Source: Tetramitus jugosus
Lineage: Eukaryota; Protista; Heterolobosea
Direction: 5' to 3'
Length of the DNA stretch: 64,000 bases
Assembly: GCA_937625935.1 (NCBI GenBank)
Contig: OW569389.1
Coordinates: forward strand, 62,001 to 126,000
The position numbers and the translations under genes are program-made. The notes beneath the pieces are model-generated. The model made no database searches. It was not told the origin of the DNA and saw nothing but the letters and a program-made list of their open reading frames with translations. Numbering within the stretch: position 1 is the first letter of the stretch; each line of letters begins with the position of its first letter. Positions 1 to 64,000 of this stretch are shown here, piece after piece.

Positions 1-750
1 GTTTCCATTCTCCAGAGTTTACGACATCCCAATATTCTTTACTTGTATGGATATTCTTCAAATGACAGTGGAGACAAATTCTTGATCACTGAATATGCTG
101 TGAATGGAAGTTTGGACAAATTGATTCACAAGGGAAATCAATCTCTCAAAGACTTTGATCAAAAGATGAACGTGCTATGTCAGATTGCTGATACAATGGC
201 TTATTTGCATGGAAGGAATCCTCGAATTGTTCACAGAGACTTGAAACCTCAGAATATTTTGCTGGGTGAGAATAATCATGTCAGAATATGTGACTTTGGT
301 CTCAGCAAGATCACTGATTCTTCGTTTACAATGGGAAGATCTTATGGAACAATTGAGTATTGTGCCCCAGAGTTGTTGGCACATCAAGGGCATGATGAAA
401 GTGTTGATATTTTCAGTTTTGGCATCATCATGCACGAAATGTTCATCTTGGCACCTCCGTATTCTCAACATGAATACTCATCAGTGTTCACATTGGGAGT
501 GGATATCGTGAGAGGATCGAGACCTCCTCTGCAGTTCGATCCATTCAATTCTGAATCAAATGATTCTAAAGTTCTTGTGGATTTCTTTTTGCAGAGCAAC
601 ACAACCAATATGCTTCCTTCTGATATTCCTCTTGTTGTCCAAGACTTTTACAGTCTTGTCACACGATGTTGGGATGCAGATGTCAGCAAGAGACCATCGT
701 TTGAAGAAATAACAACAGAGTTGGACGCAATCAAAAGGAGGGATGCATGA
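1..750 (+). CDS. TKL-type protein kinase, C-terminal part (5' end outside window); paralog of 10226..13966
   Basis: Frame is open from base 1 (VSILQSLRHPNIL). HRDLKPQN, DFG and APE motifs. Almost identical to the kinase domain of the minus-strand gene at 10226-10975. Confidence 0.92.
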   Translation, partial: VSILQSLRHPNILYLYGYSSNDSGDKFLITEYAVNGSLDKLIHKGNQSLKDFDQKMNVLCQIADTMAYLHGRNPRIVHRDLKPQNILLGENNHVRICDFGLSKITDSSFTMGRSYGTIEYCAPELLAHQGHDESVDIFSFGIIMHEMFILAPPYSQHEYSSVFTLGVDIVRGSRPPLQFDPFNSESNDSKVLVDFFLQSNTTNMLPSDIPLVVQDFYSLVTRCWDADVSKRPSFEEITTELDAIKRRDA

Positions 751-1052
751 TGTTGTAAGTACCAGTGTTATTGAGTGTTTGGAGAGAAATACAATTAGAG
801 TAAAAGAATTGTAAGAAGCTTTGATGGATCTAGCAGTTTTCTATCCTTGTTTCATCATTCTATTCTGTCATTTTGGATACACTCATTGAAGAATGCATAG
901 TACATCTTTTTTATCATTTTGGATAGAAGTCATTCCTTTTCCCTCAAACAATTGGTCACTATGAGCGACGGAAAGTTCGAGACATACAACATTGAGGAGT
1001 GTATCACATGAGCGAGTGTGATGGTGTGAGTGTCTTCAAGTCCTCTCCCTTT

Positions 1053-2700
1053 TCAATTTGACCTTGTTTGACAATGATCAATGAACTTCCTTACGAAGAA
1101 AGAGTGAAACCTTCTAACATTCTGTTGTGTCTTGCAAAAACTTTGGATTATGAGTGCTAAACTGATTGTTGCAATGTTGTTCGTCAGGCTGAAGCTGCGA
1201 TTCTGTTGTATGGCAGTATCGTGTTCTTCCAGTATACCTGATATCCCTTGCCCAAGCAAATAAATTCATCATCATCGAGGTTATCTCCAATTCAATTTTC
1301 AGGAAAAGACATCGATTGACTATCAGTTTTGTTTCCAGTATAGCTAGGCGACAAGTTGTATAAAAATCCATTGGAACTGCAGAAAGCAAGTTTTGTAAAA
1401 GTATGACTACATTTCTTACCTGAAAATGTTCAATTAGTTTGACAGAACATTTCCTCACACGCTGTTCAACTCCATCGCCAATGATATTAATTTGAATTCC
1501 TCTCCAATGTACTCCATGCGAGTCTCTAACATCACGCTTGAGAATGAATATGAATTGCTTCATCACCGACAAGTGAAGAATAGTTGTATCGATATATTTG
1601 TGATGCATCTACTCCAGTAATCCAAGACACTGTCTGATCCAAATCATGAACATCAACCTGCTGTAGTTGTGAATCTTCGATTCGTCGCCTTTCGTTGCTT
1701 CAGTTTGGATATATCAGGGTTCTTCACACTCACTCTCCAAAAAATTCTCAACCAAACTGAACAAGTATTAAAATTGGATCGATTTCACACCAATAAGAGT
1801 TTGCGATCGCATATTGTCTTCTAACGAAGTATCCATAAAACCAACGAAGTATCCATAAAACCAATAGAGTAAAATCAATTGCTTGTGTTTTTGCATTGTG
1901 AAAACGAACACCTGTGTGGATTGTCACAATGCCAATTCTTAGGATCCTCAATGAGCTTAACAATGGTTGACCGACTGAAATGCATGACGCGGCAGAAGTT
2001 CAATTCTTGCTACCGAAAGTATTACTACGAGTATATACTTCGTTCGACTGTGAAAGAGATGAAAGATCCAATCCTTTCCAGAAGGTCGATGTATTTCTTC
2101 TTCGAAATACACAATTTTCTGATTGATGAGAGCAAATAGGAGTACCGGACATCATTAAAATGATTCATATTTTCAATGCACCGAGCATTTCTCTCAAAGC
2201 AAGGGAAGATTTTGAATTCGCCCATAGTTGAGAAAACGCTTCTCTCTGTTTTAAAAAGTTATCAAGATTTGTCCGTTTTTCCTCGGAAGAGTAGCATCCA
2301 TAGTGTCTTTCCAATGCCCGAGAAGCTACGATGCATACTATCTACTGCATGTTGTCTTCATTGTTCAAATTATGAGCGCATTCAGGATTATTTGACCAAC
2401 GAAGAGAAAACAAAGTCACCTCGATTATTTTTCAAAAATACGAGGTTTGATTCGTCTGTGGCTGGGCGAAGGAACAAAACTGGTATTCAATTCAACGACG
2501 GAATGTGCACAATGTGTCGTTTGATAATCCGAGCAATATTGTTCATCAGGCTCAATTGTGAGCTCTTGATGAAAGTGACAAACATGAAGTTACTTTGTTG
2601 TTTTTTCCACAGTCTACTGAATTCAGGATATTTGGGTGAAAGTAGTAGTCGGCCATTCCCTGAATTCATGCCCTGGTCCTAACCAGATTCAAAAAGTATT
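1053..2700 (-). pseudogene. Heavily decayed ORF with P-loop remnant, possibly Crinkler-like NTPase/REase
   Basis: Minus-strand SGIGKTLW (Walker A-like) at 2304-2321 and NAKTQAIDF near 1875-1900, among many stops and frameshifts. Confidence 0.25.
1823..1864. repeat. 20-bp perfect tandem duplication (aacgaagtatccataaaacc x2)
   Basis: Read directly: 1823-1842 equals 1843-1862. Confidence 0.9.
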
Positions 2701-3681
2701 GCAAGGTTATTTTTTGAGATATTAGCTCCCAAATTTTGATATCAAAATCGTCTCAAAATCAATTATTATGCAGGAATACAATGCCAACCATGGTATTCTT
2801 ATGTATCCTGAAACTTCTTACTGCTTTTCAAAACAACCAGAGCACTCATGGTAATCTTCAACACAGTGTCATCCCTTCCATTATAGATGGCTTGTTTTTT
2901 TAATACATCTTCTTTCCTCTTTTTCTCCTTGAGGAAGGTGCAATGAAGAGCAGCGAACAATTTTCTCGATATCCCGCTTCAGGTTTGTTCGTCCCAATTT
3001 CTTGGAAGCACTGGGCAAGGCATAGCTAACTCCCATGTAACCCCAGTGCCGGACCAGCAATTAAAATCATTGTATTCATTGCCGTTAGCAAACTTATCGA
3101 ATAATTTTTTCTCTTGAGCTGGGCCGTTAACATGAAATAGCAGTTGATTTCTCTCTTTTGAGAGCGGTGTAAAGGTTGATAACAAACGATTTTGTTACCC
3201 TTTAATTCAAGAATACAAGGACAAAAAAATTGACATTTATGACGAAATCAAGAAGCGAAGTCACGAGTCGGTACACTGTGCCAATTTTTAATGGTTTAAA
3301 GTCCATTCCCCTGTTTAACATTCTGCCCACAAAATTTGGAACCATCCATTTCATGGAGTGACCAGAGTTTTGTGTATTTCCGAAAGTGTTGTTTTTTTGT
3401 AACTTTTTCCATTCTTTCTTCGTCATTTTTGTGAAGTGGTGTTCTAAGTTTTAAGATGTGAAATCGATGATGTAGCCCGGACCTGCCAAGGAGTGATGCA
3501 CTTGTGATTCGTGAAGAGTTTGTTGACGTTCAGATCATTTTTGAAGCTAAATATTTTTGCAACATGTGAACTAACCTGTGTTTTAATATTTCATAGATGG
3601 ATAACTGTCAGAATAGTTCCTATGACAATAGCACGAGCCCAACGTATGAGGCATCGTCTCTCTCACCATTGATCAATCAAT

Positions 3682-4056
3682 TTGATACTTCTGGTCCGTT
3701 TCTCAATCCAAAAAGAGAAGAATGAGGGCTCAAAAAAAGTGGCAAGTGGTAGACCACGTGCCTTGGACACCAAACAGCAACTGACGATGTTTCTCATGTG
3801 GATGCGAAGAAATTATTGTTTGAAAGATCTCATTGTTCATTTTCAGATCTCAATCTCCCGGTGCTACCGATACAACCATCAAACACTCAACATTGTCTTC
3901 AATCATTTCAGAAACCAAATCTCAATTCCTGTTGAAAGAGGAGAGTTGAAGGAATCTATTAGATGGAGAGAAAGACTAATAGTGATGGTTATTGACGGTT
4001 CAGAGCAGCAGATCAAACTATCAGATTGCCAGATCGTCGATTGTACTTCTGTGTAA
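3682..4056 (+). mobile_element. Truncated PIF/Harbinger-ISL2EU (IS5-like) DDE transposase fragment
   Basis: GRPRAL..QQLTMFLMWMRR..LKDL..HFQIS.S helix-turn-helix followed by VIDGSEQ (first catalytic Asp). The ORF stops shortly afterwards. Confidence 0.75.
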
Positions 4057-4161
4057 GAAGAAAATGATTTGATATAGTGATATTTTTTTAATTATTTTGG
4101 AAACAACACTTGTCGCTCAAACTGTCTTCTTAGTTTTTTCTTCTTAGTTGTTTGTTAGTGG

Positions 4162-4290
4162 TTTTTTTTAAAATACAACCAACTGGTTGCTCTGTTTTTT
4201 TTTCTGAATATTTACAATGGATAACGCTCAAAGAGCGTTATCTCCTCCATTACTTCTTAATTCTAACAATGGTGTCCGTAGGGCGTCATG
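4162..4290 (-). mobile_element. 3' UTR and poly(A) remnant of the LINE family
   Basis: Reverse complement aligns with 34275-34418 (ggaggagataacgctc...gagcgttatcca...gagcaacc...ggttgtatt + A-run). No TSD recognised. Confidence 0.85.
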
Positions 4291-4949
4291 AGACAATGTA
4301 GAATAGTCTCTGACTCCTTGTTACATCTTTCACACTGTTGGAACTTGCTCTTCATCAAGGAACATATTGAATACATTCTTACATACATGCATATTGCAGG
4401 ATACGAGTTACCAGTGCAAGCTTATCCTATTCCGTTTGATATATTTGATTCTGATCGTACAGAGCGTATTACGCATATCATGGACGAAGTGAAGAATAAG
4501 ATACAGGGATATCGTGGTAAACTGCAGAACCTACACCCGTATTTCAGAATTGATCATAATTAGAAGAATAGTGTTTTGTATACAGAGAGGAATACATTGC
4601 TCCCTTTTGTTACGCATTCTGCATTATCTCCTAAAGATATCGTATCATCTATAATTTATTCGCAATATTAGAAGTTGCATCAAAGCACAAGTTTGTGACA
4701 TTAAGAAGTACTGATCAATCTGTATTCAATGCATATATTCGTCCTATTAAAGCACCACAGAGACAAATGTCTTATTATGATGACACTATTACTGATCTAT
4801 CACTGGATTCAGATGAGCGCGTTATGAATTTAAAGCAAGTTATCAAGGAAGGGGGATGGAATGATACTTTTCTTATGTCGAGACTCACATGCACTCTGCA
4901 AAATATGAATCACACGAACAAGAAACAATTAGGTACCCTGCAGATATTA

Positions 4950-6260
4950 AATTGTATGGTCATTGCGCACTAAATACAATGGGCGAGGCGAAGTACCGTA
5001 TATTAATTGGTGATTAGGAAGATAAAGATTCCGTTAGTGACTATGATCCTTGTAAGATTAATGACATGCTCCCATCTGTTTAACAAGCTTAACGCCATGA
5101 AACATCTCGCAAGAAAAGCCACCGTTGCACTATTATGTCACCACACAAATATTTTTTCAATGGTTATTGGATGTAACACCTGCGTTAGTGAGACAACAGC
5201 TGAAGTATCAACATTCCTGAGACAAATACTTGATGAGTGTGCTAAGAATGATCTGGATGTACAGTTACTGAATGCAAACAACCTCACGTTAACTTCTTGA
5301 AAGTATGCATCTCAGACGTCACTGAAGAGTTCAACTTTCAAATCATCAAGGGATCACTAAACAGTAGTAGGGTTTTGTTCGAAGCGAGAATTACACCAAA
5401 TGGATGTATTCCGTACTTTGACGATGACTGTGACACTGGATACAGATTAGTACATGATGAAGATGACAAGATGTCCTTGAAGTTTTCGATCTACGGAAGG
5501 AAACAAGCTTTTGAAACTCTACCCTTCAAGTTCGTCAGATAAGTCCACAATTCGATGCACAGGTCATGTTATACAGAAAGTGTCTATGGATACTGTTCGC
5601 AATACATATGAACATGATCCACAAGTCCAGAAGATCATAACTTGGCAAGGAATGCATTGTGACGACAAGATGAAGGAATCCTACATGTCTGAACTTTGCT
5701 CTGATGCTTATTTGGCGATACTGAGAAAGAGATACTCTCATTTCCAAGGTCTGATCATGTACCTGGATATGATGAACCATGTATATCACGGTGCTGCTTC
5801 AGACAAGACATTGGATGAAGTATTGATAGGATATAAGTCAGCACTGAATATCGCAGAGAGTATGAGATTGTTGACTGAGGATTTGGATGGTGTGTATGGC
5901 GTTACAGATGCAACATACAAGTCACTCAAGCTCAATGTAGACGGTGTCACAAAACCCCTGAACTACATCAACACGAAGATGGATCCTTCACAATTCCAAT
6001 TCAGCACACGATTACTTTTAACGAATAGATTGGAAGGTCTCTTTGGTAGAGCACGGTTGATCATGAGGAGATTCACTCATTTCCAGTTCCAGTTCATACT
6101 CACCAAGTTGGTGAATGAGTGTTATTTCCTTCATCCAGATAGAAAGCATGCAATGTCTCTAGGGAAGAAATCACACTACATTCAATTCCATGAGCTGGAA
6201 GATCAGCAAGTGATAGATGCACAGGATCTCTGCCACAAATACATATCCACTTGCTGTTGA
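4950..6260 (+). mobile_element. Decayed P-element-superfamily (THAP9-like) transposase, frameshifted
   Basis: Ordered P-type motifs across fragments: LARKATVALL..FSMVIG, DLDVQLLNAN, GHVIQK, DKMKESYMSELCS (cf. KMKVxLAAQLFS), TRLLLTNRLEGLFGRAR (cf. QDxLENFFGxIR). Fragments from ~4290 may be its N-terminus. Confidence 0.65.
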
Positions 6261-7044
6261 GCAACTCTCAAACACTCAAAGTGCGATCACCCCACTATCA
6301 ATAGGCAACGTGGAACTGACTGCCAACGTAAAACAACTGTTCGACAGATGTACAGATGTAAATAAACCTAAATCGGACTTAACAGTTCTATGGATTGACT
6401 TGGAGTGGAACAACAACCAGGAGATTATCAGTATAGGATTGTATCATGCTGAATCTGAGAGGAAGTTCTATTCTTTAGTTAGACAGAAAACTGCTGGTCG
6501 AACAAGTGTACACAACATAACTGTAGATATGCTGAGGAGTGCTCCATCTATGGTGCATGTGTTGAAAGAACTAGTGGAATATATGGAACAATTCCAAACT
6601 TCCAAGGTTCTTCTGGCTGCACATTGGGGTTTAGGGGTTGATTTTCCAAAGTTAATGAAAGCAATACACATGGTAGGAATCCCTATGAATGTCACTCTGG
6701 AACTGGCAGACACTCGGTACATGTTTAACAACACACTAGGCAAAAGTATATCTATGAAGCTCGAGTTCCTGTTCCAATTATGCAAGCCGAATGAAACTTA
6801 CAACAAGCATAATGCTCTAGGAGATGCACAGGTAATCCACGAATGCACAAAGTATTTAGTTGACATGAGTGTTCCGACATCTGATGAAAAGCTTTATAAT
6901 CATTTAGTGTGGTGCCAACCTTCTCATGTTAAAGCATCATTCTATTGTTTGATTAAGAATGATGAATCTGCAGTAATGCCAGATGATTATATGGTAGTGC
7001 TTGAGGATATAGACAATGATGGTGAATGCTCACAGCAGAAATGA
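6217..7044 (+). pseudogene. DEDDh 3'-5' exonuclease domain, probably the frameshifted C-terminal part of the P-like element ORF
   Basis: ExoI WIDLE, ExoII AHW..VDF, LADT, ExoIII HNALGDA. Overlaps the transposase fragment by 44 bp and has no ATG before the domain in a clean context. Confidence 0.75.
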
Positions 7045-7145
7045 TGCATGCAACAGAAAGCCAAACCATCAGGAGATAAAGCAGATTAGTGGAAAAACAG
7101 TCACAGATGACTGATGTGGACGAGCCATAGTGGGAAGAAGATTTA

Positions 7146-7300
7146 AACGATGATGATTGCTGTGAATGTGGCGATGGTGGACCTCTAAGAATGTGCTTTT
7201 TTTTAAGACAACAAATGGTGCTCAGCTTTCTTTAACACCTCGGAGGTGTTCTAAGAATGTGCTGTAGAATGATTGTTCTGAAAATGTAAATGTTCAAACT
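7146..7300 (+). pseudogene. PHD-finger remnant interrupted by a micro-insertion
   Basis: NDDDCCECGDGGPLRMC(C) matches the CxxCGDGGxLxxC start of PHD fingers. Confidence 0.6.
7184..7263 (-). mobile_element. ~53-bp 5'-truncated retro-insertion with 13-14 bp TSD
   Basis: tctaagaatgtgc(t) at 7184-7196 and 7250-7262 flanks a T8 tract plus a sequence whose reverse complement ends gagcaccatttgttgtctt(A)8, resembling the LINE 3' terminus. Confidence 0.8.
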
Positions 7301-7305
7301 GCATC

Positions 7306-9012
7306 TTAGTTCTGTGGCCTAAGCTTGTCTCGCGTACACTCCAGTTTCACCAACAAGCAAGCCAACTCCAATTGAGACAACCAGGGGGATGGAACGAAAA
7401 TTTTCGGCCTGTCTCCGTCGCCACTCCTTGGAGTACTCGGCAATGTGACACCAGAGTCAGGGTCTTCATATACTTTGACTATCTTCACTTGCATATACCT
7501 GTTTTGAACGTTTTTCACGTGACTTATCTTGAATTGCTCTGAAAACTGAGTACCGACATCCTCGCCCAGCACTCGGTTCAATGCAATTTCAAATTTTGGC
7601 CATGTCGATTCCAGTTCTTTCGGAGATGCACACTCAACAATTCCTTTGTCATCACCTCGACCAAACACAAGGGTCAACACTCTCTCAGTATCTTCATTTC
7701 CCACTTTTAATTGCTTTAGTTTGCGTTCTAGATTGTCTCTAACAAATCAAATGGAGGGCCATTGGAAACTCTTTTTCAATTGACATATTGCCACTTCTTG
7801 ATCAGTACCGATACTGCATAGACGTGCTCCCAAAGACTTCAGGATCGAGAAAAATTGTGAGTGACAAAATCCAGTTTTGCTCGTGTTCAATTACTGCAGG
7901 ACCATAAAAGTTAGGTTGATTTTGCAGAATACATTTGGCAGAGAGATAAAACTAAAATAAAAATCGCCTAGATCAAACGTTGTATCGTACTCAACAGTAA
8001 CACACTGCATCACACAACTTTGTCATAAGCTCCAGTTGAAAATCTGAACATAATACAACACTGATCGCTTCAGGAGCTGGATGTATTCCACGAATGAACT
8101 TTCTTGCGGATTTGTGTTGCTTGTTCATCTCAGCGATCATGTTTTCATATTGCTCTCTCCTGTTGTCCACTGAATATTTCAAATTTTGGATGGCTTTCAA
8201 TGAAGGCACAGTGGTAAGTTTGGCTACTTCTTCGTCATTCTCCATTTGCTCCAGGTCAATGGATGGAATATAAGAATCATAATTTTCTTTTGGCAGAGTA
8301 GAGCTCGAAGTAATCTTTTGTTTGATTTCGTTCCTCTTCTCATTGGACATCCTTTGATGAGTCTGCTTATCCTTTCTGTTGCCATGAGGATTACCGACAA
8401 ATGATTCTTAGGTCATTTTGTGAGAAGGAATACACACAACAAGCACTCTATCAGTACCTCGCCTACGATACATCTGTCTCTTGAATTCTCGATCTGCTGA
8501 GTTTGTCCAATACGATCTGAACAATTCTACATCCAAAGTTTTCATTTGACCATTAACAATGACAGACACACTGGACGAATCTAGTCTTTCCCAAGAGTTT
8601 CCGACCCAAGTTCCAAAAGGATCACATAATGCAAAGTTCTCCTTTTCCCCATCTTGAACATGAAAGCTACACTATTGACGTCTGAAAAGTCTGTGATGAG
8701 GAGCTGTCTTGTCAGAGCGTGTCCTTCTTCGTAGTCTAAGGTTAAAAGTTCTGCAGCTTTTGCGAGTGAGAATCTACCAGCGTTGCCTAGATTAATGAAA
8801 GAAGGTATTGTGTCTTGTTTTTGTTTCTGTTTTGTTGAGACCAGACCAGAAACCGTTAAACCGTTAATTTTGGAGGTAATGTTCCGGAGTGGAATTCGAT
8901 GGAATTCGATGGAATTGATTCCATGGAATTCCACTCCACAAATTAGGATCACCCCCAATTGGGAAATATGAACAACGAGTCTTTTATTCTGGAAAGAAAA
9001 AATTTCATGCAT
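7306..9012 (-). mobile_element. Decayed Mutator/MULE-like transposase
   Basis: FIRGI..P..VVLCSDFQL, DTTFDLGDFYF (~7950-7985), SIGTDQEVAI (~7790-7820), VFG....GIVECAS, spread over stops and frameshifts. Extent beyond 8400 is uncertain. Confidence 0.65.
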
Positions 9013-10225
9013 TGAAATAAAATATTCTTGTTTCTGTGGCTACTGGTGAAATAATGAGTTTCACTGGTCCATTTCCTGGTTCTGGTACCCATGATATTCT
9101 TAGAGGAGACAATGGAAGAAAAAGTATAAACATTTTTTATTTAAGAGTGCTGACAAGGCCTTTTTCTCTGATAATCTGTTCGCCAGATCTCTCGCCAGGA
9201 TGGAATGGTAATCGCCGAACGGAAAAAATAAAATTGTTTTTGTTAACTTTTGGCGCAACTCTATTCACTTTAGTGTCTACTACTTTTTTTCTTCTTCACA
9301 TGACGAGATAGCCTAGAACTGAAATTGATTTAGATCCTCGAGATGGCAGATTTATTACTGTTTTCTTTATTTACTATTGCAAAAGTTCTCACAAGAAAAC
9401 CGATGTCCTATAGAAGCAATAAATCACAACTTAACCGTCCTCCCAAAACATAATCACTTGTTACTTGTGTATTTTGTTGTTTTGTTGTGAAAATGATTGA
9501 CTGTGTTATTTCTATTGATGGAGTGGCAAGGTCCATAAGTGGCCTCCCGAGTTGCTGGAGAAGTGTTTGGATTGACTTCCCATCGTACTTTAACCACTTT
9601 AGTTGCTTAGAAGTATAATATGAGCTCTGAGTGACTCCTTTTCCTCTTCCTCGGTGTCAACTTCCTTCTTGAAATTTTTGTTAATAGGAATGACAGTATA
9701 GCTGTACTTCATGTAGGTACATACCAATCATGCATTTCTTCAACGCTGCTGGTGACGTACAACATTTCATGTTGTACGTACGTTTTTGCCTCTGTTCTTT
9801 GTTTGAGATATGTGACATCCAAGAAATGGTCTTGTGTGATGTTTACTGCAGATGGTTGAGTTGAGTTCAATCTGGTCATGTCGCTGATGTCAATCTGGTT
9901 TTCCAGGCTTCATCATTAGTGAAACGCGGTTCAGACCTCGGCTTCCAGACTCGATGCACGACATGGCGTCTGTGGAGAGGACAATGAGCATTTATTATAC
10001 CCTGGTGAACTTGCTTACGGTTGTGTTTCTTGCTCTGTATAATATACAAAGTAATTCAATGATGTGTTCATTTTATGTGTAAAGAGTTTCCAAAGGCTGT
10101 CTTTCGATGATTCATTGCTTTTCGTGGGCAATGGTTGTACATCAATTTGTCAGAAAAGCCCAACAAACTTTCCATCTTGTGATGGATGGTTTCCCTTCCA
10201 GGATAGGTAATCACTGTAATTATAT

Positions 10226-13200
10226 CTAACTCTTTTTGATTGCGTCCAACTCTGTTGTTATTTCTTCAAACGATGGTCTCTTGCTGACATCTGCATCCCA
10301 ACACCGTGTGACAAGACTGTAAAAGTCTTGGACAACAAGGGGAATAACAGAAGGAAGCATGTTCGTTGTGTTGCTCTGCAAAAAGAAATCCACAAGAACT
10401 TTAGAATCATTTGATTCAGAATTGAATGGATCGAACTGCAGAGGAGGTCTCATTCCTTTCACTATATCCAATCCAAGTGTAAACACTGATGAGTATTCAT
10501 GTTGAGAATAAGGAGGTGCCAAGATGAACATTTCATGCATGATGATGCCAAAACTGAAAATATCAACACTTTCATCATGTCCTTGATGTGTCAAGAGCTC
10601 TGGGGCACAGTACTCAATTGTTCCATAAGATCTTCCCATTGTAAACGAAGAATCAGTGATCTTGCTGAGACCAAAGTCACATATTCTGACATGATTATTC
10701 TCACCCAGCAAAATATTCTGAGGTTTCAAGTCTCTGTGAACAATTCGAGGATTCCTTCCATGCAAATAAGCCATTGTATCAGCAATCTGACATAGCACGT
10801 TCATCTTTTGATCAAAGTCTTTGAGAGATTGATTTCCCTTGTGAATCAATTTGTCCAAACTTCCATTCACAGCATATTCAGTGATCAAGAATTTGTCTCC
10901 ACTGTCATTTGAAGAATACCCATACAAGTAGAGAATATTGGGATGTCTCAAGCTCTGGAGAATGGAAACTTCCCTGATGAATGATTCATCATCTGATACT
11001 TTCATCTTCTTCACAGCAACCATGTTACTCTTCCACTCTCCCTTGAATACAACTCCGAATGCTCCTTCTGAAATACGATTGATCAATTTGATCTCTTTCA
11101 TGTCAATGTAAAAGTCTCCTCTTTCAAAATCGTTGTCAACATCATATTCACCCATTTCCTCCAATAAACATGCTTTCAGTTCGGATTTCATTTGTTCTTC
11201 TCTTCTTCTCCTTCTGACATGTAATCCAAGCACGATAAAAACAATGATGAGTGCAATGAACAAAAGCATTCCTAAAATTGGCAATGTCCAAAGGGGTCTC
11301 AAGTTTGAAGCACATGTTTCACCATGATATCCGTGCTTACAAATACACTTGTTTGGACTGTGACATACTCCATTGGATGAACAAACGTTTTTGTCATTGC
11401 TCAAACGTCCATTGCAAAGCGGATAGGAACAGTTCAATCCAGAGTATCCTGAAATGCATTCACAAGTATCCAAATCAACACATGATCCCTTTCCAGAACA
11501 AACTCTTTTCTCATTCTTGGGTTCAATGCCATAACATTCGAAAAGTTCGCAATCTTGACCGTGGTATCCTCGCTCACATGTCACTCCAAGGAATCCCATT
11601 GTGCCCGCACCAAGGAATAGACTCGATATTCCATGATCTGGATTTACGTTACTCGTTCTGATCCAAGTTGAATAGTTTCCTCCAAAGTTCCAATAACCAA
11701 CCTTGCCATCCTTGGTCAGAGCGATCATACACTCATCATTCACAACGAACTGAGATACTGCTTTCCCATTCAACAATCCATTCATGCTCAATCTCACAGG
11801 TCGATTCTCAAACGGTATATAAACACCAAAATCACTCAAACCCCAAGAGTATACCTGATTGTCACTTGTCAGTATCGTTGTGTGACGGTATCCTGCAGTC
11901 AAATGTGTTATGTTTTTATCTTTCAAAATCTCATTCTTTTCAACTTCGATTGGAAACGTTATACGCCCTAATATATCAATATTAAGCATGCCAACATCGA
12001 AACCCCAAAGGTAAAGCGCTCCATCACTTGTCAATGCAACTGTGTGGCGAGAGCCTGCTGCAACTTGTACAACTCTCTTATCATTCAAATGACCTTTCGT
12101 TACGACAGCAACTGGGAGCTTTCTGACTTGGGTTGTTTCATCACCCAGTTCACCATCTAAATTGTATCCCCAAGAGTACATCTTACCATCACTCGCGATT
12201 GAAACAACATGCCACCTCCCTGCGGCAACTTGAGTAACTGTCTTACCACTCAACACACCATTCATGAAAACTGCCACAGGTTGACGTCTGCTCAGGGATG
12301 AAAGATCTCCCATTTGGCCGTAATTATTTGCACCCCAGGAGTATACAGTTCCATCATCTGCTGTTGCAACAGTAAAGAAGTCGCCTAGCGCAACTTGTGT
12401 GATAACCCTGTCTTTCAACACACCACTCGCATCAACACTCACAGGAAATTGTTTTGTGATCACTGTTCCATCTCCAACCTCCCCCATTACATTTGTTCCC
12501 CAAGAATATACATTTCCATCGCCCGTCAAAGCAACGAAGTGTTCTGTTGCAGTTATCCCCTGTACCCCCGCTCTTGCAACAATGTTGGTTATCGTCTTAT
12601 TGTTCAATACACCAGTCATACCAACTGCCACTGAATTAGAGCTAAATTCTTTCCTTCCATTTCCCAACTGACCTTCTTCATTCTTTCCCCACGAATAACT
12701 CTTGCCCTTCCTTGTCAATATCAATGTGTGATCTTCACCAGCTACGACTTGAATAATTGAGTCATTCAAAGCATTGATCAATGTATTAATCTCAAGAAGA
12801 GCAGGAGTGAAGTGATTCTCCAATGTACTATCAAGTTGACCTTCCTGATTTTTACCCCAACCATACAACAGACCATCACTCGTCAAAGCCAGACTGTGAT
12901 ATCCTCCAGCTGCAATTTGAACCACTCTTTTTCCAGATATTTGACCACTCATGTCCACTGCAATAATATCCTTGAGTGGTACAATATCCTTCGCATTTGG
13001 ATTTCCCAGCTGCCCATACACACTCGAACCCCAACCGTATATCTTGGAGTCATTTGTTAGTATCACCGTGTGCAAATATCCAATAGTAATTTGAGTGACA
13101 ATGTTTCCCTGCAACACATTGCTGAGATTGAGAGTAATTGGAACCCGTGAACTTATGAAGGTTTCTCTACGGTCAGTTGATCCCCAGAAAAACACTGTTC

Positions 13201-13966
13201 CATCACTCGTGAGAGCCATTGAGCTATAATAACTGGCAACAATTTGAGCAACCACCTTACCATCAAACGCACTCATATTGACAGCAACAGGTACAGATTC
13301 TGCCGCCGATAAGACTCCATGTCCCAGTTGGCCATAAAGACTCTGCCCCCATCCAAAGATCCTGCCATCGCTTGTCAATACAAGTGAATGAGCTTCACCT
13401 GCTGCCATTTGAGTAATCACTTTGCCATTCAACACACCATCCATCTTAACCATAACAGGGATGTTGCTAAATCTGATTGATGAATCATCACCCAACTGCC
13501 CTACATTGTTGGCGCCCCAGGTGTATAACTTTCCATCACTTCTCAACATGACCATGTGGTTGTGACCGGACACCAACTGTTTCACAGAGGAAGGATTTCC
13601 TTCTTTGCGAAAATAAATAGGAGTGGGTACCGTTCGATCCACAGTTGTCTCATCTCCCAATTGACCAACATCGTTGGCACCCCAAGTGTAAACAGTGCTT
13701 AACTCACCTTGAGAATCCACTGCTGCAGAATGGAATTTCCCTGCAGTGATCATGGTTAAATTGGTCTCATGAAAGAATGACCTCGCCAAATCCATGGCCT
13801 TGACCTCTGGGGCAACACTTAAATTGTCGTTGTTGTTGGTCCATGAGTAAACAACAGAAGATTCAATTCTTCTCCTTCTTTTGCATTCTACAGTCGGTAC
13901 TGACAAGAAGAATAAAATGAGAACCAGAAGGCAAAAAAGTGATCCATTTCGAGTTGTCACAAACAT
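10226..13966 (-). CDS. Receptor-like kinase: signal peptide, many RCC1 repeats, EGF-like repeats, TM helix, TKL kinase
   Basis: Repeated WGxNxxGQLG and AGxxH RCC1 units; CSGKGSC...CECISGYSGLNC EGF; TM LPILGMLLFIALIIVFIVLGL; EGAFG, VAVK, HRDLK, DFG. ATG 13966 precedes the signal peptide (ORF open from 14074). Confidence 0.93.
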   Translation of the reverse strand: MFVTTRNGSLFCLLVLILFFLSVPTVECKRRRRIESSVVYSWTNNNDNLSVAPEVKAMDLARSFFHETNLTMITAGKFHSAAVDSQGELSTVYTWGANDVGQLGDETTVDRTVPTPIYFRKEGNPSSVKQLVSGHNHMVMLRSDGKLYTWGANNVGQLGDDSSIRFSNIPVMVKMDGVLNGKVITQMAAGEAHSLVLTSDGRIFGWGQSLYGQLGHGVLSAAESVPVAVNMSAFDGKVVAQIVASYYSSMALTSDGTVFFWGSTDRRETFISSRVPITLNLSNVLQGNIVTQITIGYLHTVILTNDSKIYGWGSSVYGQLGNPNAKDIVPLKDIIAVDMSGQISGKRVVQIAAGGYHSLALTSDGLLYGWGKNQEGQLDSTLENHFTPALLEINTLINALNDSIIQVVAGEDHTLILTRKGKSYSWGKNEEGQLGNGRKEFSSNSVAVGMTGVLNNKTITNIVARAGVQGITATEHFVALTGDGNVYSWGTNVMGEVGDGTVITKQFPVSVDASGVLKDRVITQVALGDFFTVATADDGTVYSWGANNYGQMGDLSSLSRRQPVAVFMNGVLSGKTVTQVAAGRWHVVSIASDGKMYSWGYNLDGELGDETTQVRKLPVAVVTKGHLNDKRVVQVAAGSRHTVALTSDGALYLWGFDVGMLNIDILGRITFPIEVEKNEILKDKNITHLTAGYRHTTILTSDNQVYSWGLSDFGVYIPFENRPVRLSMNGLLNGKAVSQFVVNDECMIALTKDGKVGYWNFGGNYSTWIRTSNVNPDHGISSLFLGAGTMGFLGVTCERGYHGQDCELFECYGIEPKNEKRVCSGKGSCVDLDTCECISGYSGLNCSYPLCNGRLSNDKNVCSSNGVCHSPNKCICKHGYHGETCASNLRPLWTLPILGMLLFIALIIVFIVLGLHVRRRRREEQMKSELKACLLEEMGEYDVDNDFERGDFYIDMKEIKLINRISEGAFGVVFKGEWKSNMVAVKKMKVSDDESFIREVSILQSLRHPNILYLYGYSSNDSGDKFLITEYAVNGSLDKLIHKGNQSLKDFDQKMNVLCQIADTMAYLHGRNPRIVHRDLKPQNILLGENNHVRICDFGLSKITDSSFTMGRSYGTIEYCAPELLTHQGHDESVDIFSFGIIMHEMFILAPPYSQHEYSSVFTLGLDIVKGMRPPLQFDPFNSESNDSKVLVDFFLQSNTTNMLPSVIPLVVQDFYSLVTRCWDADVSKRPSFEEITTELDAIKKS

Positions 13967-14229
13967 TTGGTATTCTGTTGTTGATGTTTGCAAAAACTCC
14001 GGTTGGAAAAAAAGGAAAAAGCACGGAAATGGTCTAGTCCAATCTTTGAACATGGACTTGAATTCATGGTTCATCTACATGCCTGGAGAAGCCTTTCGAT
14101 CTAACAACCACTGTTGCAATTTTCCTTGTTCAATGTTCAAGAAATATCCCGCTGTTACAGCTGTTTTGAAATTTTTAATCTGAACACGGACTTCCAATTA
14201 ATTAAGTATTCTTTGAGGGAAGCCAGTTC

Positions 14230-14850
14230 TAAGAGACTCACTTTACTGTTCACAAATGTAATCCCTTTAAGCACCAGTCCCTCGTTCGATGGCATCTACC
14301 TCGATGCCCATCATTCCTTGAAGGTATTCTTTGCTGAACTTTCTGAAGAACAACTTCTTGATTGGTCTTCGCGTCAATTTGCCTTCCCTCAGTCCCAAAT
14401 TGTCAAACCAGATATCAATAAAACTATCTCGTGCCACTCCTAGCTCCACTAACTCGTTTCCTACTGTCATCGCAAGTAACCTTCGACTTTTAACTGCTCT
14501 GGGGCAGCGAATAAGACTGTGAAGGACAATTTCCGTTTCAAATTGACGCCATAAACACTTTTTCGGCTTCTCAGATGTGTTGTAAAGGTAATGTACGACC
14601 TCTGAGTGAAATGTGCCACTTCGGAGCTGTTCTTGGAACTATTCCAGTTTTCGGTCGACAACATGGTTACTTCATGAAAACGATGTCGACCCCACTGTTG
14701 TTTGCTGCTCGCTGCAACTACCATAGTTCACATACGTGCACTCTTCCGGTCCTCCCTTGATCGAGAACCAATTGTAGATGCTTCCTACGCTCTATCTGCA
14801 AGCTCCATTGTAAAACACAGGTTCAGATTCACCTACAACCTTATTTTTGG
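14230..14850 (-). mobile_element. Decayed LINE ORF2 C-terminal fragment upstream of the 5S gene
   Basis: Translates with stops as LQLVLDQGRTGRV..LQRAANNSGVD..LRSGTFH..HSLIRCPRAVKSRRLLAMTVG..IDIWFD..SKEYLQGMMG, colinear with 33630-34130. Ends are approximate. Confidence 0.85.
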
Positions 14851-14904
14851 ACCTCGATATCAGACTCTAAAATGGAGGAAGTTGTTCAGTTTTGCCTTCT
14901 GAAT

Positions 14905-15024
14905 GTCTACGTTCATACAATGGTGGAACCACCTCTTCCCACTTCGAATAGAGAATTTAAGCACCATCTGGCGGAGTTAGTATTGAGATAGGAGACTACT
15001 CGAGAACCCTCCGTAATGTAGGCT
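14905..15024 (+). rRNA. 5S rRNA gene (variant copy)
   Basis: 120 nt GTCTAC...GTAGGCT plus TTTT terminator, with AAGC box A, GTTAGTA loop E and GGAGAC. Four differences from the other two copies. Confidence 0.95.
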
Positions 15025-15122
15025 TTTAATTCCGTGCTCGGTCTCTGGCCAAGTTTGTGGCATTGGCTGACTCGAAGTGAGAAATCTCTTGTTTTATTGG
15101 TCTACATTCATGAAGGTTTGTT

Positions 15123-15536
15123 TTATTCTTCGTTGGTAGAAGCTGACATATGGTCGATCCTCTGCACTAGTGCTTTCACTCTCTTCTCCTGTAACTCAAA
15201 GGTTGAGCTAAAATGATGTAACTTATCTTGATACGCTTCTAACACCAAATTGACCTGCTCTTGAGTGTAAATCTTTACTCTTCTGAGAGAAATCTGTTGT
15301 CCATTAGATGTGTCTACCATAATTTCGTCAATCTTGGACAATTCTTCTTGTAGCAACAACTCATTGCCTTGTTCAATTGAAGGAGAAGACTCGGTGTCTG
15401 ACAAACTTGAACCATACACGAAACCTTCTTGTACAACTAGATTTGACACAACAGTCCTTATGAAATGGTCGATACTCTCAGAATCGGTGGTAGAGCTAAG
15501 CTTTTCTTTTTCTACAGACATTTGAGAAGCAACCAC
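15123..15536 (-). CDS. Hypothetical acidic/coiled-coil ORF, possibly a relic
   Basis: 137-codon ORF with no recognisable motif. Confidence 0.25.
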   Translation of the reverse strand: MVASQMSVEKEKLSSTTDSESIDHFIRTVVSNLVVQEGFVYGSSLSDTESSPSIEQGNELLLQEELSKIDEIMVDTSNGQQISLRRVKIYTQEQVNLVLEAYQDKLHHFSSTFELQEKRVKALVQRIDHMSASTNEE

Positions 15537-15756
15537 TGCTTTTACTATTGTGTCAGACTAGCTCTAATTTTCTATCGCTGTAATCCCTGACGTGCATATG
15601 TTCCCCCTGAATTTTCCCTCGTTGTATTTCCCCTGCTGACAAGGAATACACCCCACATCCAAGAAAAAACACGAAAATCAACACCACACCCAACACACTA
15701 CTGATACAAAAAAATTTCCTACTCATCATAATTCTACATACTTCAACATTGATACA

Positions 15757-16488
15757 ATGCCAAGAGAACCATCAAACAAGAAAACTAGGACTTCCAAACC
15801 AGCTCTAAAAGCTAAAACAAAAGCTCCCAAAGCTTCAAAGAGCAAGAGAGAAGTAAAGAATCAAGAAGAAGAAAGAACGTCCATCCAGAGACAAAAGACC
15901 AATGAACCATGCGTCATTTTGGAAAACGAAACTGAAAATCCAGAGCAAGTTTCTCTTCCTCAAGAAACAGCAGTACCAATACAACAATTACAAGAAACAA
16001 CCGTTGGAAATCAAAGTGCAACAACTTCAAAGCTTTCTGTAAACTCCAGTGAAAGTCATGAAAAAATTCCAAAAAGATCAAACTATGGATACTCGTACAA
16101 GGAATCTCAAGAGAGCTATATGATACATAACTTGTTAGAAACAAGTTCAAGTACTGTCTCTCAACCAATAAACCACAACAACAAAGAGCAAGAGGTGACA
16201 ACCATGTACCCTTCTGATGAAGATGAGCACCATGAAGAGTCAGAAAGGTTCATCAGAACATCACATGATGATTTTGATGCATCCTTTTTCTTCGATACAG
16301 AGGATAACATCATGTGGTACGGGGAGCCAAGGATTGACGACTGGTTTGATTCCGATGGTTGTGAGCATGAAGTTCCGTACACTGAGAAACAATTCCCAAA
16401 GTTCCCTATTGTGTATTTTACTGCAGCTCAATTACTGTCAAAGACTCAAGCAGACCGAGAACTCTCGCAACACGAAATCGTAGAATAA
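15757..16488 (+). CDS. Hypothetical protein, basic N-terminus (may be the 5' part of the next gene)
   Basis: 243 aa ORF with ATG after an A/C-rich leader typical of real genes in this window. Confidence 0.6.
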   Translation: MPREPSNKKTRTSKPALKAKTKAPKASKSKREVKNQEEERTSIQRQKTNEPCVILENETENPEQVSLPQETAVPIQQLQETTVGNQSATTSKLSVNSSESHEKIPKRSNYGYSYKESQESYMIHNLLETSSSTVSQPINHNNKEQEVTTMYPSDEDEHHEESERFIRTSHDDFDASFFFDTEDNIMWYGEPRIDDWFDSDGCEHEVPYTEKQFPKFPIVYFTAAQLLSKTQADRELSQHEIVE

Positions 16489-16633
16489 AATGGAAAGATC
16501 AAAATGGCGCTAAACCTCTGAAAGGAACAAACTCTCGACCATTGCTTTGAATCGAGAGAAAAGAGCCAACTAGTTCAAATCGACACTATCTTTCAGTCTC
16601 TTTGTAGATTCGAACTGAACAGAGAACCTAAAG

Positions 16634-18283
16634 ATGAACAAACGATTCAAGTCTTGTCTACCCAAGTACTTAGAGCTTGAGAAAAGTAAACACACGGATG
16701 TGGGAGATGACGACGACTTTATCCGATTCACCCAAGCAGCCAATGATTATTTTGCTGTAGTGGAAGAAAACCAAACCAAGAATGCTATTAATTCAACAAA
16801 CAATTCCATACAAGAGGATGTCAGAGGAACAGAACCTCCTTCAATACCGAATCCGTTTGATCCAGAAGATGGGGCTAATCAACCTCCAATTGATTTTTTA
16901 GCACCACCCATACTTGGTCCATCTATAGATACCCGAAGGAACAACGCAAGTCATGATGTTGGACATCCAAAAGAACAACTCTCGCCGAAGAATAATCGAG
17001 ATCTGCGGAGGAACAAGGGTAGCGTCCTAAATCGCTCCACAGTGGATCTAACTCAAATTATGCTCACATCAAGTCCTATTAGCAGCCCCAAAGGTCAACC
17101 AGAAACTCCAACTAACATGATGGTATCGCCTCGGAACAAAATGTTCAGCAGAAAAACGTTGTTGGCAAATGTGGATTGGGGAGTAAACTCTCCAAAGAAT
17201 AATTCAACTCCAAGTCCAAGAAACCAAATTCTGAATCCCGATGATATAAGCCCGTCAGTAAGAAACAATGTTGCTTCTTTGTTGAACCAAAGTAAACAAG
17301 TATCAGAGGTCAATTCTCTCAAGGAACAACGAAAATCATCAACAAATCAACAAGTACTACCCAGCTTAGTGAGAAAGGGAGAAATTGACTGGGGAGAGGT
17401 CGCAGCTTCGGATAACAACACAGTTACATTGTTTGTGATTCATCCAAGCGTTAGTTTATCAGAAACAGCTGAAACTGATGAAAGACCCGATGCCGGTGGA
17501 CTCAAACCCATATCGAGAAACTTCCTTACTTTTACAACAGTACATGAGGCCATCCAAACAGCATGTGACATTTCAATGACCATCAATGTCCATATAAAGA
17601 TCTCAAGAGGACAATACTTCGAAGAGAAAAATCTGAAGAAAATCCAACGACCCAACCTATGGATAGAAGGAGAGAGAGGAGTCTATATGTTTGTTGAAAA
17701 CTTGAGAATTGTATCTCCATTCGTTTTCTTTACTACCTTGTACCTACAATTTAAGAATTTAATCGTCGAACAAGGAAGAGTGTCATTCACCAATGTCAGA
17801 TTCCCTGCTGGTCATAACATTATGGCAAAGTTCAATACACACGAAGTTACTTTCGATAGCTGCAGATTCTCGAAGGGAAAGTTCTCTCTTGGGCAACATA
17901 CTTCATTTAAGGAGGCAACTCATACATTCAGAAATTGTCGAATAACAAGATGTGAATGCAGTCTGAGTCACTGCTATGTGAACTATGAGTTTTGTCTACT
18001 CGATGATTGCGTTTTAACTATTGTTGACAATGCGGAACTATGTGTTGAGAGCACCACCTTCACGGGAGGTCGCATAGATGTTCGCAAGTACAAGAAAGGA
18101 GTGAATGGCTCTTTGTTTAGGAGATGCAATTTTGATTCCAGTGCTGTCACAGCAAAAAGAGGAACCAATCTATTCTCAAAGTGCGATTTCCAGAATTCAA
18201 ATCCTGAAACTGAGAAGAAGGATAATACAACTACTCCTCGCTCGATCCCATCACCCTCCGGAAGTCCCACAGTAAAAAATTGA
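16634..18283 (+). CDS. Hypothetical protein: degenerate J-domain-like segment, SP-rich linker, right-handed beta-helix-like C-terminus
   Basis: KYLELEKSKHTDVGDDDDFIRFTQA resembles a J-domain with HPD changed to HTD. FTTVHEAI..IKISRGQYFE and repeated FxxCxF motifs suggest a pectin-lyase-like fold. Confidence 0.6.
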   Translation: MNKRFKSCLPKYLELEKSKHTDVGDDDDFIRFTQAANDYFAVVEENQTKNAINSTNNSIQEDVRGTEPPSIPNPFDPEDGANQPPIDFLAPPILGPSIDTRRNNASHDVGHPKEQLSPKNNRDLRRNKGSVLNRSTVDLTQIMLTSSPISSPKGQPETPTNMMVSPRNKMFSRKTLLANVDWGVNSPKNNSTPSPRNQILNPDDISPSVRNNVASLLNQSKQVSEVNSLKEQRKSSTNQQVLPSLVRKGEIDWGEVAASDNNTVTLFVIHPSVSLSETAETDERPDAGGLKPISRNFLTFTTVHEAIQTACDISMTINVHIKISRGQYFEEKNLKKIQRPNLWIEGERGVYMFVENLRIVSPFVFFTTLYLQFKNLIVEQGRVSFTNVRFPAGHNIMAKFNTHEVTFDSCRFSKGKFSLGQHTSFKEATHTFRNCRITRCECSLSHCYVNYEFCLLDDCVLTIVDNAELCVESTTFTGGRIDVRKYKKGVNGSLFRRCNFDSSAVTAKRGTNLFSKCDFQNSNPETEKKDNTTTPRSIPSPSGSPTVKN

Positions 18284-18464
18284 GCTCTTCAAAAACAGAA
18301 AGATGGAATTTTGTTGCCGTAGTAGGGCGGATAATTCCAAGAGAGCCTAAAATCCTCCTATGTAGTAACGCTAGCTGTACAGTTGGGGTGTTTGGGAAAT
18401 AACTCCATTGGGCAAGTGCACAAGAATTTTGTTTCCCTGAATCCAAGAAAATAGAGAAGAGAAT

Positions 18465-21400
18465 ATGGCGAAACGAATCATCGATCTTAAGTTCAAAGCT
18501 CTGACGATCACATTGATCTGTTTCCTGTGTCTGTTCACCTTTGATGTGTTTATTCACGGTCAGAGCAATACTACTTGCTTCAATGTTTCGTCAGAAGAGG
18601 TATGTAGCGGTCATGGAGTGTGTAATGCCACTGATACCTGTGCTTGTGACACCTCGTATCATGGCCTACTATGTGAAATTCAAGTATCGAATTTTACATT
18701 GTCTCCTAGTGGTAATTCAATGACTGCCACAATTGCTAGCCCTCATAATCTGTTGGCTCAAGACGAGGTCAGTTGTGAACCATTCTTCTCAAATTCATCC
18801 CTAGTTCTATTGGCCGATAGTTCATGTACCTTTTCCGATTCGGTTCTCTTGGTGCGATTTTCCCCCAGAACAAATCTCAACCTTGGCCATGTAGTTCAGG
18901 TCAAGCTCTATCCCACAATAGCCAACGTGAACATCAATTATCCCACCTCTGAACAATTCTATGTTGAATTGATCGTGCATGAAAGCGCCAGCCCCAAGAA
19001 ACCGACTGCAGTTCTAACCAGTTCAAGTGGAAAGTTTGCCTTCAATTGTCTGCCTGTAACCTTAGATGCGAGCCAATCTTCCTCACCAGATCTGCGACAT
19101 ATCATCGATTTCCAATACTCAGCCATTCATTCTAACTTAGATGTCCAACAAAGAATGAATCAGTTTCTACAGGGATACTCTGGTTCTCCTTCAGTGATCA
19201 TCCCACCAGCTCAATTGGTTTCAGGAACCCCTTATCAGTTTAAAGTAGAGATAACTTCGTTTTTGGGGTATAGTTCGACACAAACGACTATGGTTACATA
19301 CTTTAATGTTCCTCAACCTCGAATTTCTTCGCGATACAGTGACATTTCTGTTCGACGAAATGAACAGTACCTTATCGAGGCAGATGTCGAAGTGTCCACT
19401 TCATGCGGTGAATTTCCAGTCGAACTCACATGGATAAGGACTCAAGGACCAAACTTCAACGTAGGGAACAATGGTCTATCGCACTATGTCATTGAGCCAT
19501 TCACTTTTCCAAAAGCGAATGAGAAATACTACCTGAGTCTAACTGCGTCGGTGAGAGGAAGTGTTTCAACAAGCAACCTTTTCACCTTTGTGATACACGT
19601 TCCGCAGGAAGAGCTCAAGTTAGTTATCAATGGCGGAGATAGAGACCATCTTTTTGACAGAGAGTTATGCCTATCAACTATAACGTCTGACACAGAACTA
19701 TCCAGTGAACCGGGAACTTTCTACTGGTTCTCTGTTCAGAATAGCAGTTCAAACTATCGGTTTCCCGATATCAGAAATGAATCAAAGTTATCTTTACCTG
19801 CTTCGTCCCTTAGTCCCGGGAAGTATGTATTTGGAGTTGCTTTCTCAAAGGGAGACCGTTCTATCTCACGAACTGTAACCATCAACATCATTAATCCTCA
19901 GGGAAGAGCTCCATCCACACTTATATCAAAGATACCTGATAACAATATGATAGATTCTCAGCAAGCACTGCAACTTCAAGGAGGAGTCACCAACTTTGCC
20001 CAAACGATTGTTAATTTTCGGTGGAGTATATTGGAAGATAATATTTCACACTACCTTAGTAATGTTGAGGATGTTAGTAAACCAGCGATACAACTGCGAC
20101 CAAACTCGCTCGAATCAGGGAGAGACTATACCTTTCAACTTACAACTCGTATGAGAGGAGAGAATTACAATGATTTACCCACAACTGCAAACGTAACAAT
20201 ATCTATCGCAAACAAACCTGATGAAGTAGTTTGGACAACAACTCCTTCAATAGGCTACGCACTCTCAACAAAATTTACTCTATCCTGTTTGAGTTGTTAC
20301 AATCCCTCGAAGAACTATCAATATTCTTTTGCCATTTTCGACCATCGAGGAAGAAATAGAACGATAGATCTCACCTCGATACCTACTTCTCAACCATGGA
20401 TAAGTACAGTATTGCCTCAACCAAGTCTAAGAGAAGACTCGTTATCTATTAAGATAACCATAACGGATTTACAGACCGGAGGATACAGAGAACAATTTAT
20501 CAAAGTGATAGTTCTTCCTCCGAATATAGATGTGTTATCATATGATACAATTACAAGATATGTATCAACCTCAATGACGACTATGTTTCTTGATCAGATT
20601 CCAACGGAATTGAATATCGCGAGAACAATCCTAGTCCATGCAACACAATTAAACAGGCCTCTGCTACTGGAAGCCGATGATGTTGACAACGAACAATTCT
20701 GTCCCAACCAATGCCATCAGCAGAATAGTCAAGGGAAATGTATTGACAACCACTGTGAATGTGTGACCCCTTACGTCGGAGTTGATTGCTCACTGAAAGC
20801 GAAACAACTAGAAGATAGAGTAAGACTGAGAGAAAGTATGATTGATGGACTCCAAGGTTTGTCTCCACCAACAACGAGAAGTCAACTGGATTCAAGAATG
20901 AATGCATTGAATCAAATTGGTGCATACTCGGTAGAAATTGATTTTAGTTTATTTCATCGAATTACATCGTACCTAAACACCACTTTGGCAGGAACTACAT
21001 TCTCCTTGGATGAATCGGTGTTTTATTCAATTATTTCCCTACTGGATAGATTGATGATTCGTTCTGCTTTCCTTTCTAGATACTTGGAGGAAAGCGAAGC
21101 TAAATATTCAGTTGAATCTGTTCAATCGATTGTAAGTGAACTGTTATCTCGCCGTCTAGGCTCTTTACTTCCGGGTCAACCTCCAGAACAGTATCTTCAC
21201 GAATACCTCAGGGTTGCGATTATGACAGACTATGTGTATATGATTGACTCGAGCTCGATAGTGTTACCAGATTATCGTAACGGTACTCAAGGAAATATTG
21301 CATTACTCATTCCTATCCATTTCTCAAAATCTCTGTTGGACATTGATGGAACTCTCAATTCTCTAATCGGTGTAAAAGTTTACTCTTTTGGTACCAACCC

Positions 21401-22160
21401 GTACCCGTATGTGAACCTAATCAACAGCACCCTAGCATCTGATATCTGGTTTGTTGATTTTGAAATGGATGGAGTTCCTATCAAGGCTTCCTTGATCTAT
21501 CCCATGACTATGGTTGTGAGGGGCATTTTCGATTTCAATGTTAGTGATCCCAATTCCGAATTCAGACTCATTCCAGTGTGTAGATACTGGAATGAAGATC
21601 TCAGAACTTGGAAGAAGGATGGGTTATCCGTCGCATCGTATTCCTCATCTCATGTTGAATGCCACGCAACACACAACACAGCATTCGCAATTTTCATTGA
21701 GAGAGTCTTGAATAGTGCATCATCGGAACCTGAGAGTATTAATTCATCGGAAAAGAAGAAGGTGGAAAAGAAAAACTTGGTTGGTTTATGGGTGTCTCTC
21801 TGCATTTTAGCTGTAGGTGTATTGATATCGTGCTGTCTTATCACTTGCATCGTATGTGTTATTCGAATCAAATCGAAATCAAGACCTCCAAGGAAACGAA
21901 GAATTCGAGCTCGAAAGATTACTGATGTTTCATTTGATCGAGTATCCAGTCATAGTCGTGGTAGTTTGACATCGGACCACATTGCAGAACAGGCCCAGGA
22001 AACCACTTCCGAACACTCACATCAGACTGAAACCCAACTAGAATGTTCATCAACTCGATCTACTCCTTACATCATCTCAATTTCTCCTTCTCCTCCTTCT
22101 TCTCGACCAACCAGTTCTCCCCAAACTCTTGTCGAGCTCACCGAAGTGATCGCCAGCTAA
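18465..22160 (+). CDS. EGF + REJ (PKD/REJ-like) + GPS domain single-pass membrane protein
   Basis: Signal peptide; EGF CSGHGVC; TLDASQSSSPD REJ start; second EGF; CRYWNE..W..G..CHATHNTAFAI GPS; C-terminal TM helix. Confidence 0.88.
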   Translation: MAKRIIDLKFKALTITLICFLCLFTFDVFIHGQSNTTCFNVSSEEVCSGHGVCNATDTCACDTSYHGLLCEIQVSNFTLSPSGNSMTATIASPHNLLAQDEVSCEPFFSNSSLVLLADSSCTFSDSVLLVRFSPRTNLNLGHVVQVKLYPTIANVNINYPTSEQFYVELIVHESASPKKPTAVLTSSSGKFAFNCLPVTLDASQSSSPDLRHIIDFQYSAIHSNLDVQQRMNQFLQGYSGSPSVIIPPAQLVSGTPYQFKVEITSFLGYSSTQTTMVTYFNVPQPRISSRYSDISVRRNEQYLIEADVEVSTSCGEFPVELTWIRTQGPNFNVGNNGLSHYVIEPFTFPKANEKYYLSLTASVRGSVSTSNLFTFVIHVPQEELKLVINGGDRDHLFDRELCLSTITSDTELSSEPGTFYWFSVQNSSSNYRFPDIRNESKLSLPASSLSPGKYVFGVAFSKGDRSISRTVTINIINPQGRAPSTLISKIPDNNMIDSQQALQLQGGVTNFAQTIVNFRWSILEDNISHYLSNVEDVSKPAIQLRPNSLESGRDYTFQLTTRMRGENYNDLPTTANVTISIANKPDEVVWTTTPSIGYALSTKFTLSCLSCYNPSKNYQYSFAIFDHRGRNRTIDLTSIPTSQPWISTVLPQPSLREDSLSIKITITDLQTGGYREQFIKVIVLPPNIDVLSYDTITRYVSTSMTTMFLDQIPTELNIARTILVHATQLNRPLLLEADDVDNEQFCPNQCHQQNSQGKCIDNHCECVTPYVGVDCSLKAKQLEDRVRLRESMIDGLQGLSPPTTRSQLDSRMNALNQIGAYSVEIDFSLFHRITSYLNTTLAGTTFSLDESVFYSIISLLDRLMIRSAFLSRYLEESEAKYSVESVQSIVSELLSRRLGSLLPGQPPEQYLHEYLRVAIMTDYVYMIDSSSIVLPDYRNGTQGNIALLIPIHFSKSLLDIDGTLNSLIGVKVYSFGTNPYPYVNLINSTLASDIWFVDFEMDGVPIKASLIYPMTMVVRGIFDFNVSDPNSEFRLIPVCRYWNEDLRTWKKDGLSVASYSSSHVECHATHNTAFAIFIERVLNSASSEPESINSSEKKKVEKKNLVGLWVSLCILAVGVLISCCLITCIVCVIRIKSKSRPPRKRRIRARKITDVSFDRVSSHSRGSLTSDHIAEQAQETTSEHSHQTETQLECSSTRSTPYIISISPSPPSSRPTSSPQTLVELTEVIAS

Positions 22161-22380
22161 CAACGCTGGGCCAGTTGTTTTAAACAGCTAACAACTTCTG
22201 CATATTGTAAACGAGGAGGAGGAGAAATAAACAAAAACACCTCCCGAATGGGGAGTTCGCAAATTCCACAACACAGTCTTTTCCTCATCGGAGAAAACAA
22301 ACTTCGAAAGTCAAAAACCAAATTAGAGCTCAAAAACCAAAGACAATAGTGCTGATTGAGAGTTGAGAGAGACAAAAAAA

Positions 22381-23973
22381 ATGATAGAAACGATATCAAG
22401 TTATTATCATCACATGATATCATCATCACTCATCGTCACAACAGCAACCACAACATTCAATAGTCATATTAACAATAACAATAATAATAGTGATCATGAT
22501 ATGATGATGATGAAGAATCAAACCATTTATTATGCACACAATCTAGTTGCCAAAATCAATTGGGAACAATTTCCAATGGGTGTCATTTTTCTATCCTTGT
22601 CATTGATGGCATTCGTGTGGCTTGTTTCACTCAGAGGAGTCTTTAAAAATCAAATTTTGTTGCAGAGACAGCTCTTTATGTTCTTGTGCCTTCATTTTTT
22701 ATGTACGTCAGTCAACAAGCGCTTTTTTTACATCATGTTGTTGTTTTGAGTTCTTATTGTTTGTTCGCTTGTCTGTTTGAAAATTGCAAGCTTCATTTTA
22801 TTAACATTTTATGAATTTGTTTGTTGTTTTTTTGATTGAAGCACGAGGTGTTCAACAAGCCATTTTGCATCAATTTTGCTTTAGAGACCTGGACAATCGT
22901 CCCTCTTATTGCTATTACATGGATCGTGTGAGCATGACACTGGATCTATTGTCAAGTGCACTTAATTTTACCATTTATTCCATTCTAGTGTCATTCTGGG
23001 CTGAAAAGTACTATGGGATGCGAAGAGAGAATGGTGGTTTTCATTCCATGTTTTTCCTGTTGAGAAATCATAGCTCTGATTTTTCATTGGAAAAAATTCG
23101 TCGTCGCATCAATGTGCTCTTTTGGCTCTTTCAAGTTTTGGCCTATGGAATCGTGCTCGTGCTCATTGTGCTCGTCTGGTCCATTCCCAATGGAAAATTT
23201 TCATTTTCTACGGCGGCATATCAATATTCCCGAATGAGTGCGCGCGTTTTGTTGTCTACGGGAGTTTGTTTGGGTCTGTTGGTTTATGGCGGGAGAGTGT
23301 ACATGCACTTTAGAAACAGTTTTTCAACGCAGAGAAATTTATCAAAAGTCGCTTATATTACACTGTATTGTGGAAGTTGTTATTTTGTGTTGGTTGTGTC
23401 AAATGTGGTGACGACGCCACTGTTTGAAGTGTATGGAATGTTTCGATACTCTTGGATCTTTTTCAATGTGTTTAGGTGAGTGTTTGCGAGTCATTGTTTG
23501 TTGTTGTTGTTGTTGTGCATTGGACGTCCAAAAAATTGACACTTTAATGTTGATTTAAAAAACAAATCAATCTTGGCGAACAATTGATGATTGCATGTGT
23601 GTGTGTGTGTGTGTGTGTAAATCTATGTGTGTGCGTGCGAATGAAAATTCATATGTGTGGTGTAAACAGCTTGATTGAAATATCGGCAAATCTAGTACTG
23701 TTGTTAGTGTTGACACCGAGATTGATATTGAACGCGATTGGAAGACTATTTTGTCGAAAACCGTCACAAAACTCGGAGAGCGCCTTCATTAATGCAAATG
23801 TGAATCCAATGTACTATGATCCAAAGTATCTCGATGTTGATTACGATTATAAGCCGACACCATTTTCGCAGACATATTTGGACAATTATGAATACAGCGA
23901 CGAGTATTCTGATTCGGAGGAGGACTCTGGAACGCAATCAATCTTTGAAGACACGAAATACTATTCCGGGTAA
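22381..23973 (+). CDS. Multi-pass membrane protein (THH1/TOM1/TOM3- or GPCR-like), 3 exons
   Basis: Introns 22703-22841 (gtacgt..aag) and 23476-23669 (gtgagt..cag) join three ORFs in frame. FTIYSILVSFWAE and LLVYGGRVY motifs. Start codon uncertain. Confidence 0.75.
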
Positions 23974-24523
23974 GATAAGAAGAAGTATGTGAATGATAAT
24001 TTCTTACGCGACCGTGAGAGAAACAAGAAGTTTCTTAAATAGTTAGTTTTCGTTAGGGTATTGTGATGAGAGATGATTGAAGATCGTATTTCGCACCAAA
24101 TTCGAATGAATTGAACCGTGCGTATTCAATGGAAACTCTCCTGTCAATTGATTATGCATCGCGAATGCAAAATGATAATTTATTTAAGTTAGTGTCTTTG
24201 AATGAAACTTCCTCTTGTTGTTCATTTGAAGATGTATGAAATACAACTGGATGAAAGAGACACCTACTCTCTTTGCAGTTCACAAATGAATCCACACGGC
24301 AACAATAATTATGGATCAATCCAAACCAATGTACCTATCGGTGCACATCATGAAGTCAAGTGTCAAATGGTAACACTATCCTCTCTAAACAATGAAATAA
24401 AAGACCAATTTTGTGACACCGCGATTGAAATACCCCGTGAATTTTTCCGCTTAAATTCCCAACAAACAAAAACAAATTGTTCCAAGGGAGTCGATTATTA
24501 TTTTTCTGCAAAATAGAATATAG

Positions 24524-25546
24524 ATGGAGAGTGGAGTTGCTGTTGTTGGATCTTCTTTCATGGATCTCGTTCACATGGTTCATAATCTTCCGAAATCCGG
24601 AGAAACTATATTTGCCCGTCAATACGTAGAGGGTTTGGGCGGGAAAGGCAACAATCAAGCTGCGATGGTATCCAAGTTGATGCATGCTAGCTCTAATGGT
24701 GCACAAGATTCCAAATGCTTGTTTATTACGGGAGTGGGAGGTGATGGATTCTCTCAATCCATGCTCGAAAGCTTCCATAAGCACTTTGACTCAGTCGATC
24801 AAACTGTGTTTCAATTCAAGGAGACAACCACTGGAAGAGCAATGATCAATGTGGATGATCAAGGCCGAAACAGCATTGTCTTGATCCGTGGTGCAAATGA
24901 ACTGTTGTCCAAGACTCACGTTGATCAGTGTTGGTCGCTGATTGAGCAAAGCACACGTGTTCTCGTGACACAGAATGAAATTCCATTTGAAACGACAGTG
25001 CATGCACTGAAGAGAGCCAAAGAAAGTCAACTGTTGACAGTATTCAATACTGCTCCTGCACCAAAGCCTTCTGACCTGCATGGTGACGTGATTCAGTATG
25101 TTGATGTGCTGTGTCCGAATGAAACGGAAGCAATTTCCATTATTGGTCACTCAGAGTTTGCTGAGAAGCAAGAATTGACTGTGGAAGATGGACAACACAT
25201 TGCCAAGACTCTGTATGAAAAGTATGTGAAAGAGAACAGTGCTTGCTCACATGTTCAAATCGTGGTTACACTTGGTGAGAAAGGAGCTGTTGCCTACATG
25301 AATGAAAACTTTAGCTTGAGTAATAGAGATCAAGGAGAGCGTATTTTAGCACATTTTCCACTAACCGAAAAGAAGGTTGTTGTAGATACGACAGGAGCTG
25401 GAGATGCTTTCGTCGGTTCACTAGCCTACTTCTTATCTAAGAACATTCGATTACAAGATGCTATCCCAATGTCCAATATTGTTGCTAGTGACAGTGTCAC
25501 AAAATTTGGTTCTCAAGCTTCCTTCTCTGGTGATTTCCAATTCTAA
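24524..25546 (+). CDS. RBKS: Ribokinase (PfkB family)
   Basis: VVGS..MD, GGKGNNQA, QNEIP, PNETE, DTTGAGDAF signatures. Confidence 0.92.
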   Translation: MESGVAVVGSSFMDLVHMVHNLPKSGETIFARQYVEGLGGKGNNQAAMVSKLMHASSNGAQDSKCLFITGVGGDGFSQSMLESFHKHFDSVDQTVFQFKETTTGRAMINVDDQGRNSIVLIRGANELLSKTHVDQCWSLIEQSTRVLVTQNEIPFETTVHALKRAKESQLLTVFNTAPAPKPSDLHGDVIQYVDVLCPNETEAISIIGHSEFAEKQELTVEDGQHIAKTLYEKYVKENSACSHVQIVVTLGEKGAVAYMNENFSLSNRDQGERILAHFPLTEKKVVVDTTGAGDAFVGSLAYFLSKNIRLQDAIPMSNIVASDSVTKFGSQASFSGDFQF

Positions 25547-25599
25547 AACAATCATGAAATAATTACAGTTTTATATTTAACGTTTCGTTTCGAGTTAAG

Positions 25600-26880
25600 T
25601 TAGAGAATTTGGCAAGTTTTTGAATGGTGTTTTTTGACACTGATAGAGTCTTCAAAGAGGTGTTGCGGAGGTGAAAGGTTCCTATCCATCACGGCTGCCC
25701 TCTTCTTTGGACACAACAAACTTGGATACCACCCAATTTGCCCACAATCCTCTATCATTACCCTTCCTGTTGGAACTCCATCCTTATCACCCATGGAATT
25801 CATTTTCAAAACGACATCCCATCCCTTTACCACACTTCCAAACGCATAGTACTGCCGATCTAAACTAGGACAATCTCTCATACAGATAAAGAACTGGCAT
25901 CCATTGGTGTTAGGACCCTTATTGCTCATACTTATTGTTCCCTTCTTGTGACTCAGAGCATGTTCTTCAGGATCTTCAAAGCACTGACTATCATAAATAC
26001 AATCCACCCCTTCTCCATTGAGTGAAACAAGATCACCTCCCTGGCAGACCAATCCGGGAACAATCCGATGAAAGAACGATGATCGATAATGGAGAATATT
26101 CTTTCTCCTTGATAGTCCACACTGCCCCGTGCAAAGTGACCTAAAATTCTCTGCAATTCTCGGTGCAGCATAAGTATCTAACTCTATTACAATTTTGCCA
26201 ATGGGTTCCCCATCTATATTAATATCCAAAAAGCATCGAGGATACTTCAAATTCAACTCATTCTGATCCAACAACAGCTGAGTCCAATCATTCTGATACC
26301 GACTCACATCCAACACATGATTCCACCAATAATTCTTACAGCACTGTTCATACAACGAATACCTAACCAAGATTCGTTGCCAAAACTTGCACGTCGAATG
26401 AACCATCGATAAACTCTCTGGACAACAAAAAGAGAAGATGTGTGATAAAATTTTCATATTGTAACAAAGATTACGATAAATAGAATTCTTCTTTTGCTGG
26501 AGCGAATGAATCGCCTTGGACTCTGTCGTGGTATCCACTTGCTCTAACAAGTTATCACCCATCAGAGTTAGCTCTAACACTCCTTTGATTGTCCTACGAC
26601 CTCCCCTATGACTCACATGATGAAAATCCTTCTTGTCATCATCATCATCATCATCACCATCAACAACAACAACAGAATAGAACTGTTTTTGTTGTTGTTT
26701 CCTAGCAAGGTACCGATTCTCTCTTCTGAGCTTGTGTAGAGCTTGACTCTCCCTATTCTTCTGATCCAATGATAGTAGTAGTATCAACAATGGATCATCA
26801 CTCTCTTCTTCATCAACAATCTTGACATCATAAGGTGAATGATGACGACGAAGATGAGCTCGTTGATGAACAACAGTCAT
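25600..26880 (-). CDS. F-box-like domain + cyclophilin-type peptidyl-prolyl isomerase
   Basis: ILSHIFSFC..ESLSMVHSTCKFW F-box; APRIAENFRSLCTG, FHRIVPGLVCQGGD, SMSNKGPNTNGCQFFI cyclophilin. Confidence 0.88.
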   Translation of the reverse strand: MTVVHQRAHLRRHHSPYDVKIVDEEESDDPLLILLLSLDQKNRESQALHKLRRENRYLARKQQQKQFYSVVVVDGDDDDDDDKKDFHHVSHRGGRRTIKGVLELTLMGDNLLEQVDTTTESKAIHSLQQKKNSIYRNLCYNMKILSHIFSFCCPESLSMVHSTCKFWQRILVRYSLYEQCCKNYWWNHVLDVSRYQNDWTQLLLDQNELNLKYPRCFLDINIDGEPIGKIVIELDTYAAPRIAENFRSLCTGQCGLSRRKNILHYRSSFFHRIVPGLVCQGGDLVSLNGEGVDCIYDSQCFEDPEEHALSHKKGTISMSNKGPNTNGCQFFICMRDCPSLDRQYYAFGSVVKGWDVVLKMNSMGDKDGVPTGRVMIEDCGQIGWYPSLLCPKKRAAVMDRNLSPPQHLFEDSISVKKHHSKTCQIL

Positions 26881-27556
26881 GCTTGATGAGTGCTTAGTGT
26901 TTATCTCTGATTGAAAATTTCTCTCTCCTATAGAGTTATTCCTCCTCTCAGTAATAAAACGAAAGCGCAGAGCGACAACCAGTGAAGCTCTTGATTTTGT
27001 TCGTGTCTCTCCCCAGGAAAAATTTTGTGTCGGTTGGTGGGTGTTGGGAGAGGCGATTTGGGCAAGTTAGGCGTTGGTTATTTGCTGTAGTGTGGCGCAG
27101 CAACGCTCGGACTCGTTCAATTTTTTAGTCTTTTTCGGAAAGAAGTAAATGTGACTGGTCGCGTTGGGAGACTCATTTTCGTCGAAGAGAAGAGAAGGAA
27201 AGAAATAGTGGGTGTGCTCTTCACTTGCCCTGTGATGGTTTTCTTTGCAGCAACTCAAGATGACGAACGAGAAGCACAAACTTTGGTTTCAACTGATGAA
27301 CGAAGAGTCAAAAAGAGTCATAAGAATCAGAGATTGGAATGATGGAAAGCTTTTTATTCCACCATTCATACCAAAGGTGACTTTGGTCAGTCCACATTCA
27401 TGCGAGATCATATTTTTTGTGTGTCGGCCAATAATTTTTCGTGCATCCTTCAGTCAACCTCAGCAAGTCAACCCAAGGAAAAGCAAAATTATCAAGAAAA
27501 TTTGAACAAAAAAACACCAACCAACTCTTTGTCAAAACCTATACTACACATTAACA

Positions 27557-28270
27557 ATGGTTATCAAGTAAGTTTTCTTGAATGAAATGACTATTTTTGA
27601 AGCGAGCAACACTTTCTACTCTTTGTGATCTCATTGCACCATCAACCATGAATCACTTATTTCATCATCGCCCAAAACTACATACTCCCCTCTTTATGCT
27701 CGTTGTTTTTCTCAAATGCGAAACAATTTATTACGAAAACGGACAATTAACACTCTATTTTTTTCATAAAGGACTGATACTTGTGCATTCAGTGGATTGA
27801 AGATCTTCCCAGGTCACGGTATGAGATATGTCCCTTGCGTGACTGTCCAAACCACCAAGCCAGTTTTCTACTTTGTCTCCTCAAAGGCTAGATACTTGTT
27901 CCACAAGAAGAGAAACCCAAGAGTTATCTCATGGACCGTCCTTTACAGAAAGCAACACAAGAAGGGATCAGAAGAACAATCCAAGAGATCCAGAAAGCGT
28001 AGAGCAAAGAAGATCGAAAGAGGTATTGCTGGTGTTTCTTTGGAAGCTATTAGAGCCCAAAAGAACCAATCTGTTGCTCAAAGAAACCAAATCAGAGCTG
28101 CCACCAAGACTGCTGAGAAGGAGCAAAGAAAGAAGGTTGCTGCCAAGAAGAGCGACGAGAAGGTCAGACAAGATCAATTCAAGAAGTCCGCTGAATTGAA
28201 GTCCAAGAAGACTAGCGCAATCAAGGTCCAAAAGGCTTCCGTTGCCAAGAAGACTCCAAACAGAAGATAA
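27557..28270 (+). CDS. RPL24: 60S ribosomal protein L24 (eL24), 2 exons
   Basis: ATG 27557, intron 27568-27771 (gtaagt..aag) gives MVIKTDTCAFSGLKIFPGHG..KRNPRVISWTVLYRKQHKKG. Strong codon bias. Confidence 0.95.
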
Positions 28271-29140
28271 ACGCTTTTTTGTTTCTATAAATCTTGTTGT
28301 CCGTGTGCTGGATGCACATGTACAAGTCTAACCTTAATTTCGAGTTCTTGTTTTTCTCGCTAAATTGTGTACATGTTGTTCATCCATGCATTCTTTTGCA
28401 CTTGTCCCAGTGTTCCATCATTCTCTTCTTAGTTTCGGCTGGCATGTGGGAACACTCCTTGGAAGAGGACACAACTGCCGTGACAACTTCTCCCGTGCAC
28501 GATAGTTGGATGAAGGCCGCATCAGCGATTCGAGCAATGAGCAGTGATGTTGTTGAGCAAATGAAGGTGCACCTCAGAGAACTGCCCACATTTCGGCCAA
28601 TGACATCATGAAGAGGAATTCCATGCACTCACTGGTGAATATCTCTCGAAAACGATCGAATGTCCAGGTGCTGTTGATATCTTGGAACCCGAGGACAATT
28701 TTTTTCCGTTGGGTCACCATAGAATGAACACGTTATCCGTGTCTGCCTCTCTGGGTAACACTGACTTTTCATCGGTTTCTGTGAAACAGAGTGCCACAGA
28801 ATTGCTATCGTGAGATACATTATGCAGTTGAAAATGAGATGAATAGTGCCACGATGGCCTTTTCTCAGCAAAGGAATGACATGTCATTTTGCTTCCAATT
28901 ATTGAGTGCAGGAGCGGGGGTGACAAAGGAGTTGAATAGCATGTAAGGAAAACAAACTTTACTTCCAACCGATCGGTTCTGTCCGTGGAACTAGATTTAC
29001 AGAACAAGAAGAAACCTTCATCCCACATTGAAACCTTTCCTGCAAGAGTAAAACAAGAAGATAAATGAGCAGCAAGAATGGCTAAATCTTCTTTTCAAAC
29101 AACAAAAGCAACCAATTTACTGATTATTTCTTCGTAACTG

Positions 29141-29226
29141 CCTCACAGTTCAGAGTCACAAAGTGGCTCGTGGGATTACGCTCTATTCCGAGTTGTGATC
29201 CCATTTTCTTTCCCAAACAACAGAAG
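29141..29226 (+). ncRNA. Unknown two-hairpin structured motif, copy 1
   Basis: agtcac-aaa-gtggct; gtgggattacg-ctc-tattcc-gag-t-tgtgatcccat; tail aaacaacagaa. Covaries with copies 2 and 3. Confidence 0.6.
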
Positions 29227-29302
29227 TTAGCAATCATTTGAAACATCCTGGATTCCTAGCAAGTGGCGTTTATTACATATTTACAAGTGAAAGGTTCTCA
29301 AC

Positions 29303-29521
29303 TCAATGAGAAGTAGTTCTCTTCTCCAGCGTGTTCTTTGAGCTAGTTCTTCCCTTCTTCTTGCTCATCACACCAGATAGAGCTGCTCTTGACAATGCAG
29401 TTTCATTGTAATTGATATTTCTTCGCGTTCTTGTTCCCTTTGCGATGATATTCTTTGGCGAGAGTGTGCTTGGTTCCTTGAGGGAGCACTTCTTGATAAT
29501 GTTTCTTCTTGAGCTGGCCAT
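29303..29521 (-). CDS. Small basic protein (72 aa) with CHZ-like motif
   Basis: ATG 29521 after an A/C-rich leader; NIIAKGTRTRRNINY resembles the Chz1 NII.GRRTRG..IDY motif. Confidence 0.6.
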   Translation of the reverse strand: MASSRRNIIKKCSLKEPSTLSPKNIIAKGTRTRRNINYNETALSRAALSGVMSKKKGRTSSKNTLEKRTTSH

Positions 29522-29828
29522 TGTGTTATTGTATTTTGTGAGATTGAGTTGGTTCTTGTTGTTACTTCTGGAGGTTGTTTTTTCTTGTGGCAAACAGACA
29601 AAATTGCTCAACATAAATATCGCATTTTTCATTTCCAGATAATTTTTTCATTTCCATTCTTTTGTAGATCAAGGAACTTTCACAGAGGAACTTTTTTTGC
29701 ACGATCCTCGAAACCACATCGATCTGGTGGTCTTTGACGGGCTTCTTTCGCGTTTTAATCTGCAAGCGATGGAGGTACCAATAGGGTTTGAGCACCAATC
29801 CAACTCAGATAACACACCAGTTTGAAGA

Positions 29829-29916
29829 CCTCATAGTGCACGGTGGCAAAGCCACTGGTGGATCAGAGCTCTATTCCGAGTTTCTGATCCATTTCCTCTT
29901 TCCAATAAAACAGAAG
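29829..29916 (+). ncRNA. Unknown two-hairpin structured motif, copy 2
   Basis: ggtggc-aaa-gccact; gtggatcagag-ctc-tattcc-gag-t-ttctgatccat; tail aaaacagaa. Confidence 0.6.
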
Positions 29917-30238
29917 TAATTCAAGACATACTGTGTCATTCTTGCAATGTCGAACACTCCAAAGTTCTATGTTTTTTGATTCAAATCAAGAATCATACCT
30001 TGAGGTTTCTGTACAGGTCAAGGTTTAGGGACTGGGTATTCTTGTCTCTTCCATTATGTTGGACTGTTGAAGGAGTTGATTCATTTATGGACGAAAACTC
30101 CGAAAAGGAATCGGACAAGAACTATCAATACAATGATTCAAAATCAAAGGAGTTTGTTTGTTGTATAAAATGTGACAATCAAGTGCCCGGGAATGCATCA
30201 CAATCAAAACACAACAAGAACACAACAAATAATTGAGA

Positions 30239-30817
30239 ATGAAAACCAACTTCCTTGTATTAATTGCAATTGTAATTGCTTTCTTTGGATACACGACTGG
30301 CTCTGTCCAAACTCTGTACTGTGGAAAGTACCAATGTCCAGCAAGTAACTTGTGCTGCAGATACAATGTGATTGGAAGTCGACAACAGTGTTACAACCCT
30401 TCCACCCATTCGTGCTATTCTGACAAGTACAAGCCAAAACAGAACTGTCTCTGTGCAAAGTATGATAAATGTTGCAATGGCGTGTGTTACGACACTGCCA
30501 AATTCTTTTGTGACTTGAAAACAGGTACCATCAAGAAACGACTCTATTCGACAAAGGTTTCTCGAAAAACTACATACTCCAACCCAAATCAGTGCGGAAC
30601 CTTCCAATGTGCCACTTCTGATTCATGCTGCCACAACAACATTATTGGTGCGTATAGGGATGTCTGCTATTCTACCGCCACTCACGGTTGCAACGCTGAT
30701 CTATACAATCCATCGTACAATTGTCTCTGTGGAATCCGTGATGCTTGTTGCAACGGCGTTTGCTTCGACAAGTATCTCTACAAGTGCAGTTATGGAAAAG
30801 TGGTTCAATTGAAGTAA
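30239..30817 (+). CDS. Secreted cysteine-rich protein with two ~70-aa repeats
   Basis: Signal peptide, then CG.YQC....CC..N.IG....CY...TH.C..D.Y.P..NCLC...D.CCNGVC.D...C twice. Confidence 0.85.
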   Translation: MKTNFLVLIAIVIAFFGYTTGSVQTLYCGKYQCPASNLCCRYNVIGSRQQCYNPSTHSCYSDKYKPKQNCLCAKYDKCCNGVCYDTAKFFCDLKTGTIKKRLYSTKVSRKTTYSNPNQCGTFQCATSDSCCHNNIIGAYRDVCYSTATHGCNADLYNPSYNCLCGIRDACCNGVCFDKYLYKCSYGKVVQLK

Positions 30818-30963
30818 CTTCTCTTGTAAATCAAAATTTTATAAGCTTTCGTATCGGCTGGCAAATTCATAAAACTCAATGATTATCCAAAGTACAGAGC
30901 GGGTGTGAGTTTTAAATCCTCTTGGTCAGTGCGGAAAGCAGAACCCAGCCAGCAATAGTTAAA

Positions 30964-31083
30964 AGCCTACATTACTGAGGGTTCTCGAGTAGTCTCCTAT
31001 CTCAATACTAACTCAGCCAGATGGTGCTTAACTTCTCTATTCGAAATGGGAAGAGGTGGTTCCACCATTGTATGAACGTAGAC
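30964..31083 (-). rRNA. 5S rRNA gene
   Basis: Reverse complement GTCTACGTTCATAC...GTAGGCTTTT; identical to 32198-32317. Confidence 0.96.
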
Positions 31084-31118
31084 ACAAGATTCAATTTGTA
31101 ATAGTTTCTGGTGCCGAA

Positions 31119-31359
31119 GGCGGACGAAGTGGATCGGGATGAAGAAGTCAGTAGCCGCAAAGAAAGCCACGACCCTCAAGTGTTCACGTCCACCTAAGAG
31201 AAACAGAAGCAATGACCATCTACGAGCCTCATTGGGAAATAAGGTACATATAACCAGGGCCAACGCTCCGCGAGCGTTGGCTAATGTAAACGAAAGACAA
31301 TAACAAGGGCAACTGCCATGGTTGTATTAAAAAAAAGAAAAAAAAGGCAAACGAAGTGG
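31119..31359 (+). mobile_element. Short LINE 3'-end insertion with TSD, 50 bp upstream of 5S
   Basis: TSD ggcggacgaagtgg (31119-31132) and ggcaaacgaagtgg (31346-31359). Codes IGMKKSVAAKKA (cf. NGVKKVMAEKKA). 3' UTR hairpins, ggttgtatt and A8GA8 tail. Confidence 0.85.
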
Positions 31360-31958
31360 TGGGAATCTCCGCGTTTTTCGTGGTTGCAAGATGGGATGTA
31401 GACACTCCACTAGTACTATCTTCCCGTTTTTAAGAGGATGGATGAAATACTAGGTGCAATGATTGGGAATGGGATGACACAGGAGGAAGAGTGGTTGTAT
31501 CAGTTCGATGATCACACTCTCGAAGGACTGCAAACAGAGTTACCGAAGAGAAAGAGAAATTGCTTCTCTGTGTTGTATGGAAAAACAAATTCTGTTTTGA
31601 GTGGATGATCCAATTCAGGTGTCGAAACAGGGGTGGCCAAGTCTTCACAAACTCAAAGGTGACGAAGTCCCGTTCTTGACCCTAAAGAGGAGGATCTGAG
31701 AGACATTCAAGCGGTGAACAAGTGACCATTGGGTTGCAATGATTTGAAGATGGAGAGTTCTAAGTGCAACAAACTACGCGATCATATCTCTGTGAGGAAC
31801 TTCCCTTTGAGAAGGACTCACTGAGACTTGACAAGATTGAGCACAGAGCCTCTGGAAGTTTCCTCAGGAGTAATCAAGTGCTCAACCAAGAATTTGATTT
31901 TTCTGTCAAAGTTCGTGCATTGTTGTGGGTCAACTGTGATTAAAATGCATTTTCTTGG

Positions 31959-32045
31959 TTCTGTTGTTTGTGGTAAATGAAATGGGACAGCAACTCGGAA
32001 TAGAGCGCGATCCCACAAGCCACTTTGTGACTTTGGACAGTGAAG
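31959..32045 (-). ncRNA. Unknown two-hairpin structured motif, copy 3
   Basis: Reverse complement agtcac-aaa-gtggct; gtgggatcgcg-ctc-tattcc-gag-t-tgctgtcccat; tail aaacaacagaa. Confidence 0.6.
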
Positions 32046-32197
32046 GCTTTCAAATGTGCTTGGAACTGCTCGGATATAAAATCTAGTTCTCCTCGGGTGA
32101 AGATAAAGAGGAAAACCGTGCAACTTCTGGCTCAAGAAAGTATGGTTTTCCTGGTTCTTCAAGTTTGAGCCAACTATTTTCGGGCTCAGTTGGCAAA

Positions 32198-32317
32198 AGC
32201 CTACATTACTGAGGGTTCTCGAGTAGTCTCCTATCTCAATACTAACTCAGCCAGATGGTGCTTAACTTCTCTATTCGAAATGGGAAGAGGTGGTTCCACC
32301 ATTGTATGAACGTAGAC
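32198..32317 (-). rRNA. 5S rRNA gene
   Basis: Same sequence as 30964-31083, with a TTTT terminator. Confidence 0.96.
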
Positions 32318-32351
32318 ACAAGATTCAATTTGTAATTGTTTTTGGCCGAAG

Positions 32352-34434
32352 GCCTGTAGGTATGGAATGTTGTCAGATTGGTGAGTGGAATGGTGGAGAA
32401 CAATTTTGCTGGTGTTCTGACGAGAGCTGTCTCAAGAAGGTTCCCTATCGGAAAGGGAACAAGGCAAGGTGACTCTTTATCACCTACCACATACATTCTA
32501 GTGCACCAAACGGTGTTGATGTATGTTGACAGGAAGGTACTAGGTTACCGAGCTATGTCTCAAGGATTGTGGAACGCGGCCTACATCGACGATTGCAATT
32601 TGTTCGCCGAATCCAGGGCAGATATTGAGCGTGCTGCACAGGCGATGTCGGAGGTTCTATCGTCACTACGGATGTCGATGCACCCTGACAAGCTTGAACT
32701 GTATGTGCGACAAATGGAGAAGGACACAGGGTATGACATAGAGGTGGATGGAACAGTTGTTCCCGCGAGAGACAGTTCTCGAGTCTTTCGAGCACTGGGT
32801 CTTTTCACCAACCTAAAGGGGAATACAAAACAACAAATTGAGCAGGCATGGAACAAGTCCCAAAGAGTGGTGACTATGTTGAAAATGATGAAGCTTACTC
32901 CCAGACAGGTGGCAAGAGTAGTGAACACATGTATTCACCCTATTTTCAAGTATGCATCTGAGTTCACTGATTGGACTGATGGATGGATACTCAAGGTGAA
33001 CAGACTGGGTAGGATGCTGGTCAAGCACGGATCGGTAGCAATGAAACGCTTCCCCTCCGAACTGCTCCCGGTCAGCAGTGATCATGGATCGATCGGTCTG
33101 AACGATATAGAAGAAACTATCACGACGCAAACCGCCTGGTTTGTCAGTACCATGGTGTCTGGTAAGAGAGATACCGAAGCGAAACAGCTGTTGCTTGACA
33201 CGCTTGAGGAGATCAAGCAAAAACAAACATTCCAATCAGAGAATGTATTTCAGTCAAGCAACAGGCTGGAACACGCTAAGCACTCTTACCTGAAGTGGTG
33301 TGCGCTAAGAATGCACAGATATAATATCAAACTAGGGAAGGAACGGGTCTACAACAACTGTGATGACTGCAATATCGCACGATATGTGCCATCAGTTATC
33401 CTCAAAAGGCTCTACCTTGGTGGTATTACAAACAGGGACCAATTGGTCCTGGACAACAAGCTCAAAAGTCTGAAGGACATCAGAATTGAATTCCCGGGGT
33501 GCAAGATCGGGACAAGATCTCATGAGATGCTGAAAATCATGGTGTCACAAATGAACGGTTGTGAGTGTCAATCACAAAGGGAGGATCCCTCCAGCAGTAA
33601 CGCAGAATCCCTCATGATGGGGGACTCCCGTATCGAGAGCAGAGAGCAGCTACAGTCAATGATGGATCAACAAAGGACCGAAAGAATCTCGGGAATGGGG
33701 CTCTACTGGCTGCAAGCTGATGCAATACGAAGCGGAGCTGACTTCAGCTTTCTGAAGTACCCACACAAGATCAATAGGCAAGTGGAGTGGTTCTATGCTC
33801 AAGTGCGTAGCGGTACTCTTCACACAAAAGAGACAAAGCGCTGTCTATATGGCAAGGATGAAGTGATGGAAAGATGTGAGCGATGTCTCAAAGAGCCAGA
33901 GACGATACAACACTGTCTCATACGTTGTCCAAGGGCCATCGTGCGCCGAAGAAGACTGGCATTGTCAGTAGGTAAAGACCTTGACAAGCTGGGTATTCAT
34001 CATAAGCAGCAAATCAATATATGGTTTGATAATGTTGTGTGGAAGGATGGTAAAATCTCTGTGAGAGAAAATCGTAAGACAAGCAAGGAGTTCCTATCTG
34101 GTATGATGGGGGTTGAAAATTCAGCAGTGGAACAAGTAACAAAAGGTTTGAGGATGAACGGTGTGAAGAAGGTCATGGCGGAAAAGAAAGCGAAATCATT
34201 CGTGAACAGGGTGAAGAGGAGGTGCGTCGACACCCTTCATCGCCTATTCATCTCCCACAAGGAAGACACATAACAATGACGCTCTACGAGCGTCATTGTG
34301 AGAAATGAAAAGTAACGGAGGAGATAACGCTCTTCGAGCGTTATCCAGTGTAAATAGTCAGAAAATAAAATCGGAGCAACCGAAATGGTTGTATTAAAAA
34401 AAAAAAAAAAAAAAAAAAGCCTGTAGGTATGGAA
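32352..34434 (+). mobile_element. 5'-truncated non-LTR retrotransposon (L1/Tx1/TRE-like), recent, 51 bp upstream of 5S
   Basis: Perfect 16-bp TSD gcctgtaggtatggaa (32352-32367 and 34419-34434), A23 tail (34396-34418) and an uninterrupted ORF2 remnant. Confidence 0.95.
32369..34273 (+). CDS. LINE ORF2 remnant: C-terminal half of reverse transcriptase + CCHC zinc knuckle (no native start)
   Basis: GTRQGDSLSP, AYIDD, FRALG, and CERC...ETIQHCLIRC. Frame is open from the 5' junction. Confidence 0.9.
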   Translation, partial: VVRLVSGMVENNFAGVLTRAVSRRFPIGKGTRQGDSLSPTTYILVHQTVLMYVDRKVLGYRAMSQGLWNAAYIDDCNLFAESRADIERAAQAMSEVLSSLRMSMHPDKLELYVRQMEKDTGYDIEVDGTVVPARDSSRVFRALGLFTNLKGNTKQQIEQAWNKSQRVVTMLKMMKLTPRQVARVVNTCIHPIFKYASEFTDWTDGWILKVNRLGRMLVKHGSVAMKRFPSELLPVSSDHGSIGLNDIEETITTQTAWFVSTMVSGKRDTEAKQLLLDTLEEIKQKQTFQSENVFQSSNRLEHAKHSYLKWCALRMHRYNIKLGKERVYNNCDDCNIARYVPSVILKRLYLGGITNRDQLVLDNKLKSLKDIRIEFPGCKIGTRSHEMLKIMVSQMNGCECQSQREDPSSSNAESLMMGDSRIESREQLQSMMDQQRTERISGMGLYWLQADAIRSGADFSFLKYPHKINRQVEWFYAQVRSGTLHTKETKRCLYGKDEVMERCERCLKEPETIQHCLIRCPRAIVRRRRLALSVGKDLDKLGIHHKQQINIWFDNVVWKDGKISVRENRKTSKEFLSGMMGVENSAVEQVTKGLRMNGVKKVMAEKKAKSFVNRVKRRCVDTLHRLFISHKEDT

Positions 34435-34451
34435 AAATTTGCGAACTCAGC

Positions 34452-34545
34452 AGAAGGCAGCTGGCAGTGAAAGGGAACACGAGCGAGTGCAAATGGGAGT
34501 ACCGGATTCAAGTCATGTGGATATCTGGTTCGATGAAGTCGATCA
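34452..34545 (+). mobile_element. Older LINE ORF2 fragment directly behind the recent insertion
   Basis: RRQLAVK / HERVQMGVPDSSHVDIWFDEV (one frameshift) matches RRRLALSVGKDLDKLGI..INIWFD. Confidence 0.7.
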
Positions 34546-34587
34546 ATAAATTTACTACAATCTATTCCCGTGATTCTGATTGTGAGT

Positions 34588-36177
34588 TTAAGGAGAGCTA
34601 AAATTTATAGTCATGTGATCGATGAGTAACACTGATGACAATATTTTCACACAGGATGAAGCAGCTGGAGAGTGACCCTTCGTGCTGATTGGAACGGGCG
34701 ACGCTTTGTTGATTACAATACCGTGCGCAGTACCGTTGAAGACTTCAAGTTTGTTCATAATTTCAAATTGTAAATGAATTCTTCTCCATTGCACATTACT
34801 ATGGCATTGTAGGTTGTGCATGATCGAAGGTATAAATTCAATCTCTTGAGCCTGATCAGATAGGAACTTCCGTTCTGATGCTTGAACTAGCATATCTGAT
34901 ACATCTGGTTCGTTGTCTATGCACTTATCCAGGGGAAGCAGTCTACGATAATACGTGTCAGTGTTGGTTGTATCCGTATTGAAGAATCTAGAGTGTCCCA
35001 CAACAGCAAATGACAACTGATTTCGAAACAGAGGTTCTGTGTATGAGTGCGAATATGATATCATTGATGTTGCGTGAGGCACAATCATATCAAAATGTGT
35101 GGCACCACTCAATGTACAGTACTTGAATTTGCGTAGTGCGTGAATGAATTTGGAGTCTGGTTCACTCATTTGCAACAGAATCGGTTCCTTTCTTCCTCCA
35201 TATCCACTATCCTCCAAACAGAGTTGTTTTCCAGTTTCTCCAATGATATGTTTCATGTACAACTCAGCGCCGGCCTTGAGCCCCTTATGGAGCCAGGAAC
35301 TTCCAGATGGCTTTCGAGCACCCAAGTGTGGAGTACTTATTGACATGTAACTCACAGGAATGACACGATTAACCAATACTTCATGATCAAGGATCAATGG
35401 AGCTGCGAATCTCATGTACAAGCCTCCTAGAGAATGACCAACCAAAGACAGATAGATATGATCGTATCTGGTCAAATATTTGATATAGAATTCAGTGACT
35501 TCATTCGAAATACGTTCTCCACCGACATGGATTCCGTTCCAAGTATCAGAAGAGTTCGATCGTACACATAATATGAAAAAGTCGACGTTAGGACAGTTCT
35601 TTTCGAATAGAAATCGAATCCTTTCACTCATATAAAACATGTCCAAATCTGTTCCATTGTTTCCATGACTAAGCACCAGAAAGTGAGCACTATTCTCTCT
35701 CAGTTCAATCTCAATATCGTTGTGGTTCGCTAGGAATGAAAATTCTTCTTGTTGATCCTCCGCGGTGCTATTGTCATGATGAAAATGACAAGTATTCTGT
35801 TTCAAGTTCAAATCCAGTACAATCTGATTCAGAGCAACCAGTCTCTTTCCATCACAGTTCACCTCTACTTGGACAAACGAATCCTTGCAGTGGGCAGTGA
35901 AACGATGAGTGAATGATCGCTTGGTGGCACTCAAGGAAAAAGTTTCCTCACGCAACAGCAACATTTCCGATAAAGAACCCTCTTCTTGCACATTCCCATG
36001 TGGAGTAAATAGCTTGAAATGGACTTGAATCTTTGTGTTTTGCATGGAACATCGTACAGGAACACTACCAGTCAGTGTAAATGTGCCTCTTGCTTTAAAA
36101 ACGGGAAATGTGTGGTTGTTTGAAGCAGCATCTGCTGAACTTCCAAGGTTTAGCCTAACATCTGTTGGTTCTTCCAT
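34588..36177 (-). CDS. DUF676 putative serine esterase/lipase
   Basis: LVLSHGNNG, SLVGHSLGGL, STPHLG, D.IVP motifs. Confidence 0.88.
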   Translation of the reverse strand: MEEPTDVRLNLGSSADAASNNHTFPVFKARGTFTLTGSVPVRCSMQNTKIQVHFKLFTPHGNVQEEGSLSEMLLLREETFSLSATKRSFTHRFTAHCKDSFVQVEVNCDGKRLVALNQIVLDLNLKQNTCHFHHDNSTAEDQQEEFSFLANHNDIEIELRENSAHFLVLSHGNNGTDLDMFYMSERIRFLFEKNCPNVDFFILCVRSNSSDTWNGIHVGGERISNEVTEFYIKYLTRYDHIYLSLVGHSLGGLYMRFAAPLILDHEVLVNRVIPVSYMSISTPHLGARKPSGSSWLHKGLKAGAELYMKHIIGETGKQLCLEDSGYGGRKEPILLQMSEPDSKFIHALRKFKYCTLSGATHFDMIVPHATSMISYSHSYTEPLFRNQLSFAVVGHSRFFNTDTTNTDTYYRRLLPLDKCIDNEPDVSDMLVQASERKFLSDQAQEIEFIPSIMHNLQCHSNVQWRRIHLQFEIMNKLEVFNGTAHGIVINKASPVPISTKGHSPAASSCVKILSSVLLIDHMTINFSSP

Positions 36178-36372
36178 CTTTTGTTTCTTTGGTTGTTGAC
36201 AACGTGTTGTCTGCCCAAAACGCGAATAAAGTATGCATGTTCTCCTTCTATTTCTTTGTTTGCCATCGGAGGAACTGGGAACAGAACTTGCAGCAGATAT
36301 CGAAATCAGATCTTCAGATCAGCAAGAAGATTTTTACTCTGTAAGAAAATACTTAATCTTTCTCTGAACAGC

Positions 36373-37104
36373 TTAGAACAAGTCATCCATGTCCATTGAG
36401 CCATCATACTCATCTCCATCACCAAACACATCATCCAAGTTGTTTGCTCCAGTCTTGTTTGATGTCTTCTTGTTGCCACTGCTGCTACTTGCCTTGGCCT
36501 TGCTATTGCTAGCTCCCTTGTTTGATCGCATGCGATCAGAGCTAAACAAACTGTCATAGCTCTTTGCTTCAGCCTCTTTCCTCTTTTGCTCAATTTCGCG
36601 CTTTTCCTGTAATTTTTTTTCGCGTGTATCCTTTTTTTTGGATTCTCTTTCTTGCTTGTCTCTCTCGTCGCGCAACGCTTGGAGATTGGGATTCGTGTCT
36701 TCCACCTTGGTCTTCTTGATGCGATTCACAATATCACGATTCTTCTTGAGCACCATGGTATAATAGGCCTTGCTTGGGTCATGATAACCAACTGCTCCCG
36801 TGGCCATATCACCAGTCTTCTTCAAATTACTTGCCATTGTGTAAACAATGCGAATATTGTTTAGCTTTTTACCTTCAATAGAGTTTTCTTTCGTGTATTG
36901 TGCCATGTCTTCCAATACGGCAGGTGGTATCGAATGAATCGTCTCATTTGGCTTCAATCGCAAGTACAAATGAGCACTAGAGTGCTTATCCACGTGGAAC
37001 CAAACATCTTCTGGCCAAGAGTATTTGATGAGCTCTTCGTTTTCTTCCTTGTCTTTTCCCAAGTAGCAAACGTATTCTGGGTCAATGCATTTGAAGTAGA
37101 ACAT
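36373..37104 (-). CDS. CCDC25: CCDC25 / NFACT-R (DUF814) protein
   Basis: GKDKEENEELIKY.WPEDVWFHVDKHSSAHLYLRL, NSIEGKK, NLKKTGDM..G.VGYH. Confidence 0.93.
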   Translation of the reverse strand: MFYFKCIDPEYVCYLGKDKEENEELIKYSWPEDVWFHVDKHSSAHLYLRLKPNETIHSIPPAVLEDMAQYTKENSIEGKKLNNIRIVYTMASNLKKTGDMATGAVGYHDPSKAYYTMVLKKNRDIVNRIKKTKVEDTNPNLQALRDERDKQERESKKKDTREKKLQEKREIEQKRKEAEAKSYDSLFSSDRMRSNKGASNSKAKASSSSGNKKTSNKTGANNLDDVFGDGDEYDGSMDMDDLF

Positions 37105-37228
37105 TTTTCTCTGTTGTTGTGCTTGTTCTTGTTGTCGCGATTTATTTGCGGGAAATGAAATTTTTTTGTCGCAGCGGAGAAAGACGGAGAATTGTTTACT
37201 CCTACTGGATATGAATACAATAACAGGA

Positions 37229-40200
37229 TTACTTGGACAGGAGTTGCAACAGGCCAGTGAACTTGTCTGGAGTGAGCAAAAAGTATCGCTCCATGGCTTC
37301 TCTGAATCTACCCTTGTAGTTCTTGGGGGAGATGACTGTTGGCACCTTGCCCTTACTGCTGATGATACCAGCGGATTTGACCCATGTTTCCAAGTGCTTA
37401 TCCCACGTGTACTGTCTCACGTAATCAATGATACCAACGATTAATTCTTGACTTTGATCATCAACACCAACAAGCAAGCTGTAATCCATGACATTAAGTT
37501 TGCTGAGGAACAGAGTGTCATTGTGAATGCTCGTCGATAGAACTCCCTTGGACAATTGCCGAGTGATGAGTGGAGGAGATCCAGCATACATGCTCTTCAG
37601 TAAATTTTCGTCCAATAGTACAGCTCCCATCTCCTTCTGGTATCTGTTACGTTCACTACCCTTCAAATCATACGTTCGGTCAACGTTTCTATCATAAAAC
37701 AAGTTGTCCATAATGATGACATCTTGCTTGGTGAGCTTTCCCTTGTGATAGTAACCGATACGATACACACCAATGATCTTACATAAGACTGTAGGGAGTT
37801 CATGGAACAAAGCATTGACCATGTAATCAAAGTATGCAGGTCCAGTCTCCAAGAATGTAAGTAGTTCCACACGCGAGATCTGTTTGATGACGAATCGATC
37901 GTCCCATGTCTTCGTAAAAGTCGACTTTGATTTTCCTCCTGTGGGAGTCCATTGTTTGCAACGAGATAAAGAGTGAACAAATTGAACATCACCACTGCAG
38001 TATGCCCTTCTGAGTGCTGCAAATTGCTTTGCAAAGTAGCATGTGCAATAAAAATCATTCTTTCCCTTCCTCTCGCCTCTAGTTGGTGCGTTGCCAGTTT
38101 CTGAGTCACTAACAGTCTCGCTTGAGTTGGTGTTGAATACGAATTTAAAGTGATTGTTTTCCTTTGATGTCATGTGTTGCTCAACTGCGGAAGAAGCATA
38201 TCGTTCATCGACTGAATCAGTATCTTCATCATCTGTAATGTCGTAATCTCTCGTATCATCACTGTATGCATCAAAGTCACCATCGTCTTGAACTGCATTG
38301 TGATAATCATTCGAGCATAGGGTGTACGCAATAATGGTGGATGGTTCATCATTATAAACAATAATATTAGAGTCTGATTGGTTGCTTTGTAAGTTCATGT
38401 ACGGAGCAACACTGCTGATTAGCTTTGGTATCTCTACAGGTACAACCTTGTTGTTTTTGTTGTAGAGAGAGGCGAGTATTGCTGAATTGCCAAACGCTGG
38501 GGACTTGGCTGACTCTACAGACGTGCTCAAAGCAGTTAGACTCATAGAGTGAGGTAATTTAGAACCGTTGGACAACTCGAAGGGAGAAGGTGGAGATCTG
38601 CCAGTAGGACTCACCAAATATGGTACCTGGTCCATGGAGGTAGGAGTGTTCGCAGAGAGCGTGAGCTTTGGAACAGCGAAGGAGCTATCAACATTCGTCA
38701 CGATCGAGTTTGAAGGAGATAAATGCGGAATGGGGGAGCCCAAAGATTTCGATGTTAAAATCACACTCTTAATCGGTCGTTGGGCGTCATTGCTAGCAGT
38801 CAGAGTGATAATAATGTAGTCAGAGTGAATAAGGTTCGTACTAGCAACAGAATCATTGCTATCACTTCTTGCTGGTTTCGGAGGAGTGGTTGCATCATTC
38901 ATAGTGACGTTGGCTCTTCTTGATTGGAGTCGCTTGTTCTCTCGGGCAAGTTTGTTGTTCACCTTGATGCTGTTTGGATGTTTGCTCTCATCAATTAGAT
39001 CTTCAATGACAGTATTCCAAGTTTTTGCAGTGATATAAATGTTCTTAATCATGTGATTCAATCTATACATGTTCACTTCCTGCCTGATTGATTCAATAGC
39101 AACTTTCAGGTTCTCATACTGTTGTTCCAACGATGTTCTAAACAACTCTATCTGGTCTTCCATCTCAACAAAGTCTACATTGCTCTCCATGTTGCTGGCA
39201 CACAGGAACAAATCACCGTACAACTTGCCACAAGCCTCAGACACTTCTGTCACAAACTTGTCAAAGCATTTTTGTTGCTTTGTTGAGCTGTAGCAAAGCT
39301 CATTAGATGGTACAGTAATCTTGTACACAGTGACAGGTTCATACTCAAACTTCGCTATAAAGTCCTTGTAACCAAAGCATCTGACATGATACTCATGGAT
39401 GGAATGTTTACAGTTACCCGTTCGACATACCAATGTATGATTATAGAGACCAGTTTCCAAGAATTTTCCGAAAGAATACTTGTACGTTCCTTCGGACATT
39501 GGCACAACGGGTGTCACATGCTTCTGGCACAATTTACAGAAGCTCCACATTGAGATACAGTCATCGTTGTTGGAATAAGTGATATGGTCAGCTTTTTCTA
39601 TGGTCACTTTTATCCTTCCTTCGTCGTGCGTGTACGTTCGAATAATACTAAGGTTCTCTTTGAGCAGCGCGGGATTGAAGCACTTTGTCTCCAAAAACTG
39701 TCCAAGTGCCATATCATTCTCCGTATAGTATGCAATCACAATAATTTCGGGAACGCCATAGTCTTGATGAGAGAAGTCATTGACGCTCTCTTTCATTGCA
39801 GAGTCATGCTTCAAAATCTTTGTGAATAGAACAACAATATTTTGGTGACTTAATGGTGATAGCATTTTGGAAGACAAGAGGGACTTGTCGAGAGCGCTGC
39901 TCTTTTTCGAGTACTCATATTCACCATTGTCCATAATTTCATCTGTCCATTCTTCGAATCGTAGTGGAATAGTCACATAGGGTGAGACAGACAGAACCTT
40001 TTCTTCAAGTTTTGCTGATGATTCACTTGATTGAGCGCTCACTAGTGAAGTTGTTTCGTCATCCATTGTACTGTTATTTAACTCGTGTGACTCGATTGAA
40101 GTCCGTTTATCGGTCGCGATGGAAGGCGCTCTGCGACGCTGTGATTGACCTACAAAGGTACCACACTCATCAAAGAATAATTCTGCCTCCAATCTCAAAT

Positions 40201-42937
40201 TGTATGCAACATAAACAGCAAAACGCATAATCTTCTTCACTAGTTTCAGCTCGTTTAGGTTTTCTCCTCTCAAAGCAATTGTACAGCCTGTCTCAGGGTT
40301 CGCACCCTTAATAATAAATAGTGTCTTGTTGGCCCAACTACCAAAAGCTCGACTCACTTGCATGCTAGTACATGCACCCAAATCATCTCTCACCAATTCA
40401 ATCTCATCAACAGAGTTCAATATAGGATAACCCGTGCATCTCGATATTCTTTCCATCACACCTCTCTTCACATTCACCAGCAGAGATATCTTTTGTTGAA
40501 CGAGCATCTCTTGGAAGATGCCACTCACAGGTTTTTGTACAATCACCAAATCAGGCTTTTTCAATTCGATTCTCTTGAGGAGGAGCTTAAAGAATTCTTC
40601 CTCTTGTCCCATCAAGATATTAAAGTTGGCCATTTGATTCTCAACACGATGAAATTCAATAGGGCAACCAAAGAGCAACAGTCGAGGATTGGCAGCGTTC
40701 GTTCTCATCTTCTTGTGCACTACATTCTTCTTGAACACTACACCGTCCACATACTCTGACTCAAACTTGGATCCTGGTATCTTCTTGATTTTCACATAGT
40801 GCCTAATGTCCATTTTATCACCTAGGTTTGGTTGTGGATTGATGCAGTTGACTGTGCGCAGGGCAAGACCAACAATCACATCTTTCCATGCCATGTCTAC
40901 ATTATCCTCTTGCAACAGTTGAGTAATCACCTTTCGAAGGTGTTGCTGAGAAATGTCTTCGATTGATTTGAGGTGATCATCAAACTTTTGTTCAAACTCT
41001 TCACCAGATATACTTGATGGATGTAAACAGATTTCAGAATTGGGAGAAATCGGAGAGGAGTCACCATCCAGAGGTTGTTTGTTTGTCTCGTGTTGCGTAA
41101 TGATCACCATGTCATCCACACTTTCAGATAGATAGGATTCCTGTGTTTTCGATGGACTGGACTTGATGGGCATAGGCACCGTAGATTCAGAAGAACTTTG
41201 CTTGGATGGATCACTGTTGTTGTTCGAAACTTCAGTATCCATTGTAGAATAGTTTCCCACAACATTCTGTGACGTGTACAGCTTTTTGATTGATTCTGTG
41301 GAAGGATTAGGATTCAAATCAATGTACTGCATGCTCTCATGCGTTGGCGAACGTATTTGATTGGTCAAAATGTTCAAACAGTGACCACAAACTCTCACCT
41401 TGCCAGAGTACCCGTACTGTGAACCCTCGACAAAATTATTGCTGCACTTCCAACAGAAAATTTGACCACAGACACGACAATGATGCTTTCGCTTCACGAC
41501 AGAGAAGGGAGCCTCACATTGATAACACGTAGAAACTCGATTATCAGGCATCCAGAATTGTTTGGAACTGGTTCGGCGCATCAACGTCCTTGCCAACAAA
41601 TGTTCTTGCCTTCTATTGTTTGCAACAGCATTGTTTGCTGCCGTAGCGTTCACAGGAGATGCGGGACCCGAGTAAGGCGCATTCATAAACGATTGATTCG
41701 TCACTGGTTGATAATTCCTTTGCAATGATAGACGTCTCGATTGATACCGTTGCGCTCGATTAGACGCTTCCTGCTCATTATGATTATCCTCTCCATTGTG
41801 ATTCTCTGAATCCATCCTTAAATTATTGTCCTTGACCACGTTTGAGCCACCGTCATTTTCCTCATTCTCTCCATTGCCCTTGAGACTCAACGAATTGTCC
41901 GACCTCGATCGTTTCAACAAGCTACCGGATCGTTCTCTATCTCCATGCATTCGAATGTGATGAGGTAGTGGCAGTGGTGGACCACCCATACCACCAGCAC
42001 CTGAATCACTTCGATGTAATCGATTCTCCAACTTTAAGTGTTCTTTTCGACTGTGTAGCAGACTACTGTATCCCGTATAGGAAGAACCCAACAGAAGAGC
42101 ACTATTAGCATTATTATTACTATTGTTATGATTATTATTGTTGTGATTGGATGATTCTCCATCATCATCATCATCATTATTGTTGTTTCGATTTTCATCA
42201 TTATTGTCTTGCTTATTATCATCATCATCATCATCATCATCCATGAGCAATGAATTCTTATCTGGTACAACTGATGAAAATGATCGTTTTCTCGTATGAT
42301 ACGTCTTACCATGTTCATCACTACTGTTGTTATTATTATTGTTATTGTCAATGACTGATGGTGAAGATGAATGTCTCATCAATGATGATTTCACTCTTTT
42401 ACTCGTCCATGACTGATGATCATCATGATTCGGATGACTCATGGACAAGTATTCAAAATGATCACCACTGCTATTACTACTATTCGTATTTGATTCACCA
42501 TGACCATCATTTTTATTATTATTATTATGATTACGATGATGACTATTCTTTTTAGATGGTATCGTTATGTGGTTATTATTATTATTATTATTATTGTTTG
42601 ATGAAGAAGGATGAGCATTGATTTGTCTCACATGCTTCAAATTTTTTACTCGAGCTTGACTGTCCAAAAATTCATTTTTCCAATTTTCATCATTTCCATT
42701 CTTTTGTTGCGCCGACCCATTTTTCTTTTTTTGCTTGTTTGAGGTGATTGAGGATCCACGACGCAATCCCATGGCACTTGATTCTCTCATTCGTTGCTTG
42801 ACTTCCAAATATCGTTCTACATCACTGCTCATGAGTGATTGTACAGTTGAGCTAATGAACACGGATGGTGATGCTCCATTCACTACGTTACTATTATTAT
42901 TGTTATTATTATTAGTATTATTAGTATTTTTGTTCAT
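37229..42937 (-). CDS. PIKFYVE: 1-phosphatidylinositol-3-phosphate 5-kinase (PIKfyve/Fab1)
   Basis: FYVE (WMPD..C..C..RKHHCRVCG), TCP1-like domain, PIPK domain (GGKSKS, YDLKGS, MDYSLLVG, IIDY). Asn/Asp-rich N-terminus. Confidence 0.96.
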   Translation of the reverse strand: MNKNTNNTNNNNNNNSNVVNGASPSVFISSTVQSLMSSDVERYLEVKQRMRESSAMGLRRGSSITSNKQKKKNGSAQQKNGNDENWKNEFLDSQARVKNLKHVRQINAHPSSSNNNNNNNNNHITIPSKKNSHHRNHNNNNKNDGHGESNTNSSNSSGDHFEYLSMSHPNHDDHQSWTSKRVKSSLMRHSSSPSVIDNNNNNNNSSDEHGKTYHTRKRSFSSVVPDKNSLLMDDDDDDDDNKQDNNDENRNNNNDDDDDGESSNHNNNNHNNSNNNANSALLLGSSYTGYSSLLHSRKEHLKLENRLHRSDSGAGGMGGPPLPLPHHIRMHGDRERSGSLLKRSRSDNSLSLKGNGENEENDGGSNVVKDNNLRMDSENHNGEDNHNEQEASNRAQRYQSRRLSLQRNYQPVTNQSFMNAPYSGPASPVNATAANNAVANNRRQEHLLARTLMRRTSSKQFWMPDNRVSTCYQCEAPFSVVKRKHHCRVCGQIFCWKCSNNFVEGSQYGYSGKVRVCGHCLNILTNQIRSPTHESMQYIDLNPNPSTESIKKLYTSQNVVGNYSTMDTEVSNNNSDPSKQSSSESTVPMPIKSSPSKTQESYLSESVDDMVIITQHETNKQPLDGDSSPISPNSEICLHPSSISGEEFEQKFDDHLKSIEDISQQHLRKVITQLLQEDNVDMAWKDVIVGLALRTVNCINPQPNLGDKMDIRHYVKIKKIPGSKFESEYVDGVVFKKNVVHKKMRTNAANPRLLLFGCPIEFHRVENQMANFNILMGQEEEFFKLLLKRIELKKPDLVIVQKPVSGIFQEMLVQQKISLLVNVKRGVMERISRCTGYPILNSVDEIELVRDDLGACTSMQVSRAFGSWANKTLFIIKGANPETGCTIALRGENLNELKLVKKIMRFAVYVAYNLRLEAELFFDECGTFVGQSQRRRAPSIATDKRTSIESHELNNSTMDDETTSLVSAQSSESSAKLEEKVLSVSPYVTIPLRFEEWTDEIMDNGEYEYSKKSSALDKSLLSSKMLSPLSHQNIVVLFTKILKHDSAMKESVNDFSHQDYGVPEIIVIAYYTENDMALGQFLETKCFNPALLKENLSIIRTYTHDEGRIKVTIEKADHITYSNNDDCISMWSFCKLCQKHVTPVVPMSEGTYKYSFGKFLETGLYNHTLVCRTGNCKHSIHEYHVRCFGYKDFIAKFEYEPVTVYKITVPSNELCYSSTKQQKCFDKFVTEVSEACGKLYGDLFLCASNMESNVDFVEMEDQIELFRTSLEQQYENLKVAIESIRQEVNMYRLNHMIKNIYITAKTWNTVIEDLIDESKHPNSIKVNNKLARENKRLQSRRANVTMNDATTPPKPARSDSNDSVASTNLIHSDYIIITLTASNDAQRPIKSVILTSKSLGSPIPHLSPSNSIVTNVDSSFAVPKLTLSANTPTSMDQVPYLVSPTGRSPPSPFELSNGSKLPHSMSLTALSTSVESAKSPAFGNSAILASLYNKNNKVVPVEIPKLISSVAPYMNLQSNQSDSNIIVYNDEPSTIIAYTLCSNDYHNAVQDDGDFDAYSDDTRDYDITDDEDTDSVDERYASSAVEQHMTSKENNHFKFVFNTNSSETVSDSETGNAPTRGERKGKNDFYCTCYFAKQFAALRRAYCSGDVQFVHSLSRCKQWTPTGGKSKSTFTKTWDDRFVIKQISRVELLTFLETGPAYFDYMVNALFHELPTVLCKIIGVYRIGYYHKGKLTKQDVIIMDNLFYDRNVDRTYDLKGSERNRYQKEMGAVLLDENLLKSMYAGSPPLITRQLSKGVLSTSIHNDTLFLSKLNVMDYSLLVGVDDQSQELIVGIIDYVRQYTWDKHLETWVKSAGIISSKGKVPTVISPKNYKGRFREAMERYFLLTPDKFTGLLQLLSK

Positions 42938-43432
42938 GGTGGTGGTTGATGTTGTTGGTGTGGTAGAGTTGATGACATCATTGTGTTCATAAAAATAATA
43001 ATATTGATTGTCATCGACTGTTGAGTCATTTGTCGTGTTTGATATTGATGTTGTTGTTGTTGTAGGTGATGGAGTGTTGTTGGTTGTTGGATGATTTTGA
43101 AAGCGTCTGCGTCATGTGTAAAAAAAAACGAGTGGTGTGTGAGTCACAAATTGGGTGAAAACAACATGGATAGTAGAGTGTATAGGTGTATAGTGAAAAA
43201 CATACTTGAATGGATTGACAAAGAGTGACCTAGAGGTTGGAATGGGAGTCAGTGAAAACTCTGTTAGTTTCGGAGAGCTTGACACATTGTGAGTAGTACT
43301 CATTTTGTTTGCTCTTTGTTTCTTTTCCGTGTTTTTGTTTCGCGCTTTCTTCCCTTTTTAGCGCGTCGGCGGTATTTTGTTCCGATTTACGATGTCTGAT
43401 TGGGAAACAGTCATGTGCGCGAAAGGTTAGTG

Positions 43433-45304
43433 TCAACAGATGACACATGAGCTTTTATTCTCATTAGTTTCGTTCGTGTTCTGATCAGAGGTTCTGAACC
43501 GTTGCATCAGATGGAGCGTACTGCTGAACAAAACATCGACATCTCGCTGATTCTTGGTTGAGCATTCCTTGTACAGTGTGTAACCGGTTCTCTTTTCCAG
43601 TTTCAGCATCATTTTGTCCACATCTGCTGTAGAGACACTCCTCTCACCCGCCACATCAGCTTTGTTTGCTACAAGTACCACGGGGAACATTTTACCCTTT
43701 CGTCCAGCTAACATTCTCTTAAACAATGGATACAAACTATCAAAGCTTGCTCGATCCTGAAGACTAAAGACAAGCATGACTGCATCAAAATCAGATTGCA
43801 AATGTGAGTTTGAATGAGTCGTGTTTGTGTTTGACATTTGAGATCGAAAATAATCACTCGTTGGAGAACCGAACAATGGTTCATCCAACAAAGAAGTACT
43901 GTTTTGGTGACTTCCATAGCTTCCATAATTGACTTGATGATTCATCGTCTGTTTCGTCAAAGTCGATAACTCCACATCTTCTATAATAACTTTGAATGGA
44001 TCCATAAACTTCTTCTTCATCAGCTTATAACTCTGGGCAATGTACGTACTGTGAACCTTTTCTAGTTCAAAATCAGTGTTGTTATGAGTCAGTGATGAGT
44101 CAACCACAGATGATGATGGTTCCAAACTGTCTTCCAACAATGATCGAGCAATAAATCGCTTGCATAAACTAGTTTTACCCACGTTCTTGTCTCCCACAAT
44201 TATAATCGAATACGTGTTCCATATCTGATGTTCCAAATCTTTTCGTTCGAATCCATCCTGTAATTTTTTCCTATGTGATAGAGTTTGTTCCACTTTTCGC
44301 CAACTGGATTGATGGTCATTCGTTTTACTTGCTCCATGACCATGTTCACTGTCAATTTGACTAGAACAGCTCACATCAGAATCATTGTCATCACTCAGCA
44401 CATTCGAACAGAAACCATTGTTTCCCGAAAAACTGGCAACACTACTCGAGCTCATTTCATCATCCTCCGTTTGCATCTGTTCTTCAATTGTCACTCCATT
44501 GTTCTTGACAATCTTCTCGCTCTGCCACAACATGTATTCCTTACTGTGTTGTGCAAGAGGTTCTGTAGCAACACTGTTGTTAGCTACTGGTTGTATCGCC
44601 AAGCTATGATCATAAGGTTGGTAACCATGATGCTGACTAGAACAATAGGGAATGTCATCAATCGCACAGTTTACAGTCATCTTTGCAGTTGTGATATCCG
44701 TCGTGCTTGTGTCCACTAGAGAATAGGATGAAGCTGGAATCAAGCTCGAATCATCCCCAAGAAACACAACTCTTTGTCTATTGATATTATTCCGAACAGA
44801 CAGGTCGCGATACAGTAAATCGGCCAACTGACTCGAAACGCGGTATTGAATCGTTTCAATTTCATTTTGATCTAAAAATGCAAAAATAATGAGCCATATC
44901 TCTGCCGTTAGCCAAAGAATGTTCACAGTTACTTGCTTCTTCACAAACGATGGTTTGTAATTGTTGAGCTTCTTCTTATTTTGTTGGTTGTTACTTTCTT
45001 GAAGTATTGTTGTTTGGTTTTTGGTTGGAGGAGCTTTGAAGCTTTGAACCACAACTTGACTCCTTTGGTCATCCTTATTGTTATAGACAGCATTCTTCAT
45101 TGACAGTCGTCTATTCTTTTGAGTCATTGTCGGTCCCATCGATTGTTGTTGATCCGTACTGTTGTTTTGAAGGAAATCAACTTCAGAGAAACTGACATCT
45201 CTCGTCGCAGCGACACTGGACTCTGAAAGAGAACAATCGGATGACGAGGACGGCGAAGAAAAAAATGAATAGAGCGAGTGGACTACATGAGAGGAGAGTG
45301 TCAT
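43433..45304 (-). CDS. F-box-like + atypical Ras-superfamily GTPase with CaaX
   Basis: LTAEIWLIIFAFLD F-box-like; GDKNVGKT, NKAD, CSTK; ends in CVIC. Start codon uncertain. Confidence 0.8.
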   Translation of the reverse strand: MTLSSHVVHSLYSFFSSPSSSSDCSLSESSVAATRDVSFSEVDFLQNNSTDQQQSMGPTMTQKNRRLSMKNAVYNNKDDQRSQVVVQSFKAPPTKNQTTILQESNNQQNKKKLNNYKPSFVKKQVTVNILWLTAEIWLIIFAFLDQNEIETIQYRVSSQLADLLYRDLSVRNNINRQRVVFLGDDSSLIPASSYSLVDTSTTDITTAKMTVNCAIDDIPYCSSQHHGYQPYDHSLAIQPVANNSVATEPLAQHSKEYMLWQSEKIVKNNGVTIEEQMQTEDDEMSSSSVASFSGNNGFCSNVLSDDNDSDVSCSSQIDSEHGHGASKTNDHQSSWRKVEQTLSHRKKLQDGFERKDLEHQIWNTYSIIIVGDKNVGKTSLCKRFIARSLLEDSLEPSSSVVDSSLTHNNTDFELEKVHSTYIAQSYKLMKKKFMDPFKVIIEDVELSTLTKQTMNHQVNYGSYGSHQNSTSLLDEPLFGSPTSDYFRSQMSNTNTTHSNSHLQSDFDAVMLVFSLQDRASFDSLYPLFKRMLAGRKGKMFPVVLVANKADVAGERSVSTADVDKMMLKLEKRTGYTLYKECSTKNQRDVDVLFSSTLHLMQRFRTSDQNTNETNENKSSCVIC

Positions 45305-45536
45305 CGTGTTGTGTGAACGGTGTAACAACGGGGTTGACTCGTTTTCATTCGACGGAAAGACTCATTTTGTCCGTATGTGAGAGTTCGGGCAGTGGGTGAA
45401 GTTCTTGCTATGTTCGCCCATCTGAAGAAGTTTTTCGGGTGAGTGCGGAGAAACGTCCACTACAGAAAACCTGAGGAACATTGAGGAATACAATGGGTAG
45501 GATGAGATTAGAAAATGAACGATAGTACATTTGCTG

Positions 45537-46778
45537 TTATTGGTTGCTGTTGTTTATGGCACTTGAGATAAGGGTAGATAGACGGTTAAACACAGTGGCT
45601 TCACCATAAGCCTCAATCACATCAATCTTGTGTGATTGAGCTTGACTCTTCCACCACATTTTGTCTTCCAACAATGTTACAGAACTGTCCTTGAGTGCTC
45701 CTGTCAATAATACTCGAACATGAGTCGTGGAGGGAGAGGATGACACTGGCTTCAAGAAGCCATTGTCCTTCAATCTCTTCAGATTCTTATTGGCTTGTTC
45801 ATAAATATTTTGATCATTCAGAATGACTTTGCGCTCCAACTTAAGTTTGAGAGACTTCTTGGATAGATCATAAGGACCTGGCAACAAGCTATGAACATTG
45901 AACAGACCACTTCTAAAGAACTGGATACCAGATTGAGTATCGAACAATACCTTACCCATTAATCTTCTCAATCCGGACAAGGCCAAGAATTGTTGAACTG
46001 TGTTTTGCACAGACAATTGATCCCATTGAGAATTCAACAAGATTGGATCAATCAAAATAACGTTCTTCACAAGGTGTCTCCACTTTTGTGCAGTAGTTTT
46101 GCTTCTCTCTGGAGAGAAAAACACTCTAGAAAACAAATTGGCTCCATATCCGTGACCCACAACAACAACAGGTGATTCACTCTGCGACACAAACTTTTCA
46201 TAGAACTCCTCAATCTCCTTCAAGTATTGTACCGTTTCGTTGTGAGTGGTTGATACTGTCTTGTCAGCAGAGCTAAACAGTCCAACACCCAATCGATCAT
46301 ACGAACAGACTTGAATTCTTGACTTTGGATTTGTTTGTTCGTTGTGCACTAAGTGAACTGCCACTCTTTCCATTCCCTGATGGAATGAACCGATTGATCC
46401 TTCAATCAACACAGTGTAATGAAAACTTGTTTGAGGTTCATTCTTGGACACACAATAAGTACTAAACACGGTCTTATTGTCACTTAGTGTGATCAACATG
46501 CGAGAATCTTGGTCAAATTGAACATTTTGTCTCTGAACACGCAGGAACAGCAAGTTGGTGAGAAAACCGACCAGAATAAGTGCAATGAGCATCTGTATCA
46601 CTCGACCCACCAGATTAAAAACTTTTTCTAGCAAGGTAGGCTTGATGTTATCCTTTGTTGGTTCTTGTTGATCAACTTTGTCCTTGTTTTTGCTTTGTGC
46701 AGATATGGTTACATCTGTGGCATCTTGAAGGTGCTGATCCTCTTCATTGGGGGTGGGACTCTTTTTGCGTTTGGCCAT
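45537..46778 (-). CDS. Membrane-anchored alpha/beta-hydrolase-fold protein, probably inactive
   Basis: TM helix, CSYDRLGVG, VVVGHGYG (Gly in place of nucleophile Ser), ILIDP. ORF is open to 46895. Confidence 0.75.
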   Translation of the reverse strand: MAKRKKSPTPNEEDQHLQDATDVTISAQSKNKDKVDQQEPTKDNIKPTLLEKVFNLVGRVIQMLIALILVGFLTNLLFLRVQRQNVQFDQDSRMLITLSDNKTVFSTYCVSKNEPQTSFHYTVLIEGSIGSFHQGMERVAVHLVHNEQTNPKSRIQVCSYDRLGVGLFSSADKTVSTTHNETVQYLKEIEEFYEKFVSQSESPVVVVGHGYGANLFSRVFFSPERSKTTAQKWRHLVKNVILIDPILLNSQWDQLSVQNTVQQFLALSGLRRLMGKVLFDTQSGIQFFRSGLFNVHSLLPGPYDLSKKSLKLKLERKVILNDQNIYEQANKNLKRLKDNGFLKPVSSSPSTTHVRVLLTGALKDSSVTLLEDKMWWKSQAQSHKIDVIEAYGEATVFNRLSTLISSAINNSNQ

Positions 46779-46958
46779 CTGACTGTTTCGACTTGGTTGT
46801 CTTTTGCAAAGATTGTTGAAACACAAGGATGATGGCGCAGAAGGAGAAAACATCGCAAATTTCGGTCTAAAAATAATTTGAGAGATCTTTGGCATTGTTT
46901 CGAACCTTCAACAAACAAAGACAAAAGGAGCCTCAATAAACACACTCTCTCGGTTGGA

Positions 46959-49900
46959 ATGGCATCAACAACAGCGACATCATTGACGGATCAACAACAG
47001 CGTTCCTCACCCTTCCCCTCTCATGTTCTATTACCAAAATCGGAGACTCAATGCGATCAATTCCTTGCGGTGAATCCAAAATTCGATGGAAGAGGCATTT
47101 GTGTCGCCATCTTTGACACTGGCGTAGATCCAGGTGCTTCTGGACTTCAATGGACCTCAGACGGCAAACCAAAGATTGTCGATCTCGTCGATTGCACATG
47201 CAGTGGCGATGTCAGTATGGAACAAAGGGTGAGTGTTATCCCGACATCGGAGAAAACTGAAGATAAGAATAGCGAGGAGAGCATTACAACATCCTCTGAA
47301 CAGAAGGAAGCAGATAGCTCTGTGGTTGTATCGCCACTAACGGGCAGAAAATTCAAGTTGGGAAGTTGGGAGAAGAAGAGTGCCAATGGAACCTATCATT
47401 TTGGTGTCAAGAGAGCTTATGAACTGTTTTCCTCCACCTTGACCACACGCATCAAGGAAGAGAGAAAGAAGGTGTTTGAGAGGGATCATTTTGAAGCCAT
47501 TTCAAAGGTTAGAAAGCAATTAGAGGGCAATTCCGAGCTGTCTGCGAGTGATAAAAAGGATTTAGAGCTACAGATTGAACAGATGAATGACATGTACAAG
47601 AATTATGATGATCCAGGACCTATTTATGACTGCATTTCGTTCTTTGATGGTCAAGATTGGAGAGTGTGCATCTATCCAGATGATCAACAACCATCACGAG
47701 CTTCAAATGATCAGGAGAAAAAGGAAGAAGCAGAATTCATTATTGATTTGTCCAGGTACACATTGTTGACTGATTACCGAAAGGAACAACAGTACAGCAC
47801 ATTTACCAATGCAGACAAATTGAATTATTCGGTCAAGTTCTATGAAGATGGTAAAATCCTTTCTATTGTGACAGCAGGTGGATCGCACGGTACCCATGTT
47901 GCTGGAATCGTCGGTGCCTATCACAAGGAGGAACCAAACTACAATGGAGTTGCACCAGGATGTCAAATCGTGTCTATTAAGATTGGTGATTCATATTTGG
48001 GAACAATGGAGACAAACACTGGAGTCTGCAGAGGAATTGTTGCTACAAAGGAGAACAATTGTAACTTGATTAACATGAGTTATGGTGAATCAACATTCAT
48101 GCCGAATCAGGGTCGATTTGCCTCAATGATTTCTGAACTCGTTGATAAGCATAATGTAGTATTCGTGACCTCAGCAGGCAACAGTGGACCTGCGCTCAGT
48201 ACTGCGGGAACACCTGGCGATAACTCTGATGTGATCAGTGTAGGAGCGTACGTTAGTGAAGACATGGGTGAGGTACAGTACAGTTTGCGTGATAAGGTAC
48301 CTGAGAATCTTTACACCTGGAGTAGCAGGGGACCTTCATTGGATGGTTGGACAACTACAATTTCTGGTCCCGGAGCTGCGATCACCTCGGTTCCAGCGTA
48401 CGAATTGCAAAAAATGCAAAGAATGAATGGAACGAGCATGAGCTCTCCCAGCGTGTGTGGTGGTATTGCTTGCCTGTTGTCGGGATTGAAGCAATCTGAC
48501 AAGCCATGGAATGCTCACTACATTAAGAGAGCAATTGAGAACAGTGCTCGTTCTATTGAAAGCGTTGATCCATTTGCTCTTGGAAAAGGATTGCTGCAGA
48601 TTGCTGATGCATATGCATACATGGACAAACATCCATACAACACAACGGAGAACTTGAAGTATATTGTGAAAACAGCTGATGGCAATAGAGGTATTTATTT
48701 GAGATCTGCTGTGATGACTCATACTGTGACTGATCATACTATCAACGTCCAGACTAAATTCGTTGAGAACGCACCTAATGATGATAAGATCAATTATCAC
48801 AAAAGAGTGTATTTGGAGAGCACACAAGATTGGATCCAAGTACCATCCTACTTTGTAAGTTTAAATGAAACACAATCATTTGTTGTTCGGGTCGATCCAA
48901 CACACTTGGTAGCCAATAAGGCCTATCATGGCGAGGTTCTAGCAGTAGATGCTGATAATGTTGCCGCAGGACCATTGTTCAGACTTCCTGTCACAGTTAT
49001 CAAGCCACAAAAGGTTGAAAAGCCTGTGCTTAGCATTGGTCGCATCGTATGCAAACCAGGGTCGATCACAAGGAACTTTGTTGTTGTGCCTACTGGAAGT
49101 GAATTTGCAGAAATTACTGTGTCTGGTCTAAGGATTGACACAAAGCAAACATACTTGCTTCACTGTATTCAATTGATGCCAAAGACAGCCTTCAGTGTTC
49201 ACGAGTATAAGAAGTACATGTTCCTAAAGCAAGACGACAAGGAAGTTCACTATGTGAAGACAATTCCTGGAACCACAATGGAGATTTGTCTTGCTCAATT
49301 CTGGAGCTCTCTGGGAGACTCAGAAGTTACTTGTAATGTAGAGTTTAGAGGAGTTACACCCTCAGCAAATCATGTACACATTGATGCTGGAGACATTTGT
49401 GGCAAGATCATTCTTAAATCAGAATTGAAGAACGAAGAGCTAAAGCTCAAGGCAGAGTTTAACACATGGACACGTCACATCAGACCAAAGTCTTCCGAGA
49501 TCAAAACGCTCACTGATCCAAGAGATAGACAATTGAACGGAGATCCAGTACACAGTATGGTGTTGACATATACCTTCCCAATGGAGGAGTCAGCAAAGGT
49601 TATGTGTAGAATTCCTACTATCTCCTCAATGTTGTATGAATCAATTTTGGAGGCACAGATGATCATGTTGTTCACTCGCAACAAGCAGTTATTGAAGGTG
49701 TTTGATGCTTGGCCAACCGCCTTCAAACTACCAAAGGGTGAAATTACCGTCAGAGTACTTTTTAGACATGAGAACTTGAGCTTGTTGGAGAGCTTGAAGG
49801 AATCTGTGTTGAATGTCGACCAGACATTAGAAAAGCCAATCGCTATTTCAATGTTCCCGGATCCCAACAAGGTGATCCAAAGAACAGGCAAGATAGAAAA

Positions 49901-50834
49901 GTTGAATATCAGTCTTGGAACTGCCTCCGCCCTTTACATTGCCGCACCAGAATCCAAAGATCTACCAAAGAAGGCCAAATTGGGTGATACTCTCTTCAGC
50001 AAGGTGACACTCTTTGAGAAGTGTACACATGCTAGTATTACTGTCACTTACAGTGTTCCTTCCAGAACGAGCAAGACTGAGGATAAAACTACTGAAAAGA
50101 AGGAACTGGAGAAGTTGGACACCAGATCTAGCAAAGAAAAGTTTGAAGATGCTGTCGTGGAGGCTGCAGTCAAGTTTTTGGAAGCCATAATGGACAAGCC
50201 TGAGGAATTTGAACCCTTATTCCGTGACTTGCTTGGTCAATATCCAAACAACTTGTCCATGTTAAAACTGAAGCTCGCTTACTTGATGAAGGAACTAAGC
50301 AAGAAAAAGAATGTCAATATCAACGAAATTGTTACCTCTGCAGACACAATTGTTTCCCTCATTGATCGAGCTGAACTTGCAATTCACATTGGCACAACAC
50401 CAAAGAACAAGGACACCACCAAGGAAGACTATGAATGGTTGAAGAAGGATGAAGAAATGAACAAGAAGAAGGCCTTCTTAATTGACGCTCTGTACAACAA
50501 AGCTAAGGCCTTGGCCGATCACGCTACAGAAGAGAATGCTGAATTGTTGAATCAAACCGTTAAGGAGCTAAACAAGTGGGCTGATATCACATCTGATTTC
50601 AAACACCTCAATCTGCACTTGGCCGTTCTCATCAAGAAGAAACATTACGGCAAGTTGATCCAAACCATTAGAAAAGCCCTTTCAGAGAATAAGGCATCTG
50701 ATGCGAAGGCCGAGAAGGAAACGTTTGAGAAATTACGTTCTATTGTTGCCTCACTCGGATGGCATCATTGGGAAGAGTACCTTGCAAGACAACAATTGGT
50801 CAACTATCCTGCTGCTTATCCAGCACTTCAATAA
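46959..50834 (+). CDS. TPP2: Tripeptidyl-peptidase II
   Basis: FDGRG..AIFDTGVDPGA, SHGTHVAGI, NGTSMSSP subtilisin triad plus TPPII C-terminal region. Confidence 0.96.
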   Translation: MASTTATSLTDQQQRSSPFPSHVLLPKSETQCDQFLAVNPKFDGRGICVAIFDTGVDPGASGLQWTSDGKPKIVDLVDCTCSGDVSMEQRVSVIPTSEKTEDKNSEESITTSSEQKEADSSVVVSPLTGRKFKLGSWEKKSANGTYHFGVKRAYELFSSTLTTRIKEERKKVFERDHFEAISKVRKQLEGNSELSASDKKDLELQIEQMNDMYKNYDDPGPIYDCISFFDGQDWRVCIYPDDQQPSRASNDQEKKEEAEFIIDLSRYTLLTDYRKEQQYSTFTNADKLNYSVKFYEDGKILSIVTAGGSHGTHVAGIVGAYHKEEPNYNGVAPGCQIVSIKIGDSYLGTMETNTGVCRGIVATKENNCNLINMSYGESTFMPNQGRFASMISELVDKHNVVFVTSAGNSGPALSTAGTPGDNSDVISVGAYVSEDMGEVQYSLRDKVPENLYTWSSRGPSLDGWTTTISGPGAAITSVPAYELQKMQRMNGTSMSSPSVCGGIACLLSGLKQSDKPWNAHYIKRAIENSARSIESVDPFALGKGLLQIADAYAYMDKHPYNTTENLKYIVKTADGNRGIYLRSAVMTHTVTDHTINVQTKFVENAPNDDKINYHKRVYLESTQDWIQVPSYFVSLNETQSFVVRVDPTHLVANKAYHGEVLAVDADNVAAGPLFRLPVTVIKPQKVEKPVLSIGRIVCKPGSITRNFVVVPTGSEFAEITVSGLRIDTKQTYLLHCIQLMPKTAFSVHEYKKYMFLKQDDKEVHYVKTIPGTTMEICLAQFWSSLGDSEVTCNVEFRGVTPSANHVHIDAGDICGKIILKSELKNEELKLKAEFNTWTRHIRPKSSEIKTLTDPRDRQLNGDPVHSMVLTYTFPMEESAKVMCRIPTISSMLYESILEAQMIMLFTRNKQLLKVFDAWPTAFKLPKGEITVRVLFRHENLSLLESLKESVLNVDQTLEKPIAISMFPDPNKVIQRTGKIEKLNISLGTASALYIAAPESKDLPKKAKLGDTLFSKVTLFEKCTHASITVTYSVPSRTSKTEDKTTEKKELEKLDTRSSKEKFEDAVVEAAVKFLEAIMDKPEEFEPLFRDLLGQYPNNLSMLKLKLAYLMKELSKKKNVNINEIVTSADTIVSLIDRAELAIHIGTTPKNKDTTKEDYEWLKKDEEMNKKKAFLIDALYNKAKALADHATEENAELLNQTVKELNKWADITSDFKHLNLHLAVLIKKKHYGKLIQTIRKALSENKASDAKAEKETFEKLRSIVASLGWHHWEEYLARQQLVNYPAAYPALQ

Positions 50835-50845
50835 ATATGATTTTA

Positions 50846-52768
50846 TCATTGATTGATCATTTCACCAAATGAGTTTCGAATTGCCTTAACAGCCATATCC
50901 ACATTATGTTTTACTTGCCTATAAAATAGAAAACAACAGTCAGTCACAGAGGAAAATATTATGACATCAATTAGCAAAGTTACATACTCTGGCGCATCTT
51001 CTGGCAATTGCATCGCCCATTCAAGAAAATCAGGCATAAAATCTGCAATTTCTGAACCACAGTTGGCAAGTGATTCTGGCGAAAGAACTGTGAAGTACTT
51101 GTGTACGAGTGCCAACAGGTTCAACCTCATATCGGTTTGTTCGGCCTTTGGTATCAATTGAAGAACCATTGGTAATGCTTCTGTCACCTGTTCATAATTG
51201 TTTGCATCTTCTCCACACAGAACCATGATTAATGTGCAGCTTGTCTGGATCAATGTTGCTAATTCTTCATTCTTGCTAAAGTCAGCTTCTAAACCTGACT
51301 CCACCAACAGTCTTGCCTGTGTTGCCACCTCATAGAGGAAAAGATCGTCCAGGAATGAACGATCAGACGATTTAGAAGCCATTCTTATCAAGCACTTGGC
51401 TGCACTTTCTCTCACTTGCACATCCGGAACCCATGAAAACACGTTTAATAATTGCAGCGAGAGATCTTGACCCACTTTGGTCATCAATTGCCCATCAATA
51501 GTATCGATGAGACTTGACACAAGCTCAATTGCGTACAACAAGGTTGGTGTCTGTGCATAGCTCGCATCGAGCCACTTCATACAACAATCCAGCGCACCAG
51601 AATCTATCACTTGTTTTGAATGAGTAAATGAAAGATATACGATGGAATGCAAGATTGGATACGCCATATCGTCAGATATTTCATCCAGAGATAGCTGAAT
51701 GAGGATCCTCAAGCATCCAGCGGCAATCAATTTGTCCTCAAACCGAGAATCTGTCTTCTCAGACAACAAATCATAGCACAGGAACAGTACCTGTGAAGCT
51801 ACTAGTTTCTTCTCCAAATCACCACTTCGTAGTAAATGAATCACGATATCTACCAATGTCTGAGCGTCAAACTTTGAACTTGTGCCAAACAAATGAGAAA
51901 TTTGCCCATGATAAATGTTTAAGAGTACTTGCAGCATACGATTCACCAATTCTAATGTTCTTTCATCTGACAATGCAGCCTTACAGTTCATCATCAGTGT
52001 AACGAGCTTATGATTAAACTTTGTGTAGTAAGTGGACAATTGAGTCGCAATTTCTTCGCTTGAGCCTGCCATGTCCATCAACGCAAACAATACTTGAATC
52101 TGATCAGTCACAGGCAAGTCACAAGTGTCGGTTTGTACCTCTACGTCACCAAACGTGTCAACAATCAAACTCAATGCATCCTGTGATGTCAATACTTGAT
52201 CAGTTTCAGTCAAAGAACAAGCATTCGAGTGTCTAAGAGCTGCCAACAACAAAGCTTGCTTCCCCACTTGATTTCCATTGTCCAAATCCTTTAAAACTTG
52301 ATCCACAAACTCCTTTACCTGATCGAGTCCTTTTAACCCCGCCACAACCTCATTGGCGGACTCATGATTCTCCGCTTCATTCTTTCGCTCCAATATTTCT
52401 TGGCGCAATTTCCGTAGTGGCGGCAAAGTGGCATGATTGGCGCCACTCTGCACATGAGAAATTCCTTGATCGCACACACTGAGCGCTTCATTGAAACGAT
52501 TGAGAGCTAACAGTGCACGACAATGACGATCATAACCCTTCCACCAGTCAGGTTTGATGCGCGTGCACTCACTCGCATCTACAAGAGCTTCCTCTAAGCG
52601 ACCCATCTTCATATAGAGCAATGATCTGTTCGAATAGTGAACATAGAGATTGGGTGAAGATAAAGATGATGCGGATTCAATGGCCATCGTATAGTGATGC
52701 CATGCCTGTTTGTAATCTGCATCACTAAAGCTTTTGTTTCCTTGTTCCTTGTGCTTGAGCTCTTCCAT
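50846..52768 (-). CDS. TPR + armadillo-like repeat protein
   Basis: KEQGNKSF..YSNRS..KPDWWKGY carboxylate-clamp TPR followed by Leu-rich helical repeats. Confidence 0.85.
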   Translation of the reverse strand: MEELKHKEQGNKSFSDADYKQAWHHYTMAIESASSLSSPNLYVHYSNRSLLYMKMGRLEEALVDASECTRIKPDWWKGYDRHCRALLALNRFNEALSVCDQGISHVQSGANHATLPPLRKLRQEILERKNEAENHESANEVVAGLKGLDQVKEFVDQVLKDLDNGNQVGKQALLLAALRHSNACSLTETDQVLTSQDALSLIVDTFGDVEVQTDTCDLPVTDQIQVLFALMDMAGSSEEIATQLSTYYTKFNHKLVTLMMNCKAALSDERTLELVNRMLQVLLNIYHGQISHLFGTSSKFDAQTLVDIVIHLLRSGDLEKKLVASQVLFLCYDLLSEKTDSRFEDKLIAAGCLRILIQLSLDEISDDMAYPILHSIVYLSFTHSKQVIDSGALDCCMKWLDASYAQTPTLLYAIELVSSLIDTIDGQLMTKVGQDLSLQLLNVFSWVPDVQVRESAAKCLIRMASKSSDRSFLDDLFLYEVATQARLLVESGLEADFSKNEELATLIQTSCTLIMVLCGEDANNYEQVTEALPMVLQLIPKAEQTDMRLNLLALVHKYFTVLSPESLANCGSEIADFMPDFLEWAMQLPEDAPEYVTLLIDVIIFSSVTDCCFLFYRQVKHNVDMAVKAIRNSFGEMINQ

Positions 52769-53152
52769 TTTTTTGTTGTGCGGGTTTTTGTGGATTCACT
52801 GTTCGATGAATTGTATTTGACTCCAAACATCCAAACATCATCATCATGTCCTATTGATCCCCATGCCTAATTGACTGATGAATTTGAGCTCATCCTCCAA
52901 AAGGATTCTCAACTGTTTGAAGACGACTTGAAATCATCACTCGAAAATCATCAACAATTGTTTGGCAGGGCATCAGCCAGTGTTTTGGACCCGTGCAAAA
53001 TTGAGACATGCACTACCAGAAACAATCTAATCAGAGATTGGACAGAAATTTCTCGTCTGTTGCAAAGCGGGATATCAAGGTTAATTTTTCCAGTTTCTTT
53101 TTTTTGGAACTCAACAACAAACCAACAAGCAAACACCACCGCACCAACAAGT

Positions 53153-54964
53153 ATGGGTCTCTTTCATTCAAGGGAAGAAGAGTTCCAACGCTCAAAATTA
53201 CATGCAAAAAAGCAAAAAAAACGACTCAAAAAGTTGTTTGAGGACAAGACCAAGTCGAGCGGTGATGCCACGAAACCATGGAGCGAAGTGGTGAATGAAA
53301 GAGGTGGTAGTGGTGATGATGGTGATGATAATGACATTTATGGTGTGCAAGATTTACCATATGATCTGTTAATGCACATTTTTAGCTTTACGGATCGTAA
53401 GACATTGCTCTTCTCAGTTGCGACATCTTCTCGTTCACTGTTTTTCATGTCAAAAATGTGCAACAGAAAGTTTCATGTGTCTCCGTTGAGTTTGTCCATT
53501 TTGTCTCTGGAGAGATATCGCGAGGATGGATCAGCATCCGCGCCAGTCCTGTCTCTGGACAATGGTAGTAGTAGTGTCACACTTAAGATGGTTGTGGATG
53601 CATTGTGTAATTCTGAGTGGTCTCACTGGTTTTATGAAGTAAGTTTTGCTATTTCGAGAAACGTCTCGGAAGTGTTAAGGACGATGGCAGTCTCAAAGGA
53701 CTCTCCCCATGCCTCTTCAAAGTACTTGTTTGGGGATCAGATTGATATCTCTCACTTGCAACAGATTAGAGAATTTTGTCCCAGAGTAGTTGCCCTCAAT
53801 TTGAATGCATGTTACAATATTAACAACAAATGTTGTTTTGTTTTGGGTTCGTTCGAAAACTTGAGAAGACTGAACCTGATTGGTACGAGCATCAACAAAT
53901 ATGGTTTTGATAATTTGGTATCCGCATTGTGTAAAAGTCAATCAAATGACACACTGAGAGAATTACACGTCGATTCATCGGTTGGTTGGCAAGGTCTCAA
54001 ACAATTGATAGACAAATGTCCCAGGTTAACTACTCTAACCATTCACTGTCCGTATGTTAAAATTGGTGCTGATCCTTTTATCGATCTTGAGGATGTATGT
54101 CCAGGTATCAAGAGACTTGTACTCAACGGATCAGTAGACGGCAGGATATGTTCTGCTATTGGAAAAATATTTCCATCACTAACATCATTGACCATTCATA
54201 GAGATGAGTTGAGTCCTTGTTATCTAAATCTGGAGAATATGCTCAAAACACTGGATTCAGACCTGCAAGAACTTAACTTGTCGTCATCTTTCACGACATT
54301 TTCAAATGCTGATTTAATTTTCAAGCATCTACCACTCTTGACATCTCTACAGCTGCATGAATTACCCTCCATTACCCACGATCAAACAGATCAATCGAAT
54401 TGGGCAGCTTCTGCGGCTAATCTCCAGTGTCTAAGACTCTCAGTCAAGGCAGCACCGGCTAGCTTCTACTCTGTGCTCGCTCAGAACTCGCTGTCACTCA
54501 AGGTGTTAGATATCGATCGTAAACGTTTAGACATTATTGCGTCTATTTGCTTCCATGCCGTCAATCTGGAAGACCTTACGATACGGTGTTGTGAGATTCC
54601 AGATATTGGCTATATTCCAACATTCATTGACTCACTTCGTTCATTGAAGTTCTTGAAGAGATTGGAACTGTTAGAGATGAAACGAGCACTAAATATATCG
54701 GAGCTTGTTACTGCTCTTGTAACAACAGAAGGGCCACCAAGATCTCAATTGCAGCAATTCAGTCTTCGTGAGTTCTCTGATTGGACAACAGAATCAATCG
54801 ATCAATTCTTCAACTCTCTGCCCGAGTGGGACGAACTACAAAGATTGGACATGAAGACATGCTTTCCTCTTGTGGTGTGCAGTGACGATATGAGGTCCTA
54901 TGTCAAAACTTTGTTCACCATTGTGGAACAAAAGGCTCCCTTTGTTGTCTTGCACTCTCTGTAA
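53153..54964 (+). CDS. F-box/leucine-rich-repeat protein
   Basis: DLPYDLLMHIFSF F-box; CPxLxxLxL repeats. ATG 53153 follows an A/C-rich leader. Confidence 0.88.
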   Translation: MGLFHSREEEFQRSKLHAKKQKKRLKKLFEDKTKSSGDATKPWSEVVNERGGSGDDGDDNDIYGVQDLPYDLLMHIFSFTDRKTLLFSVATSSRSLFFMSKMCNRKFHVSPLSLSILSLERYREDGSASAPVLSLDNGSSSVTLKMVVDALCNSEWSHWFYEVSFAISRNVSEVLRTMAVSKDSPHASSKYLFGDQIDISHLQQIREFCPRVVALNLNACYNINNKCCFVLGSFENLRRLNLIGTSINKYGFDNLVSALCKSQSNDTLRELHVDSSVGWQGLKQLIDKCPRLTTLTIHCPYVKIGADPFIDLEDVCPGIKRLVLNGSVDGRICSAIGKIFPSLTSLTIHRDELSPCYLNLENMLKTLDSDLQELNLSSSFTTFSNADLIFKHLPLLTSLQLHELPSITHDQTDQSNWAASAANLQCLRLSVKAAPASFYSVLAQNSLSLKVLDIDRKRLDIIASICFHAVNLEDLTIRCCEIPDIGYIPTFIDSLRSLKFLKRLELLEMKRALNISELVTALVTTEGPPRSQLQQFSLREFSDWTTESIDQFFNSLPEWDELQRLDMKTCFPLVVCSDDMRSYVKTLFTIVEQKAPFVVLHSL

Positions 54965-55218
54965 ATAATTCACCAGATTCTTTCTATTTTCTCCGACTGC
55001 TGAATCATTGAAGATCAACCGTTTTGTTGAATGTGATTCTCCAAATTGATCAAACAAACTTTCGCCTTCGAGATTGACTGTCGAACAAGCTTACTCGAAC
55101 ACTCAGCAACACACGACAAGCAAATAGTCTTGACTCTTGCAGCCAAAAAGCGCGCACAAAACGCAACAACCACCGACAAAAAAAACAACCACACAACAGT
55201 CATCAAACAACAACAAAA

Positions 55219-57456
55219 ATGACTCGCCCAAAACAACAACAAGCAAAAAAGAATATGAAAATGTCTCTTGGTGCATTCACACAAACGTTTGCACAAGAGA
55301 GCGATAACGATGAACATGATGAAGTTTACGATTTACTTGAAGAAGATCAAATGCATGACGCTGCCGCTATCGATGTTGATTTGAACCAAATTGACGTTGA
55401 AGAACAAGCCCGCATTCTTCAACAACTCCGTTCGTCGGAGTCGGAAAAAATAAATTTGGCTCCCGCCAAAACTCAATCCTCCGCCTCGTCGTCACTACAG
55501 TTGCGACAACCAACTGCTGCTGCGACAGAAAATGTGGTGCTACAACAACAACAGCAAGCAAATGCTAGCTATGACGTCGATGAAGACTTGGCAAAGTTGA
55601 TTCATCATGACATGACAGACTCTGCCATTGCAAAGCTTTTGCAAGAACAAGAAGACGCAAAGCTTGCAATACAACTCAGTCGGTCACAAGACTCTCAATT
55701 GAAGGCTGCTGTTGCTTCTGCCAAGGTTGGAAAGTATCAAAAATTCTCAGTGCTGTCCTCTGCTACGACCAACAGACCTGTTCTCAGAGGTATGGACGAC
55801 TATGAAATTTCAAATAATTTCAATGAAGATGAATATGATGATGATGAAGATGACGAGTTTGATGATGATGAAAATGATGATGATGAATTGAGTGGTGTCA
55901 TTGTTGATGAAAATGGAAAAATCATTGATGTGGAATCATCGTCCATGAGTGGTAGTGCCTCACTTGCCAAATTCAACTCTAGAATTCATCTCGGTGGATT
56001 CGAACAACAACAACAACAACAGAAACAAGACGCTCATTTGCCTCAAATGTCAAACTCTGTCAAAAATGTGATACGGCAGTCTGAGAGAAAGGGAGAAAGT
56101 CAAAGAATTCGTGTTCATGGAAAGCAAGACAGAGCCACTGTTGAACAAGTGCTCGATCCAAGAACAAGAATGATTCTGTACAAGATGATCAACAATGGAA
56201 CACTCTATTCGATTGATGGTTGTGTAAGTACTGGAAAGGAAGCCAATGTGTACTATGCATCACCTGGTGAAAGCGTAGATGAATCACTAAAGACATTGTC
56301 CAGTGATGTGAGTGGTAGTGATGAGTTGGACGGTGGTTTTGCGATCAAGGTGTTCAAAACGAGTATTCTCGTGTTCAAGGATCGTGATCGTTATGTGAGT
56401 GGTGAGTTCCGTTTCAAGACTGGCTACAGTAAGCACAATCCAAGAAAAATGGTGCGTGTCTGGGCCGAAAAGGAAATGAGAAACTTGAAGAGATTGGAAG
56501 CGATTGGAATCCCCGTGCCAAAACCAGTTCTTCTTCGTCAACACGTTCTCGTCATGACATTTATTGGAAAGAATGGTTGGCCAGCACCTCGATTGAAGGA
56601 TGTTGAATTGAAGTCAAGCAAGATTCGGGAGATTTATCTCGAGATTATTAAGACAATGAGAAGAATGTACCAGGAAGCAAAGTTGGTCCATGCGGATCTG
56701 AGCGAGTACAATATGTTGTACTTTAAGGGCACTGTTTACATTATTGATGTGTCGCAATCTGTGGAGCATGATCACCCTCATGCACTTGAATTCTTGAGAA
56801 AGGATTGCTCTAATATTAGAGACTTTTTCAGAAAGAAGGGATTGGTGAAAGTGATGACCACAAAGGAACTGTTTGAGTTTATTACCGACATTACGATCAA
56901 TCAGAAAAATATTGAAGAGTATTTGACAAAGATGATGGAGATTATTGAGAGTAGACCAGCAGATATGAGCGCTCAAGAGCAAATCGATGAAGAAGTGTTT
57001 AAGCGTGTTTTCATTCCAAGAACATTGACCGAAGTTGTTGATTATGAGAAGGAGCATGAGGGGACAAACTCTGACACAGTTTTTTATAGAACTGTCACTG
57101 GTTTGAACATGGATCTGACAGGTGCTGCAGACAGACCTGCTATCTTGGCTGATAGTCAAGAGGAAGTTCAAGAACTGGAAGAGTATCCAAACGATGTCGA
57201 AAAGGAAGAATATCCAAACGATGTAGAAAAGGAAGAATCGAGTGATGAGGAAGAAGATGGATCTGAATCAGGAGATGAAGAGTCAGGAGACGAGGGAGAA
57301 GATGGAGAAGAGAAGAAGGGCGGTCTACCAGACTTGTCAGCAATGCCAAAGAAGGAGCGGAAAGCCTTTGTAAAGGAGCTCAAGAGACAAAAGAGGGAAA
57401 ACAAGGTTCCAAAACATATTAAGAAGAGATACAGAAAGTTGGCCAACAAGAAATAA
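55219..57456 (+). CDS. RIO1: RIO1-family Ser/Thr kinase
   Basis: DRATVEQVLDPRT, STGKEANVY, LVHADLSEYN, IDVSQSVEHDHP, C-terminal KVPKHIKK. Confidence 0.93.
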   Translation: MTRPKQQQAKKNMKMSLGAFTQTFAQESDNDEHDEVYDLLEEDQMHDAAAIDVDLNQIDVEEQARILQQLRSSESEKINLAPAKTQSSASSSLQLRQPTAAATENVVLQQQQQANASYDVDEDLAKLIHHDMTDSAIAKLLQEQEDAKLAIQLSRSQDSQLKAAVASAKVGKYQKFSVLSSATTNRPVLRGMDDYEISNNFNEDEYDDDEDDEFDDDENDDDELSGVIVDENGKIIDVESSSMSGSASLAKFNSRIHLGGFEQQQQQQKQDAHLPQMSNSVKNVIRQSERKGESQRIRVHGKQDRATVEQVLDPRTRMILYKMINNGTLYSIDGCVSTGKEANVYYASPGESVDESLKTLSSDVSGSDELDGGFAIKVFKTSILVFKDRDRYVSGEFRFKTGYSKHNPRKMVRVWAEKEMRNLKRLEAIGIPVPKPVLLRQHVLVMTFIGKNGWPAPRLKDVELKSSKIREIYLEIIKTMRRMYQEAKLVHADLSEYNMLYFKGTVYIIDVSQSVEHDHPHALEFLRKDCSNIRDFFRKKGLVKVMTTKELFEFITDITINQKNIEEYLTKMMEIIESRPADMSAQEQIDEEVFKRVFIPRTLTEVVDYEKEHEGTNSDTVFYRTVTGLNMDLTGAADRPAILADSQEEVQELEEYPNDVEKEEYPNDVEKEESSDEEEDGSESGDEESGDEGEDGEEKKGGLPDLSAMPKKERKAFVKELKRQKRENKVPKHIKKRYRKLANKK

Positions 57457-57499
57457 ACGACCGCTTTGACATCATGTAAATAATTGTTAGATGGGAGCG

Positions 57500-59467
57500 C
57501 TAAGCGGTTGCCTGTTTATTGGTTGACTCTTCCAAATTCACTAGAATCTTACTCATGTCATCCTTGGAAAACACGGACGATTGTTGAGCAATCGATTTGA
57601 ATTTGGGATCAATCGACCAAAGCGCATTGCAAACCACATACTGGTTGTGCATGTTTCTCTGACAGAACAGCTCTGGATTCCTAATCTGTTTAATCAGTGC
57701 TGAACTCTCGAACCGGTGTGCCTTCATAATTTCTTCCAAATGCGTCGACGTAGATTCTGCGTCACCGCACTTTAGTCTCTGGTGTCTTCTCAAGAATTTA
57801 CCATGAGTTGGCAAATGAATGCCCTTGTGCAGTGGAGGAACAACTCGAAGCGTTGATAGCTTTGAATTCATTTGCTTTGCATGATCAGAAACTTCACAAT
57901 AAACGGAAACACCTGACTCACCCATGTGAAGCAACGGAGATTGCTCATCCGGCTTCTTGCTCTCCCTCGGCATTCGCTTATTGAATTTTCTGTACGCTCT
58001 CAAACTATCATTCATCTCCAATAATGAAGACGAAGAGTGAGAAGAGCAAAGAGAAGACGCAGAAGATGCATTCGACAAGATTGACGAAGACAAGGGAGAT
58101 GAGAAAGATGACGGCGATGGTGACGGTGACAGCGATTGTATAATTTGCTTGGCTTGAGGTGACTTTTTTCTCTGAGGTGATGACGAACTCGTGAGAAAAT
58201 CTACGCTACTATTCATCATCATCATCATCGTATTCGTTGTTTGATCAGATAATGAAACGAGAGAACGGTCCATGACACTTGGATGCACCATGTACTCCAT
58301 ATTCCAATGATCATTTCGATACAACACTTGTTGTTCTTGTTGTTCTTGTTGTTGTTGCTCGTTTTTCTCGAATTCTTCTTCACATGTTTGTTTTGTCGAT
58401 GCGTCTCGTTTCTGTTTTTTCGTCGTCTTGTTTTGCGTCATTAATTGTTTTCGTCGTTGTCGTCCTTGTCGCTGCAACAACAATAATTGTCTTACACTCG
58501 GAAACATGTACTTTTCATTCTTGATCGCTTCTTCGTTTTGATCATCCATCGTCATCATCATTCGATTATTCTCGTCATTCTCAAAATTTTCATCATTGTC
58601 GTTTTCATCATCACTACTACTGCTGTTCCATAATGGTAATGGAACTCTGTCGAGTTGATCTACGATTCGAATCACTGATACACCATCTTCTTCTTCTTCT
58701 TCATCATCATCACTCACTGCTCTCGATCGTTTTCGATTATTAGTTGATGATTTTTGTTGTTGATTAGTGGATGATGATGATGATGATGATGAGATGGATG
58801 ACCGAGGATGATATGAAATCTTGTTGAATCCATTATTCAATAAAGTTGATGATGGGAATGTAGCTGATGGAGATGATGATGAAATTTTGTTGTTCATATG
58901 ATGAAGGTTGTTGTTGTTGTTGTTGTTAGAATTGGATTTTGTGGGAGACATGATAATAGTGGGTTTAGTGATGGTGGTGTTGGTGTTAGTGGTGTTGGAA
59001 GTGCTAGGAGCTACTTTTCGAATGTAACGACGAGTACTCACACGAATGGGACTACTTGATGATGATGATGGTTGTTGTTGTGATGATGATGAGGATGAGC
59101 TCTTGTCATCATTGTTGTCCTCATCAATACAAATCACATCATCACTATCGTCGCTGGTGTGATTGACCACTAAAGCTGTAGCTGTAGTGGTGGCGGTGAT
59201 TTGTGGCGCGGTATTTTTTTTGTGGGTCGGAGAATGTGAAGAGGAGGAGTTTCGTAAATGTGATTGTGGTGATTGTGTAACGATCACATCATCACTGTCG
59301 TCACTGTCATCGTCGACAATGACACATTGTTCGACTGTAGAGCGTTTTTTTTGGCGGTAATGAAGTTGGATCAGATTGTCAAATGTGCCTGGACGGTAGG
59401 CGACACTGGTGGCTCCACCTCCTGGTGCTACGTTTCTCCGGTTGATACTGTGGTTCATAGTCATCAT
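57500..59467 (-). CDS. Hypothetical low-complexity (Ser/Asn/Asp/Gln-rich) protein
   Basis: 655-codon ORF with trinucleotide homopolymer tracts and SIM-like VIVDDD / VICIDED motifs. Confidence 0.75.
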   Translation of the reverse strand: MMTMNHSINRRNVAPGGGATSVAYRPGTFDNLIQLHYRQKKRSTVEQCVIVDDDSDDSDDVIVTQSPQSHLRNSSSSHSPTHKKNTAPQITATTTATALVVNHTSDDSDDVICIDEDNNDDKSSSSSSSQQQPSSSSSSPIRVSTRRYIRKVAPSTSNTTNTNTTITKPTIIMSPTKSNSNNNNNNNLHHMNNKISSSSPSATFPSSTLLNNGFNKISYHPRSSISSSSSSSSTNQQQKSSTNNRKRSRAVSDDDEEEEEDGVSVIRIVDQLDRVPLPLWNSSSSDDENDNDENFENDENNRMMMTMDDQNEEAIKNEKYMFPSVRQLLLLQRQGRQRRKQLMTQNKTTKKQKRDASTKQTCEEEFEKNEQQQQEQQEQQVLYRNDHWNMEYMVHPSVMDRSLVSLSDQTTNTMMMMMNSSVDFLTSSSSPQRKKSPQAKQIIQSLSPSPSPSSFSSPLSSSILSNASSASSLCSSHSSSSLLEMNDSLRAYRKFNKRMPRESKKPDEQSPLLHMGESGVSVYCEVSDHAKQMNSKLSTLRVVPPLHKGIHLPTHGKFLRRHQRLKCGDAESTSTHLEEIMKAHRFESSALIKQIRNPELFCQRNMHNQYVVCNALWSIDPKFKSIAQQSSVFSKDDMSKILVNLEESTNKQATA

Positions 59468-59949
59468 CAGCCTATTTTTTTTGGGAGGAAAAAGTTTTAT
59501 GTGTTTGCATCAAAGGAGAAGGAGAGCGATTCTTCTTCTGTGGGTTTGGTTGATGCGTTGGTTGGTTTTCACAAACAATAATACGCAAAAATCAAGAAGC
59601 GGACTAATTTGTTGGTTTGGTTGTTGCAACAACTACGAGTCGTTAGGAAGATATTGAGGTCTGTTTTGTAACGTTATTCGAACATGCAGTTGATGAACAT
59701 GACATTTTGATCCTTGAGGGCGAAAAAATTAACGTTCTTGGTCGATGGCTGAAAAATTCGAATTAACACATCAGAGCATGAACAAATAATATCACCAAAC
59801 ATCCATGTCTAAGCAAGCCAAGAAAAGAATTAGCACTCGCGAGACTTATTTAATTAATGTTGAACGTGTGGGCTCATGGTCCAATGGACTCACAGATACA
59901 AGCGATGGGTTTGTTGAACGCCATGAGAAAAGATTCGTGTAACTATCAC

Positions 59950-61484
59950 ACCACAAAAATTTTGCGACCAATATTTCAGAGAAACAGATATTTCATATTA
60001 CTCATACTGGCAACCTTCTCAGGACCCAGCAGATATAACCCACTGACATGTTCTTAATACCACGGAGACATGGATATGACTTCATCCTCCTTGGGGTAAT
60101 CATACTCCTGTTCATACACAATTGGGCGAAGGAACTACGGTCAAGAGAACTCACCGGAGACTTCTTTTGAAGATAACAAACCTTGTCGTTTATTCAGCCA
60201 AAAAAATCAATCAGCTTCCATCGACTTTTCATTTTTTATAGTTCGATGAAAATTGTGACCAATATTTTCCCTTCCTTTTGTATTGGTCCTGTCCTTCAGT
60301 CTATGTTCGATAGATCAGAATTTCGACGATTTTATGTTCAAGTGAACAATAGCTTTACACTCCTTCTGTCATCAAGGATATACCAACCAAGTGTGAGACT
60401 ACTGGTAATCATGATAGGCGTCATGAGCAACAAAACAGGAATTTACGAGTCATTCATCGTTGATACACTCAATGAAGCTTGTGTTCATGACTCCAAAGTA
60501 ACAATTAATTCTCGACACAGGCTTGTATGTTACACTGATTCTGGACTAAAAGGAAGAGGTTAAAATATTTGGTTTCAGCGCTGCTGGAGCAAGTTTTCTT
60601 GTTTGAAGGAAATCAATGGTACATATATGCACATCCTTCCCCACTAACCTCCTCATTCGTTTAATTTTACGAGTGATAGTTCTAGTACCATTAGTATCTT
60701 CATTGATTGATCTCGTTGATGGAAACAAAGAAGATTTGGCGACTGGGTTTCGTTACTTCTTCTGAGAATTTCTCTGATTGTCGACTATTTTTTCCATACA
60801 ACCATGTGTGCTTGTTTATTTGCGAACATTGAAGAAGTGGAATTCACTTGCTCCAGGATTTGCCGGTTCCCAGCATTGAACTATAGAACAGTCACTGTTG
60901 GCAGTGGTGTTGCTACAGCTCTTTCTTCTTCTACCAACACTGGCTCAGGAGTAGTCTCAACAAGCTGACTTGGGCAACTTTTTGTTCCGGCATGAACACT
61001 GCTCGTACATAGGTTTCATCACCCATGAGCCACGATAGCAGTGTCACACTTCTTGAGCACACTGACAACCTTCTCAGGTCCCAGTAACTTCTTGATGTCG
61101 TCCACTGACATGTTTTTCATGCCATGGACGACCACCTTTCTTGTGCAATCAACACTGCGCTAGGATGCAGCAGTGCTGTTGCAAGTCCTCCTCTCTATGT
61201 TGAAGAACTCCACAAACTCATAGATGGGGTCATCCCTGACCGTCATCCATACAAAGAGCGTAGCTGACCTTTCCTCTTGATGATTTGGACTCGGTTGAGC
61301 CAGTCACCAAACTCCTCTCCTATCTTTCTTGCCAAAGATGACTGAGAGACACAGGAATGACAACCTCTCTGTCACTTGGCGAAGAGCTTTCTGTACAACA
61401 CTGCATAACGACTGTTCCCGTATTCCTTAATCAATTTTGTTGAATCACCAGACATGTGACTCCGTTTTTTCGGTTGTTTATCCG
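59950..61484 (-). mobile_element. Old decayed LINE copy: ORF1 from ATG 61455, possibly followed by an eroded ORF2 endonuclease
   Basis: PSDREVVI..LARKIGEEFGDWLNRVQIIK..FVWMTVRDD matches 62490-62660; RRM-like KVVVHGMKNMSVDDIKKLLG. The part below ~60800 is tentative. Confidence 0.6.
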
Positions 61485-61508
61485 ATTCCGTCGAACAATT
61501 ATCCTCAA

Positions 61509-62691
61509 TTTTTTTCAATACAACCCATTTCGGTTGCTCTTTTTATTGTCTTGCTTATTCACTTGCCCCGGTGAGTTACCGGTTGGTAGGCAATGACGCC
61601 CAGAGAGAGTCATTACTGTTGATTACATTTATATTTCGATGTAGTGAACAGGTGGTGGAGAGTCTTAAGACATCTCCTCTTTACACTGTTTTGGCTTTCT
61701 TCTGTGCCAGTGACTTCTTCATTCCAGACCCTCAGCGACCTCCATGATGGCGTCTATTTCTATGCCCATCATTCCTTGCAGCAATTCACGGCTAGACTTT
61801 TTGAGCCGTCGCCTCACAACCTTTCCTTCCTTCAGTCGCATTTCATCAAACCAAGTATCCACGTAGGCTGAATTCCCATATTCTTGAGATCATGCCCCAC
61901 TTTCACTGCCAATTGCCTTCTGATCATTATTGCCCTTGGACACCTGATCAAACAATGGAGCACACTCTCTGGCTCAATCTGACACCAACAACACATGACC
62001 TGCACCTCACCAGTGTTGTATAGATCGTACAACTTCTGCTATGTGGAGTGTTCCACTGCGTACCTGTGCATGAAAACATTCCAACTTCCTGTCTATACCA
62101 TGAGGGTATTTGAGGAAGCTAAAATCTGTACCACTATTGTTTGCTGCCCGCCAACGTCGGTGGTTGTGCTTCTTGCACGGTCCACCATGATTGCTCGGGC
62201 AGCAATCTCTTTCTTGACTTTCTTGAACACCTCGGAGGTGTTCAATACTAGCTCGAGGATTGCTCTGTTACGAGCATCCTCATCAATGGTGTTGTTGGTT
62301 GGCTCTTGGGTGACCGTAGTTGGAGTGGCGGGATGGGACTCCGGCATGATCGACTCCCAGTCATCGGTCGTAGACGGAGTCGAAGGTTCGAATTCGGAGA
62401 TTCGCTCCGGCGTCCTTGGAGACGGGGATGCGAGGGGAATCCGGTTGACGGAAGCCATATCTTTTAACACACTGACTTGTTGTCTTTAAATGTTGTCATC
62501 AACAACAGTTACCCACGCAACAAACCTCTTGGGGCCCTTCTTGATGACTTGGACCCTGGTGAGGAAATCACCAAAATCCAAGCCAATCTTCTTGGCCAAG
62601 GCAGCCTTGGGGGAGTCATCACACTTTCCAGTGATGATGACCTCCTTGTTGCTTGGCGCAGTTCCTCTTGGTGCTGTGGTCCACACATTGA
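61509..62691 (-). mobile_element. Internally deleted LINE copy (ORF1 part joined to ORF2 C-terminus, 3' UTR and A-tail) upstream of tRNA-Glu
   Basis: RAANNSGTDFSFLKYPH..AQVRSGTLH, CCWC..ESVLHCLIRCPRA; 3' end gagcaaccgaaatgggttgtattg(A)7. Junction to ORF1-like sequence near 62155; 5' end approximate. Confidence 0.85.
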
Positions 62692-62743
62692 ATTCCTTCG
62701 TGCACTGCGAATCTGATATATCCCCTAAGGTGAATCTAATATA

Positions 62744-62816
62744 TCCCATATAGTCTAGTTGGTTAGGATACATGGCTCTCACCCATGAGACCCGGGTTCG
62801 AGTCCCGGTATGGGAG
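62744..62816 (+). tRNA. tRNA-Glu(CTC)
   Basis: Acceptor TCCCATA/TATGGGA, anticodon arm CATGG-CTCTCAC-CCATG, T-arm CCGGG-TTCGAGT-CCCGG, followed by a T5 terminator. Confidence 0.97.
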
Positions 62817-62954
62817 TTTTTGTTCCTCTATCTTGGATAGAATGGAATTGAAACCTGTTTACATGTCTGTGATTACGGTTGCAGTGGATGCCCTGGGTAC
62901 CCTTTTTCTTGGTAGAAGTATCAAGAAATGCTTTGAAATAAAGCTCTATCCGGG

Positions 62955-63740
62955 TCACTCGAGAACATTAAAGTGCTTTACATCCGCATCATCTTGAATC
63001 TCTTGCAGCTCCTTCATAACGTCTTGGTTGCCTGTGACACACGAACCAGAAAAAGAAAGGTTCTGAATAATTTCTGGTATATTATCATCATCCAATTCGC
63101 CATCAAGAATCACCAGAGATTCATCAAGCTCTGTTCTAGCCTTCTTTGCAGACGAGTCTCCACTATCTTCATCTTCTCTTAATCGCTTGATAGGACTTGC
63201 ATGTAATACAGAACTTGATACTTTGGAGGCTGATTGTTCCTTGGCTTGACACTCTTGTTCGAGAAGCTTGAGCTCATCTGCAATCTGGGAGATGTAAACT
63301 TGCTTGAACTCTTCCACTGCGACTCTCTTGTTTGCAACATTGTGAAGAGTGATACCAGGCTTGTTGGACTTAACTCTTCACACTTTCTTTCAGTTGAACA
63401 TGTTGCTCCTTCTTTACTGGGCATCGTTGCCATTCACACTTACCATCACATTTTATTGGTACACAGATTTTCGAATGACCAACGGCTTGCGGTTTGTGGC
63501 ATTTACTGCAGAATCTTGAACCGTTTGAGACTAAACTGTTATCATCTTGTTTTTTTGTGAATTATTATCTGCTGTCGATGATGATTGAGTTGGTGATTGT
63601 AGTGGTGATTGAGGTGGTTGAGTTTGTGATTGTGTTGATGAATGAGATGAAGAAGTAGCTGGTGATGGAGTAGAAGATTGAGTAATAGTTGTTTTACTAT
63701 GTGATGATTGATTAGTCAGTGGTTGATGTTGAGCTGACCA
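62955..63740 (-). pseudogene. Decayed ORF with Ser/Thr-rich and Cys/His-rich segments, unidentified
   Basis: Fragments RFCSKCHKP..GH..C..C..C..C and an acidic 120-aa tail, separated by frameshifts. Confidence 0.3.
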
Positions 63741-64000
63741 GTGCAGTCCTGAAATCTAAAATGAGTTGCCATGAGTTGTCTTGTTGTTTTTTCAATACGA
63801 CTTTCTTTTTGGCGGTTCAATTGTGCAGTGTTCAATAAACAAAACATGTCGAGAGGGCCACATAGGAGGAAGTCACCTGAACAACTGAAAACAACTGTTG
63901 ACTACTACAAACTACGATTCGCAGCAACACGTTCATTCATGAGAGGGATGCCAATGAATGAAGTTGTTGATATCTTCAAAGTTAGTGTTGGGCAGGTAAA

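Follow-up and report, generated by a model that had tools for sequence, protein, structure and literature searches.

The window analysed here, a stretch of 64,000 nucleotides from the heterolobosean Tetramitus jugosus, contains three copies of a structured motif of about 87 nucleotides, and the question is what kind of element these copies represent. The original prediction placed them at 29141-29226 and 29829-29916 on the plus strand and at 31959-32045 on the minus strand, and a search of the window for the core CTCTATTCCGAG indeed gave three matches and no more, each with 0 mismatches, at these positions. The motif is not an isolated 87-nt element but the 3' two-thirds of each of three small genes, designated A, B and C. 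These are probably members of an undescribed family of snRNA-type small-RNA genes. The parts of the genes, and the 5S rRNA genes near them, are the following.

29020..29031, plus strand: gene A, PSE-like promoter box ATCCCACATTGA; the same box is found before U6, U2, U1 and U4
29060..29066, plus strand: gene A, TATA-like box GATAAAT, 39 nt after the PSE
about 29097-29101, plus strand: gene A, predicted start, from the U2 spacing
29099..29140, plus strand: gene A, 5' segment specific to its class, conserved in 13 copies of class A
29141..29152, plus strand: gene A, single-stranded linker CCUCACAGUUCA, from the family alignment
29153..29169, plus strand: gene A, hairpin 1 of 7 bp with loop AAA, from folding and covariation
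29170..29204, plus strand: gene A, hairpin 2, from folding and covariation
29205..29212, plus strand: gene A, U-rich tail AUUUUCUU with invariant CCAUUU; the mature 3' end probably lies within it
29215..29226, plus strand: gene A, 3' box AAACAACAGAAG, a 12-mer that recurs identically 9 nt behind the U4 gene
29711..29724, plus strand: gene B, PSE-like box AAACCACATCGATC, from the upstream alignment
29753..29759, plus strand: gene B, TATA-like box TTTTAAT, 41 nt after the PSE
29792..29897, plus strand: gene B, predicted RNA (covariance model score 87.5 bits), with 5' segment 29792-29828, linker 29829-29840, hairpin 1 29841-29857, hairpin 2 29858-29892 and then the tail
29904..29916, plus strand: gene B, 3' box AATAAAACAGAAG, from the scan for the 3' box of the family
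30964..31083, minus strand: second 5S rRNA gene of the cluster (Rfam RF00001, 100.4 bits)
31959..32148, minus strand: gene C (covariance model score 95.2 bits)
32148-32135, 32107-32100 and about 32068, minus strand: gene C, PSE, TATA-like box and predicted start
32045-32034, 32033-32017, 32016-31982 and 31970-31959, minus strand: gene C, linker, hairpin 1, hairpin 2 and 3' box
32198..32317, minus strand: 5S rRNA gene (Rfam RF00001, 100.4 bits), 50 nt upstream of the gene C promoter and on the same strand

When the three copies are folded as RNA in the orientations given above, both hairpins form in 3/3 copies, with z-scores of -4.1, -4.3 and -3.1 against shuffles. The same copies give +0.1, -2.65 and -0.6 on their opposite strands, and the argument that the G-U pairs define the strand therefore holds. 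In the family alignment 97.6% of the paired cells are able to pair, as against 37-40% in slid controls; eight pairs display changes on both sides, and the covariation score was reached by 0/500 shuffles. Hairpin 1 has all of its cells paired (100%) and three of its pairs changed on both sides. It had been described as a 6-bp stem followed by a 1-nt linker; the two hairpins themselves are recovered, but this stem has 7 bp, since its seventh pair covaries (G-C, A-U, C-G and G-U). Hairpin 2 consists of 11 bp, a bulged U and a further 3 bp, with 96.4% of the cells paired and five pairs changed on both sides, and its loop, UAUUCC, is invariant in all copies. A further compensatory change, from C-G to U-A in the apical stem of hairpin 2, is found in copy L091, while gene C has one C.U mismatch in this hairpin.

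A covariance model search of the 26-Mb genome gave 47 matches, of which about 44 are intact, so the family is far from confined to the three copies first noticed, and its genes are scattered through the genome. All intact copies carry a constant handle made up of the linker CCUCAYNGUNCA, in which GU is invariant, the 7-bp hairpin, the 14-bp hairpin with UAUUCC, and then AUUU. In the U-rich tail only CCAUUU(U/C) is constant and the remainder varies. In front of the handle lies a 5' segment of about 20-45 nt, which is class-specific and mostly unstructured. Roughly seven to nine classes can be told apart by this segment, and the window carries A, B and C. The two parts are combined in a modular way: identical handle variants are paired with different 5' segments, and copies of classes C3 and C1 (L015+2919, L020 and L021+793) bear the class-A stem. 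The claim that the flanks are unrelated was thus mistaken, as the upstream flanks carry these class-specific conserved segments as well as promoter boxes in common. Transcription most likely begins about 35-55 nt ahead of the motif, which was overlooked in the original prediction, and the spacing predicts an RNA of about 95-115 nt.

The promoter boxes are those of the organism's own snRNA genes. In 38/43 copies a PSE-like CCCACA/ACCACA box precedes hairpin 1 by 112-134 nt. The boxes ATCCCACATTGA, AAACCACATCGATC and AAACCATACTT, together with a TATA-like box, lie upstream of the family, and equivalents precede U2, U6, U1 and U4; the upstream box of U6 in this genome is GAACCACATTGAA. The distance from the PSE to the TATA-like box is 38-41 nt in the family, 39-41 nt in U1 and U2, and 37 nt in U6. 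Downstream, a 3' box, A[ACT]AGAA, follows hairpin 2 at 12-19 nt in 43/43 copies, compared to 5% of random 35-nt windows, and the 3' boxes of U1, U2 and U4 are situated 10-21 nt past the 3' ends of their RNAs. The AACAGAA first counted as a part of the motif is this separate box, placed at a fixed distance and outside the fold. The family genes are thus independent small-RNA genes with the external signals of the spliceosomal snRNA genes of this organism.

These signals also bear on whether the motif could be the end of a transposon or SINE, be it a MITE, the 3' hairpin of a Helitron-type element, or a retroposon that owes its mobility to the 5S-targeting LINE of the locus. The motif is multi-copy, its similarity stops sharply at ACAGAA, an RT ORF adjoins it, and A-B pairs recur with their neighbouring genes in larger duplicated blocks, all of which would suit such an origin. 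However, the upstream likeness consists of short boxes at fixed spacing between diverged spacers, and that the boxes are kept while the spacers diverge indicates selection rather than recent copying. The promoter is external and hence not carried by retroposition, and the compensatory changes preserve the pairing of the stems on one strand only. Moreover, the 43 copies aligned with their flanks display no A tail, terminal inverted repeat, target-site duplication or CTRR end. A mobile origin is accordingly very improbable and was rejected. No support was found for the ideas of a single-stranded DNA signal or of a self-cleaving ribozyme.

Searches against known RNAs agree with the view that the family belongs to no described class. 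It is unmatched in Rfam 15, both at the gathering threshold and at E<=10, where only 5S and tRNA were found; the tRNA scan gave nothing at the motif, and a literature search found no paper on the family. With 5S rRNA it has two 8-9-mers in common, and the local alignment is not significant. A search of metagenome contigs with the core pattern gave one chance match in bacterial sequence and two contigs that are near-identical and break off at the repeat, and thus no cross-species homologue. The leader 21-mer, a pattern spanning a position where the soil relatives differ, gave 0 matches in the JGI metagenome contigs, a negative that for this reason carries little weight.

A highly diverged form of a known snRNA, U5 in particular, was also considered, as no U5 gene was located in the genome either by pattern or with the Rfam model, and a long stem-loop immediately followed by a U-rich site is U5-like. 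On the other hand, the pattern search scored 48 of 1349 candidates, so that a genuine U5 may simply have been missed. The family has no loop of the CCUUUUAC type, carrying the invariant UAUUCC instead, and it comprises about 44 copies with differing 5' segments, whereas U1, U2, U4 and U6 have 1-4 copies each. Not even a weak match to an Rfam snRNA is found at E<=10. The U5 interpretation is therefore hardly credible and was rejected. The family genes resemble U1, U2 and U4 of the same genome in the PSE-like box, the TATA-like box, their spacing and the 3' box, which for U4 is identical, but differ from them in having 10-40 times more gene copies and no match in sequence or structure to any snRNA family.

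The genes are also represented in RNA libraries. In two soil metatranscriptomes and run X15 (kind unrecorded), contigs, which come without ends, strand or cap and which break where paralogues diverge, cover 29089-29241 and 29774-29924 with zero depth between. The 5' segment of gene A is thus covered by RNA-library contigs from 29089 onward, and some such contigs extend past the unit. A 107-nt contig of run X15 with a depth of 423 covers 29789-29894 without mismatch and with zero depth on either side, and it agrees with the predicted gene B RNA. Together with the covariation, the snRNA-type promoter and the 3' box, these islands bear out the view of a functional, structurally constrained RNA family.

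The same contigs help to judge two explanations based on splicing. A mobile or structured spliceosomal intron of the introner type, with GT near its 5' end and a pyrimidine tract and YAG at its 3' end, has next to no probability and is already contradicted. It is true that GT and (C/T)AG are kept at a distance of 74-80 nt and that the AG is preceded by a pyrimidine-rich tract. Yet all 43 copies lie outside coding sequence, and removal of the GT..AG interval joins a long ORF in none of them (0/43). Four runs contain no GT..AG joint over the motif, unspliced contigs occur in the RNA libraries, and the supposed YAG belongs to the box that is found also behind U1, U2 and U4.

The other explanation is that these are spliced-leader (SL) RNA genes of three or more SL classes, whose 5' segment, reaching to the invariant GU, would act as a leader exon and be trans-spliced to mRNAs. 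The SL RNAs of nematodes, Euglenozoa, Hydra and flatworms are likewise encoded by many snRNA-type genes, often 5S-linked, and have a 5' segment, an invariant GU and a U-rich site 20-60 nt further on. The family shares with them the snRNA-type promoter, the high copy number and the linkage to 5S, as in several trans-splicing lineages (PMC1657053), and its invariant GU follows a 5' segment of 30-50 nt. The putative donor pairs poorly with U1, as it does in SL RNAs. An SL RNA is expected to have an Sm site between stem-loops, 20-60 nt downstream of the donor (PMC7986045). The U-rich site of the family, which resembles the Schistosoma Sm site AGUUUUCUUUGG (PMC7986045), lies 55 nt past the GU, inside the 20-60 nt used by SLIDR, but its motif is incomplete, it has stems on one side only, and no hairpin follows the U tract.

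What mainly counts against this explanation is that the contigs of the RNA libraries run unbranched over the putative donor, as seen in record 18 of X15 (29789-29894, depth 423) and in records of X1 and X2 across 29147/29148. At contig level no pile of loose ends is found at the donor in four runs, the 5' segment is no deeper than the handle, and no joints between leader and mRNA were seen. A whole-genome search for the end of the leader with any base but G behind it gave 0 matches. Positions +3 to +6 (N-C-A-N) suit no pairing with U6, the 5' segments vary within classes through indels, and the literature search found no SL trans-splicing in Heterolobosea. For the mRNA 5' ends of actin and an EF-Tu-like protein only short genome-colinear contigs were found, which are probably DNA and uninformative on trans-splicing. 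Because of the unbranched contigs the SL reading is disfavoured, and we regard it as improbable.

A BLAST search of the whole genome with the 5' segments of A and B returned only family copies and one truncated B fragment, at C29:444481. Neither complementarity to nor sense copies of pre-rRNA (with the rDNA located via 5.8S), 5S, U1, U2, U4 or U6 were found beyond shuffles for the 5' segments, the linker and the loop, and the 5' segments of the different classes have no common fold.

The original prediction had placed the motif next to 5S genes, and this tight association extends to the genome, where the family genes lie preferentially near 5S genes: one is found within 1.5 kb of about 20/35 loci, more than half.

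A mechanism can be proposed on these grounds. From the spacing, transcription, probably by RNA polymerase II, would start about 39 nt downstream of the TATA-like box and end a few nucleotides past hairpin 2; RNA polymerase III would also fit, as the T run after hairpin 2 would suit this enzyme as well. The handle may then serve as a binding platform for a dedicated protein or for an Sm/LSm-like core. An Sm site has the form RAU3-6GR and is flanked by stems. The family resembles Sm-class snRNAs in its length of about 100 nt and in the U-rich site after a stem-loop, but its 5' segments are exchangeable, and Sm binding is uncertain because the U-rich tail has neither the G-rich end of the local Sm sites (AAUUUCUGG, AAUUUGUUG and CAUUUUUGG) nor a following hairpin. 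The exchangeable 5' segment could give the RNP its specificity, either through pairing with nucleic acids or as a decoy binding site. Since searches of the genome, the pre-rRNA, 5S and the snRNAs revealed neither a target nor a source for the 5' segments, this guide or decoy step is drawn from the anatomy of the RNA. A new eukaryotic modular RNP system, in which one protein core on the invariant handle is directed by a small repertoire of 5' segments to a few nucleic-acid or protein targets, as guides or decoys, is put forward as a tentative and rather unlikely model.

Comparable arrangements are found elsewhere. The HSURs of Herpesvirus saimiri and the U7 snRNA form small snRNA-type RNPs, with a 3' part that holds the protein core and a single-stranded 5' region that base-pairs with other RNAs; in U7 the Sm site precedes the terminal hairpin. 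The family differs in the order of its elements, it has no sequence relation to these RNAs, and no target of it was found. The Class I RNAs of dictyostelids are lineage-specific, abundant and encoded by 18-39 genes per genome with the snRNA upstream element DUSE, and their function is largely unassigned; they are 42-65 nt long, with their 5' and 3' ends paired in a stem and with an 11-nt motif (PMC7919456). The family has in common with them an snRNA-type upstream element and a conserved short motif combined with a variable part, but only the gene organisation is analogous: its RNAs measure about 100 nt and carry a free 5' segment ahead of two hairpins that lie side by side in the 3' part, and they belong to another eukaryotic supergroup and display no sequence similarity.

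With about 44 intact genes, the family outnumbers all the spliceosomal snRNA genes located in this genome combined (nine, for U1, U2, U4 and U6). Its promoter, its fold and two loops that do not vary are under clear selection, and it is represented in RNA libraries. It offers a clean candidate for an RNP that is specific to its lineage and has exchangeable 5' parts. If the modular model is true, such an RNP system would be without counterpart among the described snRNAs or snoRNAs. If the SL reading were true, the amoeboid sister group of Euglenozoa would have its first case of SL trans-splicing, and the family offers a concrete and cheap test for spliced-leader trans-splicing outside Euglenozoa in this part of the eukaryotic tree. 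The genes also show how the promoter and 3' box of snRNA-type genes are built in a poorly studied amoeba, a grammar that can be used for finding further small RNAs.

All three copies of the motif were recovered in the window where they had originally been predicted, and that stretch contains exactly three instances of the 12-mer CTCTATTCCGAG:

29141-29226 (+), motif copy of gene A
29829-29916 (+), motif copy of gene B
31959-32045 (-), motif copy of gene C
30964-31083 (-), 5S gene
32198-32317 (-), 5S gene

The two 5S genes are the only Rfam matches nearby. The family itself matches nothing in Rfam 15, neither at gathering thresholds nor with a cutoff of E<=10, in agreement with the earlier statement that no tRNA, snRNA, SRP, SECIS, or ribozyme core was recognised in the motif, and it is also absent from the literature searched. 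When the 26.35-Mb genome was searched with a 14-mer core allowing at most one mismatch, 48 matches were obtained, compared to 6 for a reversed control, and all loci were fetched; 43 of the 48 are true copies. A covariance model (R1) was built from an alignment (A3) of the 78-nt handle, i.e., the constant part with its linker and two hairpins. It gave 47 genome matches: the 43 copies and another one that is intact, plus three degenerate fragments. According to the sequence preceding the motif the genes group into classes A (13), B (8), and C (19, with four subtypes), in addition to singletons, and the window contains one gene of each class. The same handle variants are found combined with differing 5' segments, a pattern that gene conversion among modular genes would be expected to produce. 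An orphan fragment of a class-B 5' segment (G000:C29:444481-444524 (+), 91% over 42 nt) with no detectable handle is found some 140 nt beyond a class-A gene, and probably represents the decayed B member of an A-B pair.

On the predicted strand, each of the three window copies folded as RNA into the same pair of adjacent hairpins, with z-scores of -4.1, -4.3, and -3.1. The complementary strands gave +0.1, -2.65, and -0.6, and the proposed strand is thus upheld. Covariation was computed over 38 distinct sequences. Standard pairs are found in 97.6% of the cells, versus 37-40% after a shift of the 3' partners by one to three columns; eight of the 21 pairs show changes on both sides, and the covariation score was reached by none of 500 shuffles. 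In hairpin 2 of class B six pairs are exchanged, and hairpin 1 is mostly swapped (GAGUCAC/GUGGCUC to CGGUGGC/GCCACUG). Members of classes A and C close hairpin 1 with G-C, G-U, or A-U, and have a pair in hairpin 2 that switches between A-U and G-C, while the apical C-G is replaced by U-A in the extra intact copy (L091). The independent events are few because the copies are paralogues, but the signal is consistent and strand-specific.

On the 3' side the similarity between the copies stops sharply just past (A/T)A(C/T)AGAA. On the 5' side it reaches approximately 90-200 nt, not uniformly, but as short conserved boxes, and the class-specific segment comes after the TATA-like box and runs into the motif. 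A transposon end or a SINE was rejected as an explanation: the promoter is external, its boxes are separated by diverged spacers, and the copies carry neither an A tail nor terminal repeats or target duplications. The same genome contains genuine snRNA genes (four U2, two U6, two U1, and one U4), and both upstream boxes are common to these and the family:

Upstream (PSE-like) box of the family: ATCCCACATTGA (A), AAACCACATYGATC (B), AACCCATACTT (C)
TATA-like box of the family, 38-41 nt past the upstream box: GATAAAT, TTTTAAT, GGATTTAAG
U6 boxes: GAACCACATTGAA ... GATAAAG
U2 boxes: GACCCACACC ... GATAAAT
U1 boxes: GACCCACACAG ... CATAAAT
U4 boxes: TACCACAATTG ... GATAAAT

Moreover, an A-N-AGAA(G/C) box is located 10-21 nt beyond the 3' ends of U1, U2, and U4. 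The one behind U4, AAACAACAGAAG, is identical to the 12-mer closing the motif as first described, and all of the 43 family copies carry such a 3' box, 12-19 nt past hairpin 2, as compared to 5% of random 35-nt windows. The pyrimidine tract and AACAGAA of the original prediction therefore correspond to a variable 3' trailer and a 3'-end formation box. Judged by these sequence signals, what was described as the motif forms the constant portion of a gene of the snRNA type. An intron or introner was also rejected; GT and YAG are situated 74-80 nt apart, yet no copy interrupts an ORF, the contigs contain no splice joint, and the YAG is part of the 3' box.

U5 is the only snRNA that was not located in the genome using the Rfam model and a loop-plus-Sm pattern, and it may have been missed, as the model search scored only 48 of 1349 candidates. 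The family does not qualify as U5: the invariant loop UAUUCC differs from the U5 loop, and about 44 copies exist with different 5' ends. The combined three-signal pattern is found at 10 places in the genome, six of them class-A genes, versus 3 for the control. Two loci, L102 (G000:C14:523621-523833 (+)) and L103 (G000:C4:210811-211028 (+)), display the PSE, TATA, and 3'-box grammar and bear Sm-like sites (AAUUUGGG, AUUUGUGG), with no Rfam match. These are candidates for further genes of the snRNA type, and might encode the missing U5 or RNAs of a minor spliceosome.

Using the spacing of U2 (39 nt from TATA to start), the predicted starts are ~29099 (A), ~29792 (B), and ~32068 (C, minus strand), and the RNAs would be about 110, 105, and 92 nt long. 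Expression was judged from contigs alone, in two soil metatranscriptomes (X1 and X2) and in X15, a run from the same study as the genome-like runs. Depth is found over 29089-29241 (gene A), 29349-29564, 29774-29924 (gene B), and the Cys-rich ORF listed below, and is zero at 28950-29081, 29280-29345, 29676-29741, and 29940-30005, but contig breaks fall where paralogues diverge, and some contigs from relatives reach into the flanks. In X15, whose kind of library is not on record, a 107-nt contig with a depth of 423 spans 29789-29894 without mismatch and fits the predicted B RNA. ORFs in the neighbourhood are:

29306-29521 (-), small basic ORF of ~72 aa from MASS..., between genes A and B
30242-30817 (+), gene for a Cys-rich secreted protein with signal peptide and two CC..C..C pattern repeats
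32378-34270 (+), RT ORF (RVT_1), 60 nt upstream of the 5S gene at 32198-32317

Several paralogous A-B blocks preserve the small ORF, with indels that leave its frame intact, and other blocks have a broken version. RNA libraries cover this ORF, and no significant match to it was found in Pfam. The Cys-rich protein belongs to no Pfam family. At other loci, paralogues of its gene directly follow a B gene, and some of them are cut short at the 3' box of that B gene; in the window, the ORF is covered by a 537-nt contig in X1.

The clustering with 5S genes that had been proposed holds across the genome: of 35 distinct family loci, about 20 have a 5S gene no more than 1.5 kb away. The genome has at least 47 scattered 5S genes; even with 150 of them, <2% of 3-kb windows would contain one. 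In the window, the promoter of gene C begins 50 nt past the end of a 5S gene. This linkage, the snRNA-type promoter, and the many copies would also suit spliced-leader RNA genes, the serious rival, as would the invariant GU that follows a segment of 30-50 nt and, 55 nt past this GU, a U-rich site, inside the range used by SLIDR (PMC7986045). However, contigs pass the putative donor unbranched (B in X15, A in X1 and X2), no loose ends cluster there, and the contig depth of the 5' segment is not above that of the handle. Furthermore, positions +3 to +6 are N-C-A-N, the 5' segments contain indels within classes, and the leader end followed by a non-G base occurs nowhere in the genome. Spliced-leader genes are consequently considered very improbable.

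When it comes to possible targets or models of the 5' segments, those of classes A and B matched family copies only in a BLAST search of the genome. Compared with pre-rRNA (from rDNA located on contig C53), 5S, U1, U2, U4, and U6, the longest complementary or identical runs of the 5' segments were not above shuffles. The invariant handle loop CUCUAUUC is antisense to nt 42-49 of the 5S gene at 30964-31083, and the neighbouring nt 33-41 have the same sequence as the tail UCCCAUUUC. A local alignment of handle and 5S was not significant, and the resemblance is a curiosity, though a notable one in view of how the family is physically linked to 5S genes. The singleton L023 (G000:C34:42405-42482, minus) has a longer 5' segment with a near-perfect hairpin, GACCGCCUCA UG UGAGGCGGUC, and this predicted structure shows that 5' segments can be structured. 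The dictyostelid Class I RNAs are the closest analogue in gene organisation, but are unlike the family in size and fold (PMC7919456). From the anatomy of the RNA, the constant handle would bind protein, while the exchangeable 5' segment would confer specificity.
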